Source: an uncultured candidate division Zixibacteria bacterium (GTDB lineage Bacteria; Zixibacteria; MSB-5A5; UBA10806). Taken from it: a stretch of DNA of 64,000 nucleotides. Numbering within the stretch: the first letter of the stretch is position 1; each line of letters starts with the position of its first letter. The stretch is from positions 256,001 through 320,000 of the forward strand of contig CAWDFP010000007.1 of assembly GCA_963801605.1 (NCBI GenBank). The letters run 5' to 3'. The position numbers were made by a program, and so were the translations under genes. The notes below the pieces were generated by a model. It was not told where the DNA came from. It did not search any database and worked only from the letters and a program-made list of their open reading frames with translations. Below, in pieces: positions 1 to 64,000 of the stretch.

Positions 1-1
1 T

Positions 2-658
2 GGAAAACTGGCCGCCACTGTGGCGCATGAATTTAAGACTCCGCTTGTAACAATCGGGAGCCACGCTCGTAGAGCCTTAAGGGATGTCAATACAGACAAG
101 TTCAAGAAAAAAGACCTGGAAATAATATCGTCCGAAATCGAGCGCCTGGAGAGCATTACCTCGGAGCTCCTCGAATACACCAGGCCTTCGAAATTCGACA
201 TCGAGTCTCGCAGCATGAATCAATTGGTACGGGATTCGCTTGATTTTATGCGTCACAAGCTGACAGCGTCCGGGATAACGGCAGACATCAAATACTCGGA
301 AATCGATCCCAAGATATTAGTGGATGAAAAAAGATTCAGACAGGTGATGTTGAATATTGTCGACAATGCTCTTGAATCCATGCAGCCGGGGATGACCCTG
401 CGTGTTGAGACACACAAAACGGAAGATGGCGGCGCGGTGGATATAATCGATTCGGGGACCGGTATTCCCAAAGAGATCAGCGATAAGGTTTTTACGCTGT
501 TTTTCACCACCAAATCTAAAGGAACCGGATTAGGCCTGACGATCTCGAAAAAGATCGTCGAAGCTCATGGCGGGTTTATCGAATTTGAATCCAATGAGGG
601 ATGCGGAACCAGATTTTCGATCAATTTTCCCTCGATCGATTTAAATTTGAGTAGATAG
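2..658 (+). CDS. Sensor histidine kinase, C-terminal HisKA + HATPase_c (5' truncated by window edge)
   Basis: H-box AHEFKTPL, N-box QVMLNIVDNA, G1 DSGTGI, F-box FTLFFTTK, G2 GTGLGL; frame open to window start. Confidence 0.93.
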   Translation, partial: GKLAATVAHEFKTPLVTIGSHARRALRDVNTDKFKKKDLEIISSEIERLESITSELLEYTRPSKFDIESRSMNQLVRDSLDFMRHKLTASGITADIKYSEIDPKILVDEKRFRQVMLNIVDNALESMQPGMTLRVETHKTEDGGAVDIIDSGTGIPKEISDKVFTLFFTTKSKGTGLGLTISKKIVEAHGGFIEFESNEGCGTRFSINFPSIDLNLSR

Positions 659-742
659 CGCTACCTTAGGGGTAAAAACAACAGAGAAGTAACATCAATT
701 CGCCAATAGGATTTGGCGAAAGAGGTAGTCAAGGGGGTAGAT

Positions 743-1135
743 ATGATTCCAATAATGATCGTTGAGGACGAAAAGTATCTGTTGGACATCTATACTGATG
801 AATTCAAAGATGCTGGATTCGAGGTTCGATCGCTGTCGACCGGAAAGGAAGCCATCGATTGGATCAGGAAAGCGCGTCCCAGCGTAGTCGTACTCGATAT
901 TAAGCTTGGCGATATCGAGGGGTTGAAAGTCCTCGAGGAAATCAAGGAGTACGATAAAACAATCCCGGTCATACTTAATTCCGCTTATTCAGTTTACAAA
1001 TCGGATTTTGCCAGTTGGATGGCTGACGACTACGTAGTTAAATCATCAAATATCAGCGAGCTGGTCGCCAAGGTTAAGCAGTACGCCAATTTCCCGAACG
1101 GAAAATCAAAAGGTAAATTTGCCTCGACTACCTAA
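743..1135 (+). CDS. Single-domain response regulator (receiver)
   Basis: IMIVEDE, VVLDIKL (phospho-Asp), PVILNSA, DDYVVK; ATG at 743 follows AAGGGGG. Confidence 0.9.
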   Translation: MIPIMIVEDEKYLLDIYTDEFKDAGFEVRSLSTGKEAIDWIRKARPSVVVLDIKLGDIEGLKVLEEIKEYDKTIPVILNSAYSVYKSDFASWMADDYVVKSSNISELVAKVKQYANFPNGKSKGKFASTT

Positions 1136-1188
1136 CTCTTCTTCGCTACGCTTACGCCAGATGCGCATTTGATTGGGAATTTTCGCGA

Positions 1189-3117
1189 TTATCGAATAAT
1201 AATAAGTTTTCTCTTTGATTCAAGATCGCCGGATTTGAGACGCGCGAAATAGACTCCGCTTGCTGATGCCTGTAAATCATTGTTGCACCCGTCCCAAATA
1301 ATGGTATGACGGCCTGCTTGCTGCTGCTCATCCGCGAGAACCCTTAAGCCCTGTCCCATGATATTATATATTTCCAAAACCACATGAGCGGAAACCGGCA
1401 GCTCATAGGAAATCATTGTTTCGGCGTTAAAAGGATTAGGATAATTCTGTAAAGAAAGATAATCTTCCGGTATTACCGCATAATCCGAATCGATTTCATC
1501 CGGCCCGATTCTATTTCCGCCCGCTATTAAATAAATTTTCCCGCCAATTCCATTGAGCATTTGTTGACCTGCTATTATATCCGGGATGCTATCGCCATTG
1601 ACATCGGGAATTGGACGGATCGTCAGTATCCGGGAATCAGTAGGGGTTGACCAAATCGTCGCCCCGGTCGCGCCGTTTATCAAAATTATATTTCCGCTGA
1701 ATGAACCGGCAATCACCTCAGAGATACTATCACCGGTAACATCAGCCGTTGATCTTATTGCCCAAACATCATCTTCTGCGTTATTTCTCCACAGCTCGTG
1801 GCCATCGGCTCCTGATAAAGCCAGCGCATAATGGCCCCAGGACGCTATCAGTACATCCTCGCGGCCGTCACGATTAAGATCGGGGCACGCCAGCGCCCGG
1901 ACTATAGGCTCACCAACCGGAGCGATCCAAATGGAATGAGTAACCGAGCCACTATCGGGATGGCCCGATAAAGCTATAATTCTGTCTCCGGCGTTCAAAG
2001 TCCCCACGATAACGTCATTGAAACCATCGCCATCCAGATCGGAAATGCGATCCACTGATTGAACGGAAGCATTGGTATGATAGGTCCATAGAACCCTTCC
2101 GGAATCAAGAGGCGCCCCGGAAAGACAGAGGACTCTGTCATCGCCATCCCCCGTACCCAGAATAGCATCCGCAGTACTGTCTCCGTCCACATCATCAAGA
2201 CGGCAGACCGAATAGACCACATCGGAAGCGGTTTTCCTCCAAAGCCTGTTACCATCCGCCCCGTTGAGACAAAAAGCCATATTGGCGTCGGAACCCAAAC
2301 CAGCGAGAATTTCGGGAACGCCGTCATGATTAACATCTCCCATCGAAGCCACACTATAGATCCATCCGCTGGGGGTATGCACATAGGTACTGTACGACCA
2401 GATTGTCTGGCCGCTGCGACTCTCAATTCCGAAGACTGAACGTGATCCCCAGGCGGTACCCAGAACGATATCCTGCGAGCCATTGCCGTTGAGATCGCCA
2501 ACCGGAATCAAACATTGATCTCCGTAGCCGCCGGAATTGGATGGACCTCCGAGAGGTCTGGCGGACCAGATTAACTGCCCTCCGCCCTGCCCGGAACCTG
2601 AGATACACATAAGATTATTGCCAATAACGCCGTTGTTATACGATTCCGCAACTACATCGGGAAAGCCATCATCATTGACATCGCTTGTAGCGGTCACAGA
2701 GACAACATCTGCGATTCCCTGATAAGTCCAGATAATTTCTCCCGGTGTATATGCCCTAACTCCGGATGCCAACAGCGGTAATATAAAATTCGGCGTCACG
2801 AGATCATTCGATTCAATCGTGATAGCCCCGTTATGAACGCTCTCCTCTGAGGGTTTGAATACTATCAGAAAACTGTGACGTTCCCCCAAACGAATTGTAT
2901 CTGGAAGTTGCGGCGATGTCAGTACGAATTCGGAATCGGGCATACTTATTTGGGTAATCACTAATTCCCCATCACCGGCGTTAGCAATCCTCAGATCGCG
3001 CTGGTGGCTGCCCCCGGTTGAAACCATACCAAAACGCAGGGTATCAATGCTGATACCAATTATCGGTTGAGCTAAAGCGCTTGAGACGCTAAGAAGCAAG
3101 TAAATTATGATTTTCAT
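1189..3117 (-). CDS. Secreted FG-GAP/PQQ-like beta-propeller protein with N-terminal Ig-like (ASH-type) domain and FlgD/T9SS-A-like CTD
   Basis: Signal peptide; repeated DxNxDGxxD motifs with GxxIW repeats; C-terminal QNYPNPFN...SGVYFARL. Confidence 0.8.
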   Translation of the reverse strand: MKIIIYLLLSVSSALAQPIIGISIDTLRFGMVSTGGSHQRDLRIANAGDGELVITQISMPDSEFVLTSPQLPDTIRLGERHSFLIVFKPSEESVHNGAITIESNDLVTPNFILPLLASGVRAYTPGEIIWTYQGIADVVSVTATSDVNDDGFPDVVAESYNNGVIGNNLMCISGSGQGGGQLIWSARPLGGPSNSGGYGDQCLIPVGDLNGNGSQDIVLGTAWGSRSVFGIESRSGQTIWSYSTYVHTPSGWIYSVASMGDVNHDGVPEILAGLGSDANMAFCLNGADGNRLWRKTASDVVYSVCRLDDVDGDSTADAILGTGDGDDRVLCLSGAPLDSGRVLWTYHTNASVQSVDRISDLDGDGFNDVIVGTLNAGDRIIALSGHPDSGSVTHSIWIAPVGEPIVRALACPDLNRDGREDVLIASWGHYALALSGADGHELWRNNAEDDVWAIRSTADVTGDSISEVIAGSFSGNIILINGATGATIWSTPTDSRILTIRPIPDVNGDSIPDIIAGQQMLNGIGGKIYLIAGGNRIGPDEIDSDYAVIPEDYLSLQNYPNPFNAETMISYELPVSAHVVLEIYNIMGQGLRVLADEQQQAGRHTIIWDGCNNDLQASASGVYFARLKSGDLESKRKLIIIR

Positions 3118-3137
3118 TTCCCGCCGCCGCCATAAAC

Positions 3138-3170
3138 AAAAACCGTCCCGGTTTCGACAGGACAGTTTTT
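3138..3170 (-). terminator. Intrinsic terminator
   Basis: Minus strand AAAAACUGUCCUG/CGGGACGGUUUUU hairpin with U-tract, downstream of the M14 gene. Confidence 0.6.
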
Positions 3171-3215
3171 ATTGCATTATTGTAACAATGTCTCTCCACC
3201 AGGTTTTTGGGGAGG

Positions 3216-5358
3216 TCACCTGAGTAGAATCATCTTATCCGTCAGGATCTTATCCCCTACCATCAAGCGGTAAAAATATACGCCGCTCTTTACTTCGTGT
3301 CCACTATAATCGCGGGCATTCCATATCAATCTTTGCGAGCTGCTGGCGCCTCTCAAATAATAATCCTGCACCAGCCTGCCGCCGATGTCAAAGATATCCA
3401 ACTGCCCGCTTTCACCGGGCGGAACGGTCAGCATTATTGCTGTTTCCATATTGAATGGATTAGGATAGTTATGTTCCAGACTCACAATTTGAGGCAAAGG
3501 GCTGCGATCACCAACACCCTGAGAGCTTAAATCCAATCGAAAAAATCTCAGACTTGAATAAGGTCCCCAAACAGTGCTATCGCCTCCCTTGACTCGCCAG
3601 TAAAAAAGAGAATCGTTTCCCGGCAACCTTGCGGAAAGCGACGTATCAGTCAAAGCGGAATCTATTCGAACTGCATGGTTTAAACTGGAATCGGAATAAA
3701 GCTCGAATAAATATTTGGAAACTAAAGCTTGATTGCGCCAGATAAACGCGGTCGTCGTATCGGTTATGATTGTATCCTGCGGAGGGTAAACAAGCTCGGG
3801 CGCTAGATGGACCCGGAATTAGTCCAAACGCCATTAGTGTAGAAAATGGCCCCCAGCCATAAGTGTTGCCGCCTCTGACTCTCCAGTAATAGTTCGGATT
3901 TGTCACCGGAAATACGGGCGCAACGCTTGAATCTGTAACCATGGTATCTACAAAAGCGATATTTTGGAGCGTTGAATCGGAATATATTTCAAATTGATAT
4001 CTGGTGGCATATACTGATTGATGCCAGCGGAAAATTGGCAGGCCATAGACGGTAGTATCATTTGGAGGATAATAAGGCATCGGAGCAGGCGGACGGGGAT
4101 TAATCGGAGGGAGTAATTTATCTATAACTGTGGGACCCCCGGTACTTCGTACCACAACGCTGGATACGGTTCGCGTTCGGTAGCCGGTTTTTATGAATTG
4201 CAAGGTAAATGTGCCCCCTTCGAGAATACGCCTATAGCGGCCGGTGTCCGGTCTGGAAAGACGAGGCCTGATATCGGCATTGGTTCTCTCCACAACTTTC
4301 ACTTCGGCTTCGATAGGTTCCAGCGTGACTGAATCTCTGATAACACCGGTAATCCCCGGCCCCAGCGCCCGGCTTAGCAGAAAATATTGTCCCGGCAGAT
4401 GATGAGCACAAATGCTGTCGACCAGAACCGGATTTTGAATGGTTGTATCCGAAATTTCTACTGAGAATGATGCTGTTCCAAAATTGGCGTAGAAATATGT
4501 CTTGAAATCACCTTTGTCGACCAATCCTCTCCTGGCTTCATAAGTGGAATCGCGGGCATCATTGAGAATCCGGCTGCAGAATTGACGGCAAATGGTATTC
4601 ATCAGGGCTTCATCCGGAGACATACCGTTTCCTGCCGGCGGATACCAGTACCAATTATAGTATGCTTTTTCCGCCCGTCCATAGGTTGGCGAATGGTAAT
4701 CGAGCGCCACCAGCGGACGGTAATGCCAGGCAAAATCCCTCATGGCGATATTTTCATTTTGACTAAATGGAGCCGTTCCTTTGTACTGCAGGGATTCAGG
4801 GACAATGGCGTCGGGAGCGCTATCGAGTGTCCACCCGAAATCGTAGTTGCGATTATTGTCGACACCGTCGTGAAAATTGAAAATACCGTCGTGGTTGTTG
4901 TCGTATTTATTCTTACGCCAGTCCGTATCGCCATTTTCAACAACAATATGTCCTTCAGGATTGATAAATGGCACACAGAATATCGCCAGGTTATTGATAT
5001 AATTTAATGCCACCGTATCGCCGCTGGCATATCGCGACATTATGTTCTGAATGAATGACATTACGACTTCAACGCCTAACACTTCGTCGGCATGCACTCC
5101 GCCGCAGTAAAATACCGCCGGTTCATCTTCATCGACATTGACGTTATCCGAAATCTTGAAACGCAAAATTGGTATTGAATCGCGTGACGAATAGCCCATC
5201 GTATCCAGGCGGCAAACTTCGGGATAAGTGTTTTGCAGATTACTCAATAACTGCAGCGCCTGGCTATAACGAGTATATCTTTCAGGAAGCTGCGCTTGAG
5301 CGATCCCTATCGCTATGAACAAAATTAATGATACTAAAACCAACCTTCGTAAATGCAT
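3216..5358 (-). CDS. Secreted M14 zinc carboxypeptidase with carboxypeptidase regulatory-like/Ig repeats and CTD; frameshift near 3810 joins ORFs 3646-5391 and 3216-3653
   Basis: GVHADE, NPEG, GVDNNRNY, DYHS, SVEI motifs; shifted frame reads LAPELVYPPQDT...SALTDTS straight into the CTD ORF (HNYPNPFN). Confidence 0.85.
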
Positions 5359-5409
5359 TACTCCTTCTCCTGCTGATAGTTCGCTTATCAAGGCGAATTA
5401 TTCCCATCG

Positions 5410-8400
5410 TTACTTTAGTAGCGTCATTCTCCTCGAAACTACCTTATCTCCCATCGTGAGTCGATAGAAATAAACACCCGAGGCCGAATTTTCGGCATTC
5501 CAGATCACACTATGTGATCCGGCTCCGAAATCGTCGTCGGCCAGGGTCTGTATTTTCTGTCCTAAGACGTTAAATATATCGATTGTCACATGTTCATTTT
5601 GCGGCAAATCAAACTTTATGGCCGTAGAGGCATTAAACGGGTTTGGATAATTTTGTGATAGAGAAAATTCATCAGGCCTGACCGGATCATCGGCGGCAGT
5701 CGAATATAATGAACCGGTCGTAAACTTAATCGCCCGTCCAGCAACTACCGGCGCTGCACCCGGATCGTAACGGCCGTTAAATGAATATCCGATACCATCC
5801 CGCCTGTCCGGCGAACAGATTCCCGCTGACATGGTATTTACGGCTTGAGCTATATTATATTGAATAATAATATCGTTATCGTTGGTTAGTGTTGGCCAGT
5901 TAGTCTCATTTAGAATTATTATCTCAAAAGTTTGTTGACGCGAATTATCTCCATCGTAGGCGTTACGCCAGCCGATAATAAAACTGGCGGTGGTAGTATC
6001 GTAATGATAATAAACGTGCAACGGAACCTGCGTAAAATCGTCCCAGAACGGCGCAACCATTGCTTCGGGATCTTGCGGCGCCGGTATGGGAGCGTTGTAG
6101 AAATTAGCAAACCAGGTCCTGCCGAATGTAATGAAACCGTTGTCACAAATGGTAATGCTATCATAAACCTGACCGTAATATTGGACTTGAAACGGCAAAC
6201 CAATAGTGGCGACTTCGTCGTCACCCAGCGTAACGCTTGGCCAGGCGGTACTGATATCTATCCAGTTGTACGTTGGACGGTCCACATAGCCTGAGTCGGT
6301 ATTATCGAAACAGTAATATCCGTAATTATCGGGTCCGATTGGATCATGGGTGGCAATCGTGCCCACTGTCTTGCTGAAAGATGTGCCGACGATCTGCGGC
6401 CCCTGGCCCTCGAATTGTACCGCGAAATTAAGATGATGACCCACATAAACGCTGTTGTCTACATCGATCATAAAGGGATGAGCGCTATTGCTGCTGGTAT
6501 CACCTGGCATTATTGAGTTTAATGTAACCAGCGAATCAAATATCACAACATGGCTATCTCCGGAACGAAGTACCGCTATCGGATTGATCAGGGGCCTGTT
6601 TCCGACATTTCTGGCATGAACCACCAGCCCAACCATTTCGCCGGGATCGATCTGCCCATTATCATAATCGAGCACTACCGAAACCGAATCGAATGAGATT
6701 TGGGCGGCCTCGATGGGAATTCTGACGATACCCTGCCAGCTATGTCCGGATGAATCGGAGATATCGAACATAAAAGGCACCACCGCCCCATTTGGGATAG
6801 CGGCGCCAATATTTACTATAAACGGTCTGTCGGGGGAACCGGACGACGCTGGAGCTATCGATGCATAATATGCGGTATCCCGTCCCACGGTAATTCCCGG
6901 CATCGGCGATGATATCCTGGCTTTAACGGCAAAAGCGGTATCGCTAAAACCATAATTAGCCAGGGTTAGTCCCAGCTCAATCCGTTCGGACGGATTCATG
7001 ATACCATTGCCGTCACCCAAAGATTCCCCGCTGGAATCGTCGTCAATAGTATATGATTGGCAGCCAACTGCCAACGGACTGGAAACAATGTTAATTGAAT
7101 CTTCAAAAGGAATAAAGCCTCTGTTTGTAACTGTTACTCTCATCTCCCCCGTTGTCGCTGGTTGGATCAAGAATGAATAATTGCCCTCGACACCCGTGTT
7201 GCCGACTGCAAAAATCTCGTTCTGTTTCCACAGACAAACAACGGCCCCTTCAAGCGGATCGCCATGCGTATTTTCCACGAGAACATCAACCCGGTTTTGG
7301 CCAAAGGGAATGGAATCGGCTACAGTCACTACCTGTGCCAAAGGTACGCCGGTCCAGCAATTAACTTCCGGATCACCAAGATCGTTGTAGCTGTTAAAAT
7401 AAAGCTCGACCTCGCCATTGGCGCCTCGATCGCCGGGAAACGCATTGTAAAGCGTCATCTTGCCCATCAACTCGGATTGAGCCAGCGTAGTCACATTTTG
7501 GACGAATAAACCCCAATAGATACCTACATCGATAGCGTTAGTCCAACGCGTATGGGCGTCATGATTGCTGTTTCCGATAAATCCAGGGCCGCCCTTGTTA
7601 TTGGCGCGAATCCAGGTTTCGCCGAAACAAACATCTACGCCGGTATCGGTGTCGTTAAAATCGCCCGTGCCGCAGACCACTGATGTCATAATGGAAAATC
7701 TTTGCGTCGTGGCCAATTGCATTATATTTGACGATGTGTAAGTGGGTGGCACCCAGCCATCCGCGGTGCCATAACCGCGATAATTTACATAGCTCACGCC
7801 ATTATTAATAGAGGCGTTAATCTCTTCAGGGGTAACCTCTCCGGAATAGCTGGAAAAAAACGTATCAACCTCTGTATAGCCGTGCTCCATCATCGTCTCG
7901 CGACACCAGAGCTTGGTCATTCGAGGACTGAGAAATGAATAGCCATCGCTGCCTGCCACCATGGTACCCCTCAAATACCAATCGGTATCGGTCATGTATG
8001 GCGTGCGCTCATATTTAAATAGTTTATTTAAATAGGCGGTAAATTCGCTGGCATAATCAATTGATATTCTTCCTATCAGAACATCGGGGAAATAGTCGTT
8101 GCCGTAAAGAAATGTGAAAAAATTATCGGAGTCAATACTTCCAAAACCGAATGGATTCGAATAAGCCTTGGTAGCGATTCCATAAGCGTTAGGCATGACA
8201 ACATCGCCGATAATTACGATATAATCCGGTTTGATCTGAGCTCTATCGAAACGATTGCGAATCGAATCCCTCATCGGAGTGTAGCTATTCGTTCCCAGCT
8301 CCCTCTTGGAGATAGTCACTACGTCAAATCCCTTGGCCTTTTTCCAATCTACCAGCGGCTGAATATTGGTTCTAAACGTATCGGGGTATATGATCCAGTA

Positions 8401-9076
8401 AGCGCCACGGGTTGCTCTGATCGGATCGAATACCATTGGGTTATCAACCAGTGCACGGTAAACCGGCAAGAACGCTTCCGACAAACTGGTTTTCGAAATT
8501 GGTTATCTGCGTACCGGGATGGCTGACCTCTATCTCTAATTCATTGCAAACCCTAAGCTGATGATTTTGAGGATCATATTGTACGGGCGAAATAGTAATC
8601 GCATAAAGCCTGAGGTCGCGCATCACTCCCGCAACTTCGCCCCGTACCAGATCAGGCTGGGCATTAAGTTCGATATTGCCCTTTTGAGGCGCTAAGGCAT
8701 CGAGTTCCTCCTGGTCGGCAGCTGCCAGGTTGATGTTATCGAGCGTGGAGAAATTCGATGACATCACTCTGATCGCGGGATCGGAGTCAAAAGGGATGGC
8801 AATCAGACGGGTAATCGTGGGAAGCACTGATGACTGGCTCCCAAGAAACGATCCCCGCGATTGGCTGAACTCTTTCGGAAGCGATATCTCGATCTGGCCG
8901 TCCGAACCAGCATTTTCATAATCGAGTTTCCCGATTTTCAGATCGATTACCGTGAGACCGGGCATTTGAACAGTCGCGGTTACTTGCGATACACCATCAT
9001 TAAGCGTAAATGAATTATTCTCCGCACCAAATACCATTACAGGAAGAAAAAAGAGGATTAGCAGCTGCCTAAACAT
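5410..9076 (-). CDS. Gingipain-like C25 cysteine peptidase (propeptide + catalytic + Ig/nidogen-like modules + CTD); frameshift near 8485
   Basis: LVDWKKAKG, YIVIIGD, DVLIGRI, NYRGYG, VVCGTGDF, LGDPE; ORF 8444-9076 has signal peptide and C25 propeptide-like LPTITRLIAIP...PVQYDP. Confidence 0.85.
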
Positions 9077-9372
9077 AAAAACCTCCGAAAGGTTATGTCA
9101 TAGGGATAGAATCACCGGCTATCCCGCTAAAAAATCCATTCGATTAACAGATTTACGTTCCCTGGCGTTCCCAAAGTTAGGTTTCCATAAAATTCGCATT
9201 ATAATAATATAATGGCTTTGTTGGCGATAAGGGTAACTTTTTCCATTAAATGATAAATTCTCATTGAAAGTAATTATCATGGATACTTATTGTTATGTTA
9301 ATTCGTTTTAATCAGTTTTATGCTATAATACTTTGCATAGCTGACGGTCATATATTGGGCGCGGTATCCAAT

Positions 9373-9402
9373 AAAAATGGGGATTCAGTAACGAATCCCC
9401 AT
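9373..9402 (-). terminator. Intrinsic terminator
   Basis: 10-bp perfect stem ATGGGGATTC/GAATCCCCAT followed by U-tract on the minus strand. Confidence 0.7.
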
Positions 9403-9456
9403 CATTTTATCCGATAAGGCAAAACTGCCTGATTTTATCCTGATTACTCCGAAAAT

Positions 9457-10989
9457 CTAAGGCAGTTTCTTCATTCGCCCGTCGATTTTACTCGCGATCG
9501 TCCCGCCTGCGTTCTGGACCGCTTCGAGAATAAGCTGGGTCAGCCCCAGCTCAGTATCCTTTATATCGGAGACCTCAAATCCGAAATACTTATCCGAATT
9601 GGCTTTAGCCACATAGTCGATAGATGTGGCGCTATAGACCTTATTGGAATCGATTGCAACTCCATTAACTGTTACAGAAACTAACTTCGGTTTACCGGCC
9701 TCATCCTGCCAGCTATAAGATAGTCCGCCTATTTGAAGTGAACCCTGGTAACTGTCTCTTTCCAATCCGATATTGATCTCAGCAATCTTAATCAACTGCC
9801 GCCCGGTGAGAGCGAATGTCACGATTTTATTTTCAAACGGCAGGATTTCATATATATCCATTTTCCTTACGGGTCCGGCATCCAAATTCTTCCTGATTCC
9901 ACCGGAGTTGAGGAAAGCAACGTCGGTTTTCATCCGGTTTTTCATGGCGTCGGCGAACCAGTCTCCAATATTCGATTCAGCGCGATACTGGGTCTCCCAC
10001 TTTTCCTGAAGCTGGGCGATTACTACGGCATATTCATTGTCGATCACTGTTTTGAAGCTGTCCACCAATGCGGCTATTTTGGGATCGGCTGTGATTCCGT
10101 TAACATACATCGGGATTAATTTGCCGTTATAGGCCATAACCGTATCCCCGGCGACCGTCAGATCAACTCGTCCCAGGTTTCTGCAATTGGAACCGGTCTG
10201 CGCGATCAGGACTCCGTTGACCCTCTCGAGCGTATCCAAACGGGTGTGGCTATGCCCCCCCACAATTAGATCAATTTTATTTCCGATCGTTTGGGCCATG
10301 GCGCGATCGCGTTCTATCCCCAGATGAGAAAGCACAATTATAAGATCGGTGGCCGAATCGATCTCGGCGACATACCTGGCTACTGCCGGGATTGGATCTA
10401 TCGATACAAAACCATCTAACTTATCTGGACTGGCCATGCCAACCATCTCGTGGTAGGTAAGACCGATAACTCCCACTCGTAAACCGTCGATTTGATAAAT
10501 ATGATATGGTTCTTTTGCAAATAATAACGGAGCGCCGTTATCGACCATCTTTATGAAATTTGCGCAATAAACCGGAAATTGAGCCATCTTTATCAGGTTG
10601 CGAAGATTATCCGCTCCTTTATCGAAATCATGATTTCCAAAGACCCAACCCTGATAGCCGATCGTATTCATCATATCGATTAAAGCGCCGCCATAGGCCC
10701 CATCATATTTAATATCACATATAAGGGTGCCGGTCATAAGGTCGCCGGCATCCAGAAGAAGGCTTCGCTCTGATTTGCCTCTCTCCTGTTTGACATAATA
10801 ATCAAGCGCTGTAAAGCCCCCGATCATCGGCTTTTCTTTTTCCCAGGTCGCCACGGATGGCAGATAACTGCCATGCATATCATTGGTATGAAGTATGGTA
10901 ATTTTAGTCGGGTTTTGCTGGCTTAAGCATGAACCCCCGATCAAGAGCATAACGATAAATGCGCTAAGCAAGATTACATTTTTTTTCAT
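9457..10989 (-). CDS. Secreted bifunctional metallophosphoesterase/5'-nucleotidase (UshA-like)
   Basis: ILHTNDMHG, DAGD, GNHDFD, LSHLG, GGHSH, NSGGIR, ILPFEN. Confidence 0.92.
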   Translation of the reverse strand: MKKNVILLSAFIVMLLIGGSCLSQQNPTKITILHTNDMHGSYLPSVATWEKEKPMIGGFTALDYYVKQERGKSERSLLLDAGDLMTGTLICDIKYDGAYGGALIDMMNTIGYQGWVFGNHDFDKGADNLRNLIKMAQFPVYCANFIKMVDNGAPLLFAKEPYHIYQIDGLRVGVIGLTYHEMVGMASPDKLDGFVSIDPIPAVARYVAEIDSATDLIIVLSHLGIERDRAMAQTIGNKIDLIVGGHSHTRLDTLERVNGVLIAQTGSNCRNLGRVDLTVAGDTVMAYNGKLIPMYVNGITADPKIAALVDSFKTVIDNEYAVVIAQLQEKWETQYRAESNIGDWFADAMKNRMKTDVAFLNSGGIRKNLDAGPVRKMDIYEILPFENKIVTFALTGRQLIKIAEINIGLERDSYQGSLQIGGLSYSWQDEAGKPKLVSVTVNGVAIDSNKVYSATSIDYVAKANSDKYFGFEVSDIKDTELGLTQLILEAVQNAGGTIASKIDGRMKKLP

Positions 10990-11105
10990 TTCAATCGCCT
11001 CTATTTTTCGAAAATTAGCATTCAAAAAGCAAACAAGCCCCGTCTGTTATAATTCTTCACGAAATACTACATAATTGGTGGCCGATTGTCCAGATGATAA
11101 AAAGT

Positions 11106-11131
11106 AAAGGGCGCGCCGTCGCACGCCCTTT
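11106..11131 (-). terminator. Probable intrinsic terminator
   Basis: AAAGGGCG...CGCCCTTT inverted repeat downstream of malic enzyme. Confidence 0.55.
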
Positions 11132-11185
11132 AAGAATCTGTACTTTGGCTGGCAGACGCCCTCATCTGCCGCCTAAACGTTTATA

Positions 11186-12538
11186 TCAGTCGCCGGTCGT
11201 CATATAGCGATGCGGAATTTCGATAAAGCCGGTATCCATCATGGTACGGGTCAGACCGCGGGCGCGGGATATCCGCTCAGCGGCGCTCTTGAAAAGCTCT
11301 TCCTTGGATAGTATCTTCCTGGCTATTCCCTGTTCAATCGCCTTAAGTCCGACAGCCACTGCCTCGCGCGGGAATACTTGCCAATCATCCATAGTTGGCA
11401 GAATATGAGTTTCGGACAAACCATCATCGACCGCCAATTGCGCCAGGGCATACGCCGCGGCGATACACATTTCATCCGTGATCGTCTTGGCTTGAACGTC
11501 GAGCGTACCGCGGAAAATACCCGGGAAACCGAGCGAATTGTTTACCTGATTGGGGAAATCGGAACGGCCCGTCGCTACTACGCGGGCGCCGGCCTCTTTA
11601 GCCTCCCATGGCCATATTTCCGGCGTAGGATTGGCGCAGACAAAAACGATGGCGTTCTTCGCCATGGTCGCGACCCATTCCTTCTTGATGATACCCGGTC
11701 CGGGAGTCGAAAGCGCGATGACGGCATCGGCATCCTTCATCGCTTCGGGAACGCCACCTTTGACCTGATGCTCATTGGTGATCTCGCACATTTCCCATTT
11801 CTCTTTGTATTCTTTCTGGAGTTCGGTTCTATCGTGATTTAAGGTGCCTTTGGAATCGGTCATGATGATATTCTTGGGAATGACTCCGGCCGCAATGAGC
11901 AGCTTGGCAATTCGGTAGTTCGAGGCGCCGGCCCCGACCATGGCGACTTTGACCTTATCAATCTTCTTATCAACAACTCGCAGAGCATTGATGAAGCCCG
12001 CCACGGTTACGGTCGCAGTCCCCTGCTGGTCATCATGCCAGACCGGGATACGAGCTTTCTTGCGAAGCTCATCCAGGATGCGGAAACATTTGGGCTGGGC
12101 AATATCCTCAAGATTGATGCCGCCGAATGCCGGTTGCAGCAACAGCACTGTTTCGATGATCTTGTCGGGGTCCTTGGTATCGAGCGCAATCGGGAATACA
12201 TCGATGCCGCCGAGGTATTTGAAAAGCAGCGCCTTGCCTTCCATAACAGGCAGGCTGGCTTCGGGACCAATATCGCCCAATCCGAGAACGCGGGTGCCAT
12301 CGGTAATTACGGCAATGAGGTTACCTTTGTTGGTATGTTCCCAGACGGTTTCCGGGTTTTTGTTGATATCGAGACAGGGCTTGGCAACACCGGGAGTGTA
12401 CCAGATGGCAAAATCCTGGAAGTCGCGGATACAGCATTTGGGCACAACCTCGATTTTCCCCTTGTAGAAGGGATGAAGTTTCATGGCTTCGACGCCGGGT
12501 TGATCGGCTTTGGCTAACATTTGATCTTTTTTGTCCAT
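11186..12538 (-). CDS. NAD(P)-dependent malic enzyme (no PTA domain)
   Basis: YTPGVA, TDGTRVLGLGDIG, LPVMEGK, INLEDI, HDDQQGTA, GAGAS, TGRSDFPNQVNN. Confidence 0.95.
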   Translation of the reverse strand: MDKKDQMLAKADQPGVEAMKLHPFYKGKIEVVPKCCIRDFQDFAIWYTPGVAKPCLDINKNPETVWEHTNKGNLIAVITDGTRVLGLGDIGPEASLPVMEGKALLFKYLGGIDVFPIALDTKDPDKIIETVLLLQPAFGGINLEDIAQPKCFRILDELRKKARIPVWHDDQQGTATVTVAGFINALRVVDKKIDKVKVAMVGAGASNYRIAKLLIAAGVIPKNIIMTDSKGTLNHDRTELQKEYKEKWEMCEITNEHQVKGGVPEAMKDADAVIALSTPGPGIIKKEWVATMAKNAIVFVCANPTPEIWPWEAKEAGARVVATGRSDFPNQVNNSLGFPGIFRGTLDVQAKTITDEMCIAAAYALAQLAVDDGLSETHILPTMDDWQVFPREAVAVGLKAIEQGIARKILSKEELFKSAAERISRARGLTRTMMDTGFIEIPHRYMTTGD

Positions 12539-12964
12539 CTATCCTACCTCTCTCAAGATATGAATAACTTTTCAAAGCACCAAATAGCACACACAAGGCT
12601 TGAATAATACATCAGGAAAACCGGGAAAGCAATGCAAATATGGAGGATTGAGGCACGAGGGCCAATGCCGGATTTTGAGGGAATTATAAAGTTTGCTGAA
12701 AATCTTTAAAGTCAAATTACTTGATTAGATGCTCTGGCGTTTCGAAATATTTAAAAACTTGGCGCACTTATAAGATGTCGGATCATCTGCCCATGTGGAA
12801 TGAGTTAAAAATTGATTTCAGCAAGGATTATCTGAAAAACAAAATTTAATTAGGGAGATAAATCATCTTTAAATATTCCCTTCCCTTGATGGCACTTTAT
12901 CCTTATTTTGCTGGTTAAATATTTATCAGGTATTAACGGGAAAATATTTAAAATGGCAGGCGAA

Positions 12965-13975
12965 ATGAATCTACGATTCTTAGGCAACAGTGGTGTCAAG
13001 GTTTCCGAACTTTGTTTCGGCACCATGACTTTCGGTGGACAAGGAACCTGGGAAACGATCGGTAAAGTCGATCAAACAGGAGCCGACATGCTGGTTGGTT
13101 TATGCCTTGATGGTGGCATTAACTTTTTCGATACTGCGGATGTTTACTCACAGGGAAAGGCCGAGGAATTGCTTGGCAAAGCTCTCGGCAGTAGACGCAA
13201 GGACATTATTCTCGCTACCAAAGTGCGCGGCAGAATGGGTCCTGGCCCGAACGATGTCGGCCTGTCGCGGCATCATATTATCGAGGCTTGTAATGCCAGT
13301 CTGCGACGCCTGGGAACTGATTATATCGACCTTTACCAGGTTCATAGCTTTGACCCCGTCACGCCTCTCGAGGAAACACTCGATGCCCTTAACGACCTGG
13401 TACATCAGGGAAAAGTACGTTATATCGGAGTCTCCAATTATACCGGCTGGCAGTTAATGAAAGCTCTTTCGATTTCGGATAATAATGCCTGGGCGCGCTT
13501 CATTACCCTGCAAGCTTACTACTCTCTCGTCTGCCGCGACCTGGAGCTGGAACTCGTGCCATTAACTCAGGATCAACGCCTCGGCATCCTCCCCTGGAGC
13601 CCGTTGGCCGGCGGATTTCTTACCGGCAAATATAGACGAGGCCAGAAGCCTCCGGAGGGCGCCAGAAGAAGCACATCGGAAAACGTATTCTTGAAATTTG
13701 ACGAGAACAAGGGATACGCCATAATTGACGAGCTTGAAAAGATCGCCCAGGCCCATAATACATCGATAACTCAGGCATCGCTAAATTATCTTCTCCGCAA
13801 GCCGGGAGTCAGTTCTGTGATTATCGGGGCGAGAAATATCGAACAATTAGCCGACAATCTTAAAACCGTAGATTGGGAGATGACATCCGAAGAAGTTGCC
13901 CGTTTGGATGAACTCAGCGCGCCCCCCAGAATATATCCATATTGGTTTTTAACAGCCAACCGTCAAACCAGGTAG
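12965..13975 (+). CDS. Aldo/keto reductase
   Basis: LCFGTMTFG, FFDTADVY, SLRRLGTDYIDLYQVH, GKVRYIGVSN, WSPLAGG. Confidence 0.95.
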   Translation: MNLRFLGNSGVKVSELCFGTMTFGGQGTWETIGKVDQTGADMLVGLCLDGGINFFDTADVYSQGKAEELLGKALGSRRKDIILATKVRGRMGPGPNDVGLSRHHIIEACNASLRRLGTDYIDLYQVHSFDPVTPLEETLDALNDLVHQGKVRYIGVSNYTGWQLMKALSISDNNAWARFITLQAYYSLVCRDLELELVPLTQDQRLGILPWSPLAGGFLTGKYRRGQKPPEGARRSTSENVFLKFDENKGYAIIDELEKIAQAHNTSITQASLNYLLRKPGVSSVIIGARNIEQLADNLKTVDWEMTSEEVARLDELSAPPRIYPYWFLTANRQTR

Positions 13976-14045
13976 CGAACGTTTGACCTTATGAAAAATT
14001 AAGCGCGTTTAGAACCGATATATCTTTCTACTATTTTGACTGTTC

Positions 14046-15151
14046 TTATTTTTCCGGGGTTTTTACTTTTATTAGGTCGGGCGATCTTTCCGTTCCCATC
14101 AGCATTCCAATCGGCTTGAGCGGTTCGATATGATCAAAAATGATCTTGATTGCGGCCGTTATCGGCACCGCCAGGACAATACCGATCCCGCCCCAGATCC
14201 ATCCCCAGTAGGTTAGCGAAATGAGCGACGTCACCGCATTCAGATCTACCGATGTTGTGGTCAGCTTGGGAGTGATATAGTTTCCCTCAATCGCCTGCAA
14301 CACCAGAAAAAAGAGCGCCACATAAACCATTTGGATGACAGAATTATGCTGAATGCCCGTCACAATTATCGGAGCTACTGCCCCCAGGACTGAACCAATA
14401 TATGGAATTACATTGAGAAGCCCCGCTAACGGCCCCCAGATATAGGCATATTGTACATCGAGTATCAAAAGCCCGATCGTGGTCGCGATAGACAGCCCCA
14501 CAAATACGTAAAATCTTACCTGAAGATATCCCTTAATCTGCGAATTGATTTCCTGAATTATCTTATCGGTTTCCTCAACATGCTCTCCGCCGAAAACCAG
14601 GCGAAATTTCCTCTTAAAAAGATCGGATTCCAATAGCATGAATAATACCAGCGAAAATATAACGATGAGGCTCAGAATAAAGGCCGTAATGGAACTCACG
14701 CCTCTTAACAGAAATCCGCCGACCGATTGCACCTTATCAGCATCTACCGACATATTATTCTGGCTTTTCAGAAATGACGGCAACTTGTCGATCAAATTCT
14801 TTATGGCATTATTCCAGTTCTGTATTTCGGATATAATTTTCTCCTGATATTGAGGCAATGTTGACGCCAAATCCGAAATTTCGCCGATCAATAGAGCCGC
14901 CAGAAGGACAAATATTCCCACTACCGCTATCATCACGACCAGAACCGCCAGCCAGTGAGGCATCTTAAGCTTCTTCAGCAGATTCACTACCGGTAAAAGC
15001 AGATATGTCAGCGTCGCGGCTAATACGATTGGTATCAGCACCGGTCCCGCAAAATAGAAGAACGCCGTCCCCGCCGCTATCACCAGAATCGGCATGGTGA
15101 TAGTTTGCAAAGCCAGCTCTTTGGCCTCTGTTTTTTCAAGCTCGTCCATAA

Positions 15152-15155
<4 letters not shown>
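14046..15155 (-). CDS. AI-2E (PerM) family transporter
   Basis: Multi-TM; YLLLP, NVIPYIG, QAIEGNYITPKL, WGWIWGGIGIVLAVP. Confidence 0.9.
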
Positions 15156-17613
<2,458 letters not shown>

Positions 17614-17615
17614 TT

Positions 17616-17644
17616 ATAATATCATCATATCATTTTGATGTCAA
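17616..17644 (-). promoter_or_regulatory. sigma70-type promoter, probably leaderless ligA transcript
   Basis: TTGACA-17nt-TATTAT, 7 nt upstream of the ATG at 17608, no SD. Confidence 0.65.
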
Positions 17645-17707
17645 TTTTATCAAATAGCTTAATTATATTAAAATTGCCATCGAAAAGTCCCAACGGCCGA
17701 TTTTAAC

Positions 17708-18743
17708 TTATTTTTTACGCTTCAATTTCAAATAGTAACTCTTTAAAGATTCATTAGATCGAGAATGCAGTCGCGCCATAGCCGTCAAATGAATCACATC
17801 TTTTCGAGATATTTTCACCGGAGGTCCAACCATAGTCTGCACCGGATTGGCGGCAACTAACGTCAGCGTTTCCCGCGCCAAAAATACTGGCACCGTTAAA
17901 AACATTCTCACGCCCTTCAATCGTTCAGGTAATAAAACTGTATAAGAGATAGCATCGTCAAGATGCTGCCCGGCATTTGCCGCTAAATCACCGACAAATG
18001 CGCTTAACGCTTTCTTTTGCCTGCCATCGCTAAGCGATGATGGCGTAAGACTGTGCTTCTCCATCAAATCTTTTGGCAGGAAAACGACCCCTCTGGCCAT
18101 ATCGCCAGGAACATCCTTAATGGTATTAACCTTCTGCAAACCGAGACCAAATGAGTCGCACAAACGCATCATTTCAAGAGCAATATTCTTTTCCGGGCCA
18201 TATTGAGATATAAATAGATCGGTTAACATTCTTCCAACTGTCCCGGCGACATAATAGCAGTAGCGATCCCACTGGGCGACTGAATCAAGTGCTACTATCC
18301 GGCCCTCCCCAGGCGCCGTAATTTCCGAAAACTCGGCCATCCCGCCGGCCATCACCCCCGCCCAATGATAGATAATGCGCCTCTTATCAAGAGGAAGCTC
18401 TTTCAGTACCTCGAATAATTCCTGGCTTTTGGTTAAAAGCCGATGATCATCTCCTCGCGAGGGAATCAACTGCCAAAAAAAGCGGGGCAATCTCATCTGG
18501 TGCAATTGAATCCCCTTCAGCGCCGGCCATAAGCAGTCTCTTTAAATGCATCAAACGAGCCTGCTTTTCATCAGGTGCAATAAATGGCGAATCCTCGATT
18601 GTGTCGGCTACCCGGCAAAGCAGGTAGGCGGTAAAGACCGTATGCCGAAGCTCCACCGGAAGGAATTTTATCGCCAGGGCAAAAGTCCGGCTTACCCTGG
18701 GGATAAACTCATTGACAAAATGCTCATTTTCCTTTTTAGCCAT
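17708..18743 (-). CDS. Squalene/phytoene synthase family (squalene synthase-like); frameshift near 18460
   Basis: VSRTFALAI, YLLCRVADTIED, GMAEF, YCYYVAGTVG, FGLGLQKVNTIKD, VKISR. Confidence 0.88.
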
Positions 18744-18856
18744 TGCATTAATTTATCAAGATGATGCCGATAAATCCATAGTTAATAATGATGAATAATC
18801 AACGATTCGCTCTTAATCAAAGAGCTTTCGGGAGGCCCCTATTCGAGATATCTCAA

Positions 18857-19390
18857 CTAGTTATTATCGTCGATAACAGTAATTTCCATCTCCAGTCCAT
18901 GATCGAAAACATAAACATCAGAGGGATACTTCAATACCCTCAATATAAACCAGAAATCGCCGCCGGCACCCGAAATCCCTATTACGAATATAATGGCCGA
19001 AATGAATTTCAGGTCAGCAGATTGAAATACTGTATGGCCGGCCAATCCGATAACCCCCAGGACAATCGCCGGGGCTAAGGCATAAATTATATAGTGCTTA
19101 CGAAGCAACGGCCCTTGTAAACGGCATTCCCAGGTTAGCAGTCTAATTTTCAATCTCGCCTTGGCATTCCGGGAAAATAGGTTAGCCGCGAGCATATGTA
19201 TTCCTTCATGGGCAAACATCAAAATAATTGCCAGGATAATTAAAAATATTAATCCTCCTCCCCTGGCCCAGGCTGGTACATCTGTTTGCCATAGACCCTT
19301 ATAAACTAAAAGATAAAGTACAATCGCAATTACCAGTGCAACCACATTAACCAATATTGGATTAGCTTTGATTTCGCCGATCTTTTTCAT
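18857..19390 (-). CDS. Membrane zincin-like protein (DUF3267-like)
   Basis: TM helices, HEGIH, LAP, GAGGD. Confidence 0.7.
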   Translation of the reverse strand: MKKIGEIKANPILVNVVALVIAIVLYLLVYKGLWQTDVPAWARGGGLIFLIILAIILMFAHEGIHMLAANLFSRNAKARLKIRLLTWECRLQGPLLRKHYIIYALAPAIVLGVIGLAGHTVFQSADLKFISAIIFVIGISGAGGDFWFILRVLKYPSDVYVFDHGLEMEITVIDDNN

Positions 19391-19523
19391 GATTTGCCAA
19401 ATATTCTCGTGGTTAATTTCATGATTAGTTTACTCTACAAACGGCATGGTAGAAGGGAATGGCGTCAGGAAACTCTTCCCGACGCCAAAATAATACTAAA
19501 ATCGGTTTGAAACCGATATCTCG

Positions 19524-20996
19524 TTAAGATTTTGAGGCAGGCGCAGTCTGAGGTACCGGAATCGCCTTCCAAATTCTCATCGCCAGATAAAATCCTAAAA
19601 GAGTAAACGGCACCAAAAAGACCGGCCACCAACCCCAATTGTGGGTCGTGATAAATCCAAGCGACAGCGACTGAACGCCGGTCCCCAGATAGACAAATCC
19701 ATCGATCAGCCCGACTGCTGTCCCTGCGCCGCGGCGGCCTCCAAAATCCATGGTCGATGTACCCGAGAGAACACCGTGAGTCCCGATCACGCAGAATGAC
19801 ATCGCCACGGCCGCAATGGCGAGAATTGTTTGGTCACCCATAACCACGAAAATCATTGTCAGAACGCAAAAGAACATGGCGCCATATAAAATCGCCGCCA
19901 CAGGTCCCCGTCTCGATTTGAATAGCCAATCCGAAATCGTTCCGGCAAACATACCGCCGAAAACTCCGGCCAGCATCAGGAGAAGTCCCCAGTTGGCTAC
20001 CATAAATGAATCGCTGGGCGCTTTTATGAAATCTTTTAGGAATATTGGATACCAGTGCATGACTCCGTTGCGAAGAACTCCGGTGCAAAATTCGATGAAA
20101 GCGATTGTTAAGAGAATTTTATTGGTCAATACCTTTTTCAGGATATCCATGAGCTTTATCGGTTTATCTTCGTCGCCGGAGGTGGCATCAGCAGTATATA
20201 TATTGGGGAAACCGGCGCCGCTTGGCATATCCCGAATAATAAGGAAATCAAGAATCGCAAAAATTACCAGAATTCCCGCCGGTACGAAAAAAACCATCCA
20301 GGTTTGATCTATCGGAGTTCCGGCCGATCCCAGCAAACCTCGCAAGAGTGTCTGAATCCAATTGAGATTAACATCCACAACGGCCTTGGTGGCATTGACT
20401 ACTGCCAGACCCCAATCAAACGCAAAAAACAGCCCTAATGAGATCAGGATTCCAAATATCCCTCCAAATGTGCCGCGTTCACGGACATGAAACCAGCCGG
20501 CATTGACCTTGACGATTGCAACTGCGCCAAAGCTCTGGAAATACATATTAAGAGCATATAGCAGCACAAACCAGAATGTAAGATTAACATTCCATTGTTT
20601 TGCCAATTGCCCGTATACCAGGAATCCCATGGCTACATTGGCCAGAGCTGCTCCCAGTGCCGAAACAATAATTGCTCTTTTGCCGCCAAATTTATCGGTT
20701 AGGGGACCGTTGATCAAAAATGAGATGGCATATACAAAAGCTCCGACTCCAAAGATCGTCCCAAAGCTTTCTTTGGACATCAGGCTGCCCAAAGCGTTTT
20801 TCGAAACCGTCAAATTATAACGCGCCATGTAAAGAAATGCGTAAGTAAAACCCAGAGGCAGCCAGTTAATGGCCCGCCGCGTTTTATAGGCGACAGAATG
20901 CTCTACTGCGGGATTCTGCCTGAATATATCCATTAGGATATAAGCCAATACGATGAAAAAAGGCAGATACGATAAAAAGGCGACCAAAAAATTCAT
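19524..20996 (-). CDS. MFS transporter, GlpT/OPA (organophosphate:Pi antiporter)-like
   Basis: YAFLYMARYN, NGPLTDKFG, WFHVRERG, GTISDWLFKSRR, AGTAVGLIDGFVYLG. Confidence 0.85.
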   Translation of the reverse strand: MNFLVAFLSYLPFFIVLAYILMDIFRQNPAVEHSVAYKTRRAINWLPLGFTYAFLYMARYNLTVSKNALGSLMSKESFGTIFGVGAFVYAISFLINGPLTDKFGGKRAIIVSALGAALANVAMGFLVYGQLAKQWNVNLTFWFVLLYALNMYFQSFGAVAIVKVNAGWFHVRERGTFGGIFGILISLGLFFAFDWGLAVVNATKAVVDVNLNWIQTLLRGLLGSAGTPIDQTWMVFFVPAGILVIFAILDFLIIRDMPSGAGFPNIYTADATSGDEDKPIKLMDILKKVLTNKILLTIAFIEFCTGVLRNGVMHWYPIFLKDFIKAPSDSFMVANWGLLLMLAGVFGGMFAGTISDWLFKSRRGPVAAILYGAMFFCVLTMIFVVMGDQTILAIAAVAMSFCVIGTHGVLSGTSTMDFGGRRGAGTAVGLIDGFVYLGTGVQSLSLGFITTHNWGWWPVFLVPFTLLGFYLAMRIWKAIPVPQTAPASKS

Positions 20997-21505
20997 AAGA
21001 TCCTCCGGGCGCAATGGGCTTCACATGTCCCGTTTATGCTATCAGCGATTAGGCTGGTGAATTTGTAAAAGAAATAAATATTCAATCCGCTAATTTGATA
21101 TCGTTTGACTAATTTGGCCCCCGATGAATTCTCTTGATTGGCAAGCCTATAGGGCTTGAAGGAATCATTTTGCATAACAAATTAATATACCCTGACTATA
21201 AAGGAGTTTCAAGCGAAAATAGATTTGATATTCTGACTTTTAAATATCTCTTGACTTAATCCGCTATTCTCTTTTCTTATATAAGGGATATAGGCCGTTC
21301 ATTTTGTTTATCATTTAGTATTCAAAGTCTACCTGAATTGGACCGGTTGTTGAACCTGTTGACCAAATACCTCTGTTCTTCGGTAAAAAACGCAAGCTGC
21401 ATTTCGTATTAAAGCAGAATTTAGGTCCGGATTATTTATGTAATCCGAAAAATATGATTATTTACAGCTTATTTCTTTCTTGCAACGGGAGCTAAGGAGT
21501 TGACT

Positions 21506-24500
21506 ATGAAAAACGTTAAGATTTTGTTATTGGTGATAGTTATGGCAGCTGGAGTTCGGGCTGCGACGCCGGGTGGGTCTACTCCAACCCCAAAGGTACT
21601 GGATAACGTTTTATTTGAGGATTTCGAAAATCCGTCGGGTTGGAACGGCGCTAATCCGGCAACGGGCTGGACTGTCATCGATAATGGCCAGGCTGACGGC
21701 GCCTGGGACAGCTATGATTGGTCAAAGTACTCAGCCTGGGGCGGAGGTACTGCCAGGGTGAGCGGGGCGTCTGCCAACCGCTATAACAACGATTGGCTCA
21801 TCTCCCCCGCCGTTGATTTTAGCTCCTCAACCGCTTGCACCCTCTCCTATCGTCACTATTATGATGATTATCTCACTCAGGATGCTGACTCCGCACTGGT
21901 GCTCCTTTCAAACGATAATGGTTCAACCTGGGGCGACACCGTTATGGTATACGCGGGCGCCGATTACGGCAGTGATTCAGTCCCCGATAGCGAATATTTT
22001 AATATTTCGTCATTTGCGGCCGGATATAGCCAGGTTGTAGTCGCATTTCAATATGTCAAACGCCAGGCTGTTGTGACCGGCTCCTGGCGTATTGATGATG
22101 TTAATCTGCGCGCCGATGGCGCTTCCCTATTAATTCAGAATTTCGACTCCGGCTGGGGCCCCTATGGCGACAATCCTCCCGCCAATTGGACGCTTCTCGA
22201 TATCCATGTGGTTAAATGGGATGATAACGATTGGCATCAGGCTAACGTAGCTAACTGGGGGAATATCGCCGATGTCTTCTGGTCTCCTATAGAGCAACAA
22301 AATGAATTTCTTATCAGCCCGGTCGTAGATTTATCCGTGGGTACCATTGATATCCACTTGACGCTCAAACAATGGTACGACGACCAGGCCGGCAACACCG
22401 ATACGGCTTTTATCCTTGGCTCTATCAATGGTGGCAGTACCTGGCCGGAGACTCTCGCCGTTTATGCCGGTTCCGATCGGGGTTCGCTTTCCACTCCAGC
22501 TTACGATACCCTTGAAATGACGAACTGGGCCAATTACGAATCCAACATTAAAATAGGTTTCAAATATGTAGGCAACAACAATGGCCGCTGGTATATCGAT
22601 AGCGTCGGAGTGGATCGAATCGATATGTATACCAACGATGTCAAAGTCGATTCCATCACTAAACCGCCTGAAGTCACAATCACAGGCTATTACTGGCCAA
22701 TCTCGGCGGTCGTGCAGAATGTAGGAGTCTATACCAACACTTTTGAAGTTGTTTATCAGATATTCGATTCCACAGAGGCTCTCGTATATGCGGATTCTCA
22801 ATCGGTAACCGGCTTAACAAGCCTTGAAAGACGGACAATAAACTTTAATCCCTGGCATGCCGCTGAATCAAATTCCCATTCTATTAAATGTTTTACTCGA
22901 ATGTTTATCGATCTGGACCACGCCAACGATACTCTGCTGGCCAATACCATGACTTATCCTCATATCGGCCATGCCGGACCGGCTGAGGGTTGGTCCTACA
23001 ATGATAATATCACCGGCGATGGACCTCTCTTTAACTGGGTTGATATCCGCAGCATTGGAACTGAAATAAACTTTTCCGATCCTGACAACGCCAATTCCGG
23101 CATGATTGATATGGGCATTAATTTTAGCTATTTTGGACAGACTTATTCAAGGATCGCCGTTTCTACCGATGGCTGGTTATCGTTCGAGGATTCGCTTGGT
23201 ATCGATCACACCCCATCCGCCATCCCCGATCCCGATGGCCCTCAGGCGATGATAGCGCTCCTCTGGAATGATCTCCATCTGCGAACCGGCCATGCTTACT
23301 ATCATCAGGATCCCGTTTTATACAGATTCATTGTGCAATTTGATAGCGTTGAGTATGCCGATATCCCCGGCTCGGATATTGGTATGGAGATCATATTCGA
23401 CGCTCCCGCCAATTCAATCAAAATGCAGTATAGCTATTTCGCTGACGGTTCGAATTCTGATGTCTCTATCGGACTTGAAAATCAAGCCCAGGATATCGGC
23501 CTCTCCTATAGTAATGGAGAAATCGGACAATCCCCACAACCGGGTTTGGCGATTACCTATACTTATCTTCCGCCGCATGATGTCAAAGCGCTGGCTATCG
23601 ATCAGCCTGTAGATTTGGTGCGCAATGGCGGGAATTTCGACATCGTTGCCAGAATCCAAAACGTTGGAGCCAACTCCGAAAGTTTCGAGGTTACCGCCAG
23701 CGATAATCATGGTTTTAGTAACACTCAAATCGTCAGCGATCTGGCATCGCTGGCTACCGATACTGTCACGTTCTCCGATTGGCCGATTTCCAGCGAATGT
23801 GAAACATACGCTTTAAGGGTATTCTGCAACCTGGGCGAGGATTCCAATCGTTCCAACGATACCGTTCAAACTCAAATTTATGCAATAGCTGCGGCCAACC
23901 TTTCCTATATTTATGATGACGGCGTTATCCTGGCCCGTGTCATTTCTAACGATACGACTGATGTAATTGCCGCCAAATTTAATAGCGCCTATGAGAATGC
24001 GACTCTCTCCGCAATATCTTATAAATTTCTAAATCAGGATGAGCTGCCTTATCCAACGGGACTTGATTCGGCCAAAGCTTGTATTTTCATCGATGCCGAT
24101 AATGACGGTCTTCCTGATGCCCAACCTATTTATAGCCACCGTCTGGAGGTCGCCAAAACCGGCTGGACAATCTGGGATATTGGTTGTGATACGAATTTGG
24201 TAATTAACTGTAAAAACATTTGGGCCGGATACTCAATCATAGATTCGCCGTATGCCGCTATCGGGGTTGATAGAAACCTCGAATTTCCGGATAATAAATG
24301 GGTTAGAGAGTACGGACAATGGCATCTTCTTGGTGATGCTTACGGAGATTACATGATCAGGGCTTATGTCCTGGCAGATACCTCTACTCAACCCCAGCTT
24401 GCCCTGGCCACCAGGAATATTATCGGAGCGGCCGCGCCTGAAAAGATTGATACTGTCGCATCCTATATTGAAAATATCGGAACCGGATGCGAGCTTGGCT

Positions 24501-25760
24501 ATCATGTCACCATCAATCAAACCAATCAGCGTATATTGGATGAGCCGACTCCCGATATACCTGTTATAACCAGGGAAAACGGGCAAATCGACATCATTAA
24601 TATTCATGATCCTTCCTATGGCAATAATTCGCCTGACCTTCCCCGCACTCTGGCCAACGGCGGTCCCGATAATTACGGTTATACCTGGGTTGATTCCAAT
24701 GATCCGCGCGGCCCTCTCTATCGTTGGATTGATATTTCGGCAATCGGAACTCCTGTCACTTGGAGTAATGGCGACAACGATGATGGCTTTACAAATCCAA
24801 TCCCGATGGGAATGACATTCAACTACTACGGCGCCAACTATGATAGCGTGGTGATTTCCTCCAATGGCTGGATTTCGTTCAGACCGGTTATCGATGATGG
24901 TTTCGCGCACTCGTCCAATGCCGGAATCCCAGCCCCAGGCGAATTTAATACCCTTCTCGCCGTGGAATGGGACAATCTGATTGCCGGCGTTGGCGGCAAC
25001 TGCTATCTTTATCATGATACCGCCGCTGGAGTTTTCATCATCTCATGGCTCAATTGGGCGCATGTGCCGGGTCAGACCGATACCCACAATTTCCAGGCAA
25101 TACTCGATGCCACTCGCGGGACAATCCTTTACCAGTATGGTTTGGGCACATATCCGTCAGATATGACTGTCGGCATTCAGAATTCGGACGGTGCCGATGG
25201 TTTGCAGGTAATTTACAATCAGCCCTATCTGACACAGGATTTGGCAGTCCTTTTCGAGCCGCCGATCTTCTGGCTTTCCACGGACCTGGCTAACGGAATT
25301 CTGCCGGCGGGCAGTGGACAATTTCCATTCAAGGTGTTTATGAACGCCTCCGGCTTGCCGGGTGGCGCTTACAACGGCTCCATAATTATCAGCAGCACCG
25401 ACATCCAGGAGCCGGTAGCCGTAATAAATGTTCAATTCGAGATTGAGGGCGTATGCTCTTATGTTGTTGGTGATGTCAATGGCTCAGGGGCAGGCAACGG
25501 CGTTGATGTGACCTTCATGGTCAGCTATTTCAAAGGCGGTAACACGCCACACGAGGAATGCCCGCCATGCGCAGAATCTGGGCGCCAACATGCTTTATCC
25601 TCAGGGTGATGTTAACGGCTCTTGCAGCTGGAACGGCCTCGATGTGACCTATTTCGTGAGCTATCTCAAAGGGACCGGCCCCGCGCTCCGCTTCTGTGCC
25701 GACTGCCCACCCGGCGCCAGGCTCCTGCCGCCCGCGCCTATCGAGGTGATATCAAAATAA
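21506..25760 (+). CDS. Large secreted multidomain protein (adhesin-like jelly-roll modules, CARDB-like Ig, nidogen-like modules, C-terminal dockerin-like domain); frameshift near 25574
   Basis: Signal peptide; WLISP/FLISP...WxID modules; two GPLxxWxDI...FGQ/YG modules; GDVNGSG...; shifted frame continues NMLYPQGDVNGSCSWNGLDVTYFVSYLKG...FCADCPP...ISK to stop at 25760. Confidence 0.75.
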
Positions 25761-25787
25761 AAGTGAGAATCAAATAGATGATTTTCA

Positions 25788-25819
25788 TAGCCGGGGACCC
25801 CTGCGGTCCCCGGTTTTTT
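25788..25819 (+). terminator. Intrinsic terminator / REP-like hairpin
   Basis: CCGGGGACC-CCTGC-GGTCCCCGG followed by T6; near-copy at 59403. Confidence 0.7.
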
Positions 25820-25864
25820 ATGTAGATTTCTTTAAGCGGCCAGTTTATCTGGCCACGATATTAT

Positions 25865-27574
25865 CTATATCCTATCAGGCGGGCAGTCATAACAGAAACG
25901 GAGCCTGCCATAACGACCCTTTAAATAACTTATATAAAATGTGACATCCATACCATTGAAGCAGCAGGAGCCGTTGACATCTCCTGCTGCATAGAAGGGC
26001 CTAATTATTCCCTGACAATCGCAGTCAACAGACAGAGGCGCTCCCCCTCCTTTAAGGTAGTTAACTGCATTGACAACATCTGCGCCGTTTTTAAGACTAT
26101 CACCGTTCAAATCTCCCAACAGATAACTGCATCTTACAGGACCCTCCCGAAATGAAAATTGCTCAATAAGCGGTGTTGTTGGTATTAAGTCAGCCGGTAT
26201 TTTCTGGTAGATAACATAGTTTTGAGTATAACTGCCCTCTTCCTCTTGAGCCACTCCGGCATCCTTATCCAGGATATAGGTGATATGCAGCGTGTCATTT
26301 ACTACATCAAGGAGCGAAGCCTGTATTTCAGAGGAGCAGTCTCCGGGGTGGCAGCGACTGGTGTGGGTATCGGTAATATTAACCCCTGTTGACCAGTTGA
26401 GGCCATTATCAGTTGATACCGTAATCCATAGGTCGGCGACGCCATATCCCAGATAGGATCTTTCATCAGGATAATAGCGCTCATAGAGCATATAAAGGTA
26501 GCTGTTGGCAGGATTTATGGCCATTTGGGGCCTGTTTACGGTGCGGCTGCAATAGCCGAGGATAGCGTTATCGGCAGGATCCCGCAACCAGCCATCGGCA
26601 ACTACAGTGAATGAATCTGTTACCTCGCTCCAGTGCCAGATAAAACACATATTAAATTCCGCTCTATAGCTGTCCGGCTCCGCCCTGTTTATCTTAAGCT
26701 CCAGGTTATTGAAAGCGATATGGATATTATCAGCATAATCAATTATTAAATCGCTGCCATAATAAGGCCGGAAGGGATCGCTTTCGGCACAGTCGGTAAC
26801 ATTAGTTTTGTCCTGGAAATCCCAATTGAGCCCATCAGAAGAGGTGATAAGGTAAATATCCTTGTCATCGAAGGGCCCCGAAGAGCTATGATGAAGAAAG
26901 TCCCTCTGCTTGTTGTAAATAACAGCTACCTTTTCTGTGACAGGCGATGTGGCAATACAATATCCGCCGCTTAAAGTATCGATAGCCTGCCAGCCGGTGA
27001 AAGTGTATGGTTGAAGATTGTAATTGGCATATATAAGCGTATATAAGCTAGGCCATATTTCACCTCTTGCGAGAATATGTACTGCGCCGTCATTAGTTAG
27101 AGCACCGATAGGGGTATTTTCATAAGGAAAACGAATGGTATCAAGCGGGCTAGACTCAAACTGATTTCCATTCCACCAGGAGCGATAGGTCGGAAAGCTG
27201 CCGGAAGCTCCATAGATCATTTCCAAAGCATCTCTGCCCCCTGAGCTGCCTCTAAGTAGCACAGAATGGTCCTCATGATTATAAACCCCGGGAAACATCT
27301 CAAGGCCGCTATCCCCATAAGCCCAACCGGAGTCAGGGTTGTAGAAATTGAAGGCGCTGCCGCCTGTAACCCAATAGTGGTCATACGGGGCGTAGGTCCA
27401 AACGATATAGATATTGCCGGTAACGCTGTCTCTGGCTATTTGAGGACCGGGATTTGCACAGCCAAACTGCTCCTCATGCCAGGTAATGCCAACCGTATCT
27501 ACCTCGCCTATGGGTTCGGACAAGGCAGATGAGAGTGCCAGAAGAGTTAAGAGCATTACTGCGAAAAGGCGCAA
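25865..27574 (-). CDS. Secreted Asp-box (BNR) beta-propeller-like protein with C-terminal dockerin-like domain, paralog A
   Basis: TTG start after GGAGG; signal peptide; SSDGLNW, STDNGLNW; GDLNGD...GDVNGSC...FCYDCPP. Confidence 0.75.
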   Translation of the reverse strand: MRLFAVMLLTLLALSSALSEPIGEVDTVGITWHEEQFGCANPGPQIARDSVTGNIYIVWTYAPYDHYWVTGGSAFNFYNPDSGWAYGDSGLEMFPGVYNHEDHSVLLRGSSGGRDALEMIYGASGSFPTYRSWWNGNQFESSPLDTIRFPYENTPIGALTNDGAVHILARGEIWPSLYTLIYANYNLQPYTFTGWQAIDTLSGGYCIATSPVTEKVAVIYNKQRDFLHHSSSGPFDDKDIYLITSSDGLNWDFQDKTNVTDCAESDPFRPYYGSDLIIDYADNIHIAFNNLELKINRAEPDSYRAEFNMCFIWHWSEVTDSFTVVADGWLRDPADNAILGYCSRTVNRPQMAINPANSYLYMLYERYYPDERSYLGYGVADLWITVSTDNGLNWSTGVNITDTHTSRCHPGDCSSEIQASLLDVVNDTLHITYILDKDAGVAQEEEGSYTQNYVIYQKIPADLIPTTPLIEQFSFREGPVRCSYLLGDLNGDSLKNGADVVNAVNYLKGGGAPLSVDCDCQGIIRPFYAAGDVNGSCCFNGMDVTFYISYLKGRYGRLRFCYDCPPDRI

Positions 27575-27605
27575 TTGTTGTGCCTCCGGTTTTTCATGTT
27601 CTTTA

Positions 27606-27741
27606 TTACCAATATCTCGGAAATGGCGGGCAATCATAGCAGAAGCGAAGTTTCGGCTCTCTCCCCTTCAAGTAACCCACATAGAATGATTGTGGAAATA
27701 CTCATTAGAAACTGGCCAATTCTCAAAGAATAGAATTTCAT
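27606..27741 (-). pseudogene. Deletion remnant of a dockerin-type gene: signal peptide-like start fused out of frame to a C-terminal tail
   Basis: GGAGG + ATG(27741) MKFYSLRIGQFLMSISTIIL; another frame over 27686-27606 reads FYVGYLKGREPKLRFCYDCPPFPRYW*, matching the tails of the flanking paralogs. Confidence 0.8.
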
Positions 27742-27835
27742 ACATTGTCCTCCGTTTGGATTAAATGTCCATTAAACCAAAAATAACTTCAATTGGGATA
27801 TCGAATTTGCCATTAACATATCTTCTTAAAAAACA

Positions 27836-29560
27836 TTAAAGATAATCCGGCGGGCAATCTGAGCAGAAGAGGAACCTATGAAAGCGGCCCTTTAGATAAC
27901 CAACGTAATATGTGACATCCATGCCATTAAAACTGCAGGAGCCGTTAACGTCCCCTGCTCCATAAAAGGGTGCTTCCTCATTTGGACAACTGCATTCAAC
28001 AGCAGGCAGGCCCCTGCCACCCCTGAAAAAGTTAACCGCATAAACTATATCGCCGCCATTTGTCTGATTATCCCCGTTAATATCCCCCGGCATGTATGAG
28101 CATCTCACTGGCCCGTCCCTGAATGAGAATTGTTCAATAAGGGGAGTTGTGGGAATTTGGTCAGCAGGTATTTTCTGATAGATAACGTAGTTTTGGCTGG
28201 GCCAGCCCTCATGGTCTTGATATATACCGCCATCTTTATCTAATATATAGACAACATGCAGGGTATCATTTGCAATTTCATATAATGAAGCTTGCACCTC
28301 GGAGGCGCATTCTCCCGCACTGCAGTAAGGCGTGTGAGTATCTGTAATATTGGTTCCCAAAGACCAGTTGAGACCGTTATCTGTAGATACTGTGACCCAT
28401 TGATCGGCTACTCCGAAGCCGTTGCCGGAATGCTCCTCCATATAATACCGTTCATAAAGCATATAGAGATAACCATTGATGGGATTTATCGCCATTTGGG
28501 GCTTATCGACAAAACAACTATAATGCCCAAAACCGGACGGGTATGCATTGGGAATCCAGCCACTTGCCGCCACCGTAAAAGAGTCCAGATCTTCGCTCCA
28601 GTGCCACAGAAAGCACATGTTATAGGCAATCCTGGAGCTTTCTGGCTCACTTCTATTTATTTCATACTCAAGCGTCTTGAAGGCGATATGAATATTAGCC
28701 GCATAATCAAATATGGCATCAACGTCCATAAACGGCCTGAAAACATCACTCTCCGCAAAATTGGTGATGTTATTTTTTGCCTGGAGATCCCAATTTATTC
28801 CATCGGGAGAGGAAATGATATATATATCCTGATCAAAATCCAAACCGTACACGCCCGTATCCGAAAACACTCTTTGTCTCAAATAAGAAATTGCTTCCTT
28901 ATGGCTAACAGGCGAAACGGCAATGCAATAAGCCTGATTGGTCGAGGTATCCACACATTGCCAGCCGCTAAAATTATAGGGGTCTAAAACATAACTGCCA
29001 AAATATAGGCGGGAGCACCCTAATCCATCGCTTCCTTCTGCAAGCAATTGAACGCAACCATTATTAAAAATAGCGTATGATGGTACAAATTCATGGGGTG
29101 AATTAACCGTGTCAATCCGCATGGTTGTGAAGCTATCGGCATTCCACTTGGCGCGAACCATGTATGTAATTGGAGATGCTAAAACTATCTCTACATCGTC
29201 CAGGCCGCCGTAATTACCCGGCAAAAGAACTGAGTGGCACTCATTATGATAGGAGCCTGAAAACATCTCTAGGCCGCTATCGCCATAAACCCAGCCTAAA
29301 TTGGGAGTATAATAGTTGAACGCGCTATAAGAACTCCAATAGAATGATTGTGGGGCATAGCTCCAGGCTATATATATATTGCCGCCTATTGTATCCATAG
29401 CCATCATTGAGCCAGCATTGTGGCTGCCCCACTGCTTCTCGCACCAAGTAATGCCCACCGTATCTACCTCGCCTATGGGTTCGGCTATCGCCTCATTGCA
29501 GAAATACGATATAAACAAAGAAAAGACTGCGACCAAGAACCTGGACCTCACACCCAGCAT
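27836..29560 (-). CDS. Secreted Asp-box beta-propeller-like protein with C-terminal dockerin-like domain, paralog B
   Basis: Shares EPIGEVDTVGITW, STDNGLNWS, QNYVIYQKIPAD, IPTTPLIEQFSFR with paralog A. Confidence 0.78.
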   Translation of the reverse strand: MLGVRSRFLVAVFSLFISYFCNEAIAEPIGEVDTVGITWCEKQWGSHNAGSMMAMDTIGGNIYIAWSYAPQSFYWSSYSAFNYYTPNLGWVYGDSGLEMFSGSYHNECHSVLLPGNYGGLDDVEIVLASPITYMVRAKWNADSFTTMRIDTVNSPHEFVPSYAIFNNGCVQLLAEGSDGLGCSRLYFGSYVLDPYNFSGWQCVDTSTNQAYCIAVSPVSHKEAISYLRQRVFSDTGVYGLDFDQDIYIISSPDGINWDLQAKNNITNFAESDVFRPFMDVDAIFDYAANIHIAFKTLEYEINRSEPESSRIAYNMCFLWHWSEDLDSFTVAASGWIPNAYPSGFGHYSCFVDKPQMAINPINGYLYMLYERYYMEEHSGNGFGVADQWVTVSTDNGLNWSLGTNITDTHTPYCSAGECASEVQASLYEIANDTLHVVYILDKDGGIYQDHEGWPSQNYVIYQKIPADQIPTTPLIEQFSFRDGPVRCSYMPGDINGDNQTNGGDIVYAVNFFRGGRGLPAVECSCPNEEAPFYGAGDVNGSCSFNGMDVTYYVGYLKGRFHRFLFCSDCPPDYL

Positions 29561-29686
29561 AAAAGCCTCGCTCCTTGCCCCCAACTAAACCACAGCTTGC
29601 AGAATCATTGTATGCCATAAAATAATATTAATCATGTATAAAAAAGTCAAGTAAAAATAATGGATTAATTGGCAGTTATAATAACT

Positions 29687-29826
29687 TCAGCCCCCGGTCC
29701 TTATGAACCAGGGGCTGCTATTCGGAGAACTATGCTGTAATAGCTAATTCAGATGCGCTAACATCGCCGGATGAACATCCGTGAGCTTGCGTTTGAGTAT
29801 CGTGCGTCCCCGCGACAGACGGCTGC
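29687..29826. repeat. Direct repeat copy 1 (duplicate of ECF sigma 3' end + hairpin)
   Basis: 140 nt matching 32210-32348 except 2 substitutions and 1 indel. Confidence 0.95.
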
Positions 29827-29857
29827 TTCGGGCCTCCGGCCTCGTCTGCCCCCGCAA

Positions 29858-31984
29858 TTATTTCATCAGCACCATCTTAATATTCTGGCTCTTCTCCCCC
29901 GCATCGAGACGGGCGAAATAAACACCGGAGGGAAAATCTTTGGCATCCCAAACTATCTGATGCTCTCCCGCCGTCTTAGTTCCCTCAAACAGAGCCGTCA
30001 CCTTCTGACCAAGCAGGTTATAGATTGATATTGTAACGGAGCCAGCATCAGGCAAAGAATAGCTTATGGTTGTTTGGGCGTTGAAGGGGTTGGGATAGTT
30101 TTGAGAGAGGGTTAGCTCATATGGGAGGCTGACGTTTTCTATTAATTTTGTTTCGGGGTCCCTGAATATTATCAAGGAATATGTATCACAATAATATATA
30201 TAGCCACCTGAAGACGATATCGCTGCTGCAAGACCGGGAGTAATAAACCTCGAGGTTAGATGAGGGTGAGCAGGATCCGCTATATCGATTATTATTAGGC
30301 TGCTCTTCTGCTCCTCCTGATACCAGCTATCCGCCATAAAAGCATAATTGCCTAAAATGGTAACGCCCTTGGCATTACCAGGAGTGTCACAGGCCCCAAT
30401 AAATATAGGGGTTGTTGGCTCAGTAATATCCAAGATTAATAATCCATTCGCTCCGTCTGCGATAAATGCATAGTTCCCCGAAACAAACACATCTTGCGCG
30501 TATCCCGAGGTAATATATCTGCTTGTAAATATAGGATTTAAAGGATCGGTGATATTTATAATTAGTAAGGAGCTAACGTCGGCCAAATATGCGTAACCCT
30601 CGGAAACAAATACTTTACAAGTCCACCCGGGGGTGCCGTAGGCCCCTACTGAAATCGGATTCGCCGCATCAGAAATATCTACTATTTCATAACCGTACTC
30701 GCCTTCAGCGACATAAGCATAACTGCCGGAAATAGCCACATTATATGCTTTCGATGTTAGCCGACAAGCGCCTGCAAAAACTGGATTGTGAGGAACCTGC
30801 ACGTTTACTATCAATAAACCAGCTGTATCATCAGCGATGTATGCATATTCAGAAAATTGAGATGTCCCCCAAGCCCCGGCAGGAGTTTTATATGTTCCGA
30901 CCACAATAGGATTGAAGGGATTGGCGATATCTAAAATCTGAAGGCCGCTCCCCCAATTTGCCACATAAGCGTATTCCCCAGTAATTGATACTCCAAGCAC
31001 GTAATCCGGCGTGGAATATCTTCCCACAACTCGGGGCAAACGAGGATTCGCTACGTCGACGATCTGAAGTCCGCCCAAATCGGCGGCAACATAGGCGAGG
31101 CCATTCAGGACAGAAATGCCAATAGAATGGCCCTGAAAATCGCATCCCCCCACAAAAATTGGATTGACGGGATCAGCAACATTAATAACTTGAAGGCCGT
31201 TATCGCCGTCTGCCATGTAAGCATAATCCCTTGAAACTGCAATGTCTTCAGTAAAATCTTGAGTAGCATATGAGCCAACGATGGATGGGAATGTGGGATC
31301 GGATACATCTACTATTTGCATACCCCCTCTCCCGGCAGCGACATATGCATATTCACCCGAGATAATTACTTGATTTGAATAACCATCGTCAGCGGTATTA
31401 CCTACTAGAACGGGGTAATTAGGATTCGAGACATCTACAACTATTAGAGTACTTCCTGAATTGGCCAAATAGGCATAGCTTCCGGATACAAAAACCCCAT
31501 AAATATTTATGGAATTGTTATAATCTCCAATAAACTCGGGATTGGCAGGGTTAGAAATATCCATTATTTGAAGACCGGCCCTATCAGACGCGACATACGC
31601 ATATCGGCCCGATACATAGACATCCCAGGCATATCCGGAAACATAAAGACTCCCAATAAGACTTGGAATCGAAGGATCTGAAATGTCAATTACTTTAAGA
31701 CCGCCTGCGATATCCGCAAAGAAAGCGTAATTACCGGAAATAAATACTCCATAACCGGTTCCCTGCAAAAAAAGCCGGCTTGTAAGCGTTGGTGAGGCTG
31801 AATTTGAGATATCGAAAATCGCCATTCCATCGAAGAAAGCGCAATAAGCGTAATGTCCTGAGATTTTAACATCGTTGACCCCCGTCCAAAGCTCTGAACC
31901 TACATATTCAATATTTTGCGCGCTTGCAGTAAACGAAATGGTAATTAGAAATAAGGATATTGCTATTATCGCCAGCTTTTTCAA
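29858..31984 (-). CDS. Secreted LVIVD-repeat beta-propeller protein with FlgD/T9SS-A-like CTD
   Basis: Many G.YAYVA...GLQIxDISxP repeats; QNYPNPFN...SGVYFARL; TTG start after GGAGG. Confidence 0.9.
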   Translation of the reverse strand: MKKLAIIAISLFLITISFTASAQNIEYVGSELWTGVNDVKISGHYAYCAFFDGMAIFDISNSASPTLTSRLFLQGTGYGVFISGNYAFFADIAGGLKVIDISDPSIPSLIGSLYVSGYAWDVYVSGRYAYVASDRAGLQIMDISNPANPEFIGDYNNSINIYGVFVSGSYAYLANSGSTLIVVDVSNPNYPVLVGNTADDGYSNQVIISGEYAYVAAGRGGMQIVDVSDPTFPSIVGSYATQDFTEDIAVSRDYAYMADGDNGLQVINVADPVNPIFVGGCDFQGHSIGISVLNGLAYVAADLGGLQIVDVANPRLPRVVGRYSTPDYVLGVSITGEYAYVANWGSGLQILDIANPFNPIVVGTYKTPAGAWGTSQFSEYAYIADDTAGLLIVNVQVPHNPVFAGACRLTSKAYNVAISGSYAYVAEGEYGYEIVDISDAANPISVGAYGTPGWTCKVFVSEGYAYLADVSSLLIINITDPLNPIFTSRYITSGYAQDVFVSGNYAFIADGANGLLILDITEPTTPIFIGACDTPGNAKGVTILGNYAFMADSWYQEEQKSSLIIIDIADPAHPHLTSRFITPGLAAAISSSGGYIYYCDTYSLIIFRDPETKLIENVSLPYELTLSQNYPNPFNAQTTISYSLPDAGSVTISIYNLLGQKVTALFEGTKTAGEHQIVWDAKDFPSGVYFARLDAGEKSQNIKMVLMK

Positions 31985-32166
31985 TTTGGGCCTCCTTCGA
32001 GTCTAAGGGGCTAAATTTTCACAATCATCAAAGCTGTCTGTCTTAACAATGAGGAACGAAAAACAATAATGAATATATCATGATTTTATAAACTATCAAG
32101 TCTATTAACGGAAATTCGCCAAACCCATTTTCGTCCTCTCCATTAATTTTCAACACAAATCCGCTA

Positions 32167-32201
32167 AACTCGCAACTCGTAACTCGGAACCCGAAACTCC
32201 T
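32167..32201. repeat. Short tandem heptamer repeat (AACTCGN-like x5)
   Basis: aactcgc aactcgt aactcgg aacccga aactcct. Confidence 0.8.
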
Positions 32202-32209
32202 AAAGTAGA

Positions 32210-32348
32210 TCAGCCCCCGGTCCTTTTGAACCAGGGGCTGCTATCGGAGAACTATGCTGTAATAGCTAATTCAGATGCGCTAACATCGCCGGATGAACAT
32301 CCGTGAGCTTGCGCTTGAGTATCGTGCGTCCCCGCGACAGACGGCTGC
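32210..32348. repeat. Direct repeat copy 2 (ECF sigma 3' end, stop and downstream hairpin)
   Basis: Matches 29687-29826; includes hairpin CAGCCCCUGGUUC-AAAA-GGACCGGGGGCUG on the minus strand. Confidence 0.95.
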
Positions 32349-32842
32349 GCACCGTGCCCAGCGGGCATCCCAGAGTAACGGAAATATCCTGATACGATAA
32401 CCCCCGCAGGTCAGCCATGATAATCATGATTCGATAATCTCCCGGCAGCGAGTTGATCGCCTTCTTGATATTATCGCTGACATAGTTGTCGAGCAGACGG
32501 TCATCATCGAAACTGATCAGGTCGGCCTCGGCGCGCCTCCGGCTTGGGACGGTCATGCAGAGTCTCGTTGTTGATCTCCTGCTGCTTGGGCGCCTTTTTA
32601 TTTTTATGATAATGATTGATATATGTGTTGGTCATGATCCTCACCAGCCAGGCCAGGCAGTTGGTGCCGCGATGAAACATTTCGAAATTGCTGTACGCTT
32701 TCAGATATGTTTCCTGCACCAAATCCTCGGAGAATACGGAATCATGAGTCAGCGCCCTGGCCAATCCATAGAGATATTCTAAATGAATCACCGCGGACTG
32801 CTCGAACTCCGTTGATAATCGTTCTTTTGAGAATTTGACCAT
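32266..32842 (-). CDS. ECF sigma-70 factor (SigH/SigR-like); frameshift around 32530-32560
   Basis: Region 2 EDLVQETYLKAY...GTNCLAWLVRIMTNTYIN; region 4 LSYQDIS..LGCPLGTVRSRLSRGR. Confidence 0.9.
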
Positions 32843-32888
32843 CTTGTCTGCTCCTGAACCAGTTAACCTAACGTTTATGGTATCCCGT

Positions 32889-33045
32889 TGTAGTCCTTGT
32901 CAGAAAAGTGATCCGCCCGAGGGTTTGCCAGTTCCGCGACCACCTTCTGTGTCGATCCTCGTCGACATTTCCCGCTCAATCTTTGCGGGGCCGCCGCTTC
33001 CGACGGCCCCACCCAAAGTAACTGAGGGGAGAGAAGCAAACTACA
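32889..33045 (-). ncRNA. Candidate structured 5' leader / ncRNA (four-way junction)
   Basis: Hand folding: P1 UGUAGUU/GACUACA closes three abutting hairpins (33030-32970, 32967-32950, 32949-32901); G-U pairs favour the minus strand. Confidence 0.55.
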
Positions 33046-33056
33046 CCAAGACCAAT

Positions 33057-33073
33057 AACAACTATTGTGCCAA
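33057..33073 (-). promoter_or_regulatory. sigma54-like -24/-12 promoter (variant -12)
   Basis: TTGGCAC-AATAG-TTGTT versus consensus TGGCAC-N5-TTGCW; AT-rich region upstream. Confidence 0.5.
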
Positions 33074-33247
33074 ATAATTTGCGGAACTAACGTATTATAC
33101 AGTAATAGGTTATGAAATGAAACTGAGGATCAAATCTATAAAATAGTGTTATTAATAACAGCAGATTTAAACTGTTACTTTAACACTATATATACAAACA
33201 ACTTATATAAAATTTGTAGTGATGATTAAAATAACACTTGTGGGATT

Positions 33248-35006
33248 TTATAACGCTTTTATCACAACCATAGTTAAATCATCGATTTCAGTCTGGCAAT
33301 TGGAGAATTTTCTGGTGGAATCTATCACATATTTAATAATTTCTTTGGCCGATAAGGCTTTTGATTCCTCTAAAGCCGTTATCAGCCTGTCGACCCCAAA
33401 TTCCTGATCATCGCAATTCTTGCTTTCGGTGACACCATCGGTATAATAAAGTAGAATATCCCCGGCATTTAGATAGATGGGACGTTCCTCATAAGCTGAA
33501 TCGTGGAAAGTCCCCAGGGCCAGGCCGCCCTCTTTGAGATATTCTACCGCCCCATTAGCCCGACGAAGAATCGGCGGGTTATGACCGGCATTGGAAAACG
33601 TCAATACTCGATTCTTGGAATCGAGTACACAATAAATGGCAGTCACATAGTTGTCACGTTCCATCGATTCAAACAGCAGATTGTTGACCTTAAAAAGTAT
33701 CGCCCTGATTGCGAAATTATTCCTGATCTCGGCTTTCAAGCTGGCGCGGAATGATGCCATGATAAGAGAAGCCGGCACTCCCTTGCCGGAGACATCGCCA
33801 ATTGCTACCCCAAGCTGGTTATCTACAATGGGAATAAAATCGTAATAGTCTCCCCCCACTGCCGCCGATGGTATATTAATTCCCGATATATCGAAACCGT
33901 CAATTTGCGGGTCCTGTGATGGAAGAAAGGTCATCTGGATTCGTCTGGCAATGGATAGCTCCAGATCGAGTTTTCTGGCCGCCATTCGCTCGTTGTAAAG
34001 ACGAGCCCGTTCTATCGAAATTGCCGCCAGGCTGGCGAAAGCGTTGAGAAGCTCCAGGTCATGCTGAGAATAAGCGCCGGGCTTATCATGCTCAATATTG
34101 AAAGCTCCGATAACATTTTCCCCTACTTTGAGGGGCACCGCCAATTCGGAGCGCGTTTCTACCCGGCACGCTATATAATCAGGATTTTGGGTAACATCGG
34201 ATACAATTATGGCATTGACCCGTTTGCACCACTCGGCCGGTGATCCCCTGTCCAATTCGCATCGGAAGGCTGTCTCGCATCGCCTCCGGTACTCCCCTGC
34301 TGACAATATCATGAATGACTTTGCCGCTGGGGGAAATCAAATAAATCATGGCGCTGTTGTACGAGACTACCCGTCTAAGATTATCGAGAATCTTTTCAAG
34401 CAGATCATCCAATTCAAGTGTGGCAGATAGAGCGATTCCAACCTCATAAAGAGACCGGGCCTCCCGCGATCCGCGTTTGGCGTCCTCGAGAAACCAGGAA
34501 TTTCGAAGCGCCACCGCTACATGATTGCCGAGCGCGCTTAGAGTTGCGAGCTCCTCCTGCGAAAAGCCTTCGGGCCTCTGGCTGTTTGCCGCCTGAACCA
34601 TCCCGAAAAATTCGCCTTCGGCAAAGAGCGGCACGCTGATGAGATTCTTGGGTTTGTTCCGGTAATACCCGCCCGCTAACTCCTGGAATTGAATATCGCT
34701 TTCGAGATCATTAGCGATCACCGGGCCGCGATTAGCTGAGCGCCAGCCAATAAGCGCGTCGCTGTAAGTATGCGGTTTAATATCATGATGATCGGAACCA
34801 TCGAACAGCGTATACAGCTTCAGCACGTTGTTGCGAAGATCGCTTAAAACCACGCTGGCCATTTCGCATTTGAATAGCGTTGTCAGCGATGACAACACAT
34901 TTTTCAGGGCCGCTTCGAGCTTGAGATCGGAATTGATTTTAAGCAGCGACGATATAAAACCATCGTCATCAATATCCCGGAAAACTTGGTTTTTATTATC
35001 AGACAT
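33248..35006 (-). CDS. Tandem-GAF PP2C/SpoIIE (RsbU-like) phosphatase; frameshift near 34215
   Basis: Two GAF domains; ARRIQMTFLP, VGGDYYD, GDVSGKG, NAGHNPP, YTDGVTE, DDLT. Confidence 0.92.
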
Positions 35007-35089
35007 AAAAGAGTATTCTAATATAGAATTCCTTAAAAAAGGGAAATCACTTATTTGTAAATCGACAACAAGACAGCATCTAATTCCGG

Positions 35090-36497
35090 TTATCTCAGAT
35101 TCATGCTCATCTTGATTTTATCTTCCCAGTTATTATCTTTGATCTCGTCCCTCTTAGAGGAGTGTACAAGAGTATAGTCTTCGGCATTTTCAAAATCAAC
35201 AAAGACAAAATATACGCCGCCCTCTATGCCCGTGTACCACCATCTCTCCCATGACCGAGCCTCGATGGTCTGCGGAAAACGTTCGATTTCATTGGGTTCG
35301 CCATAAATTATATAAACCCGCCCACGATCAGTTTTCCAACCGGCGTGACCGCCCTTAAATTTGCCGAAAGCTTCCTTAACATATTTAATACGTCTGTAAT
35401 GCTCTATTTCGTAGGCGTTTTGAGGCGATGACGGATTGGAATTTCGCCTTGCCCAGAAATCTTTCTGAAAGGCCGCTTTGCCGGTTAAATTTAGGGAGTC
35501 GTAAAGCTTAAGTTCATCGGGGGTGGCAATATACGCAATTTCATCTTTGAAATTCTTGGCGTCCTCCTCGGAGGTTATATTGTTTGCCTCGGGAAATTCG
35601 CGTAAAATGCTCTGCATCATCGTTCTTCGGGCCACTTCGCGGGATTCGACTATCGAAAACTGCTTGGATGCAGAAACTGTATCGGGGCCGTCATCAAGCG
35701 TCATGATTAAATTATACTCGCCCGCCTTGAGTGTATCTATGGGAAAACCAACAACAATCACTGCCGATTCACCCGGCTTTACATACGTTATGGACGGATG
35801 AGTTTGAATCGGCTGCCCTCCCAGCGTTAATACCTTGAGCGTAACATGAAACATTGTATCGGCGTCAGCGCTCGTATCCAGTCCGTAACCTTCAGCGTAA
35901 ACACTGGCTATTTTTGCAGCCTGTAGATATTGGCCCGATGGATTTGGCATTACTAACAATCCGTTTTTTACGAACCTGCCGCCTGCAGAATCGGCTTTTA
36001 TCTGGTATGCCAGCTCAATCGATGATAGAGCCGGCTTGGTGCCCTTAAACGCCGGTACGTCCATGATAAACGAGGCAAACCCATCCTTATCGCCGTTTGT
36101 AACAGACAAATCGACCTGATAATGTCCGGCCGGAATCGGATTTCCATACATGTCGGAAATGAGGTAATTGGCTATCATCTAACAAGGAGAGTTTGTCTAT
36201 GCGGTTAGCGGCTTTCCACGACAGGGAATCTATAATCGTACCTTTGGTATTTTTAAGATCCAGCTTGAAATTAATCATGGCCTCGTAGCCGTTTTCCAGC
36301 GGCTCGTATTTTAGCTGATTGCGCCGCAGGTTGTAATGAATCTCGACATAGGAATTGACGGTATCGCCCGGAATTCTGAACACCGCATAGTCAGCGTCAA
36401 ATTGCAGCCCTCTGGATTCTTTACTCTCGGCCCTTGATTGCCCGAGCCAAAGAAACGCCAGAACCGCAATACCAAACAAAGTGATAGCTTTTTTCAT
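35090..36497 (-). CDS. Secreted GWxTD domain protein; frameshift near 36170
   Basis: Signal peptide in ORF 36087-36497; GWKTDRGRVYIIYGEP, ERWWY. Confidence 0.85.
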
Positions 36498-36499
36498 AG

Positions 36500-37807
36500 T
36501 TACCTTAGCTTCCTTAAGTCTCCGTCATATGGATAAATAAGTTCGTAGTCGCCATAACCGTTAAAATCAACAAATCGGAAGGTGCGTTTCAAGCCATAGT
36601 AGTACCAAATTTGATAAGCTTTGGCATCGATATCGAAGGGGTGTCGCTCAATCTCGTCTGGCGGTCCGTATGTTACATAAACCATTCCCATATCGGTTTT
36701 CCAACCGCCGCGCCCGAAATTGCCGAAATTAAGATCGGCGTATCTGATTCGCTTATAATACTCGTCCTTAATTTCATTTTCCGGCGAACTTGGAGTTAAA
36801 TCTTTCGATTTCCAATAGTCATTCCAGGCCTTGATATGTTCAGCCGTCGGAGTAGCGTTGAGTTTTTTCATTTCATCGGGAGTAGCGATATATCGTAGCT
36901 GTTCGACCGCAGTTTTGAAGTCGTTCTTTACAAGCGCCATTACGGACCATCCGATTAGAAACTCGGTCTGGATTTTAGCCTTTAGCTTGGTGCCCGGCGA
37001 ACTCAATTGCAGCGTAAATCTATAATCGCCCGGCAGCAATCCATCGACTTTGAACTTGTCAAGCCGGGGAGTTTTGGCCCCGTTCGAGGGAAACAGCGAT
37101 GTGTCGGCAGTATAAATACGATCACCGCTGCTGACGGTATAAATTGTTAGATATTCCCCGTTGAATTTGGAATTCTCGTTATAAATTTCATAATAAAAAA
37201 TAAGATCCGGCTGCTCGTCGCCATAGGTCCTGGAAACCGATGGTATCATCCTCATGCCATCTTTCACAAACTCGGTGTCTCCCTCCGCCGGAGTAGCATC
37301 GCGCAAAAATTCGATAGTGGAAAGATTAGTCTTATTCTTATAAAAGTCTTTTTGTTTGATATTCAACTCTCTGGGCCTGACAAGCTGCTCCGCGACATTG
37401 GGGTCTTTTAGAGTAGCTAACAAACGATAATCGTCCGGAGCGACATGAAAGGTAACCATATTGATTATAAAATCATCTTTTGAAATCGAACTCTTATAGT
37501 TGTCGGCTACCAGCGATCCATCATTTGATGTGCCCGTAACCTGTTTTCCCTTACGATTAAGCGTGATATCGACCGAATAATCGGCTTTGAATTTATCGCC
37601 GAATTTCTGGAAGGAAAGGCCCGATGAAAATATCTTATAATAGACTTCAAGTATCATGCTATTGGGTGCAGTATCCGCAAAAGCAGCATAATCAATGTAA
37701 AATGACTGCGGAGCCAACTCATCGACAATGCCCGGATTATCCTCGGCCAAGGCCATAGTTGTAAACGGGAGCGTCAAACAAATCATTATCGACAGAAGTC
37801 TTAGCAT
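36500..37807 (-). CDS. Secreted GWxTD domain protein
   Basis: Signal peptide; EYYKRIRYA, GWKTDMGMVYVTYGPP, QIWYY. Confidence 0.88.
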   Translation of the reverse strand: MLRLLSIMICLTLPFTTMALAEDNPGIVDELAPQSFYIDYAAFADTAPNSMILEVYYKIFSSGLSFQKFGDKFKADYSVDITLNRKGKQVTGTSNDGSLVADNYKSSISKDDFIINMVTFHVAPDDYRLLATLKDPNVAEQLVRPRELNIKQKDFYKNKTNLSTIEFLRDATPAEGDTEFVKDGMRMIPSVSRTYGDEQPDLIFYYEIYNENSKFNGEYLTIYTVSSGDRIYTADTSLFPSNGAKTPRLDKFKVDGLLPGDYRFTLQLSSPGTKLKAKIQTEFLIGWSVMALVKNDFKTAVEQLRYIATPDEMKKLNATPTAEHIKAWNDYWKSKDLTPSSPENEIKDEYYKRIRYADLNFGNFGRGGWKTDMGMVYVTYGPPDEIERHPFDIDAKAYQIWYYYGLKRTFRFVDFNGYGDYELIYPYDGDLRKLR

Positions 37808-37909
37808 ATCCGGCCTTTCATAAATTTATTATCCAGAAGCAACATAAAGCAAGCTAATTTAACTGCCTTCAAAGGGTTAAACTGTTCGCCGCTGACGAAT
37901 GTTTCAGCT

Positions 37910-39151
37910 TTACTCATAACGCAGGCATTCGATCGGATCCAGCTTTGACGCTCTGGCAGCCGGATAAATGCCGAATACCAAAGCTACCGCCACCGAAAAT
38001 GCAAACCCGATAATTACCCAGGGAATCGAGACTTCTGCCGGAAGAGGAGTCGTGGCTCCGATTATCTTTCCGCCCGCAATTCCAAGTATAATCCCCAGGA
38101 TTCCTCCCAGACCGGATAGCGCCATGGCCTCTATTAAAAATTGCCAGAGAATATTCTTTCGCCTCGCCCCTACCGCCATCCTTATGCCGATCTCCTTGGT
38201 GCGTTCGGTAACCGAGACCAGCATGATATTCATCACACCTACGCCGCCAACCAACAAACCTATCGATGAAATTATAATCATCACCAGCCAGATAGCCTGG
38301 GTAACGGTATTCCAGATTTCCATCAGGCTTTCCTGGGTAAATACCGCGAAATCATCCGGATCGTTATATTTTAAGCCGTGCCGACGGCGCATCAGTTCGG
38401 TTACCTCATCGATTGCCGTGGGCATGGCCTCCGGCGAGAAAGCCTTGACGGCGAGCCAGAGCGCTTTTTCCTCAGGATGAATTTTTCTAAAGGTGCCATA
38501 GGGAATGGTTATAAAGTTATTCTGATTTTCATCGCCGAAAGTTTCTCTCTTGCTCATCACTCCGATAACCGTAAATTTATCATCATTTACCAATATCTGT
38601 TTATCCAGAGGATCCTCATACGGAAAGAGCTTTTCGGCAACTCCGCTGCCGAGCACGGCTACCATATTATGATTTTTCTCGTCACCATCATCGAAGAAGC
38701 GGCCGTTATCAACATAATGATTATTTACGATTTCATAATCGGGTAATGTCCCAAACAATGAGGGATTGCGAATTTCATTATCTTTATATTTGGCGGTATT
38801 GCCGCCAGGTTTACGATAATAATTCTGCGGCGCAATCGCCGTGATAGCCGGGCAGCCGCTCATGATGGCTTTAGCATCCTCGAAAGTTATATCTTTTCGG
38901 TTACGTTCGGATGGAGGCCGATTTCCAAAAGTTATCCCCGGTTTGTATTTCGATACATAAACAACATTTGATCCCATCGACTCGATCTGGCGCGATATCG
39001 AATTATTGAGGCCGGTAATAACGGAAACCACAGTAATAATAGTAAATACTCCAATAAGAACCCCAAGAACAGTCAGAAACGAACGCATCTTATGCGCCTT
39101 GAATGTCCCCAGCGCCATGATCAGGCTTTCTTTAAATTCGTTGGCTCTCAT
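37910..39151 (-). CDS. ABC transporter permease (MacB/FtsX family)
   Basis: RSFLTVLGVLIG, GGVGVMNIMLVSVTERTKEIGIRMAVGA, PAARASKLDPIECLRYE. Confidence 0.93.
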   Translation of the reverse strand: MRANEFKESLIMALGTFKAHKMRSFLTVLGVLIGVFTIITVVSVITGLNNSISRQIESMGSNVVYVSKYKPGITFGNRPPSERNRKDITFEDAKAIMSGCPAITAIAPQNYYRKPGGNTAKYKDNEIRNPSLFGTLPDYEIVNNHYVDNGRFFDDGDEKNHNMVAVLGSGVAEKLFPYEDPLDKQILVNDDKFTVIGVMSKRETFGDENQNNFITIPYGTFRKIHPEEKALWLAVKAFSPEAMPTAIDEVTELMRRRHGLKYNDPDDFAVFTQESLMEIWNTVTQAIWLVMIIISSIGLLVGGVGVMNIMLVSVTERTKEIGIRMAVGARRKNILWQFLIEAMALSGLGGILGIILGIAGGKIIGATTPLPAEVSIPWVIIGFAFSVAVALVFGIYPAARASKLDPIECLRYE

Positions 39152-39324
39152 GGCCTTTCCCTCCGAATAAAAAGCACTAATGCCCAAACTAAGGCGACGG
39201 CGCTTCCCAATAGTAAACCCTCGGGCATTCCTTTATTGTCCGAAAGCCACGATAAAATCGCGGAAAGCGTTAAGATTGATGCCATTCCATAAATGGGAAT
39301 GAATATTTGGCGGGCCGCGTTCAT
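39148..39324 (-). CDS. Small (58 aa) two-TM membrane protein, not in ORF track
   Basis: MNAARQIFIPIYGMASILTLSAILSWLSDNKGMPEGLLLGSAVALVWALVLFIRRERP*; ATGA overlaps with both neighbouring permease genes. Confidence 0.75.
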   Translation of the reverse strand: MNAARQIFIPIYGMASILTLSAILSWLSDNKGMPEGLLLGSAVALVWALVLFIRRERP

Positions 39325-40538
39325 TCGTACCTCAAGGCCTCGATCGGATCGAGCCTGGCGGCTTTAAGCGCCGGGAATAACCCAAAAACAATTCCAACGC
39401 TTGAGGCTACTCCCAATCCGCTTAAAACTGCCCAGGTTTGGATTGAGGCTGGTAATGGAGAAAATTGATGCACCAACAGCGCCAGTCCTACTCCCAGCAA
39501 AACTCCAACGGCGCCTCCCACAATCGAAAGGGTGACCGCCTCAATTAAAAATTGCCAGAGAATATCGCGCCGCCTGGCCCCGATAGCCTTCCTGACTCCA
39601 ATTTCGCGAGTTCGCTCTGTAACCGAAACCAGCATGATATTCATAATGACGATACCGCCGACTAACAGCGAGACCGATGATAATATGATGAGAACCATCC
39701 AGGCGGCTCCTGTAAAATTATTATATAATTGCATCAGTGAGCCGGCTGTCATTATGCCGAAATCATCTTTTTGGTTGTAGGTTGTTTTATGACGGCTGCG
39801 CAATATCATGCGGGCCTGGTCCTGAGCCTCTTCGAGATATTTAACATCGGTCGCCTTGGCGTAGACGGCTATGCTCATTCTGCGTCCAAAATATTTTTCG
39901 AAAGTGGAAAGCGGAATACAAACCCAGCTATCCTGATTTTGCCCCAGGAAAGAGCCGCGCTTTTTTCCCACTCCCACCACTCGAAAATAGTAATTCCCGA
40001 CTTTTATATCACGCCCCAGAGGTGAGCCAACCTTCATGAGATTATCGACAATATCCGGCCCCACCAGGCAAACCGCCGTGCGGCGCTCATCGTCATTTTG
40101 GTTCAAATTGCGTCCGTAATCGATATCGACATCGGAAATGTCGGTAAAATTATAAGTTACGCCGGACAGATACACGTCCTCGAGATAATTGGAACCGTAC
40201 TTGACTCGTTTCATCGTCTCGACTGCTCCGCCGACGTCCTCGCAGAGAGTGCAGCCGCGCTTGATAGCCTCCATGTCATCCATCGTGATATCTTTATGCT
40301 TGCGGGCGTTGAGCCAATCTTCCTCGGAGGTTATGATGCCTTCTTTATCGATTATAAATGTATTGGAACCAAGGGTATTTATTTTGACCGTAACATAATT
40401 ATTCATGCCGTTGATTATAGAAACGACGGCAATGACGGTTGTAACCCCGATAATAATTCCGATAAGTGTCAAAATCGACCGCAGCTTGTTGGCCGCGATC
40501 GATTGGAAAGCCATGACAACACCCTCGATAAACCACAT
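39321..40538 (-). CDS. ABC transporter permease (MacB/FtsX family)
   Basis: RSILTLIGIIIG, GGIVIMNIMLVSVTERTREIG, LDPIEALRYE. Confidence 0.93.
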   Translation of the reverse strand: MWFIEGVVMAFQSIAANKLRSILTLIGIIIGVTTVIAVVSIINGMNNYVTVKINTLGSNTFIIDKEGIITSEEDWLNARKHKDITMDDMEAIKRGCTLCEDVGGAVETMKRVKYGSNYLEDVYLSGVTYNFTDISDVDIDYGRNLNQNDDERRTAVCLVGPDIVDNLMKVGSPLGRDIKVGNYYFRVVGVGKKRGSFLGQNQDSWVCIPLSTFEKYFGRRMSIAVYAKATDVKYLEEAQDQARMILRSRHKTTYNQKDDFGIMTAGSLMQLYNNFTGAAWMVLIILSSVSLLVGGIVIMNIMLVSVTERTREIGVRKAIGARRRDILWQFLIEAVTLSIVGGAVGVLLGVGLALLVHQFSPLPASIQTWAVLSGLGVASSVGIVFGLFPALKAARLDPIEALRYE

Positions 40539-40541
40539 ATT

Positions 40542-41231
40542 TTATACGCTCTCGGGTTTTCTTTCTTCTTTTTCAATCGTGCCGTCGCGGATATAAATAA
40601 TGCGGTCGGCATAGAGAGCGATATCGCGCTCGTGAGTTACGATGATAATGGTATTACCTTCGTGATGCAGCCTGGAAAGCAGCGCCATTATTTCGATGCC
40701 GGTGTTGGTATCGAGATTTCCGGTTGGCTCATCGGCTAAAATTAGCGACGGTTTATTGACGAGCGCCCTGGCAATCGCCACTCGCTGCCTTTGCCCGCCC
40801 GATAGCTCGTTAGGCCTGTGCAGCATGCGATCACCCAGATCCACCATTACCAGCGATTCTTTGGCCTTCTCGCGCCTGTCCTCTGCGCGGGTACCGTTAT
40901 AGATCAGCGGAAGTTCGACATTATGCAGAGCGGTAGCTCGCGGCAAAAGATTGAATGTCTGAAATACAAAGCCTATCTCTTTGTTTCGAATATGCGCCAG
41001 CTCATCATCGCCCATGCCTGAAACCAGACGGCCATTGAGTTCATAAACGCCTTTGCTGGGAGTATCCAGGCAGCCAATCAGGTTCATCAGGGTCGATTTG
41101 CCCGAACCTGACGGTCCCATGATAGCCACATATTCGCCTTTTTCGATATTCAGAGTTACACCCCGCAAGGCGTGAACTTCCTCTGTACCGACCTGGTAAA
41201 CCTTCCAGAGATCTTTGGTGCTGATTAACAA
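40542..41231 (-). CDS. ABC transporter ATP-binding protein (MacB/LolD-like)
   Basis: [34 protein letters not shown]. Confidence 0.95.
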
Positions 41232-41252
41232 ACCGACACACTCCGATTTAAT

Positions 41253-42512
41253 TTAATCTATCCGCACTGAGGCGCTATCGCCGCCGGTGCTGAATTTAGG
41301 TTTTTGCGGATCGATTACTTCGCTTTGCTTAATAGTTCGCAGTGTTTTATACGGCCCGGTGATAATGCTGTCGCCTTCGGCTATTCCGCTAATAATCTCG
41401 ACATATTGCTGATCCCTGATACCCGTTTTTACCGGTACAAATTTGGCTTTGCCGCCTTTCACCGTGAAGACGCCATCGATATCCTTTTTCTTTTTAAGGC
41501 TGGCATCAGCTTTTACTTCATCTGCCTTGGCGCCGTCTTTGGATGTATCCTTATTGAGCTCTTCCTTGTCGGTTCCTTCGGGACGCATTACGACCGCTCT
41601 TGATGGTATCTTGATGACATCGGGACGCTGGGCGGTAGTAATATCTATCGACGCTGTCATGCCGGGTTTGATATTGGCGACAGTATCTTCAATCAGCACT
41701 TTCACGAGGAAATTTGTTACCTGATCGGTCGTTGTAGTATAGCTGTTTGAGGTTTGCGCGGAATTGCCAACCTCGATGACTCGTCCGTGATAGGTTGTAT
41801 CGGGAAAAGCGTCCAGCGAAATTTTTACATCCTGATCGACGGCAACGGAAGCAATATCGGTCTCGTCGACCTCGGCCTCGATCTCGATTGCCGAAAGATC
41901 GGAGATGACCATAATAACGGTGCCGGCAGAATTCATGGTGCCGATAACGACATTCTCACCCAATTCGGAATTGAGCTTGGTGATGACTCCGCTCATCGGC
42001 GCCCTGATAGTGCATTTATCGAGTTGATCCTGCGCCCGGTCCAAATTGGCCTGATTGATCTGCACTTGCGCCACTGCCTGATCGTAATTGCTCTGCGCGA
42101 TATCGAGTTGTGACTGGGGAGTAAGATTTTTGGCAAAGAGCGCTTTTTCGCGATCCAAAGTAATTTTGCATGTTTCGAGGTTTGATTGTGCGGAAAGAAG
42201 TGAACCCCTGGCCTGCGCAACATCCATTTCGCGCGATTTGGAATCTATCCCCACCAATAGCTGGCTGGCTTTAACGATGTCGCCTTCTTTGACAGGCAAG
42301 CGCTCGATACGGCCCATTACATCCGCCGAGATTTGTACATCGGCCTGAGCCTTGACCTTGCCGGTAGCGGTGACAATCGAGGTCAGCTCTCCCCTGCTGG
42401 CTTTCTCGACTGTGACAGGTGTTTTCTTGACGCCGGCAGATTTAAGCGCCAGGATAACAAACACCGCCAGAATGATGACGCCGCCGATGATAAAATACCA
42501 CTTCTTTTTCAT
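41253..42512 (-). CDS. Efflux periplasmic adaptor (MacA-like membrane fusion protein)
   Basis: N-terminal TM, VKEGDIVK, IRAPMSGVI, VDETDI, IKPGMTA. Confidence 0.92.
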   Translation of the reverse strand: MKKKWYFIIGGVIILAVFVILALKSAGVKKTPVTVEKASRGELTSIVTATGKVKAQADVQISADVMGRIERLPVKEGDIVKASQLLVGIDSKSREMDVAQARGSLLSAQSNLETCKITLDREKALFAKNLTPQSQLDIAQSNYDQAVAQVQINQANLDRAQDQLDKCTIRAPMSGVITKLNSELGENVVIGTMNSAGTVIMVISDLSAIEIEAEVDETDIASVAVDQDVKISLDAFPDTTYHGRVIEVGNSAQTSNSYTTTTDQVTNFLVKVLIEDTVANIKPGMTASIDITTAQRPDVIKIPSRAVVMRPEGTDKEELNKDTSKDGAKADEVKADASLKKKKDIDGVFTVKGGKAKFVPVKTGIRDQQYVEIISGIAEGDSIITGPYKTLRTIKQSEVIDPQKPKFSTGGDSASVRID

Positions 42513-42529
42513 TATCGCTCCTCCAAACA

Positions 42530-43849
42530 CTACCTGCCCAGGGCTCTTTCCACCTGGGATACCGCGATATTATATTGATAGCTGGCCTGCACCTGATTTT
42601 GCTGAGCCTGAGTCAGCGAGGCTTCCGCTGTTAGAAGATCCAGAATGGTCGCAGCGCCCAGCCCATATTTTTCTTTTACTAGATTGAGGTCTTCCTGGGC
42701 CGATGCCACTGATTCATCTGAAAGCTGCTTGGTTCCCTCGGCCTGAGCTAAAGACAGATACGCTTGTTTAACCGCCAGAGCTACATTGTTTTTGGTCGTA
42801 TAAAGGTTTTCGCTTGATGTTAGTGCGTCGTTTTTGGCCTTCTTGATTGCGGCGTAATCACCGAAGCCGTTGAAAATATTGAAGCCTAAACTGGCGAACA
42901 TTGTATAGGCGGCATCAGGTTCTTTGAAATCAAAAAGGCTTGAAAATTTATCCACGCTGGTGCGATGAGTAAGCCCAAGCGAAATACTGGGAAGGAGATT
43001 GCTGCATGCCATCATTTTATTATCCTTGGCAATGGCGTAATCGGATTGAGCCCGGCGCAAATCCGGATTATTTTTCAATGCCTCGTCGAGCGCCGCATCA
43101 TAGCTCATATTAAATTGAGATGTCGGCAGGTTCTCGTCAATTTCGATCCCCCGGTTGACATCGATTCCTATATCGAATGCCAGAGTAACCAGCGCTAATT
43201 GATAATTATTCGTCTGTGTCACTGAATCGAGCTGGTCGTTGCCAAGCTGTACTCTTGCCTTAAGTACGTCAGACATCGACGCCGCGCCCAACTCATACCT
43301 GCTTTGAGCGACACGCAGCCCTTCCTGGTCTCTTTTAACGGCATCATTGGCAACGCCTACCAGGCTCTTAGCTCTGATGATTCCGAAATAGTCGGCTTTT
43401 ATTTGCTGAACGATTGTGCTTTGGGTAGATGTCAGGTTGTAATACGACGAATTTCTGGAATGATATGTCCTTTTAAAATTGGCGTAAGTGCCGATTCCCA
43501 GGCCGGTGTAAGTCACGCTAAAGCTCAAGGCACCACCGTAACTTGTGGTGCCCTTGGCCAGCGAGAGAACCGTTGTATCACCGGTAACAGGATTAACCAA
43601 AATGGAACTGCGGCTCACTCCGGACCAGTTGCGATTGGCGCTGGTCGAAATCGAAATCGATGGCAGAATCGAACCCCAGGCGGTGTAGGTTTGCGCTCGC
43701 GATGTAGAGTAAGCGTTTCTTGCCGATTGGATGCTGAAATTGTTCTTCAGCGCCATATCGATACATTGATTAAGATTCATGGTTTCGGCAGCAGCGACCT
43801 GAAAAGAAACAAGTGTCGCCATGATAGCTATCAGGATTTTAATTTTCAT
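42530..43849 (-). CDS. tolC: TolC family outer membrane efflux protein
   Basis: Signal peptide, ALKNN repeats, RYELGAAS / KYGLGAATILDLL. Confidence 0.88.
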   Translation of the reverse strand: MKIKILIAIMATLVSFQVAAAETMNLNQCIDMALKNNFSIQSARNAYSTSRAQTYTAWGSILPSISISTSANRNWSGVSRSSILVNPVTGDTTVLSLAKGTTSYGGALSFSVTYTGLGIGTYANFKRTYHSRNSSYYNLTSTQSTIVQQIKADYFGIIRAKSLVGVANDAVKRDQEGLRVAQSRYELGAASMSDVLKARVQLGNDQLDSVTQTNNYQLALVTLAFDIGIDVNRGIEIDENLPTSQFNMSYDAALDEALKNNPDLRRAQSDYAIAKDNKMMACSNLLPSISLGLTHRTSVDKFSSLFDFKEPDAAYTMFASLGFNIFNGFGDYAAIKKAKNDALTSSENLYTTKNNVALAVKQAYLSLAQAEGTKQLSDESVASAQEDLNLVKEKYGLGAATILDLLTAEASLTQAQQNQVQASYQYNIAVSQVERALGR

Positions 43850-43866
43850 GATCTCCCCTTATGATT

Positions 43867-44649
43867 TTATGTCAAACCGGATAATGCCATTTGGAAATTA
43901 AAATATGGAATGAAACTGTTGATGACAATCCATACGGCCCACAGAATCAACATCGCGACAATGCCCTTGGTACGGCTGATTCCATATATCACCGAAAACC
44001 CAATCCCGATCACGATTACCGCCCAGATGTTAAAAAAGCTCAGATTCCTCAAGAAATAAAAAACCGAGCTGAATGGGTCGGGAGTAACCAGCGCCGCAGG
44101 CGAAAGCGAAATATTATGCGATCCCTTTATAATCATCAGCGGCGTTGTTACTATAATGCCAATAATCCAGATAGGGAAAACCCAGGAGTACATCGACATT
44201 ACCTTGGGATATTTTGCGACTCCTCCGAAGAAAATGGAACCAACCAGGAAAATGGCGGTCACCACTATAAAAAATGCTATGCCTCTCATAATGAAAGCGC
44301 TAATTATCGTAATAATTACGTTCTTAGGTCCCAATTTAGCCGATTCGTCAAACTGCTCGTTAGCTTTTTGAATGGCTTCCTCCGGCATATTCGGAATTTT
44401 GCTGAGATAAGCCATGGTATCCTGGCGGACGGTTGGCATTATATACGGCTGCGCGATCAACCCCGCCACTATTGAGACCAAAATTATCGCAATAAGTGGC
44501 GTCCACCATGACGTTTTTCTTTGAAGACTTTCAAACAATTTTGTTGGATTGGTAAAAAGCAGGGTCAGCTTCTCTACAATACCCGGCTCCACAAGCGGAG
44601 TAGTAATTGCTTGCGATTCAGTCGGGGTCGTTGCATTTGCATCATCCAT
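43867..44649 (-). CDS. Yip1 family membrane protein
   Basis: LFTNPTKLFESL..WWTPL, several TMs, FFNIW; first gene of the efflux operon. Confidence 0.8.
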   Translation of the reverse strand: MDDANATTPTESQAITTPLVEPGIVEKLTLLFTNPTKLFESLQRKTSWWTPLIAIILVSIVAGLIAQPYIMPTVRQDTMAYLSKIPNMPEEAIQKANEQFDESAKLGPKNVIITIISAFIMRGIAFFIVVTAIFLVGSIFFGGVAKYPKVMSMYSWVFPIWIIGIIVTTPLMIIKGSHNISLSPAALVTPDPFSSVFYFLRNLSFFNIWAVIVIGIGFSVIYGISRTKGIVAMLILWAVWIVINSFIPYFNFQMALSGLT

Positions 44650-44758
44650 TTTAATTTCCTTTCACCAGGATACAACCGGTTTTATTAACGTAAAACAGGG
44701 ACAATTGTTTCAAATCACCACCACGTTTATATACCGATGGCTGACTGTTTTATTCAAA

Positions 44759-45397
44759 TCAAAGCTGGGGAATTCCGATATGATGATATACGGTTAGCCC
44801 CCAGTTGATCGAATCGCCGCCCGGCATCCTGCCAATATAATTTGCCTTATAACCGAATATCTCGTATCGGCTATAATTTACGAAGTTGGCGCCGAGATAG
44901 AGCGAAATCGCCAGCCCATCGCTTACATTATATCTAAAATCTAAATTGCCTGTAAAACCCAAACCGGAGAAATCATCATCGACCTCGTTCTCCCCTGCGA
45001 GACGCTTCCCCGAAATATCAAAAAAACCGGCTCCCGCAGCAATGACAGTTTCCAATTTCTTATACCTGAACGGGATTCCTCTGGCTTTTAAGAAAAAAGC
45101 GGTCTTCCCGGCGTTTTCCTCTATTATAGCCCCGCCGGCCCGAGTACCAAGATCGAAATCGTGGTTCGTATGCATCGCTCCTAATTCCAAACCGCCCCAA
45201 TTCCATATATCATAGCCAAGATTAACTGTATAACCTATTCCGCCCTTCATATTTGTATAGGGACGGTTATGGGTGCCGCTGGCCGGACGGTCATATATTA
45301 ATCCGCCCTCGATAGAAAATCCGGGCCGGGCTAATGCGCCGGAACAAATAATCGATAGCCCTACTAATGTTAGAGTCAGAAAATATAATATTCGCAT
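44759..45397 (-). CDS. Putative outer membrane beta-barrel protein
   Basis: Signal peptide; alternating amphipathic strands (LGYDI, AGAGFF, LDFRYNV). Confidence 0.6.
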   Translation of the reverse strand: MRILYFLTLTLVGLSIICSGALARPGFSIEGGLIYDRPASGTHNRPYTNMKGGIGYTVNLGYDIWNWGGLELGAMHTNHDFDLGTRAGGAIIEENAGKTAFFLKARGIPFRYKKLETVIAAGAGFFDISGKRLAGENEVDDDFSGLGFTGNLDFRYNVSDGLAISLYLGANFVNYSRYEIFGYKANYIGRMPGGDSINWGLTVYHHIGIPQL

Positions 45398-45403
45398 AGG
45401 TAG

Positions 45404-45432
45404 ATTTTAGCAGTCTTAGGCTTCCAAAGCAA
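45404..45432 (-). promoter_or_regulatory. sigma70-type promoter, probably leaderless
   Basis: TTGCTT-17nt-TAAAAT-6nt-ATG(45397), no SD. Confidence 0.55.
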
Positions 45433-45607
45433 GCGAAAAAAGGTAGAAAAAGCTTAAAATTATCTCTAAGCTTGTCATTCTCGTTTATTAAATTATCGAC
45501 GATATAGCCTAAGTTATCTTTTTGCTTGACAACTCCCTGCTTAATATCATTTATGTCTCATTGAGGGGCTAAAAACGCAAACTATTTATAACTTGAAAGG
45601 AGATAAA

Positions 45608-46279
45608 ATGAAAAAACTGGGAATTTTCTTTATCGTCGCAGTGCTTATTTTCGGCTTAATCGGTTGTGCTTCAATGAAGCGTAGAGATAAAGGTGCCATT
45701 ATCGGAGCGGCCTCCGGTGGTGTAATTGGCGGTATTATCGGCAAACAGGCCGGAAATACGGCTGTTGGCGCAATTTTGGGCGCAGCGGTTGGCGGAGCGG
45801 CTGGCGCTTATATCGGCAACTATATGGATAAGCAAGCTGCCGATCTGCAAGCCGATCTCGAAGGCGCCAAGATTGAGCGCGTTGGCGAGGGCATTAAAAT
45901 CACCTTTAGCTCCGGCATCCTATTTAATGTCAATAAATCGGATCTGCAACCCACCGCCCAGGATAATCTTCAAAAGCTGGCGACTATCCTTAATAAATAC
46001 CCGGACACCCAGGTCCTTATCGAGGGCCATACCGACAGCGACGGCAAAGAAGATTACAACATGGATCTTTCGATGAGAAGAGCCAACTCGGTGGCTACTT
46101 ATCTATCCGGCCTTCAGGTTGACCCCACCCGGTTCCATACCATGGGCTATGGCGAAACCCAGCCTGTCGCCTCCAATGATACCGTTGAGGGCAAGGCTCA
46201 GAATCGTCGCGTCGAGATCGCTATCTTTGCCAACGATAAGCTCAAACATGCAGCTGAGGAAAAAGAATCTAAAGGTTAA
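45608..46279 (+). CDS. OmpA-family lipoprotein with glycine zipper (YiaD-like)
   Basis: Lipobox LIGC, GAIIGAASGG zipper, IEGHTDS, LSMRRA, NRRVEI. Confidence 0.92.
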   Translation: MKKLGIFFIVAVLIFGLIGCASMKRRDKGAIIGAASGGVIGGIIGKQAGNTAVGAILGAAVGGAAGAYIGNYMDKQAADLQADLEGAKIERVGEGIKITFSSGILFNVNKSDLQPTAQDNLQKLATILNKYPDTQVLIEGHTDSDGKEDYNMDLSMRRANSVATYLSGLQVDPTRFHTMGYGETQPVASNDTVEGKAQNRRVEIAIFANDKLKHAAEEKESKG

Positions 46280-46302
46280 TTGAAACAGCTTAACCAATCT
46301 TG

Positions 46303-46336
46303 AAACCGTCGGGAGCAAAATCCGGCGGTTTTTTTT
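46303..46336 (+). terminator. Intrinsic terminator
   Basis: AACCGTCGG...CCGGCGGTT stem followed by a T-tract. Confidence 0.7.
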
Positions 46337-46415
46337 ATTTGTTAATTTGCCGCTTGAATACGTCGCTTAAATATCCTATGATTTATTTTTCGAATAACAA
46401 AACCGGAGATTTCGG

Positions 46416-47252
46416 ATGATAATACCCGGCCTGCTCATAATCAGCCTGCTAATTTCTACACAAGATTCGACAACAGTCTGTACATATTCGTGGCTTAGTG
46501 GAAATCCCAAAAATGAAAATATTGCCGGCCGTTTTGCGGTTCCGGACGGGTTTGTGCGCCAATCAGAGATCGCAGGAAGCTTTGAAGATTGGCTAAGGCA
46601 CCTCCCTTTGAAAGATGGGAATCCGCCGGTTCATCTTTTCGATGGTAATCTGAGTCTCAATCAAAACGCTCATATTGCCGTAATTGATATCGATACGGGC
46701 CGGGAAAATCTTCAACAGTGCGCCGATGCCGTAATCAGATTAAGGGCTGAATATCTTTATTCTATCGGAAAGAATAACGATATCTGCTTTAATTTCACCA
46801 GCGGCGATAAAGCTCTATTCAGGAAATGGATCGATGGATACCGCCCCATCGTTTTGGGAAATAAAGTATCCTGGCGGCATTCGGCTAAAACCGATTCATC
46901 ATATATTGTTTTTCGAAATTATCTCGATACTGTATTTCGATATGCCGGCACCTTTTCCTTAAAAAAGGAATTAGTCAAGGTTGATGATCCAACTCGAATG
47001 AAAATCGGTGATGTTTTTATTCAAGGCGGTTTTCCCGGACACGCCGTTATCATTGTAGATATCGCTTATGATAAAAGTAAAAACGAGAAACTATTCATGT
47101 TGGCTCAAAGCTTCATGCCGGCACAAGAGATTCATATTTTGCGCAATCCCATCGATAGCAACATCAGCCCCTGGTATCGAATCGAGGCGGATAAGGCGCT
47201 AATCACGCCTCAATGGACTTTTGAATTTAGCGATTTAATGCGATTCAAATAA
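46416..47252 (+). CDS. DUF4846 family protein
   Basis: WLRHLPLK, LQQCADAVIRLRAEY, YAGTFSL, GFPGHAV, AQSFMPAQ. Confidence 0.8.
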   Translation: MIIPGLLIISLLISTQDSTTVCTYSWLSGNPKNENIAGRFAVPDGFVRQSEIAGSFEDWLRHLPLKDGNPPVHLFDGNLSLNQNAHIAVIDIDTGRENLQQCADAVIRLRAEYLYSIGKNNDICFNFTSGDKALFRKWIDGYRPIVLGNKVSWRHSAKTDSSYIVFRNYLDTVFRYAGTFSLKKELVKVDDPTRMKIGDVFIQGGFPGHAVIIVDIAYDKSKNEKLFMLAQSFMPAQEIHILRNPIDSNISPWYRIEADKALITPQWTFEFSDLMRFK

Positions 47253-47286
47253 AAACGGGATGCTCTAAGAACTATTTTTAGCCGCT

Positions 47287-47637
47287 CTACTCTGTCAAAG
47301 TCACGATATAAATATATCGTAAGGGTCCCGAGCCGATATTTAGCACATTATGTTCGGTATTGGGAGGATTATAGGCAATAAGACCGTTGGCAATCTCTAA
47401 ATCGGGGTGACCCTTTGCGGATAGTCTCCCCTTCCCCTCCAGGACGATAAGCAGTTCCTCATACTTTTTGGTACTATGCCAACCCACATCCTTGCCGGGC
47501 GCCAGGGTTACCATTCCCGAACGGATACAAAGGCTTTCCTCTTTACCCAATATTTCGAAATAATCCTGGCTGTCGGTTGGTAATACTTTTATAAATGGCT
47601 TTTTGGTAGTCTGCTCAGGATTTGATGACATACTCAC
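47287..47637 (-). CDS. Cupin domain protein
   Basis: LAPG..VGWHST...EELLIVLEGKG...PPNTEH. Confidence 0.88.
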   Translation of the reverse strand: MSMSSNPEQTTKKPFIKVLPTDSQDYFEILGKEESLCIRSGMVTLAPGKDVGWHSTKKYEELLIVLEGKGRLSAKGHPDLEIANGLIAYNPPNTEHNVLNIGSGPLRYIYIVTLTE

Positions 47638-47681
47638 TTTTACTTCATCCTTTCAAACATTAATCTCACGATAGCTATCGC

Positions 47682-48311
47682 CTACTGCAAGCCGGGGAAT
47701 AGCTCCAGAAGTCCGCTCGAGATAAACTCCACGGCAATCGCCGAAAGGAGCAAACCCATAATTCGAGTAATATTGTTAAGCCCGGTTCGTCCCAGCTTTT
47801 TACTGAGAGGAATAGAAAGCCGAAGCGAAATCCAGATTAGCGCGCAAACCAGGAGAATACTAAAGACTAAATAGAGCTTTGACTTTGGCTCGGTGTATCT
47901 ATGCGTGAATATTATTACTGTGCTTATGGCCGCCGGACCTGCCAACAGCGGTACCGCTAACGGCACCACAGCCACGTTCTCTTTCCCCTCGGCTTCCTTC
48001 GATTCCTCCGGCGTTTGCTTGACCGGGCTGATTCTGGCATTCATCATCGAGATAGCGGTCAGAAGTACTAATATCCCTCCGCCCACCTTGAATGATGCTA
48101 TGCTGATCCCGAATAAGCGCAGGAATATCTCACCCACAAGTGTTGATATTATCAGGAGTATCGCCGCGGCGATTGCTGCCGTGCGGGCAATCCTCGTGCG
48201 CTCCTGAACTGAATCACCTGCCGTCAGACCCAAAAATATCGGGATTGCTCCCAGGGGATCGACAATCACGATGATTGCAGTCAGCATTTCCAGATAATCG
48301 TGCCAGTGCAT
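47682..48311 (-). CDS. marC: MarC family membrane protein
   Basis: IVDPLGAIPIF, FKVGGGI, VPLAVPLLAGPAAI, RIMGLLL. Confidence 0.92.
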   Translation of the reverse strand: MHWHDYLEMLTAIIVIVDPLGAIPIFLGLTAGDSVQERTRIARTAAIAAAILLIISTLVGEIFLRLFGISIASFKVGGGILVLLTAISMMNARISPVKQTPEESKEAEGKENVAVVPLAVPLLAGPAAISTVIIFTHRYTEPKSKLYLVFSILLVCALIWISLRLSIPLSKKLGRTGLNNITRIMGLLLSAIAVEFISSGLLELFPGLQ

Positions 48312-48407
48312 AATAGACTCCGAAATGATTTTAACTGTTTTATATGAAATTGTAAATATTATTTATTGCCCGATTGGAATTGGGCTGCATTTATTACTGC
48401 AACTCAA

Positions 48408-50568
48408 TCACTTAATCAAAAGCATTTTACTGGATGATGTTTTCTCGCCCGCTTTAAGCCTGTAGAAATAAATACCCGATGGAGCATTTTCAGCGTCCCA
48501 TTTTATCTGATGAAATCCGGCTTCCTGATATTCGTTTACAAGCTCCCTTACCTTTCTGCCCGAAATATCGAATATATCAAGCTTTACTTCCGAAGCGAAA
48601 GGCAGGTTGTATTTAATAGTTGTGGCCGCATTGAACGGATTGGGATAGTTTTGCATTAAAGCAAAATCCGATGGTAATAAATCTCCCGTTTCATTGATAT
48701 CATCGGGCCGTGTAAATTTTAGAATCATAAGTGAACTCATATCGGCCACCAGAACGTTACCGCCCGCAAGCGAAACATCGTATGCAATTGACGGCGTGTT
48801 ATATCTTCCGAGTTGAACTGGATAAGTTGGATTTGAAATATCATAAACGAGCAGCCCAGCTTGCATATCAGCCACGTAAATAAGGCCGTTTTCTACCGTA
48901 ATTCCATAGCCTTCGTCGGGCAATTCATATAGGGTTGCCAGCGTGGGTGCCGATGGATCGGAGATATCGATAATTTCGATATCGCCGTGCCTTTCAAAAT
49001 CGTATGTGGCAGCATACACGAAATTGCCTTCAACATCGATATCGCCAGGCGCGTAACGAAAATGCCAGTAATCGCCTCGAAATTGGGGTTCGGCCGGATT
49101 TGAAATATCGTATATTCTCATCCCGATCGCCGGATACGGGATACAAAAAATAACAGGAAAAAAGATAATTACCCGATGTATATAATTGGGTCGCTTCAAA
49201 TTCTGAATCGATTGTAATGCCCAGCACAGGGGATTCGGGATTCGATACATCGACCGCAGTGATACCCATATGACCCAGGTAAACATAATTGCCTGATTTT
49301 GCGATACTCTGAACCGTGCCCAAAGAGCATGACAGAGAAACCGCATTCATATTTCCGGGGTTGCTGATATCCACTATGAGAAGCCCCTGATTTGACTCCG
49401 TTATATACGCATAATCATCGGATATTAGATAATCGGTAGTAAAAGACATTGAATCAGTATAAATCTGAACCGGAACAGGGCGGGATGGCTCGCTAATATC
49501 TACTGAGATCAGATTGTAGTTCCAGGGGCTGTCGCTAATTCCCAATATATAAGCATAGTCCCCTTTAGTAACGACCTTTCGAATCGATCCGCCCGTAAAA
49601 TATCTACCCTCGATATAAGGGGCGCCCGGATCGGTAATTCCCATAATCATGATTGATGAATAGTCGGCCAGGAATGCCAGGTTGTCGCCTATTTCCATCG
49701 AGTATGCAAATCCGGGTGTATCGCATGATCCCACAATCGTTGGTTGGGTGGGATTTGCAATATTTATAATCTGCAACCCTGATCGAGAATCGCCGATAAA
49801 AGCGTAATTATCGCGCAAAGTTACTGTCAGGGCATCGCCGGGCGTTTCGCAATTTCCGACTATCACCGGAGCGGCAGGATCGGTAATATCCATTATTATT
49901 AACCCATCGCGCGAATCAGAGATATAAAGGAAATTATCTCTAACGGTGGCCCCACGCATATAACCGCGGTTGAAGAATGTATAAATCGATTCGGGCATGA
50001 CTCGATTTGAAATATCTAATACCAGCAGACCGCTCCCCTCGCTTACGACATAAGCGTAATCGCCGGAAACAGCAAAGGACCGCGGATAGCCCCCGAATCT
50101 GGTTTGAGATATGTGAGTAATATTTAATGGCGATGATATATCAAAAATATGAAAATCGAAAGTCATCGAGGTATCGTTAGATTGCAGATATGCATAATTA
50201 CCATCTATTTTAACGCATGTTGTCATTCCTGAGAGCGCAAAATGACCAACTATCGCCGGATTTACAGGATTTGAAATATCAACGACATAAAACCCCGAAT
50301 CATAATTTGCCAGGTAGGCATAATTGCCAAGCAGGGCTATGTCGGATGATCCCTCTATGGGGAGTTGAGTGACAAACGCCGGATATGTGGCATCGGATTT
50401 ATCCAAAACCAACAAGCCGTTATAATAAGCGCAATAGGCAAAATCACCATTAATGCCAAGGTTTTCAACTTCATTCCACAAACCCGATCCAACATAATCG
50501 ACATTTTGCGCCTGGACGTTATAAAGAGCAAAGAGCAGCATGATCGATATGAATATTATCCGCTTCAC
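48408..50568 (-). CDS. Secreted LVIVD-repeat protein with CTD; frameshift near 49125; paralog of 29858-31984
   Basis: AQNVDYVGSGLW versus AQNIEYVGSELW; DIS.P repeats continue in ORF 48408-49346 to QNYPNPFN. Confidence 0.87.
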
Positions 50569-50766
50569 TTGATCCTCCCCTTATCCTCAGGCCCCACAAC
50601 CAAATTCCTGCATATCCAAACCGTGCCCCCACAATTCGCCAGCCGATATATTAATACTGATTGTCAATTATAATCTGAATTAGCGGATATGAAAAGCTTT
50701 TTTCTAAAAAATATAATCGAATGTATAGCATTACATATTCGTCAAATCAAGGGATTAGACCAAATC

Positions 50767-50796
50767 AAAACGGCCAGGTCGCGAAACCCGGCCGTT
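50767..50796 (-). terminator. Intrinsic terminator
   Basis: AACGGCC...GGCCGTT stem with U-tract on the minus strand after the S8 gene. Confidence 0.6.
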
Positions 50797-50819
50797 CATA
50801 AAAAAACAAATCTATGTAA

Positions 50820-53405
50820 TTATCTCAACAACGTCATACGATGAGCGTCCGTTGCCCCGGAGGCGTCAAGCTTATAGAGATAAACTCCGCTGGCAACATC
50901 ATGTCCGGCCTCATCTCTGCCATCCCAAACGATGCTATGCTGACCGGCGGGCAGATCGTTTGATATCAATGTCCTCACCCGTCTGCCAAGCAAATCATAT
51001 ACGCTCAAATCAACCTGCCCCTTGGCGGGCAGCGAAAACGAAATCATCGTCGTAGGATTAAACGGATTAGGATAATTCTGATTAAGGCTGAAAGCCGTTG
51101 GCGTAACGGTACCATTATCGGCAACGCCTGTTGGAGTCCAGGTGATCGTGGCATCATCTATATAGACACCTTCGCGCTGGCCGGTAGCGTCGGTAACGAA
51201 ATGGAATCTGAGCCTGACATCGTTATGCCCAACGAACGGAGTTAAATTGCCCGTAGATTGAGTAAAGCTAAAAATTGAACCGGTTATCGATGGTCCAATG
51301 CGAGTCCAGGTATTTCCGCCGTCGCTTGAGGCCTCAACATGAAGGGAGTCATGACCGCTTTGCATTACCCCGCGCCAGTAGAACGAAAAGCTGGCGGCCG
51401 ATACCCTCGAAAGATCGAGCACGAATTTCGATTGCAGCCAGCTATCGACACCATTCTTATAGTTGCCTGTGGGAGAATCGGTCATGCTTAAAAAATTGCT
51501 GCGCGCATATTTAACATTCAAACCCCAGGAATCTTTCGTTCCGCCCGATTCCCAGTACATCAGGCCGTTGTCGAAATTGTCGGTAAACTGTGTGGCGTCC
51601 AGATCAAAGGCTAAGGGATGATTCAGGCCGCCGATCGGGTAGTAAGCATAATTGCTGTCAGAATCGAATGCCTTAAAATAATACTGAATTGTAGTTCCCG
51701 TTTGCCCCGGAATTTGACCCAGGAAACCGGTGCTGTCGATACTATTTAATTGCAGCTCGGCAAAATCGCCCGACGTGCCGTTTCTCCAGTACAGTAACAC
51801 GCCTACAATCCCTTCACCGCCGTTAGCATCGATACCGAAACTGATCGGTTGACCTGCCGCGGCGCTCAAGAGCGGATGGAAATCAAAAACAATATCGCCT
51901 TGCGGATGATAATACAGCGCCCGTCCTACATCCATGATGCCCCAACCGTAGGCATTGCCTACCGAATCGGTTTTGCTGGCAGTCATCATTAAAGCTTCGC
52001 GTACCATCAAATTGGTCCAGTTGGGATGAGCCGAGAGAAGTACCCCGCTTGCCCCGCCAACCAGCGGCGTCGAAAGAGAGGTACCATCGGATGTGGTAAA
52101 GCCCGACATATCGTTAGGATCGGCACATGCTGTCGACATCCCCTGAGCGCAAACCTCCGGCTTGATACGGCCATCAAAGGTAGGTCCCCAGGAGGAAAAA
52201 CCTGCCAAAAATCCGCTGTTATCAACAGCGCCGCATGAAAGAATTGAATCTGCGTCCGCCGGAGCTACCAGCGAACCGTCGCTGTTGCCCTCGTTACCCA
52301 TCGCGTTGCAGACCGTAATGCCATTATAAGCCGCTAAGGCCGCCGCAATCGTGACTACTGCCGTATGTCCATTCAGATCGCTATATGAATAATCTCCCTG
52401 GCCGTAATCAAACACCCTGTATCCCAATGATGATGAAATTACCGATGCCCCGATTGAATCCGCCCATTGCGCACCCGCAGCCCAGTTATCTTCTTCAATG
52501 TGACGTTCCGATGATATATCCTCGGTTTTGGCCAAAATAAAATTCGCCAGATATGACGGCCCATACAGGTGCCCCGATGATTCGCCGCCAAGAGTTGACC
52601 AGGTTGCCGTGCCATGATCGGCCTGGCCGGGCGTGTCCTGAGATAGATCTAAATCAGTGTTAAAATCATGATTAATAAAATCATATTGCGCTAACAACCG
52701 CCCGCCGGAAATAATATTCTGAAATGCGGTATGTTCCTGCTTATATCCGACATCCATCATGCAAACGATAACGCCCTGGCCTTTAAATCCAAGCTCATGA
52801 GCGGTTACGACATTAATCTGATTTAACTGACCTGCCGAGGAGCCATAATTGAGGGTAGTCAAAATTACATCCGCCGGCGCTGAGGGAGCTGACGGTAGCT
52901 CAATCTCACAAGGCGATCCCGCTACGATTTTCATGAGACGTGCGAATGACAGGTTAGCGATTGCCTGGGTTTGCTCTTTGGTAGCATTAACCGATATGGC
53001 GTTGAACCATTTAAGCGTCTGCCGAAGCTTCGCTCCGGTTGCCAGCACTTGATTAACGTAAGGGCTATAAACCGGCAGATCGCGAAAATCTACTATTTCA
53101 TCACGACCGCGGGATTTCAGACGCCGTTCCCGAGCAGTCGGAGTTAATGATGCTTCGGCGCTTTCAAGCGCGCTGGAATATGCGCCTTGAGTTGAAATAC
53201 CTTTATCGGTGAAAAAGACCATCACCGGAATAGTCTTTCCTTCGTTTAATGTTGTCATTTTGGTGATCAGATTATTATCCATCACCTGTGAAGCGCGTTC
53301 CATCCTGAGGGTATGAGGCCCGTTCCAGGCAGTCGAATTTTCCATCGCTTGAGTCGAAATTGTAAATGCAAAGAACAAAATTAAAACGCAAATATAGGCA
53401 CGCAT
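50820..53405 (-). CDS. Secreted S8 subtilisin-like serine peptidase with jelly-roll module and CTD
   Basis: Catalytic D (MMDVG), H (HGTA), oxyanion N (AMGN), S (GTSLSTP); QNYPNPFN. Confidence 0.93.
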   Translation of the reverse strand: MRAYICVLILFFAFTISTQAMENSTAWNGPHTLRMERASQVMDNNLITKMTTLNEGKTIPVMVFFTDKGISTQGAYSSALESAEASLTPTARERRLKSRGRDEIVDFRDLPVYSPYVNQVLATGAKLRQTLKWFNAISVNATKEQTQAIANLSFARLMKIVAGSPCEIELPSAPSAPADVILTTLNYGSSAGQLNQINVVTAHELGFKGQGVIVCMMDVGYKQEHTAFQNIISGGRLLAQYDFINHDFNTDLDLSQDTPGQADHGTATWSTLGGESSGHLYGPSYLANFILAKTEDISSERHIEEDNWAAGAQWADSIGASVISSSLGYRVFDYGQGDYSYSDLNGHTAVVTIAAALAAYNGITVCNAMGNEGNSDGSLVAPADADSILSCGAVDNSGFLAGFSSWGPTFDGRIKPEVCAQGMSTACADPNDMSGFTTSDGTSLSTPLVGGASGVLLSAHPNWTNLMVREALMMTASKTDSVGNAYGWGIMDVGRALYYHPQGDIVFDFHPLLSAAAGQPISFGIDANGGEGIVGVLLYWRNGTSGDFAELQLNSIDSTGFLGQIPGQTGTTIQYYFKAFDSDSNYAYYPIGGLNHPLAFDLDATQFTDNFDNGLMYWESGGTKDSWGLNVKYARSNFLSMTDSPTGNYKNGVDSWLQSKFVLDLSRVSAASFSFYWRGVMQSGHDSLHVEASSDGGNTWTRIGPSITGSIFSFTQSTGNLTPFVGHNDVRLRFHFVTDATGQREGVYIDDATITWTPTGVADNGTVTPTAFSLNQNYPNPFNPTTMISFSLPAKGQVDLSVYDLLGRRVRTLISNDLPAGQHSIVWDGRDEAGHDVASGVYLYKLDASGATDAHRMTLLR

Positions 53406-53569
53406 TATTCCTCCAGGAGGTTTTGTATAGTTATGCACATCTTGAAATAACAGCGCAGAGTGAGTTCTGTCAAGGAGTTTTGCTTCTTATCCCCGGTTAC
53501 AATTCATCCAAAATAAGTGTAATTCGAGGAAAACTTGCCGCTAAATTCTTAAATGCAATCCACGTTTGA

Positions 53570-54034
53570 TTATTTTATTTGAATCTGGTTGTCCTTAGGG
53601 GAGTCTATTTCCAATTCGAGGCCCATATTGGCTTGAAACGGAGGAATCTCGTCCAAACCCGCAATCGCGATATTTTCCTGTCGAGGTACCCAGCTTACCC
53701 GATAATTAACCTTACTCTTATAATTGATTGCGGTATTATAATATGGAGCCAGTTCTTTAGTTATAAGCTTACAATGGGATATCTGATAAACAACCAGAGC
53801 GCTGTCCGATAATATTTCGAATTCAAATCCATCAAGCTGCTTGCGGTTACTTTCTATAAACTTGAGAAGCGCCAATAGTCCCTGATATTGGCATTCATAA
53901 ATGGACCCGTTATGGCGGCTTTTAGATACTATCCCCAGATCGGGAATGGCAAAACCGCAAAGACCAACAAGCTTACCGCCAACCTGCTCACCAAATGATG
54001 TGCCGAAGAAAAATGCTTGTATCGTTTCCGCCAT
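53570..54034 (-). CDS. RNase HI-like (archaeal-type/RVT_3) protein, catalytic residues mostly lost
   Basis: ECQYQGLLALL, SDSALVVYQ, WVPRQEN fit the family pattern AEY.AL / DSxLVVxQ / WVPRExN..AD. Confidence 0.7.
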   Translation of the reverse strand: MAETIQAFFFGTSFGEQVGGKLVGLCGFAIPDLGIVSKSRHNGSIYECQYQGLLALLKFIESNRKQLDGFEFEILSDSALVVYQISHCKLITKELAPYYNTAINYKSKVNYRVSWVPRQENIAIAGLDEIPPFQANMGLELEIDSPKDNQIQIK

Positions 54035-54066
54035 GATATCCCTCCCTTTATGTTTGCCCCCATAAA

Positions 54067-54082
54067 AGCAAAGTATATGCCC
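54067..54082 (-). promoter_or_regulatory. sigma54 -24/-12 promoter
   Basis: GGGCAT-ATACT-TTGCT (GG-N10-GC) about 30 nt upstream of the ATG; AT-rich upstream region. Confidence 0.6.
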
Positions 54083-54280
54083 TCCATCTGCTCAGAGTTT
54101 GATATAGCTAAGATGCTAATATATATAGAGATAAGTCACGTTAATTGATGTAGATACTTTAGCATAATACTGGTTTTCCCTACTTTGTGCATTGTAATGC
54201 CTAAAAAGCCTGATTTGAAAACAACTGGAAATAAATAAGGGGGATATTGTTATTTATACGGGTAGATAAATGGGGAAAAT

Positions 54281-54314
54281 AAAAAAAGCGGCCGGAGTTG
54301 CCTCTGGCCGCCTT
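54281..54314 (-). terminator. Intrinsic terminator
   Basis: GCGGCCAGAG/CUCCGGCCGC stem followed by U7 on the minus strand. Confidence 0.7.
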
Positions 54315-54335
54315 ATTCACATTTATATTATTGTG

Positions 54336-57247
54336 CTATTTCAACAGGAGCATCTTTTTGCTGGCGACGAAATCCGATGCCTGCAATCTATATAGATACA
54401 CGCCGCTGGCAAGCTCTATGCCAGCTTGACGGGAATCCCAAACAAGCGAATGCACCCCCGCATTCTGATTGGGCATCATGGTTTGATACACCAGCCGTCC
54501 GGCAATATCATATATGGAAAGGGTGACATCCGATTGCCCTGGGAAGCTGCATATGATATCTCGGTTCTTCCATTGAAGGGATTGGGATAGTTCGCGTTCA
54601 AGGCAAAACTCGTTGGCAGTCCGCTGTTCTGCCTATCGTCTACGGAAACATTATTGAAAGAATAAATTGTCAGATCGTCAACGCCGCCTTCGACTATGCT
54701 TCCAGCGCCCCTATCGGCCGCTGAGAACCGAAGCATTACCCTGGATCTCTGCGGAATTACCTGATCCACCAAAAATCTTGCCCTGGTCCAGCTGTTTGCC
54801 ATGGCAGTAACGATCTCGATTGGTACCCAGGTCTGGCCGCTGTCGCCCGAAATTTGCACTTCGAAAGTGTCATCGACGTTTCTGTTGGTGGCAAACCAGC
54901 GGAAATATTCTATCACGGGATTATCGTAGGAGGAAAGATCGTAATACGGAGTAGTTAGGCTTGTCTTGCCGCCGTCAACATCATTGGAGCCATTATTCGG
55001 ATCACCGATATCCTGTTGGCCGGTGATATAGCAGGAAGTCCCCGGCGCTGGCGTATGATCGTCCTCCGGTTGAAATGGCACATTAGGAAAGCTGTCTGCG
55101 AAAGTACCAACTGGATCGACTCGCACCCAAATGCCCGTAGTGGCATCGTCATCCGGTGTACCAACCACCCACCCGGATGATTGCTCCAGGCTATCGGCAA
55201 ATTGAGTGGTCAGCTGTCCCACAAAGAAAAAGTACGTAGGATTCGGCGCGGTTACCGGCGCGGATACAATACTACCCAACCGGTTCACGGCAGTTAAATA
55301 GTATTCCACCAGCGTTCCCAATGGTTGTGCCGGAATCGATCCGGCATATTCACCGGGATTGCCGGTTCGGATCATGTGAATACTCTGGAACGACCCGCTG
55401 TTTCCCGGCCTGTAATGGACAAACACTGAATCATCGTTTACAGGCGTGAATGTCGTACTCACTGTGGCATTTAAATTATATGGATGAGTTGTGTCAACGG
55501 TATCCCCCAGAGGATTATGACTAATGGACATTTGATCTGCGATGCTGATACCGTGAATATTGAAAGAGGTAGATATCTCGCTCCAGTGCGGAGTTCCGTT
55601 GAAAAGCGTATCGTCGTTGTCGTCGTATTCAAGTACGTCAATCAAATAATCGTCAAAATTGGATGATAACCCGTAACGGGCGTAATGGAACAGGGAATCG
55701 CAGTACCCGGTGCGAGGCGATAGCGCTTCCCTCAGATCCCAGAGCGCTCCCGAAATAATCAAACCATCGTTATGCGATTCGCCAGTCCAATCCTCAGGAT
55801 AACGATTGGTGTTGTCGACTGTCCTTAGATATTGATCAGGATTGCCAGAATAAAATCCTCGTCCGATAAGCGGTTGATTGGTAATTGTTGCGGCGGTGTA
55901 ATCCGACCAGCCCTCGTGTTCGGCTCCTGACGGTGCGCTTGGCCGATATTGATAATCAGTGATTCCATGCCCGTACTCATGATAGATCACATCGGCAATC
56001 TCTCCGGTATTGGAACAGCCGCCCCCCGCCATGAAAAAGTTTACCGAGGTGCCATCCCAGTACGCGTTACAGGTTTGATTTAGATTTACATTCGCACTAA
56101 GCGCAAAATCGAGATCGGTAAAATAGGGATCGATCGCTTTAATAAAATCATGTACCACATTCACCTGATAATACGCATTACGCTCATCGTTGCGCGATCT
56201 CGTAGAATCCCAGTTGACATACAGTGTCTCGCCGGGCGTGATTGTATCCGTAATCGCGGCCTGGGCGCCCTGGGCATTACGAACCGTAACGTAGCGGCCA
56301 ACCATTGTGATATTAATCCGGCGCGATGTTGAATCCGGTACATTAGCGCTGAAATATCCGCTGGAATTTGTATGCTGGGTTGTCAGACCGGAAATGCTTA
56401 CATTTTCAAATTCAAATGGACGGGTAACCAGAGTATCGAATGGCGTGGTAGGAAAAATCCGCCCGCTGATAAAACCGTCTACTGTATAATAATCTATAAG
56501 ATTCTTTCGATAAAGTATTTCGCCGGTCGTGGCATCGACGATAGTCATCCATCGGGCCGGCTGCTCGGTAACAACCTCGCCCAGATACCCCAGCCGATAG
56601 GAAAAACCGGTCTCAGTTGGAACCGGCAAAACTAACAACGATGGTTCGCTTGTTTCCTGAACGGAACTTACCAGTCCCATCGACATGGCATTTCTGGCGG
56701 CACCGGCTGAAATGCCCGGAGCCGGTGAAATCTCGATTCCCGGAAAATAGTCGCCTTGAAATAGAACGACATTACCCTGATCCGAAATTCTTACCGATAT
56801 CAGGTTTCCGAAAACGTCCACACCTTGATATTGCTGTTTGAAATCGACAAACCAGTGGTGACCACGGTGACGTGAATTAATATTAACCAGATCAGAAACG
56901 GGTATCTTCAACAAATCGGCGTTGGATTGAATAAATGAGAGAGCCAGCTCACGCGCCGATTCCTCGCTCTTGGGATCTCCCACATAAATTGCGCTGCCAT
57001 AAGCTCGATGAATCAACCCGGTCATGGTATTGAGCTGGCCGGCCCATTGACCGTGCCCCTTGACGAATGCGGACCATGACTGATCATTAATTGTCATCGG
57101 CCTGAGATTTGCCAGATAGATCGGGTCCTGATCGTAATAGGCGATTGTAACCGCCTGATCCGACGATCCCTCGAACGGCGTAAACGCGGCCGCGCTTGCA
57201 GCCATGCCAAGAATCGCCAGAAATATAAGAGCCCTTAGCTTCAGCAT
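54336..57247 (-). CDS. Secreted thermolysin/fungalysin-like metallopeptidase (M4/M36) with FTP/PepSY propeptide and CTD; frameshift near 54545
   Basis: CNAYWDG, HEYGH, HEGWSD, ESHNDG; shifted frame continues SDVTLSIYDIAGRLV...SGVYLYRL...KMLLLK* to 54336. Confidence 0.88.
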
Positions 57248-57387
57248 CTTTTCCTCCATTGCGGAATTGTCATATCTAAAACGCCTAACAAAAATCGAGG
57301 GTAAAAAATTCCATTATGTTTATAATACAATATTCGCAGTCAAATAAATACTTGATTTTTACTCCGTTCCCGATAATATTGTCCGCC

Positions 57388-58359
57388 ATGAAGATAAAAG
57401 CATCTATGCATTCAAGTTTCCCCCGGATCGGAGAGCATCCGGACGAACAAAAGCTTCGCCGCGCAATAGCCGGACTCGAAGAAGGCAAAATCAGCGCTGA
57501 GGAGTTGGCCAAAGTCGAGGATCAAGTCGTTGATGATGTTATCGCTATTCAGAAACAGGCAGGCCTGGATTTAATCAGCGACGGCCTGATACGCTGGTAC
57601 GATCCCGCCTCACACCTGGCAAAAAACCTCAAAGGATTCGAAATCAATGGTCTTTTAAGATTCTTTGACACCAATACCTACTACCGTCAGCCGGTAATTG
57701 CCGGTGATTTTTCTTTAGGAAACGTCAATTTACCAAACGAAATCACCTATGCGGCTAAGCAAACCGGTAATCCGGTTAAAGGAGTCATCCTGGGTCCACT
57801 CAGTATGGCGGCCATGTCGCTCAATAAATCATCCATGAAACTATCTGATTTAAGCCTTCAGCTGGGAGATATTATTGGAAAAGTAGCCTCGATGATGACA
57901 TCTAACGGCGCTGAGTATGTACAGATCGAGGAACCCTCTTTGGTGCGGAATCCGGAGTATTTCGATCTCTTTCGTGACTCCTTCGCCCCCCTCATAAACG
58001 CCCGGGGAAAATCTAAAATAATTCTGGCTTTTTACTTTGGCGATGTCGGCAAAATCTACAACCGTTTAGGCGAGCTTGCTGCTGATATGATCGGAATCGA
58101 TTTCACCTACTCCCCCGGTCTTCTGAAAAGGATTGCTTCCGAGGGATCGTCTAAACCGATATCCTTTGGAATTCTCGATGGCCGCAATACCAGGCTGGAA
58201 TCGGCCTCGCAGATGGCTCGTTCGCTGGAAGATGCCATTGGGAAAATTTCCGGCGAGTGTCATATTACGACATCCTGCGGATTGGAATATCTTCCCCGCG
58301 TCTATGCCGTAAAGAAACTTGAGTTGACAGCCGAAACCGTTAAACTCTTAAACGGATAA
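57388..58359 (+). CDS. Cobalamin-independent methionine synthase N-terminal-half protein (split MetE subunit)
   Basis: FPRIG, DLISDG.IRWYD, RFFDTNTYYRQP, YVQIEEP, DGRNT; HxC Zn motif replaced by AFYFG. Confidence 0.82.
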   Translation: MKIKASMHSSFPRIGEHPDEQKLRRAIAGLEEGKISAEELAKVEDQVVDDVIAIQKQAGLDLISDGLIRWYDPASHLAKNLKGFEINGLLRFFDTNTYYRQPVIAGDFSLGNVNLPNEITYAAKQTGNPVKGVILGPLSMAAMSLNKSSMKLSDLSLQLGDIIGKVASMMTSNGAEYVQIEEPSLVRNPEYFDLFRDSFAPLINARGKSKIILAFYFGDVGKIYNRLGELAADMIGIDFTYSPGLLKRIASEGSSKPISFGILDGRNTRLESASQMARSLEDAIGKISGECHITTSCGLEYLPRVYAVKKLELTAETVKLLNG

Positions 58360-58366
58360 GTTAATT

Positions 58367-59365
58367 ATGAGTCGTAAGTTATTAAAAGAGCTTCGTATAA
58401 ACCTCCCGAATCTACCTACAACCTCGGTCGGCAGTTTCCCTAAACCGGGCTATCTCACTAAGGGACGGACCGATTTTAAACGTGGCCGAATTGGCCAAAC
58501 TGATCTCGCCTCTTTGGAGAATCGCGCCACCAGGGAGTGGATCGATTTCCAGGAGGAAATCGGAATCGATATCCTCGTTGACGGCGAAATGTATCGCGGC
58601 GACATGGTCGCTTATTTTGCCGAACATATTCCCGGCTTCGATCCGGGCGGTTTGGTCAGATCCTACGGTAACCGTTTTTATTACAAACCGATTATTAAAG
58701 GCAAGCTATCCTACCCCGGTCCCATAACTGTCGAATGGTGGAAACGCGCCCAATCGTTAACAAAGAAACCGGTTAAAGGCATGCTCACCGGACCATATAC
58801 TATCATGGATTGGTCCTTTAACGAATTCTACGAGGATCGCGCTGCTGCTACCTTAGCCTTAGCCGAGCTTATTCGCGATGAAGTCCGTGAGCTTATCGCC
58901 GCCGGATGTAAGATCATTCAGATTGACGAACCTGCCATCAGTGTCAGGCCGGAGGAGCTTGAGATTGCCCGGCAAGGATTGGAAAAAGCTACCGACGGTC
59001 AAAAGGCGTATTTTATCACTCATATCTGTTATGGAGCTTTTGAAAAGATTTATCCTGCCATGCTGGATTTGCCGGTTCAAAATTTCGATTTGGAAATGTC
59101 CAACTCGGATCTCGATATGCTCGAGGCCTTCAAGCGTCATCCTTTTACCAAAGATATTACTTTCGGCGTTGTTGATGTTCATACTCATTTGATCGAGGAC
59201 GTCGACACCATCAAATCCCGAATTGAAAAAGCGCTGGAATATCTTCCTAAGGATGCTGTTTGGATCGATCCCGATTGCGGCCTCAAGACCCGCTCAGTCG
59301 AGGAAGCCAAAGCCAAGCTTAGCAATATCCAAACTGCGGTGAATGCTGTCAGAGCAAAGATCTAG
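58367..59365 (+). CDS. metE: Cobalamin-independent methionine synthase catalytic (C-terminal-half) subunit
   Basis: TTSVGSFPKP, DGE..RGDMV, RSYGNR, KGMLTGPYT, QIDEPA, Zn ligands HIC...E...PDCG. Confidence 0.9.
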   Translation: MSRKLLKELRINLPNLPTTSVGSFPKPGYLTKGRTDFKRGRIGQTDLASLENRATREWIDFQEEIGIDILVDGEMYRGDMVAYFAEHIPGFDPGGLVRSYGNRFYYKPIIKGKLSYPGPITVEWWKRAQSLTKKPVKGMLTGPYTIMDWSFNEFYEDRAAATLALAELIRDEVRELIAAGCKIIQIDEPAISVRPEELEIARQGLEKATDGQKAYFITHICYGAFEKIYPAMLDLPVQNFDLEMSNSDLDMLEAFKRHPFTKDITFGVVDVHTHLIEDVDTIKSRIEKALEYLPKDAVWIDPDCGLKTRSVEEAKAKLSNIQTAVNAVRAKI

Positions 59366-59366
59366 A

Positions 59367-59431
59367 GTAGGCTAAATCTCTTCGGAGATTTCACAACAGC
59401 CTGTAGCCGGGGACCCTGTGGCCCCCGTTTT
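59367..59431 (+). repeat. Two adjacent GTAG-preceded hairpins (REP-like / terminator)
   Basis: GTAGGCT-AAATCTC-TTCG-GAGATTT and GTAGCCGGGGACCCTGTGGCCCCCG-TTTT. Confidence 0.5.
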
Positions 59432-59661
59432 ATTTGTGCATGGTTAAATCAACATATTCGCCCTTATGTTATTTCTGGGTGGCATAATTTTCGATTCCAT
59501 GAAGGACGAGGAAAGCAGGTATTTATTTATTAGTGTGTCGAGGTTTTATCCACCGCAATGGGCTTGCCATGACCTGATTCAATTTATTGCCTTGCCAAAT
59601 CCACCCTCGCCCCTTAGTTTCAAGCTCGATAGTACGCGTTTTGACACCTGTGGAGGCTGTG

Positions 59662-61236
59662 ATGAAAAATAGACAAATTCTATCTTGCGTTATATTTTCA
59701 CTTTTGATTTCCTTTAACATTGCCTGGGCCGCGGATGAACTACTGTTTCCATCCAATGTTTCTCAGGCCCTCGAAAAAGCCGATTATAACCGTCCCGAAC
59801 TTGAAAAAGTTCTGAGCCATTATAAATCCCCGGCCGATTCGCTAAAACTGCGAGCTGCCTATTACCTCATTGGCAATATGGATGGCCACAGTTATATGCT
59901 GTTCGGTTTATATGACAGTACTAAAACCGAGGTGGCTTTCAACGTGCTCGATTATCCCAATTATGATTCCCTGCTTGCAGCCTGGCCTAAAATCGAGGCG
60001 GCTCATCCGGGGCTCGATTTCGATAAAAAAGAAAACACCGAGGATCTCAAAGCTATCAAATCTGATTTTCTAATAAAACAAATCGATCTGGCCTTCCAGG
60101 CCTGGCAGGAAAAGCCCTGGGCAAGCACCCTGACATTCGATCAGTTCTGCGAATATGTCCTCCCTTACCGCGGCAGTAACGAACCGCTCGAGGATTGGCG
60201 CACAACGTTCTATGATAAATATAAAGGCCTTGAAAGTAAGATGGCCAATCCCGTCGATCCTGTCGAGGCCGCCAGGCTGATTAACAACGATGTTAAAACT
60301 TATTTTACTTTCGATCCAAGGTTTTACTATCACCCAACGGATGAAGGATTAACGGAGATGCTTTTCCTTCATCTCGGCCGCTGCGAAGATATGACCAATA
60401 TCGCAATCTTCGCAATGCGCGCTAACGCCCTGGCCGTTACCAGCGACTATACTCCTTTCTGGGCCAACTCCGGCAACAATCACGCCTGGAACGCCATATT
60501 GACTCCGTCCGGCAAGGTAGTGCCTTTCATGGGAGCCGAGGCCAACCCCGGCGAATACAAACTCTGGAATAAGCTCGCGAAAGTTTATCGCAAAACTTTT
60601 TCGCAGCAAAAAGACAATCTCATATTCCAGGACCGTAAGCAAAAAAAGGTGCCCGGCTGGCTGGCCGGTAAGAGCTATATCGATGTCACCTCCGATTATG
60701 TCACTACCTGCGATGTTTCCGTAAAACTCGATGAGCAAACTCCTGATTCAGTCGATATCGCTTATATCTGCGTTTTCAACGACGGTGAATGGCAGGCTAT
60801 CCAATGGGGACGGATACAAAATGGCGCTGCCACTTTTGCCGGCATGGGAACCGATATCGCTTACCTTCCGGCTTTTTACATGAATGACAAAATCGTTCCC
60901 GCGGGCACGCCGTTTATTTTGTCGAATGATTGTAGCGTTAGAAAACTCAGTTCGGACGCGGCGAACACAAAATCCGTCCAGCTTTATTCAACTACCAACA
61001 AGGTATTGGCCGTTTCAACGGATGGTGTCACTCAGACTGCCTTTACATCCGGTAAGGAATATGAGTTGTTCTTCTGGAAAAACGGTTGGCAATCATTGGG
61101 AAAAACGACGGCGGCCGATAAGCCTCTGGCATTTGAATCTGTGCCTGATGGTTCTCTTTATTGGCTGGTGGAAACTGATTCCAACAAGGAAGAGCGCATT
61201 TTCACTATCGATGATGGTAAACAGGTGTGGTGGTAA
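59662..61236 (+). CDS. Secreted transglutaminase-like domain protein
   Basis: Signal peptide; NRPELEKVL, FCEYVLPYR..NEPLEDWR, GRCEDMT (Cys), NHAWN (His). Confidence 0.82.
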   Translation: MKNRQILSCVIFSLLISFNIAWAADELLFPSNVSQALEKADYNRPELEKVLSHYKSPADSLKLRAAYYLIGNMDGHSYMLFGLYDSTKTEVAFNVLDYPNYDSLLAAWPKIEAAHPGLDFDKKENTEDLKAIKSDFLIKQIDLAFQAWQEKPWASTLTFDQFCEYVLPYRGSNEPLEDWRTTFYDKYKGLESKMANPVDPVEAARLINNDVKTYFTFDPRFYYHPTDEGLTEMLFLHLGRCEDMTNIAIFAMRANALAVTSDYTPFWANSGNNHAWNAILTPSGKVVPFMGAEANPGEYKLWNKLAKVYRKTFSQQKDNLIFQDRKQKKVPGWLAGKSYIDVTSDYVTTCDVSVKLDEQTPDSVDIAYICVFNDGEWQAIQWGRIQNGAATFAGMGTDIAYLPAFYMNDKIVPAGTPFILSNDCSVRKLSSDAANTKSVQLYSTTNKVLAVSTDGVTQTAFTSGKEYELFFWKNGWQSLGKTTAADKPLAFESVPDGSLYWLVETDSNKEERIFTIDDGKQVWW

Positions 61237-61267
61237 GGATTTTATTCCCAACAATTAAAAACATACG

Positions 61268-61297
61268 CCGAGGTTTCCTCTGAAACCTCGGTTTTTT
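61268..61297 (+). terminator. Intrinsic terminator
   Basis: CCGAGGTTTC-CTCT-GAAACCTCGG followed by T6. Confidence 0.8.
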
Positions 61298-61421
61298 ATT
61301 TTATATTAAATCATTTATGAAAATAATGATTTAGGTAAACTGTGTTTATTAAGGCCGATTGTGTAGCGGCCCGGCTTCACGCGCCATATCCTTGGCGTTT
61401 TACCGTGTCGAACTTCCCCAT

Positions 61422-61442
61422 AACTCGCAACTCGTGACTCTC
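61422..61442. repeat. Heptamer tandem repeat, same unit as 32167
   Basis: aactcgc aactcgt gactctc; 14-nt exact match to 32167-32180. Confidence 0.6.
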
Positions 61443-61443
61443 C

Positions 61444-64000
61444 TCATTCTTTCTTTTTCATCGCCAGAGGTCGAGCCGCGTCGGTTGCGGCGCCGATTTT
61501 TATTGCATAGCTTGTTTTGCGTTCGATATCGTAATCAGTGACAAAATAAACATCTAACAGCCCCCCTCGACGGTAACCGGTTTGAAGGAAATTCATTTGA
61601 TCCAAACACAGGCTCCAGCCTTCAAACCAAATCTTAAGCGCTTCGAATTGTGCATCACTTCCCTGAAAATGAACTAATAAATCAATATCACTCGATGGCA
61701 CTGCGGTGCCGGTCTTGGTGCTTCCGAACAGATACAGCCCCCTGACACCAAATCTTTCTGGCTCAAGTTGCGATGCCACATATTCGGCCATGTGTTGCCG
61801 CCAGCGCCAGTATACCTCGGATGTTGATTCTGAATATTTCCTCTTGGGCTCCGCTTTATCCTGACAGTTACGCGGCTGAGCAATCATTGCCATCGCTTCG
61901 CCAATGTCGGCGTTCATTAAAACCTGCAATACTCGCCCGCCGGTAGTAGCGGGCACATCGATCAGATGAATAATATCCATCAGATATGCAAATTCCGGAA
62001 TCATCTCCGGAAGTAAGTTGGGGGACGAAAGCAGGAATTCCTCATTGAATACACTTCCGGCGTCATCGGGATAAAGCGGCAAATATCGGATATTAGCCTC
62101 AACCAAATCCTGGAAAAAATGAGTCCCAAACGATAGATCGGGCACATAATGGCCGCTTTTCCTGGCCACCTCGATTAATACCGCGGTGTTGTTGATATCG
62201 GAATAGGTAACGCTCACTCCCAGCTTGATATCTCCCCTGCTCCCCCATCGGCCCGGTCCCATCAGAATAAATTGCCTTTTGGGAAGAAGCTTATTCAATT
62301 TGCTGACTGCTCGCCCCACGGCAATCAAAGTGGCATGATCGATTACCTCGTTGTATTTCTGTGGATCTACATAGACGATATGGGTAATATCGGGAACACG
62401 CCCATTAGAGACAAAACGGTTGGATGTGAATATTATCCTTTCCGGTGGAATATCGCGGGGAATCGGTAACGCCAGATTTTCGCCTGAGCTGCTCTGAGGA
62501 CGGCATTGCAGCAGATAGAAATCGGTCCCGTCGAATGCATATTCGATATCAACCGGCGTTTCCATCTTGTCTTCAAGCGTCTTGAGGATATTTTGCATGC
62601 GGGCCAAAAATTGCGTCCGCGAGAAAAGACCATCAAACGTGACCACCAAATCTTCAGGATTAAAATCGAGGTTAATTCCGGTGATGGACTGTAGATGATT
62701 ATCCTTTATCATCGAGAAAACCTGATTGAAGGCCGGATATTCGATTCCGCATTCCTCGATCAGTTTTGAAATTTCGAGAGTCTCGAATGAATTGGTCTCC
62801 AGATTTATAACGTCGATCTTTTTGGGAGAATAGCGGCTGATCTCTTCCGGAGTGATATTGACTCTCAGGCCCGGCTGACCTGGTGAAACTAAAATCGGAT
62901 AATCATCGCCCAGCCTGTCGACCGCGCGCGTGCCCAATCCCGGTACCAAACGCACCAGGCCGTCCTCGCGCTTGATACGCGGCGACCAGCGAAATTCGTT
63001 TTTGCTGAATGCCACCCCGGCATAGGCGGGCAGGAAATATTTCCCGACATACCGCCCCACCACTTCCTGAATCATGATTCCCATCTCTTCATGAAAATCA
63101 AGCAGGCCGCGCTCGGCGCGATACTCGATCGGATCGGGACCGAACACCGAGGCGTAAACCTCGGCGATGGCATCGAGAAGCGCGCCCAGACGCTCTTCCT
63201 TGAATCCCTGGTTGGCTAAGAATAAGCTCTTATATTTACCCGAGAAAGCCGCGCCGCTTCTATCTTCAAGAAGGCTCGAGCTCCTTACGATCAATGGCCT
63301 GTCTCCGAAATCATCGAGCGCCATCGAAAGCCCCTGAACCATTTCGACCGGAAACGTTGCATTCTTGAAAGTTTGCACGATATTGGGATATTCAACCCTG
63401 ACCTGAGAAATTTCCTTGTACTTTTGTTCGACAACTTCCTCGAAATTATTGACATTAACAAATGTCAATATCGCATCCGATGTGATATACCAGGTTTTGG
63501 GGACTTTGAAATCACCGATTAAAGCCTGGTCTTTGACAGTTTTCCTCAAAATCTGAGTCGCCAAAAATAATCCGGCGCTTTTCCCTCCAAGTTTGCCATA
63601 GCTGTCGGGAGTGAATACCACCTTCTGAACCAGATCGAAAAAGTCGCCCACGTCGATATATCTTTTGGCGATATTGATATATTCAAGCTGCTCCGAAAAG
63701 AATCGTCGAATCAGGGTGCCCAATACGCCGTCCTTAGTGGGTGACGGAATTTCGGCGCCGTCCGGCGAAATGCTGTGATAGCGGTTTATGGCCTCGACCA
63801 GATCGGCGATTGGCTTGTTAAGATCCACTACCGCCTTTAGCAGGAAACTGAGTTTATCCTGCTGAATCCATCTCTGGATAAAATTAAGAATTTCATCGGG
63901 AGTCAGATGATCGGCTGCAATCTTGAAAGTTTCATCGCTCAAAAATTCATTGGGTACAAGCGGCGCCCGCTTTCTATACGGTACGTTTCTATCGAGCAGG
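61444..64000 (-). CDS. PEP/pyruvate-binding (PPDK_N-like ATP-grasp) protein fused to a C-terminal nucleotidyltransferase domain (5' end beyond window)
   Basis: GKLGGKSAGL, IVRSSSLLED, FSGKY, GLGTRAV, DIEYA, LLQCRP, GPGRWGS, GTHFF; C-terminal LFGS-x10-DIDL; frame open to the window end. Confidence 0.85.
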   Translation of the reverse strand, partial: LLDRNVPYRKRAPLVPNEFLSDETFKIAADHLTPDEILNFIQRWIQQDKLSFLLKAVVDLNKPIADLVEAINRYHSISPDGAEIPSPTKDGVLGTLIRRFFSEQLEYINIAKRYIDVGDFFDLVQKVVFTPDSYGKLGGKSAGLFLATQILRKTVKDQALIGDFKVPKTWYITSDAILTFVNVNNFEEVVEQKYKEISQVRVEYPNIVQTFKNATFPVEMVQGLSMALDDFGDRPLIVRSSSLLEDRSGAAFSGKYKSLFLANQGFKEERLGALLDAIAEVYASVFGPDPIEYRAERGLLDFHEEMGIMIQEVVGRYVGKYFLPAYAGVAFSKNEFRWSPRIKREDGLVRLVPGLGTRAVDRLGDDYPILVSPGQPGLRVNITPEEISRYSPKKIDVINLETNSFETLEISKLIEECGIEYPAFNQVFSMIKDNHLQSITGINLDFNPEDLVVTFDGLFSRTQFLARMQNILKTLEDKMETPVDIEYAFDGTDFYLLQCRPQSSSGENLALPIPRDIPPERIIFTSNRFVSNGRVPDITHIVYVDPQKYNEVIDHATLIAVGRAVSKLNKLLPKRQFILMGPGRWGSRGDIKLGVSVTYSDINNTAVLIEVARKSGHYVPDLSFGTHFFQDLVEANIRYLPLYPDDAGSVFNEEFLLSSPNLLPEMIPEFAYLMDIIHLIDVPATTGGRVLQVLMNADIGEAMAMIAQPRNCQDKAEPKRKYSESTSEVYWRWRQHMAEYVASQLEPERFGVRGLYLFGSTKTGTAVPSSDIDLLVHFQGSDAQFEALKIWFEGWSLCLDQMNFLQTGYRRGGLLDVYFVTDYDIERKTSYAIKIGAATDAARPLAMKKKE

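What the first reader, a model, noticed from the sequence alone, without database searches (positions are those of the whole stretch)
32843..33073. sigma54-like promoter plus four-way-junction RNA leader upstream of an orphan ECF sigma factor
Seen: on the minus strand TTGGCAC-N5-TTGTT (33073-33057) predicts +1 near 33046, right at the base of closing stem P1 (UGUAGUU 33045-33039 / GACUACA 32895-32889). P1 encloses three abutting hairpins. P2 (33030-32970) is UCCC-CUCAGU-CUUUG-GGGGCCGUCG-GAAG-CGGCGGCCCC-CAAAG-AUUGAG-GGGA. P3 (32967-32950) is UGUCGA-CGAGGA-UCGACA. P4 (32949-32901) is CAGAAGGUGGUC...GAUCACUUUUCUG. The segment is GC-rich next to AT-rich DNA and ends about 45 nt before the sigma ATG. 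Known: SigH/SigR-type ECFs usually have a co-transcribed anti-sigma, and none follows here. Inference: a possibly undescribed cis-regulatory RNA or sRNA that could substitute for anti-sigma control in a sigma54-to-ECF cascade. I do not recognise it as a known riboswitch class.
Basis: partly seen in the sequence, partly recalled or inferred. Interest (0 to 1): 0.72.

Follow-up and report, generated by a model that had tools for sequence, protein, structure and literature searches.

The report
Conserved sigma-54 small RNA of Zixibacteria
A roughly 65-base sequence behind a sigma-54-type promoter is kept almost unchanged across one order of uncultured Zixibacteria, even in genomes that lack the neighbouring sigma-factor gene, so it is likely an undescribed small regulatory RNA that would silence other messenger RNAs, whereas the four-way fold first proposed is peculiar to this one genome.

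Summary
The sigma-54 box and a conserved RNA are real; the four-way junction is not the conserved object. Only the first ~65 nt (33046-32985) are kept: an invariant C/U-rich 5' stretch plus one covarying hairpin. It occurs once in 23 of 24 genomes of the order, each time at the predicted +1 of a -24/-12 box, usually with upstream enhancer-like dyads. No Rfam match; none found outside the order. In 6 of those 23 genomes no ECF gene follows, and the hairpin has a U-rich tail, so the RNA is selected independently of the ECF. P1, P3 and P4 are not conserved. Best reading: a trans-acting, Hfq-independent small RNA that shares a sigma-54 transcript with the ECF gene in most lineages. No conserved mRNA target was found, so base-pairing is inferred; a protein decoy stays open. 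The ECF gene is frameshifted here and rpoN is unassembled, both probably assembly faults. The scan had no sequence look-alike but noted analogous sigma-54/hairpin/ECF units in other phyla.

The parts
33220..33236 (-). Distal enhancer-like dyad (TGTTA-N7-CATCA; family consensus TGTTA-N7-TAACA), 165 bp upstream of the -24 GG; predicted sigma-54 activator site
33147..33163 (-). Proximal enhancer-like dyad (TGCTG-N7-TAACA), 92 bp upstream of the -24 GG
33057..33073 (-). Sigma-54 -24/-12 promoter box; relatives mostly have TTGC at -12; predicted +1 = 33046
   Evidence: present in 23 of 23 genome loci at 9-13 nt from predicted +1 to the invariant core
33014..33046 (-). Conserved C/U-rich 5' segment of the RNA; invariant core UUCUCUCCCCUCAGU at 33035-33021; putative seed or protein-binding site
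32987..33010 (-). GC-rich hairpin (33010-33001 / 32996-32987), variable loop, compensatory changes; terminator-like where a U-rich tail follows
32843..32984 (-).
32266..32842 (-). ECF sigma factor gene (sigma70 r2 + r4.2; best NCBIfam match SigH_actino, below cut-off), split here by a one-base frameshift near 32532; intact (183-195 aa) in relatives
32211..32240 (-). Strong terminator-like hairpin behind the ECF gene

Best explanation
The conserved unit is a ~65-nt sequence that starts at the predicted +1 of a sigma-54 promoter, has an invariant C/U-rich 5' stretch and ends in one covarying hairpin, and it likely acts as a trans-acting, Hfq-independent small RNA whose 5' stretch would pair with G-rich ribosome-binding regions of several mRNAs. 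Shown: conservation, single copy, promoter spacing, upstream dyads, hairpin covariation, persistence without the ECF, U-rich tail where no ECF follows. Inferred: an unidentified enhancer-binding protein binds the two dyads and fires the promoter. In ECF-less lineages the hairpin would terminate transcription and release the RNA directly. In family f1 (this genome) the U tract is missing, so transcription would read through into the ECF gene, and the short RNA would have to be released by processing or Rho-dependent termination, or act while still attached. One signal would thus give both an activator (the ECF sigma) and a repressor (the RNA). Targets are not identified.
For: Single copy in 23 of 24 genomes of the order, 0 hits for the reversed control pattern in 285 genomes. 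15 consecutive columns invariant in the 22 blastn-found sequences of alignment A1. It is the only 100%-identical (36/36) match among 28 non-tRNA intergenic matches, rRNA pieces included, between this genome and G014 of the other family. Conservation begins at the predicted +1 in 23 of 23 loci. Hairpin: 99.4% of 337 cells paired, 9 of 10 pairs with two-sided changes, covariation 0.77 vs at most 0.26 for slid partners (the alignment was fitted to the structure); a separate script count agrees. Six genomes (89-99% complete) keep promoter, dyads and RNA with no ECF behind it and have only paralogue-level ECF matches. U in the 10 nt from the stem end: mean 5.7 without ECF (n=9), 4.7 in f2-type ECF loci (n=6), 2.0 in f1 (n=19). 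No Hfq in 24 of 24 genomes, no ProQ in 5 of 5. C/U-rich single-stranded seeds targeting G-rich ribosome-binding sites are described for CJnc190 and RepG in bacteria without Hfq (PMC8687705, passages) and for many Gram-positive sRNAs (PMC12205990, passages).
Against: No conserved target: over 1325 orthologue pairs between this genome and G014, shared seed matches were no more frequent than with shuffled seeds (whole genes: 0 and 2 vs 0-5; start regions: 4 vs mean 7.8 and 1 vs mean 1.0; 4 vs 0-7). The two best candidates did not hold across the order: a cohesin/T9SS gene 2 of 20 loci in the top 5%; ybaB 8 of 10 in f1 but 1 of 8 in f2. In f1 there is no intrinsic terminator, and the 5' stretch is predicted to be largely paired with its own purine-rich leader in the long transcript (mean unpaired probability 0.08-0.52). 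The U tails of ECF-less loci are interrupted, not clean U runs. No expression data. rpoN is not found in this assembly. Kin are not independent, so counts across genomes overstate.
Confidence: 0.52

Rival explanations
1. Same sigma-54-driven small RNA, but the invariant C/U stretch is a binding site for a protein, so the RNA works as a decoy or sponge (CrcZ- or GlmY-like logic) rather than by pairing with mRNAs.
For: Invariance over 15-24 nt with no conserved complementary site in either start regions or coding regions; persistence without the ECF fits equally; sigma-54 RNAs include decoys (GlmY: PMC4152352, listing abstract only).
Against: Single motif, not the repeated motifs typical of decoys (recalled). 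CsrA is present in 5 of 5 genomes but the conserved part has no GGA. RapZ found in 0 of 5, Hfq in 0 of 24.
Confidence: 0.22
2. It is a cis-acting leader or attenuator (terminator plus anti-Shine-Dalgarno strand) that gates the downstream gene, originally the ECF; the ECF-less copies are recent relics or gate other cargo. In this genome the 5' strand would switch between P1 (ribosome site free) and the Shine-Dalgarno region (site blocked).
For: ECF follows in 17 of 23 genome loci, in both families. In the window the 5' half pairs 10 bp with the ECF ribosome-binding region (percentile 0.007), and P1 and this pairing exclude each other. f2-type ECF loci have partial U tails, as an attenuator would. 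Rli51 is both attenuator and trans-acting sRNA (PMC11394854, abstract).
Against: Pairing with the ECF start region is unremarkable across 24 loci (median percentile 0.25-0.31). Pairing with the sequence behind the hairpin is explained by purine content (mean z -0.56, none of 17 with p<0.05). The core is as well kept in six ECF-less genomes from three genera, four of which have only tRNA genes next.
Confidence: 0.18
3. A four-way-junction structured leader (riboswitch-like) replaces anti-sigma control of the ECF.
For: The junction is the predicted fold of the 157-177 nt partial transcript (z -3.92; P1 probabilities 0.6-1.0); no anti-sigma follows.
Against: P1 3' strand in 1 of 23 leaders; P3 and P4 not conserved even in the genus; region behind the hairpin folds like shuffles here (z -0.45) and in most relatives; leader length varies from about 104 to 212 nt.
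Confidence: 0.03
4. The conserved stretch is a DNA site, or part of a small protein-coding gene on either strand, not an RNA.
For: An 80-aa ORF crosses it on the + strand in the window and open frames of varying length occur in relatives.
Against: Frame length varies from about 15 to over 130 codons and many lack a start (29 loci printed before the script stopped); one-base indels in the linker and loops of any length; strand-specific position at +1 and a covarying hairpin with G-U pairs.
Confidence: 0.05

Closest known systems
C/U-rich, Hfq-independent trans-acting sRNAs: CJnc190 (Campylobacter jejuni) and RepG (Helicobacter pylori) (PMC8687705, passages); C-rich-seed sRNAs of Gram-positive bacteria (PMC12205990, passages)
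   Same: Short RNA with a C/U-rich accessible stretch complementary to G-rich ribosome-binding regions, in a lineage without Hfq or ProQ
   Different: Seed lies at the 5' end before a single hairpin rather than in a loop; sigma-54 promoter; co-transcribed with an ECF gene in most lineages; no target shown; no sequence similarity (Rfam negative)
Pxr of Myxococcales (PMC5684412, PMC5568312, passages)
   Same: Clade-restricted sRNA from a predicted sigma-54 promoter with enhancer region in a bacterium without Hfq; conserved 5' part and 3' stem
   Different: Pxr has three stem-loops, 108 nt, and lies directly behind its activator gene nla19/pxrR; here one hairpin, ~65 nt, no activator gene nearby; no Rfam match even at E<=10
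GlmY/GlmZ promoters of Enterobacteriaceae (PMC3045617, passages)
   Same: Sigma-54 box, multiple TGT...ACA activator dyads and IHF-like sites driving a small RNA
   Different: GlrR site is TGTC-N10-GACA (18 bp), here TGTTA-N7-TAACA (17 bp); RNA unrelated; RapZ not found in 5 genomes
RybB/MicV (PMC6694218, passages)
   Same: Conserved 5'-terminal seed followed by a terminator-type hairpin; an sRNA as the repressing arm beside an ECF sigma factor
   Different: RybB is transcribed by the ECF (sigma-E) and needs Hfq; here RNA and ECF are both downstream of sigma-54 on one transcript
Rli51 of Listeria (PMC11394854, abstract) and FlmE/CJnc230 of C. jejuni (PMC11187230, passages)
   Same: Small RNA sharing a transcript with a protein gene: 5' UTR attenuator plus trans action (Rli51), or processed out of an RpoN-dependent mRNA (FlmE)
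   Different: No conserved antiterminator found here; FlmE lies 3' of its gene; release of the RNA in f1 is untested

Membership tests
Any Rfam family | Covariance-model score at or above gathering threshold | tested here: not met
   0 matches in the window; best over the element 15.7 bits vs 45.3; in three ECF-less loci at most 23.6 bits vs 99
Sigma-54-dependent promoter | GG-N10-GC (-24/-12) box at fixed spacing | tested here: met
   23 of 23 genome loci and 15 of 17 metagenome hits; TTGT variant in the window
Sigma-54-dependent promoter | Upstream activator dyads about 80-200 bp away | tested here: met
   TGTTA-N7-TAACA with <=2 mismatches in 18 of 33 and 13 of 33 loci in two windows chosen, vs shuffled means 1.3 and 1.1; strict dyad+box pattern hits 6 of 24 genomes, all at this promoter
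Sigma-54-dependent promoter | rpoN and enhancer-binding proteins in the genome | tested here: inconclusive
   rpoN in 30 of 30 relatives but 0 in this 87%-complete assembly; its neighbours hpf and hprK are missing too; 15 strong activator-domain matches present
Sigma-54-dependent promoter | Transcription from the predicted +1, dependent on RpoN | not testable with these tools
   needs transcript mapping
C/U-rich trans-acting sRNA (CJnc190/RepG/RsaE type) | Conserved C/U-rich stretch, accessible in the short RNA | tested here: met
   Invariant core; mostly unpaired in the centroid of the 65-nt form, though paired in the long read-through form
C/U-rich trans-acting sRNA (CJnc190/RepG/RsaE type) | Conserved complementary G-rich site on target mRNAs | tested here: inconclusive
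   No excess over shuffled seeds in a two-genome screen of 1325 pairs; the screen would miss short or lineage-specific sites
C/U-rich trans-acting sRNA (CJnc190/RepG/RsaE type) | Discrete transcript with its own 3' end | tested here: inconclusive
   Terminator-like tail in ECF-less and f2-type loci, not in f1
Pxr | Three stem-loops and position behind nla19/pxrR | tested here: not met
   One conserved hairpin; upstream gene is a GAF-SpoIIE phosphatase or another protein
CsrB/RsmZ decoys | Multiple conserved GGA loops (recalled) | tested here: not met
   No GGA in the conserved part; hairpin loop is variable
Riboswitch-like four-way junction | Conserved, covarying multi-helix core | tested here: not met
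   Only one helix conserved
SigH/SigR-RshA sigma/anti-sigma pair | Co-transcribed ZAS anti-sigma (recalled) and family-level score | tested here: not met
   No HxxxCxxC ORF behind the gene in 24 of 24 loci; the two fragments score 87 and 58 bits vs cut-off 252

The most novel reading that the evidence does not exclude
An order-wide, dual-output sigma-54 transcript: its 5' 65 nt are a trans-acting regulatory RNA and its body encodes an anti-sigma-less ECF factor, with loss or gain of the U tail deciding between a free-standing RNA and a coupled RNA-plus-sigma message. It would be a first regulatory RNA family for Zixibacteria, one of several C-rich RNAs there working without Hfq or ProQ, and its invariant stretch may bind a partner (RNA or protein) not yet known.
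Probability: 0.4. Interest if true: 0.7.

Novelty: new variant of a known kind. Interest (0 to 1): 0.52.

Why it matters
It defines a compact, testable RNA family in an uncultured phylum for which my searches found no described regulatory RNA, together with its promoter, enhancer consensus and a natural series (with ECF and no terminator, with ECF and partial terminator, without ECF and with terminator). That series shows how a small RNA and a sigma-factor gene can be coupled or uncoupled on one sigma-54 transcript. It also offers an account of how the ECF is controlled without an adjacent anti-sigma: by sigma-54-dependent transcription rather than by an RNA fold. The ingredients (sigma-54 sRNAs, C/U-rich seeds, 5'-UTR-derived sRNAs) are each known, which caps the surprise.

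Tried and rejected
Rfam at gathering and E<=10: nothing. Further copies in the own genome: none. Homologues outside the order: 2 of 261 genomes had 3-mismatch pattern hits lacking promoter and hairpin; covariance model over 138 non-order genomes gave at most 23.7 bits vs 72.7-84.2 for order members (stricter filters); 56 of 76 GTDB pattern hits lacked the flanks and hairpin by inspection; 2 of 17 metagenome hits were chance. MAFFT alignment A1 was out of register in the hairpin, so a model-fitted alignment was used; the two chance hits were dropped before counting. Self-masking 'anti-seed' behind the hairpin: composition only. Pairing with the ECF ribosome site: not conserved. Targets: best single-genome duplex, inside atpB (-44 kcal/mol), had no shared site in the two-genome screen and the G014 DNA match did not cover it; wobble-tolerant complement scan of 24 genomes showed no excess beyond the RNA gene itself; cohesin/T9SS gene rejected; ybaB holds only in f1 and partly reflects dnaX codons (L358 dropped, 18 bases). 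Cognate activator: an NtrC-type gene followed by a second sigma-54 promoter scored well, but that promoter carries a different, TGCA-type conserved motif in 22 loci: rejected. IHF-like sites are visible in many relatives but degenerate in the window; not counted as evidence. Sequencing runs: no RNA holder listed; shares were small. Small ORFs on either strand: not conserved.

Full report
Observation. The 208-nt leader folds better than shuffles (z -3.63) and matches no Rfam family. Splitting it shows where the signal lies: the first 65 nt give z -2.6, the 139 nt behind the hairpin z -0.45. The four-way junction is predicted only for transcripts ending before the ribosome-binding site; in the full leader P1 is replaced by pairing of the same 5' strand with the ECF Shine-Dalgarno region. 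The downstream gene is an ECF sigma factor, split here into 112 and 96 aa.

Taxon and assembly. The assembly is indel-rich: 165 of 2220 orthologue groups are split by a frameshift versus 4 of 2262 in G014, and one contig of a close relative lacks one base at 32532 (single contig, depth 3). Relatives have intact 183-195 aa ECFs. The frameshift is therefore probably an assembly fault, though a real lesion is not excluded. rpoN is not found here but is in 30 of 30 relatives; its neighbours hpf and hprK are missing as well and 15 strong activator-domain matches remain, which fits an assembly gap (87% complete).

What is conserved. A DNA search of 61 genomes picked out query positions 216-254 (33045-33007) at 97-100% identity across the order. 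A 23-nt pattern finds one copy in 23 of 24 genomes of the order and no credible copy in 261 others of the phylum; a covariance model separates order members (72.7-84.2 bits) from 138 others (at most 23.7). Fifteen of 17 metagenome hits are further members (their core was fixed by the search pattern, so they do not test its invariance). In the 22 blastn-found sequences the core at 33035-33021 is invariant. All 23 genome loci have a -24/-12 box whose predicted +1 lies 9-13 nt before the core. The following hairpin is paired in 99.4% of cells with two-sided changes in 9 of 10 pairs (model-fitted alignment of 34; one search agrees). Nothing behind it is conserved: leaders run from about 104 to 212 nt and P1's 3' strand is found only in the window.

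Promoter anatomy. Upstream regions share a dyad TGTTA-N7-TAACA at two positions, about -162 and -90 from the -24 GG in family f1 and about -194 and -112 in f2; counts in two position windows, chosen after seeing the data, were 18 and 13 of 33 against shuffled means near 1. A strict dyad-plus-box pattern hits 6 of 24 genomes, each time at this promoter, and never in the reversed control. With a matrix partly trained on these sites the promoter ranks first of 386 sigma-54-like boxes in this genome but only fifth of 283 in G014. The layout resembles the glmY promoter (PMC3045617, passages). The cognate activator was not identified; one candidate was rejected.

Independence from the ECF. The locus is usually GWxTD genes, a GAF-SpoIIE phosphatase, (another gene), promoter and RNA, a variable slot, tRNA-Met and tRNA-Val, a zinc-ribbon gene and guaB (the last two named from recall of their sequences). 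The slot holds the ECF in 17 of 23 genomes, an unrelated gene in 2 and nothing in 4. The six ECF-less genomes (three genera, 89-99% complete) have only paralogue-level ECF matches (E about 1e-32 to 1e-34 versus 1e-45 or better), yet keep RNA, box and dyads. The tail changes with the slot: mean U in 10 nt is 5.7 without ECF, 4.7 in f2-type ECF loci and 2.0 in f1 (kin are not independent and family is confounded with slot). No anti-sigma ORF follows the ECF in 24 of 24 loci.

Mechanism. An invariant pyrimidine-rich 5' stretch at the start site, one hairpin, no Hfq (0 of 24) and no ProQ (0 of 5) resemble C/U-rich base-pairing sRNAs such as CJnc190 and RepG (PMC8687705, passages; PMC12205990, passages) and the 5'-seed design of RybB (PMC6694218, passages). 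Against this, every target test was negative: 1325 orthologue pairs between this genome and G014 gave no pair that stands out (top pair ranked 1 and 125; by my arithmetic about one such is expected), seed matches did not exceed shuffled seeds, and follow-up of two candidates failed or held only in f1. The screen covers two genomes, uses rough start calls and would miss short or moving sites, so it lowers but does not remove the pairing model (0.52). A protein decoy (0.22) fits the same data; CsrA is present (5 of 5) but the conserved part has no GGA, and RapZ was not found (0 of 5). A cis attenuator or anti-Shine-Dalgarno leader (0.18) is suggested by this genome (percentile 0.007) but not by the family (median 0.25-0.31); a dual role as in Rli51 (PMC11394854, abstract) is possible. 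How f1 releases a short RNA without a terminator is unexplained; processing from an RpoN-dependent message is known for FlmE (PMC11187230, passages).

Comparison and novelty. It works like a sigma-54-driven sRNA (Pxr: PMC5684412 and PMC5568312, passages; GlmY) but is a member of none tested. Searches joining Zixibacteria with small RNA, structured RNA, sigma factor, Hfq or transcriptome listed no paper on it: I saw listings and abstract starts only, 15 of 22; subscription journals and supplements were not searched, and large motif collections in supplements could hold it. The scan's own index had no sequence look-alike but lists unchecked analogues: a sigma-54/C-loop hairpin/ECF unit in Latescibacterota and sigma-54 RNAs in Syntrophales and Acidobacteria.

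Noticed in passing
G000:C6:1684319-1684385, minus strand (G014: L208:8415-8481): Second candidate small RNA: sigma-70-like promoter, one hairpin with a C-rich loop, U-rich tail in G014; its core pattern occurs once in 23 of 24 genomes of the order; no Rfam match at gathering in L208.
   Followed up: partly
G000:C6:1140935-1141005, minus strand (L208:15418-15489): Closed multi-hairpin element with an anti-Shine-Dalgarno-like C-rich stretch and a U7 tail, 81% identical between the two families; no Rfam match at gathering.
   Followed up: no
G000:C6:354386-354505, minus strand (L296:193-315): 120-nt intergenic element, 84% identical between families, no Rfam match at gathering; could be a divergent 6S-like or leader RNA (untested).
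   Followed up: no
G000:C7:40436-40740 and L320-L339, L171:8416-8600: A sigma-54 box with a conserved TGCA-rich upstream motif lies behind a single-copy NtrC-type activator gene in 22 of 22 loci and precedes a small protein with no NCBIfam match that resembles a degenerate GGDEF domain (recalled).
   Followed up: partly
L340-L357; G000:C11:62851-63220: ybaB has a conserved possible start 13 codons upstream of the usual one; in family f1 the dnaX-ybaB junction carries a G-rich site complementary to the RNA either in the dnaX end or at that ribosome site (8 of 10 in the top 5%), but in only 1 of 8 f2 loci. Weak target lead.
   Followed up: partly
window 33248-35006 and 35090-36497: The upstream GAF-SpoIIE gene and a GWxTD gene are each split in two here but whole in relatives, in line with an indel-rich assembly.
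   Followed up: partly
window 25865-31984: In this genome the slot behind the ECF holds secreted LVIVD-repeat/T9SS and related proteins instead of the tRNA-Met/tRNA-Val pair found there in most relatives; the site looks like an insertion or rearrangement hot spot.
   Followed up: no
window 32901-32969, minus strand: A 22-codon ORF with a purine-rich upstream stretch lies in the non-conserved leader; short ORFs at a similar place in some relatives differ in sequence (read).
   Followed up: no
G000 whole assembly: The rpoN-hpf-hprK block has no tblastn match in this assembly; probably an assembly gap.
   Followed up: partly
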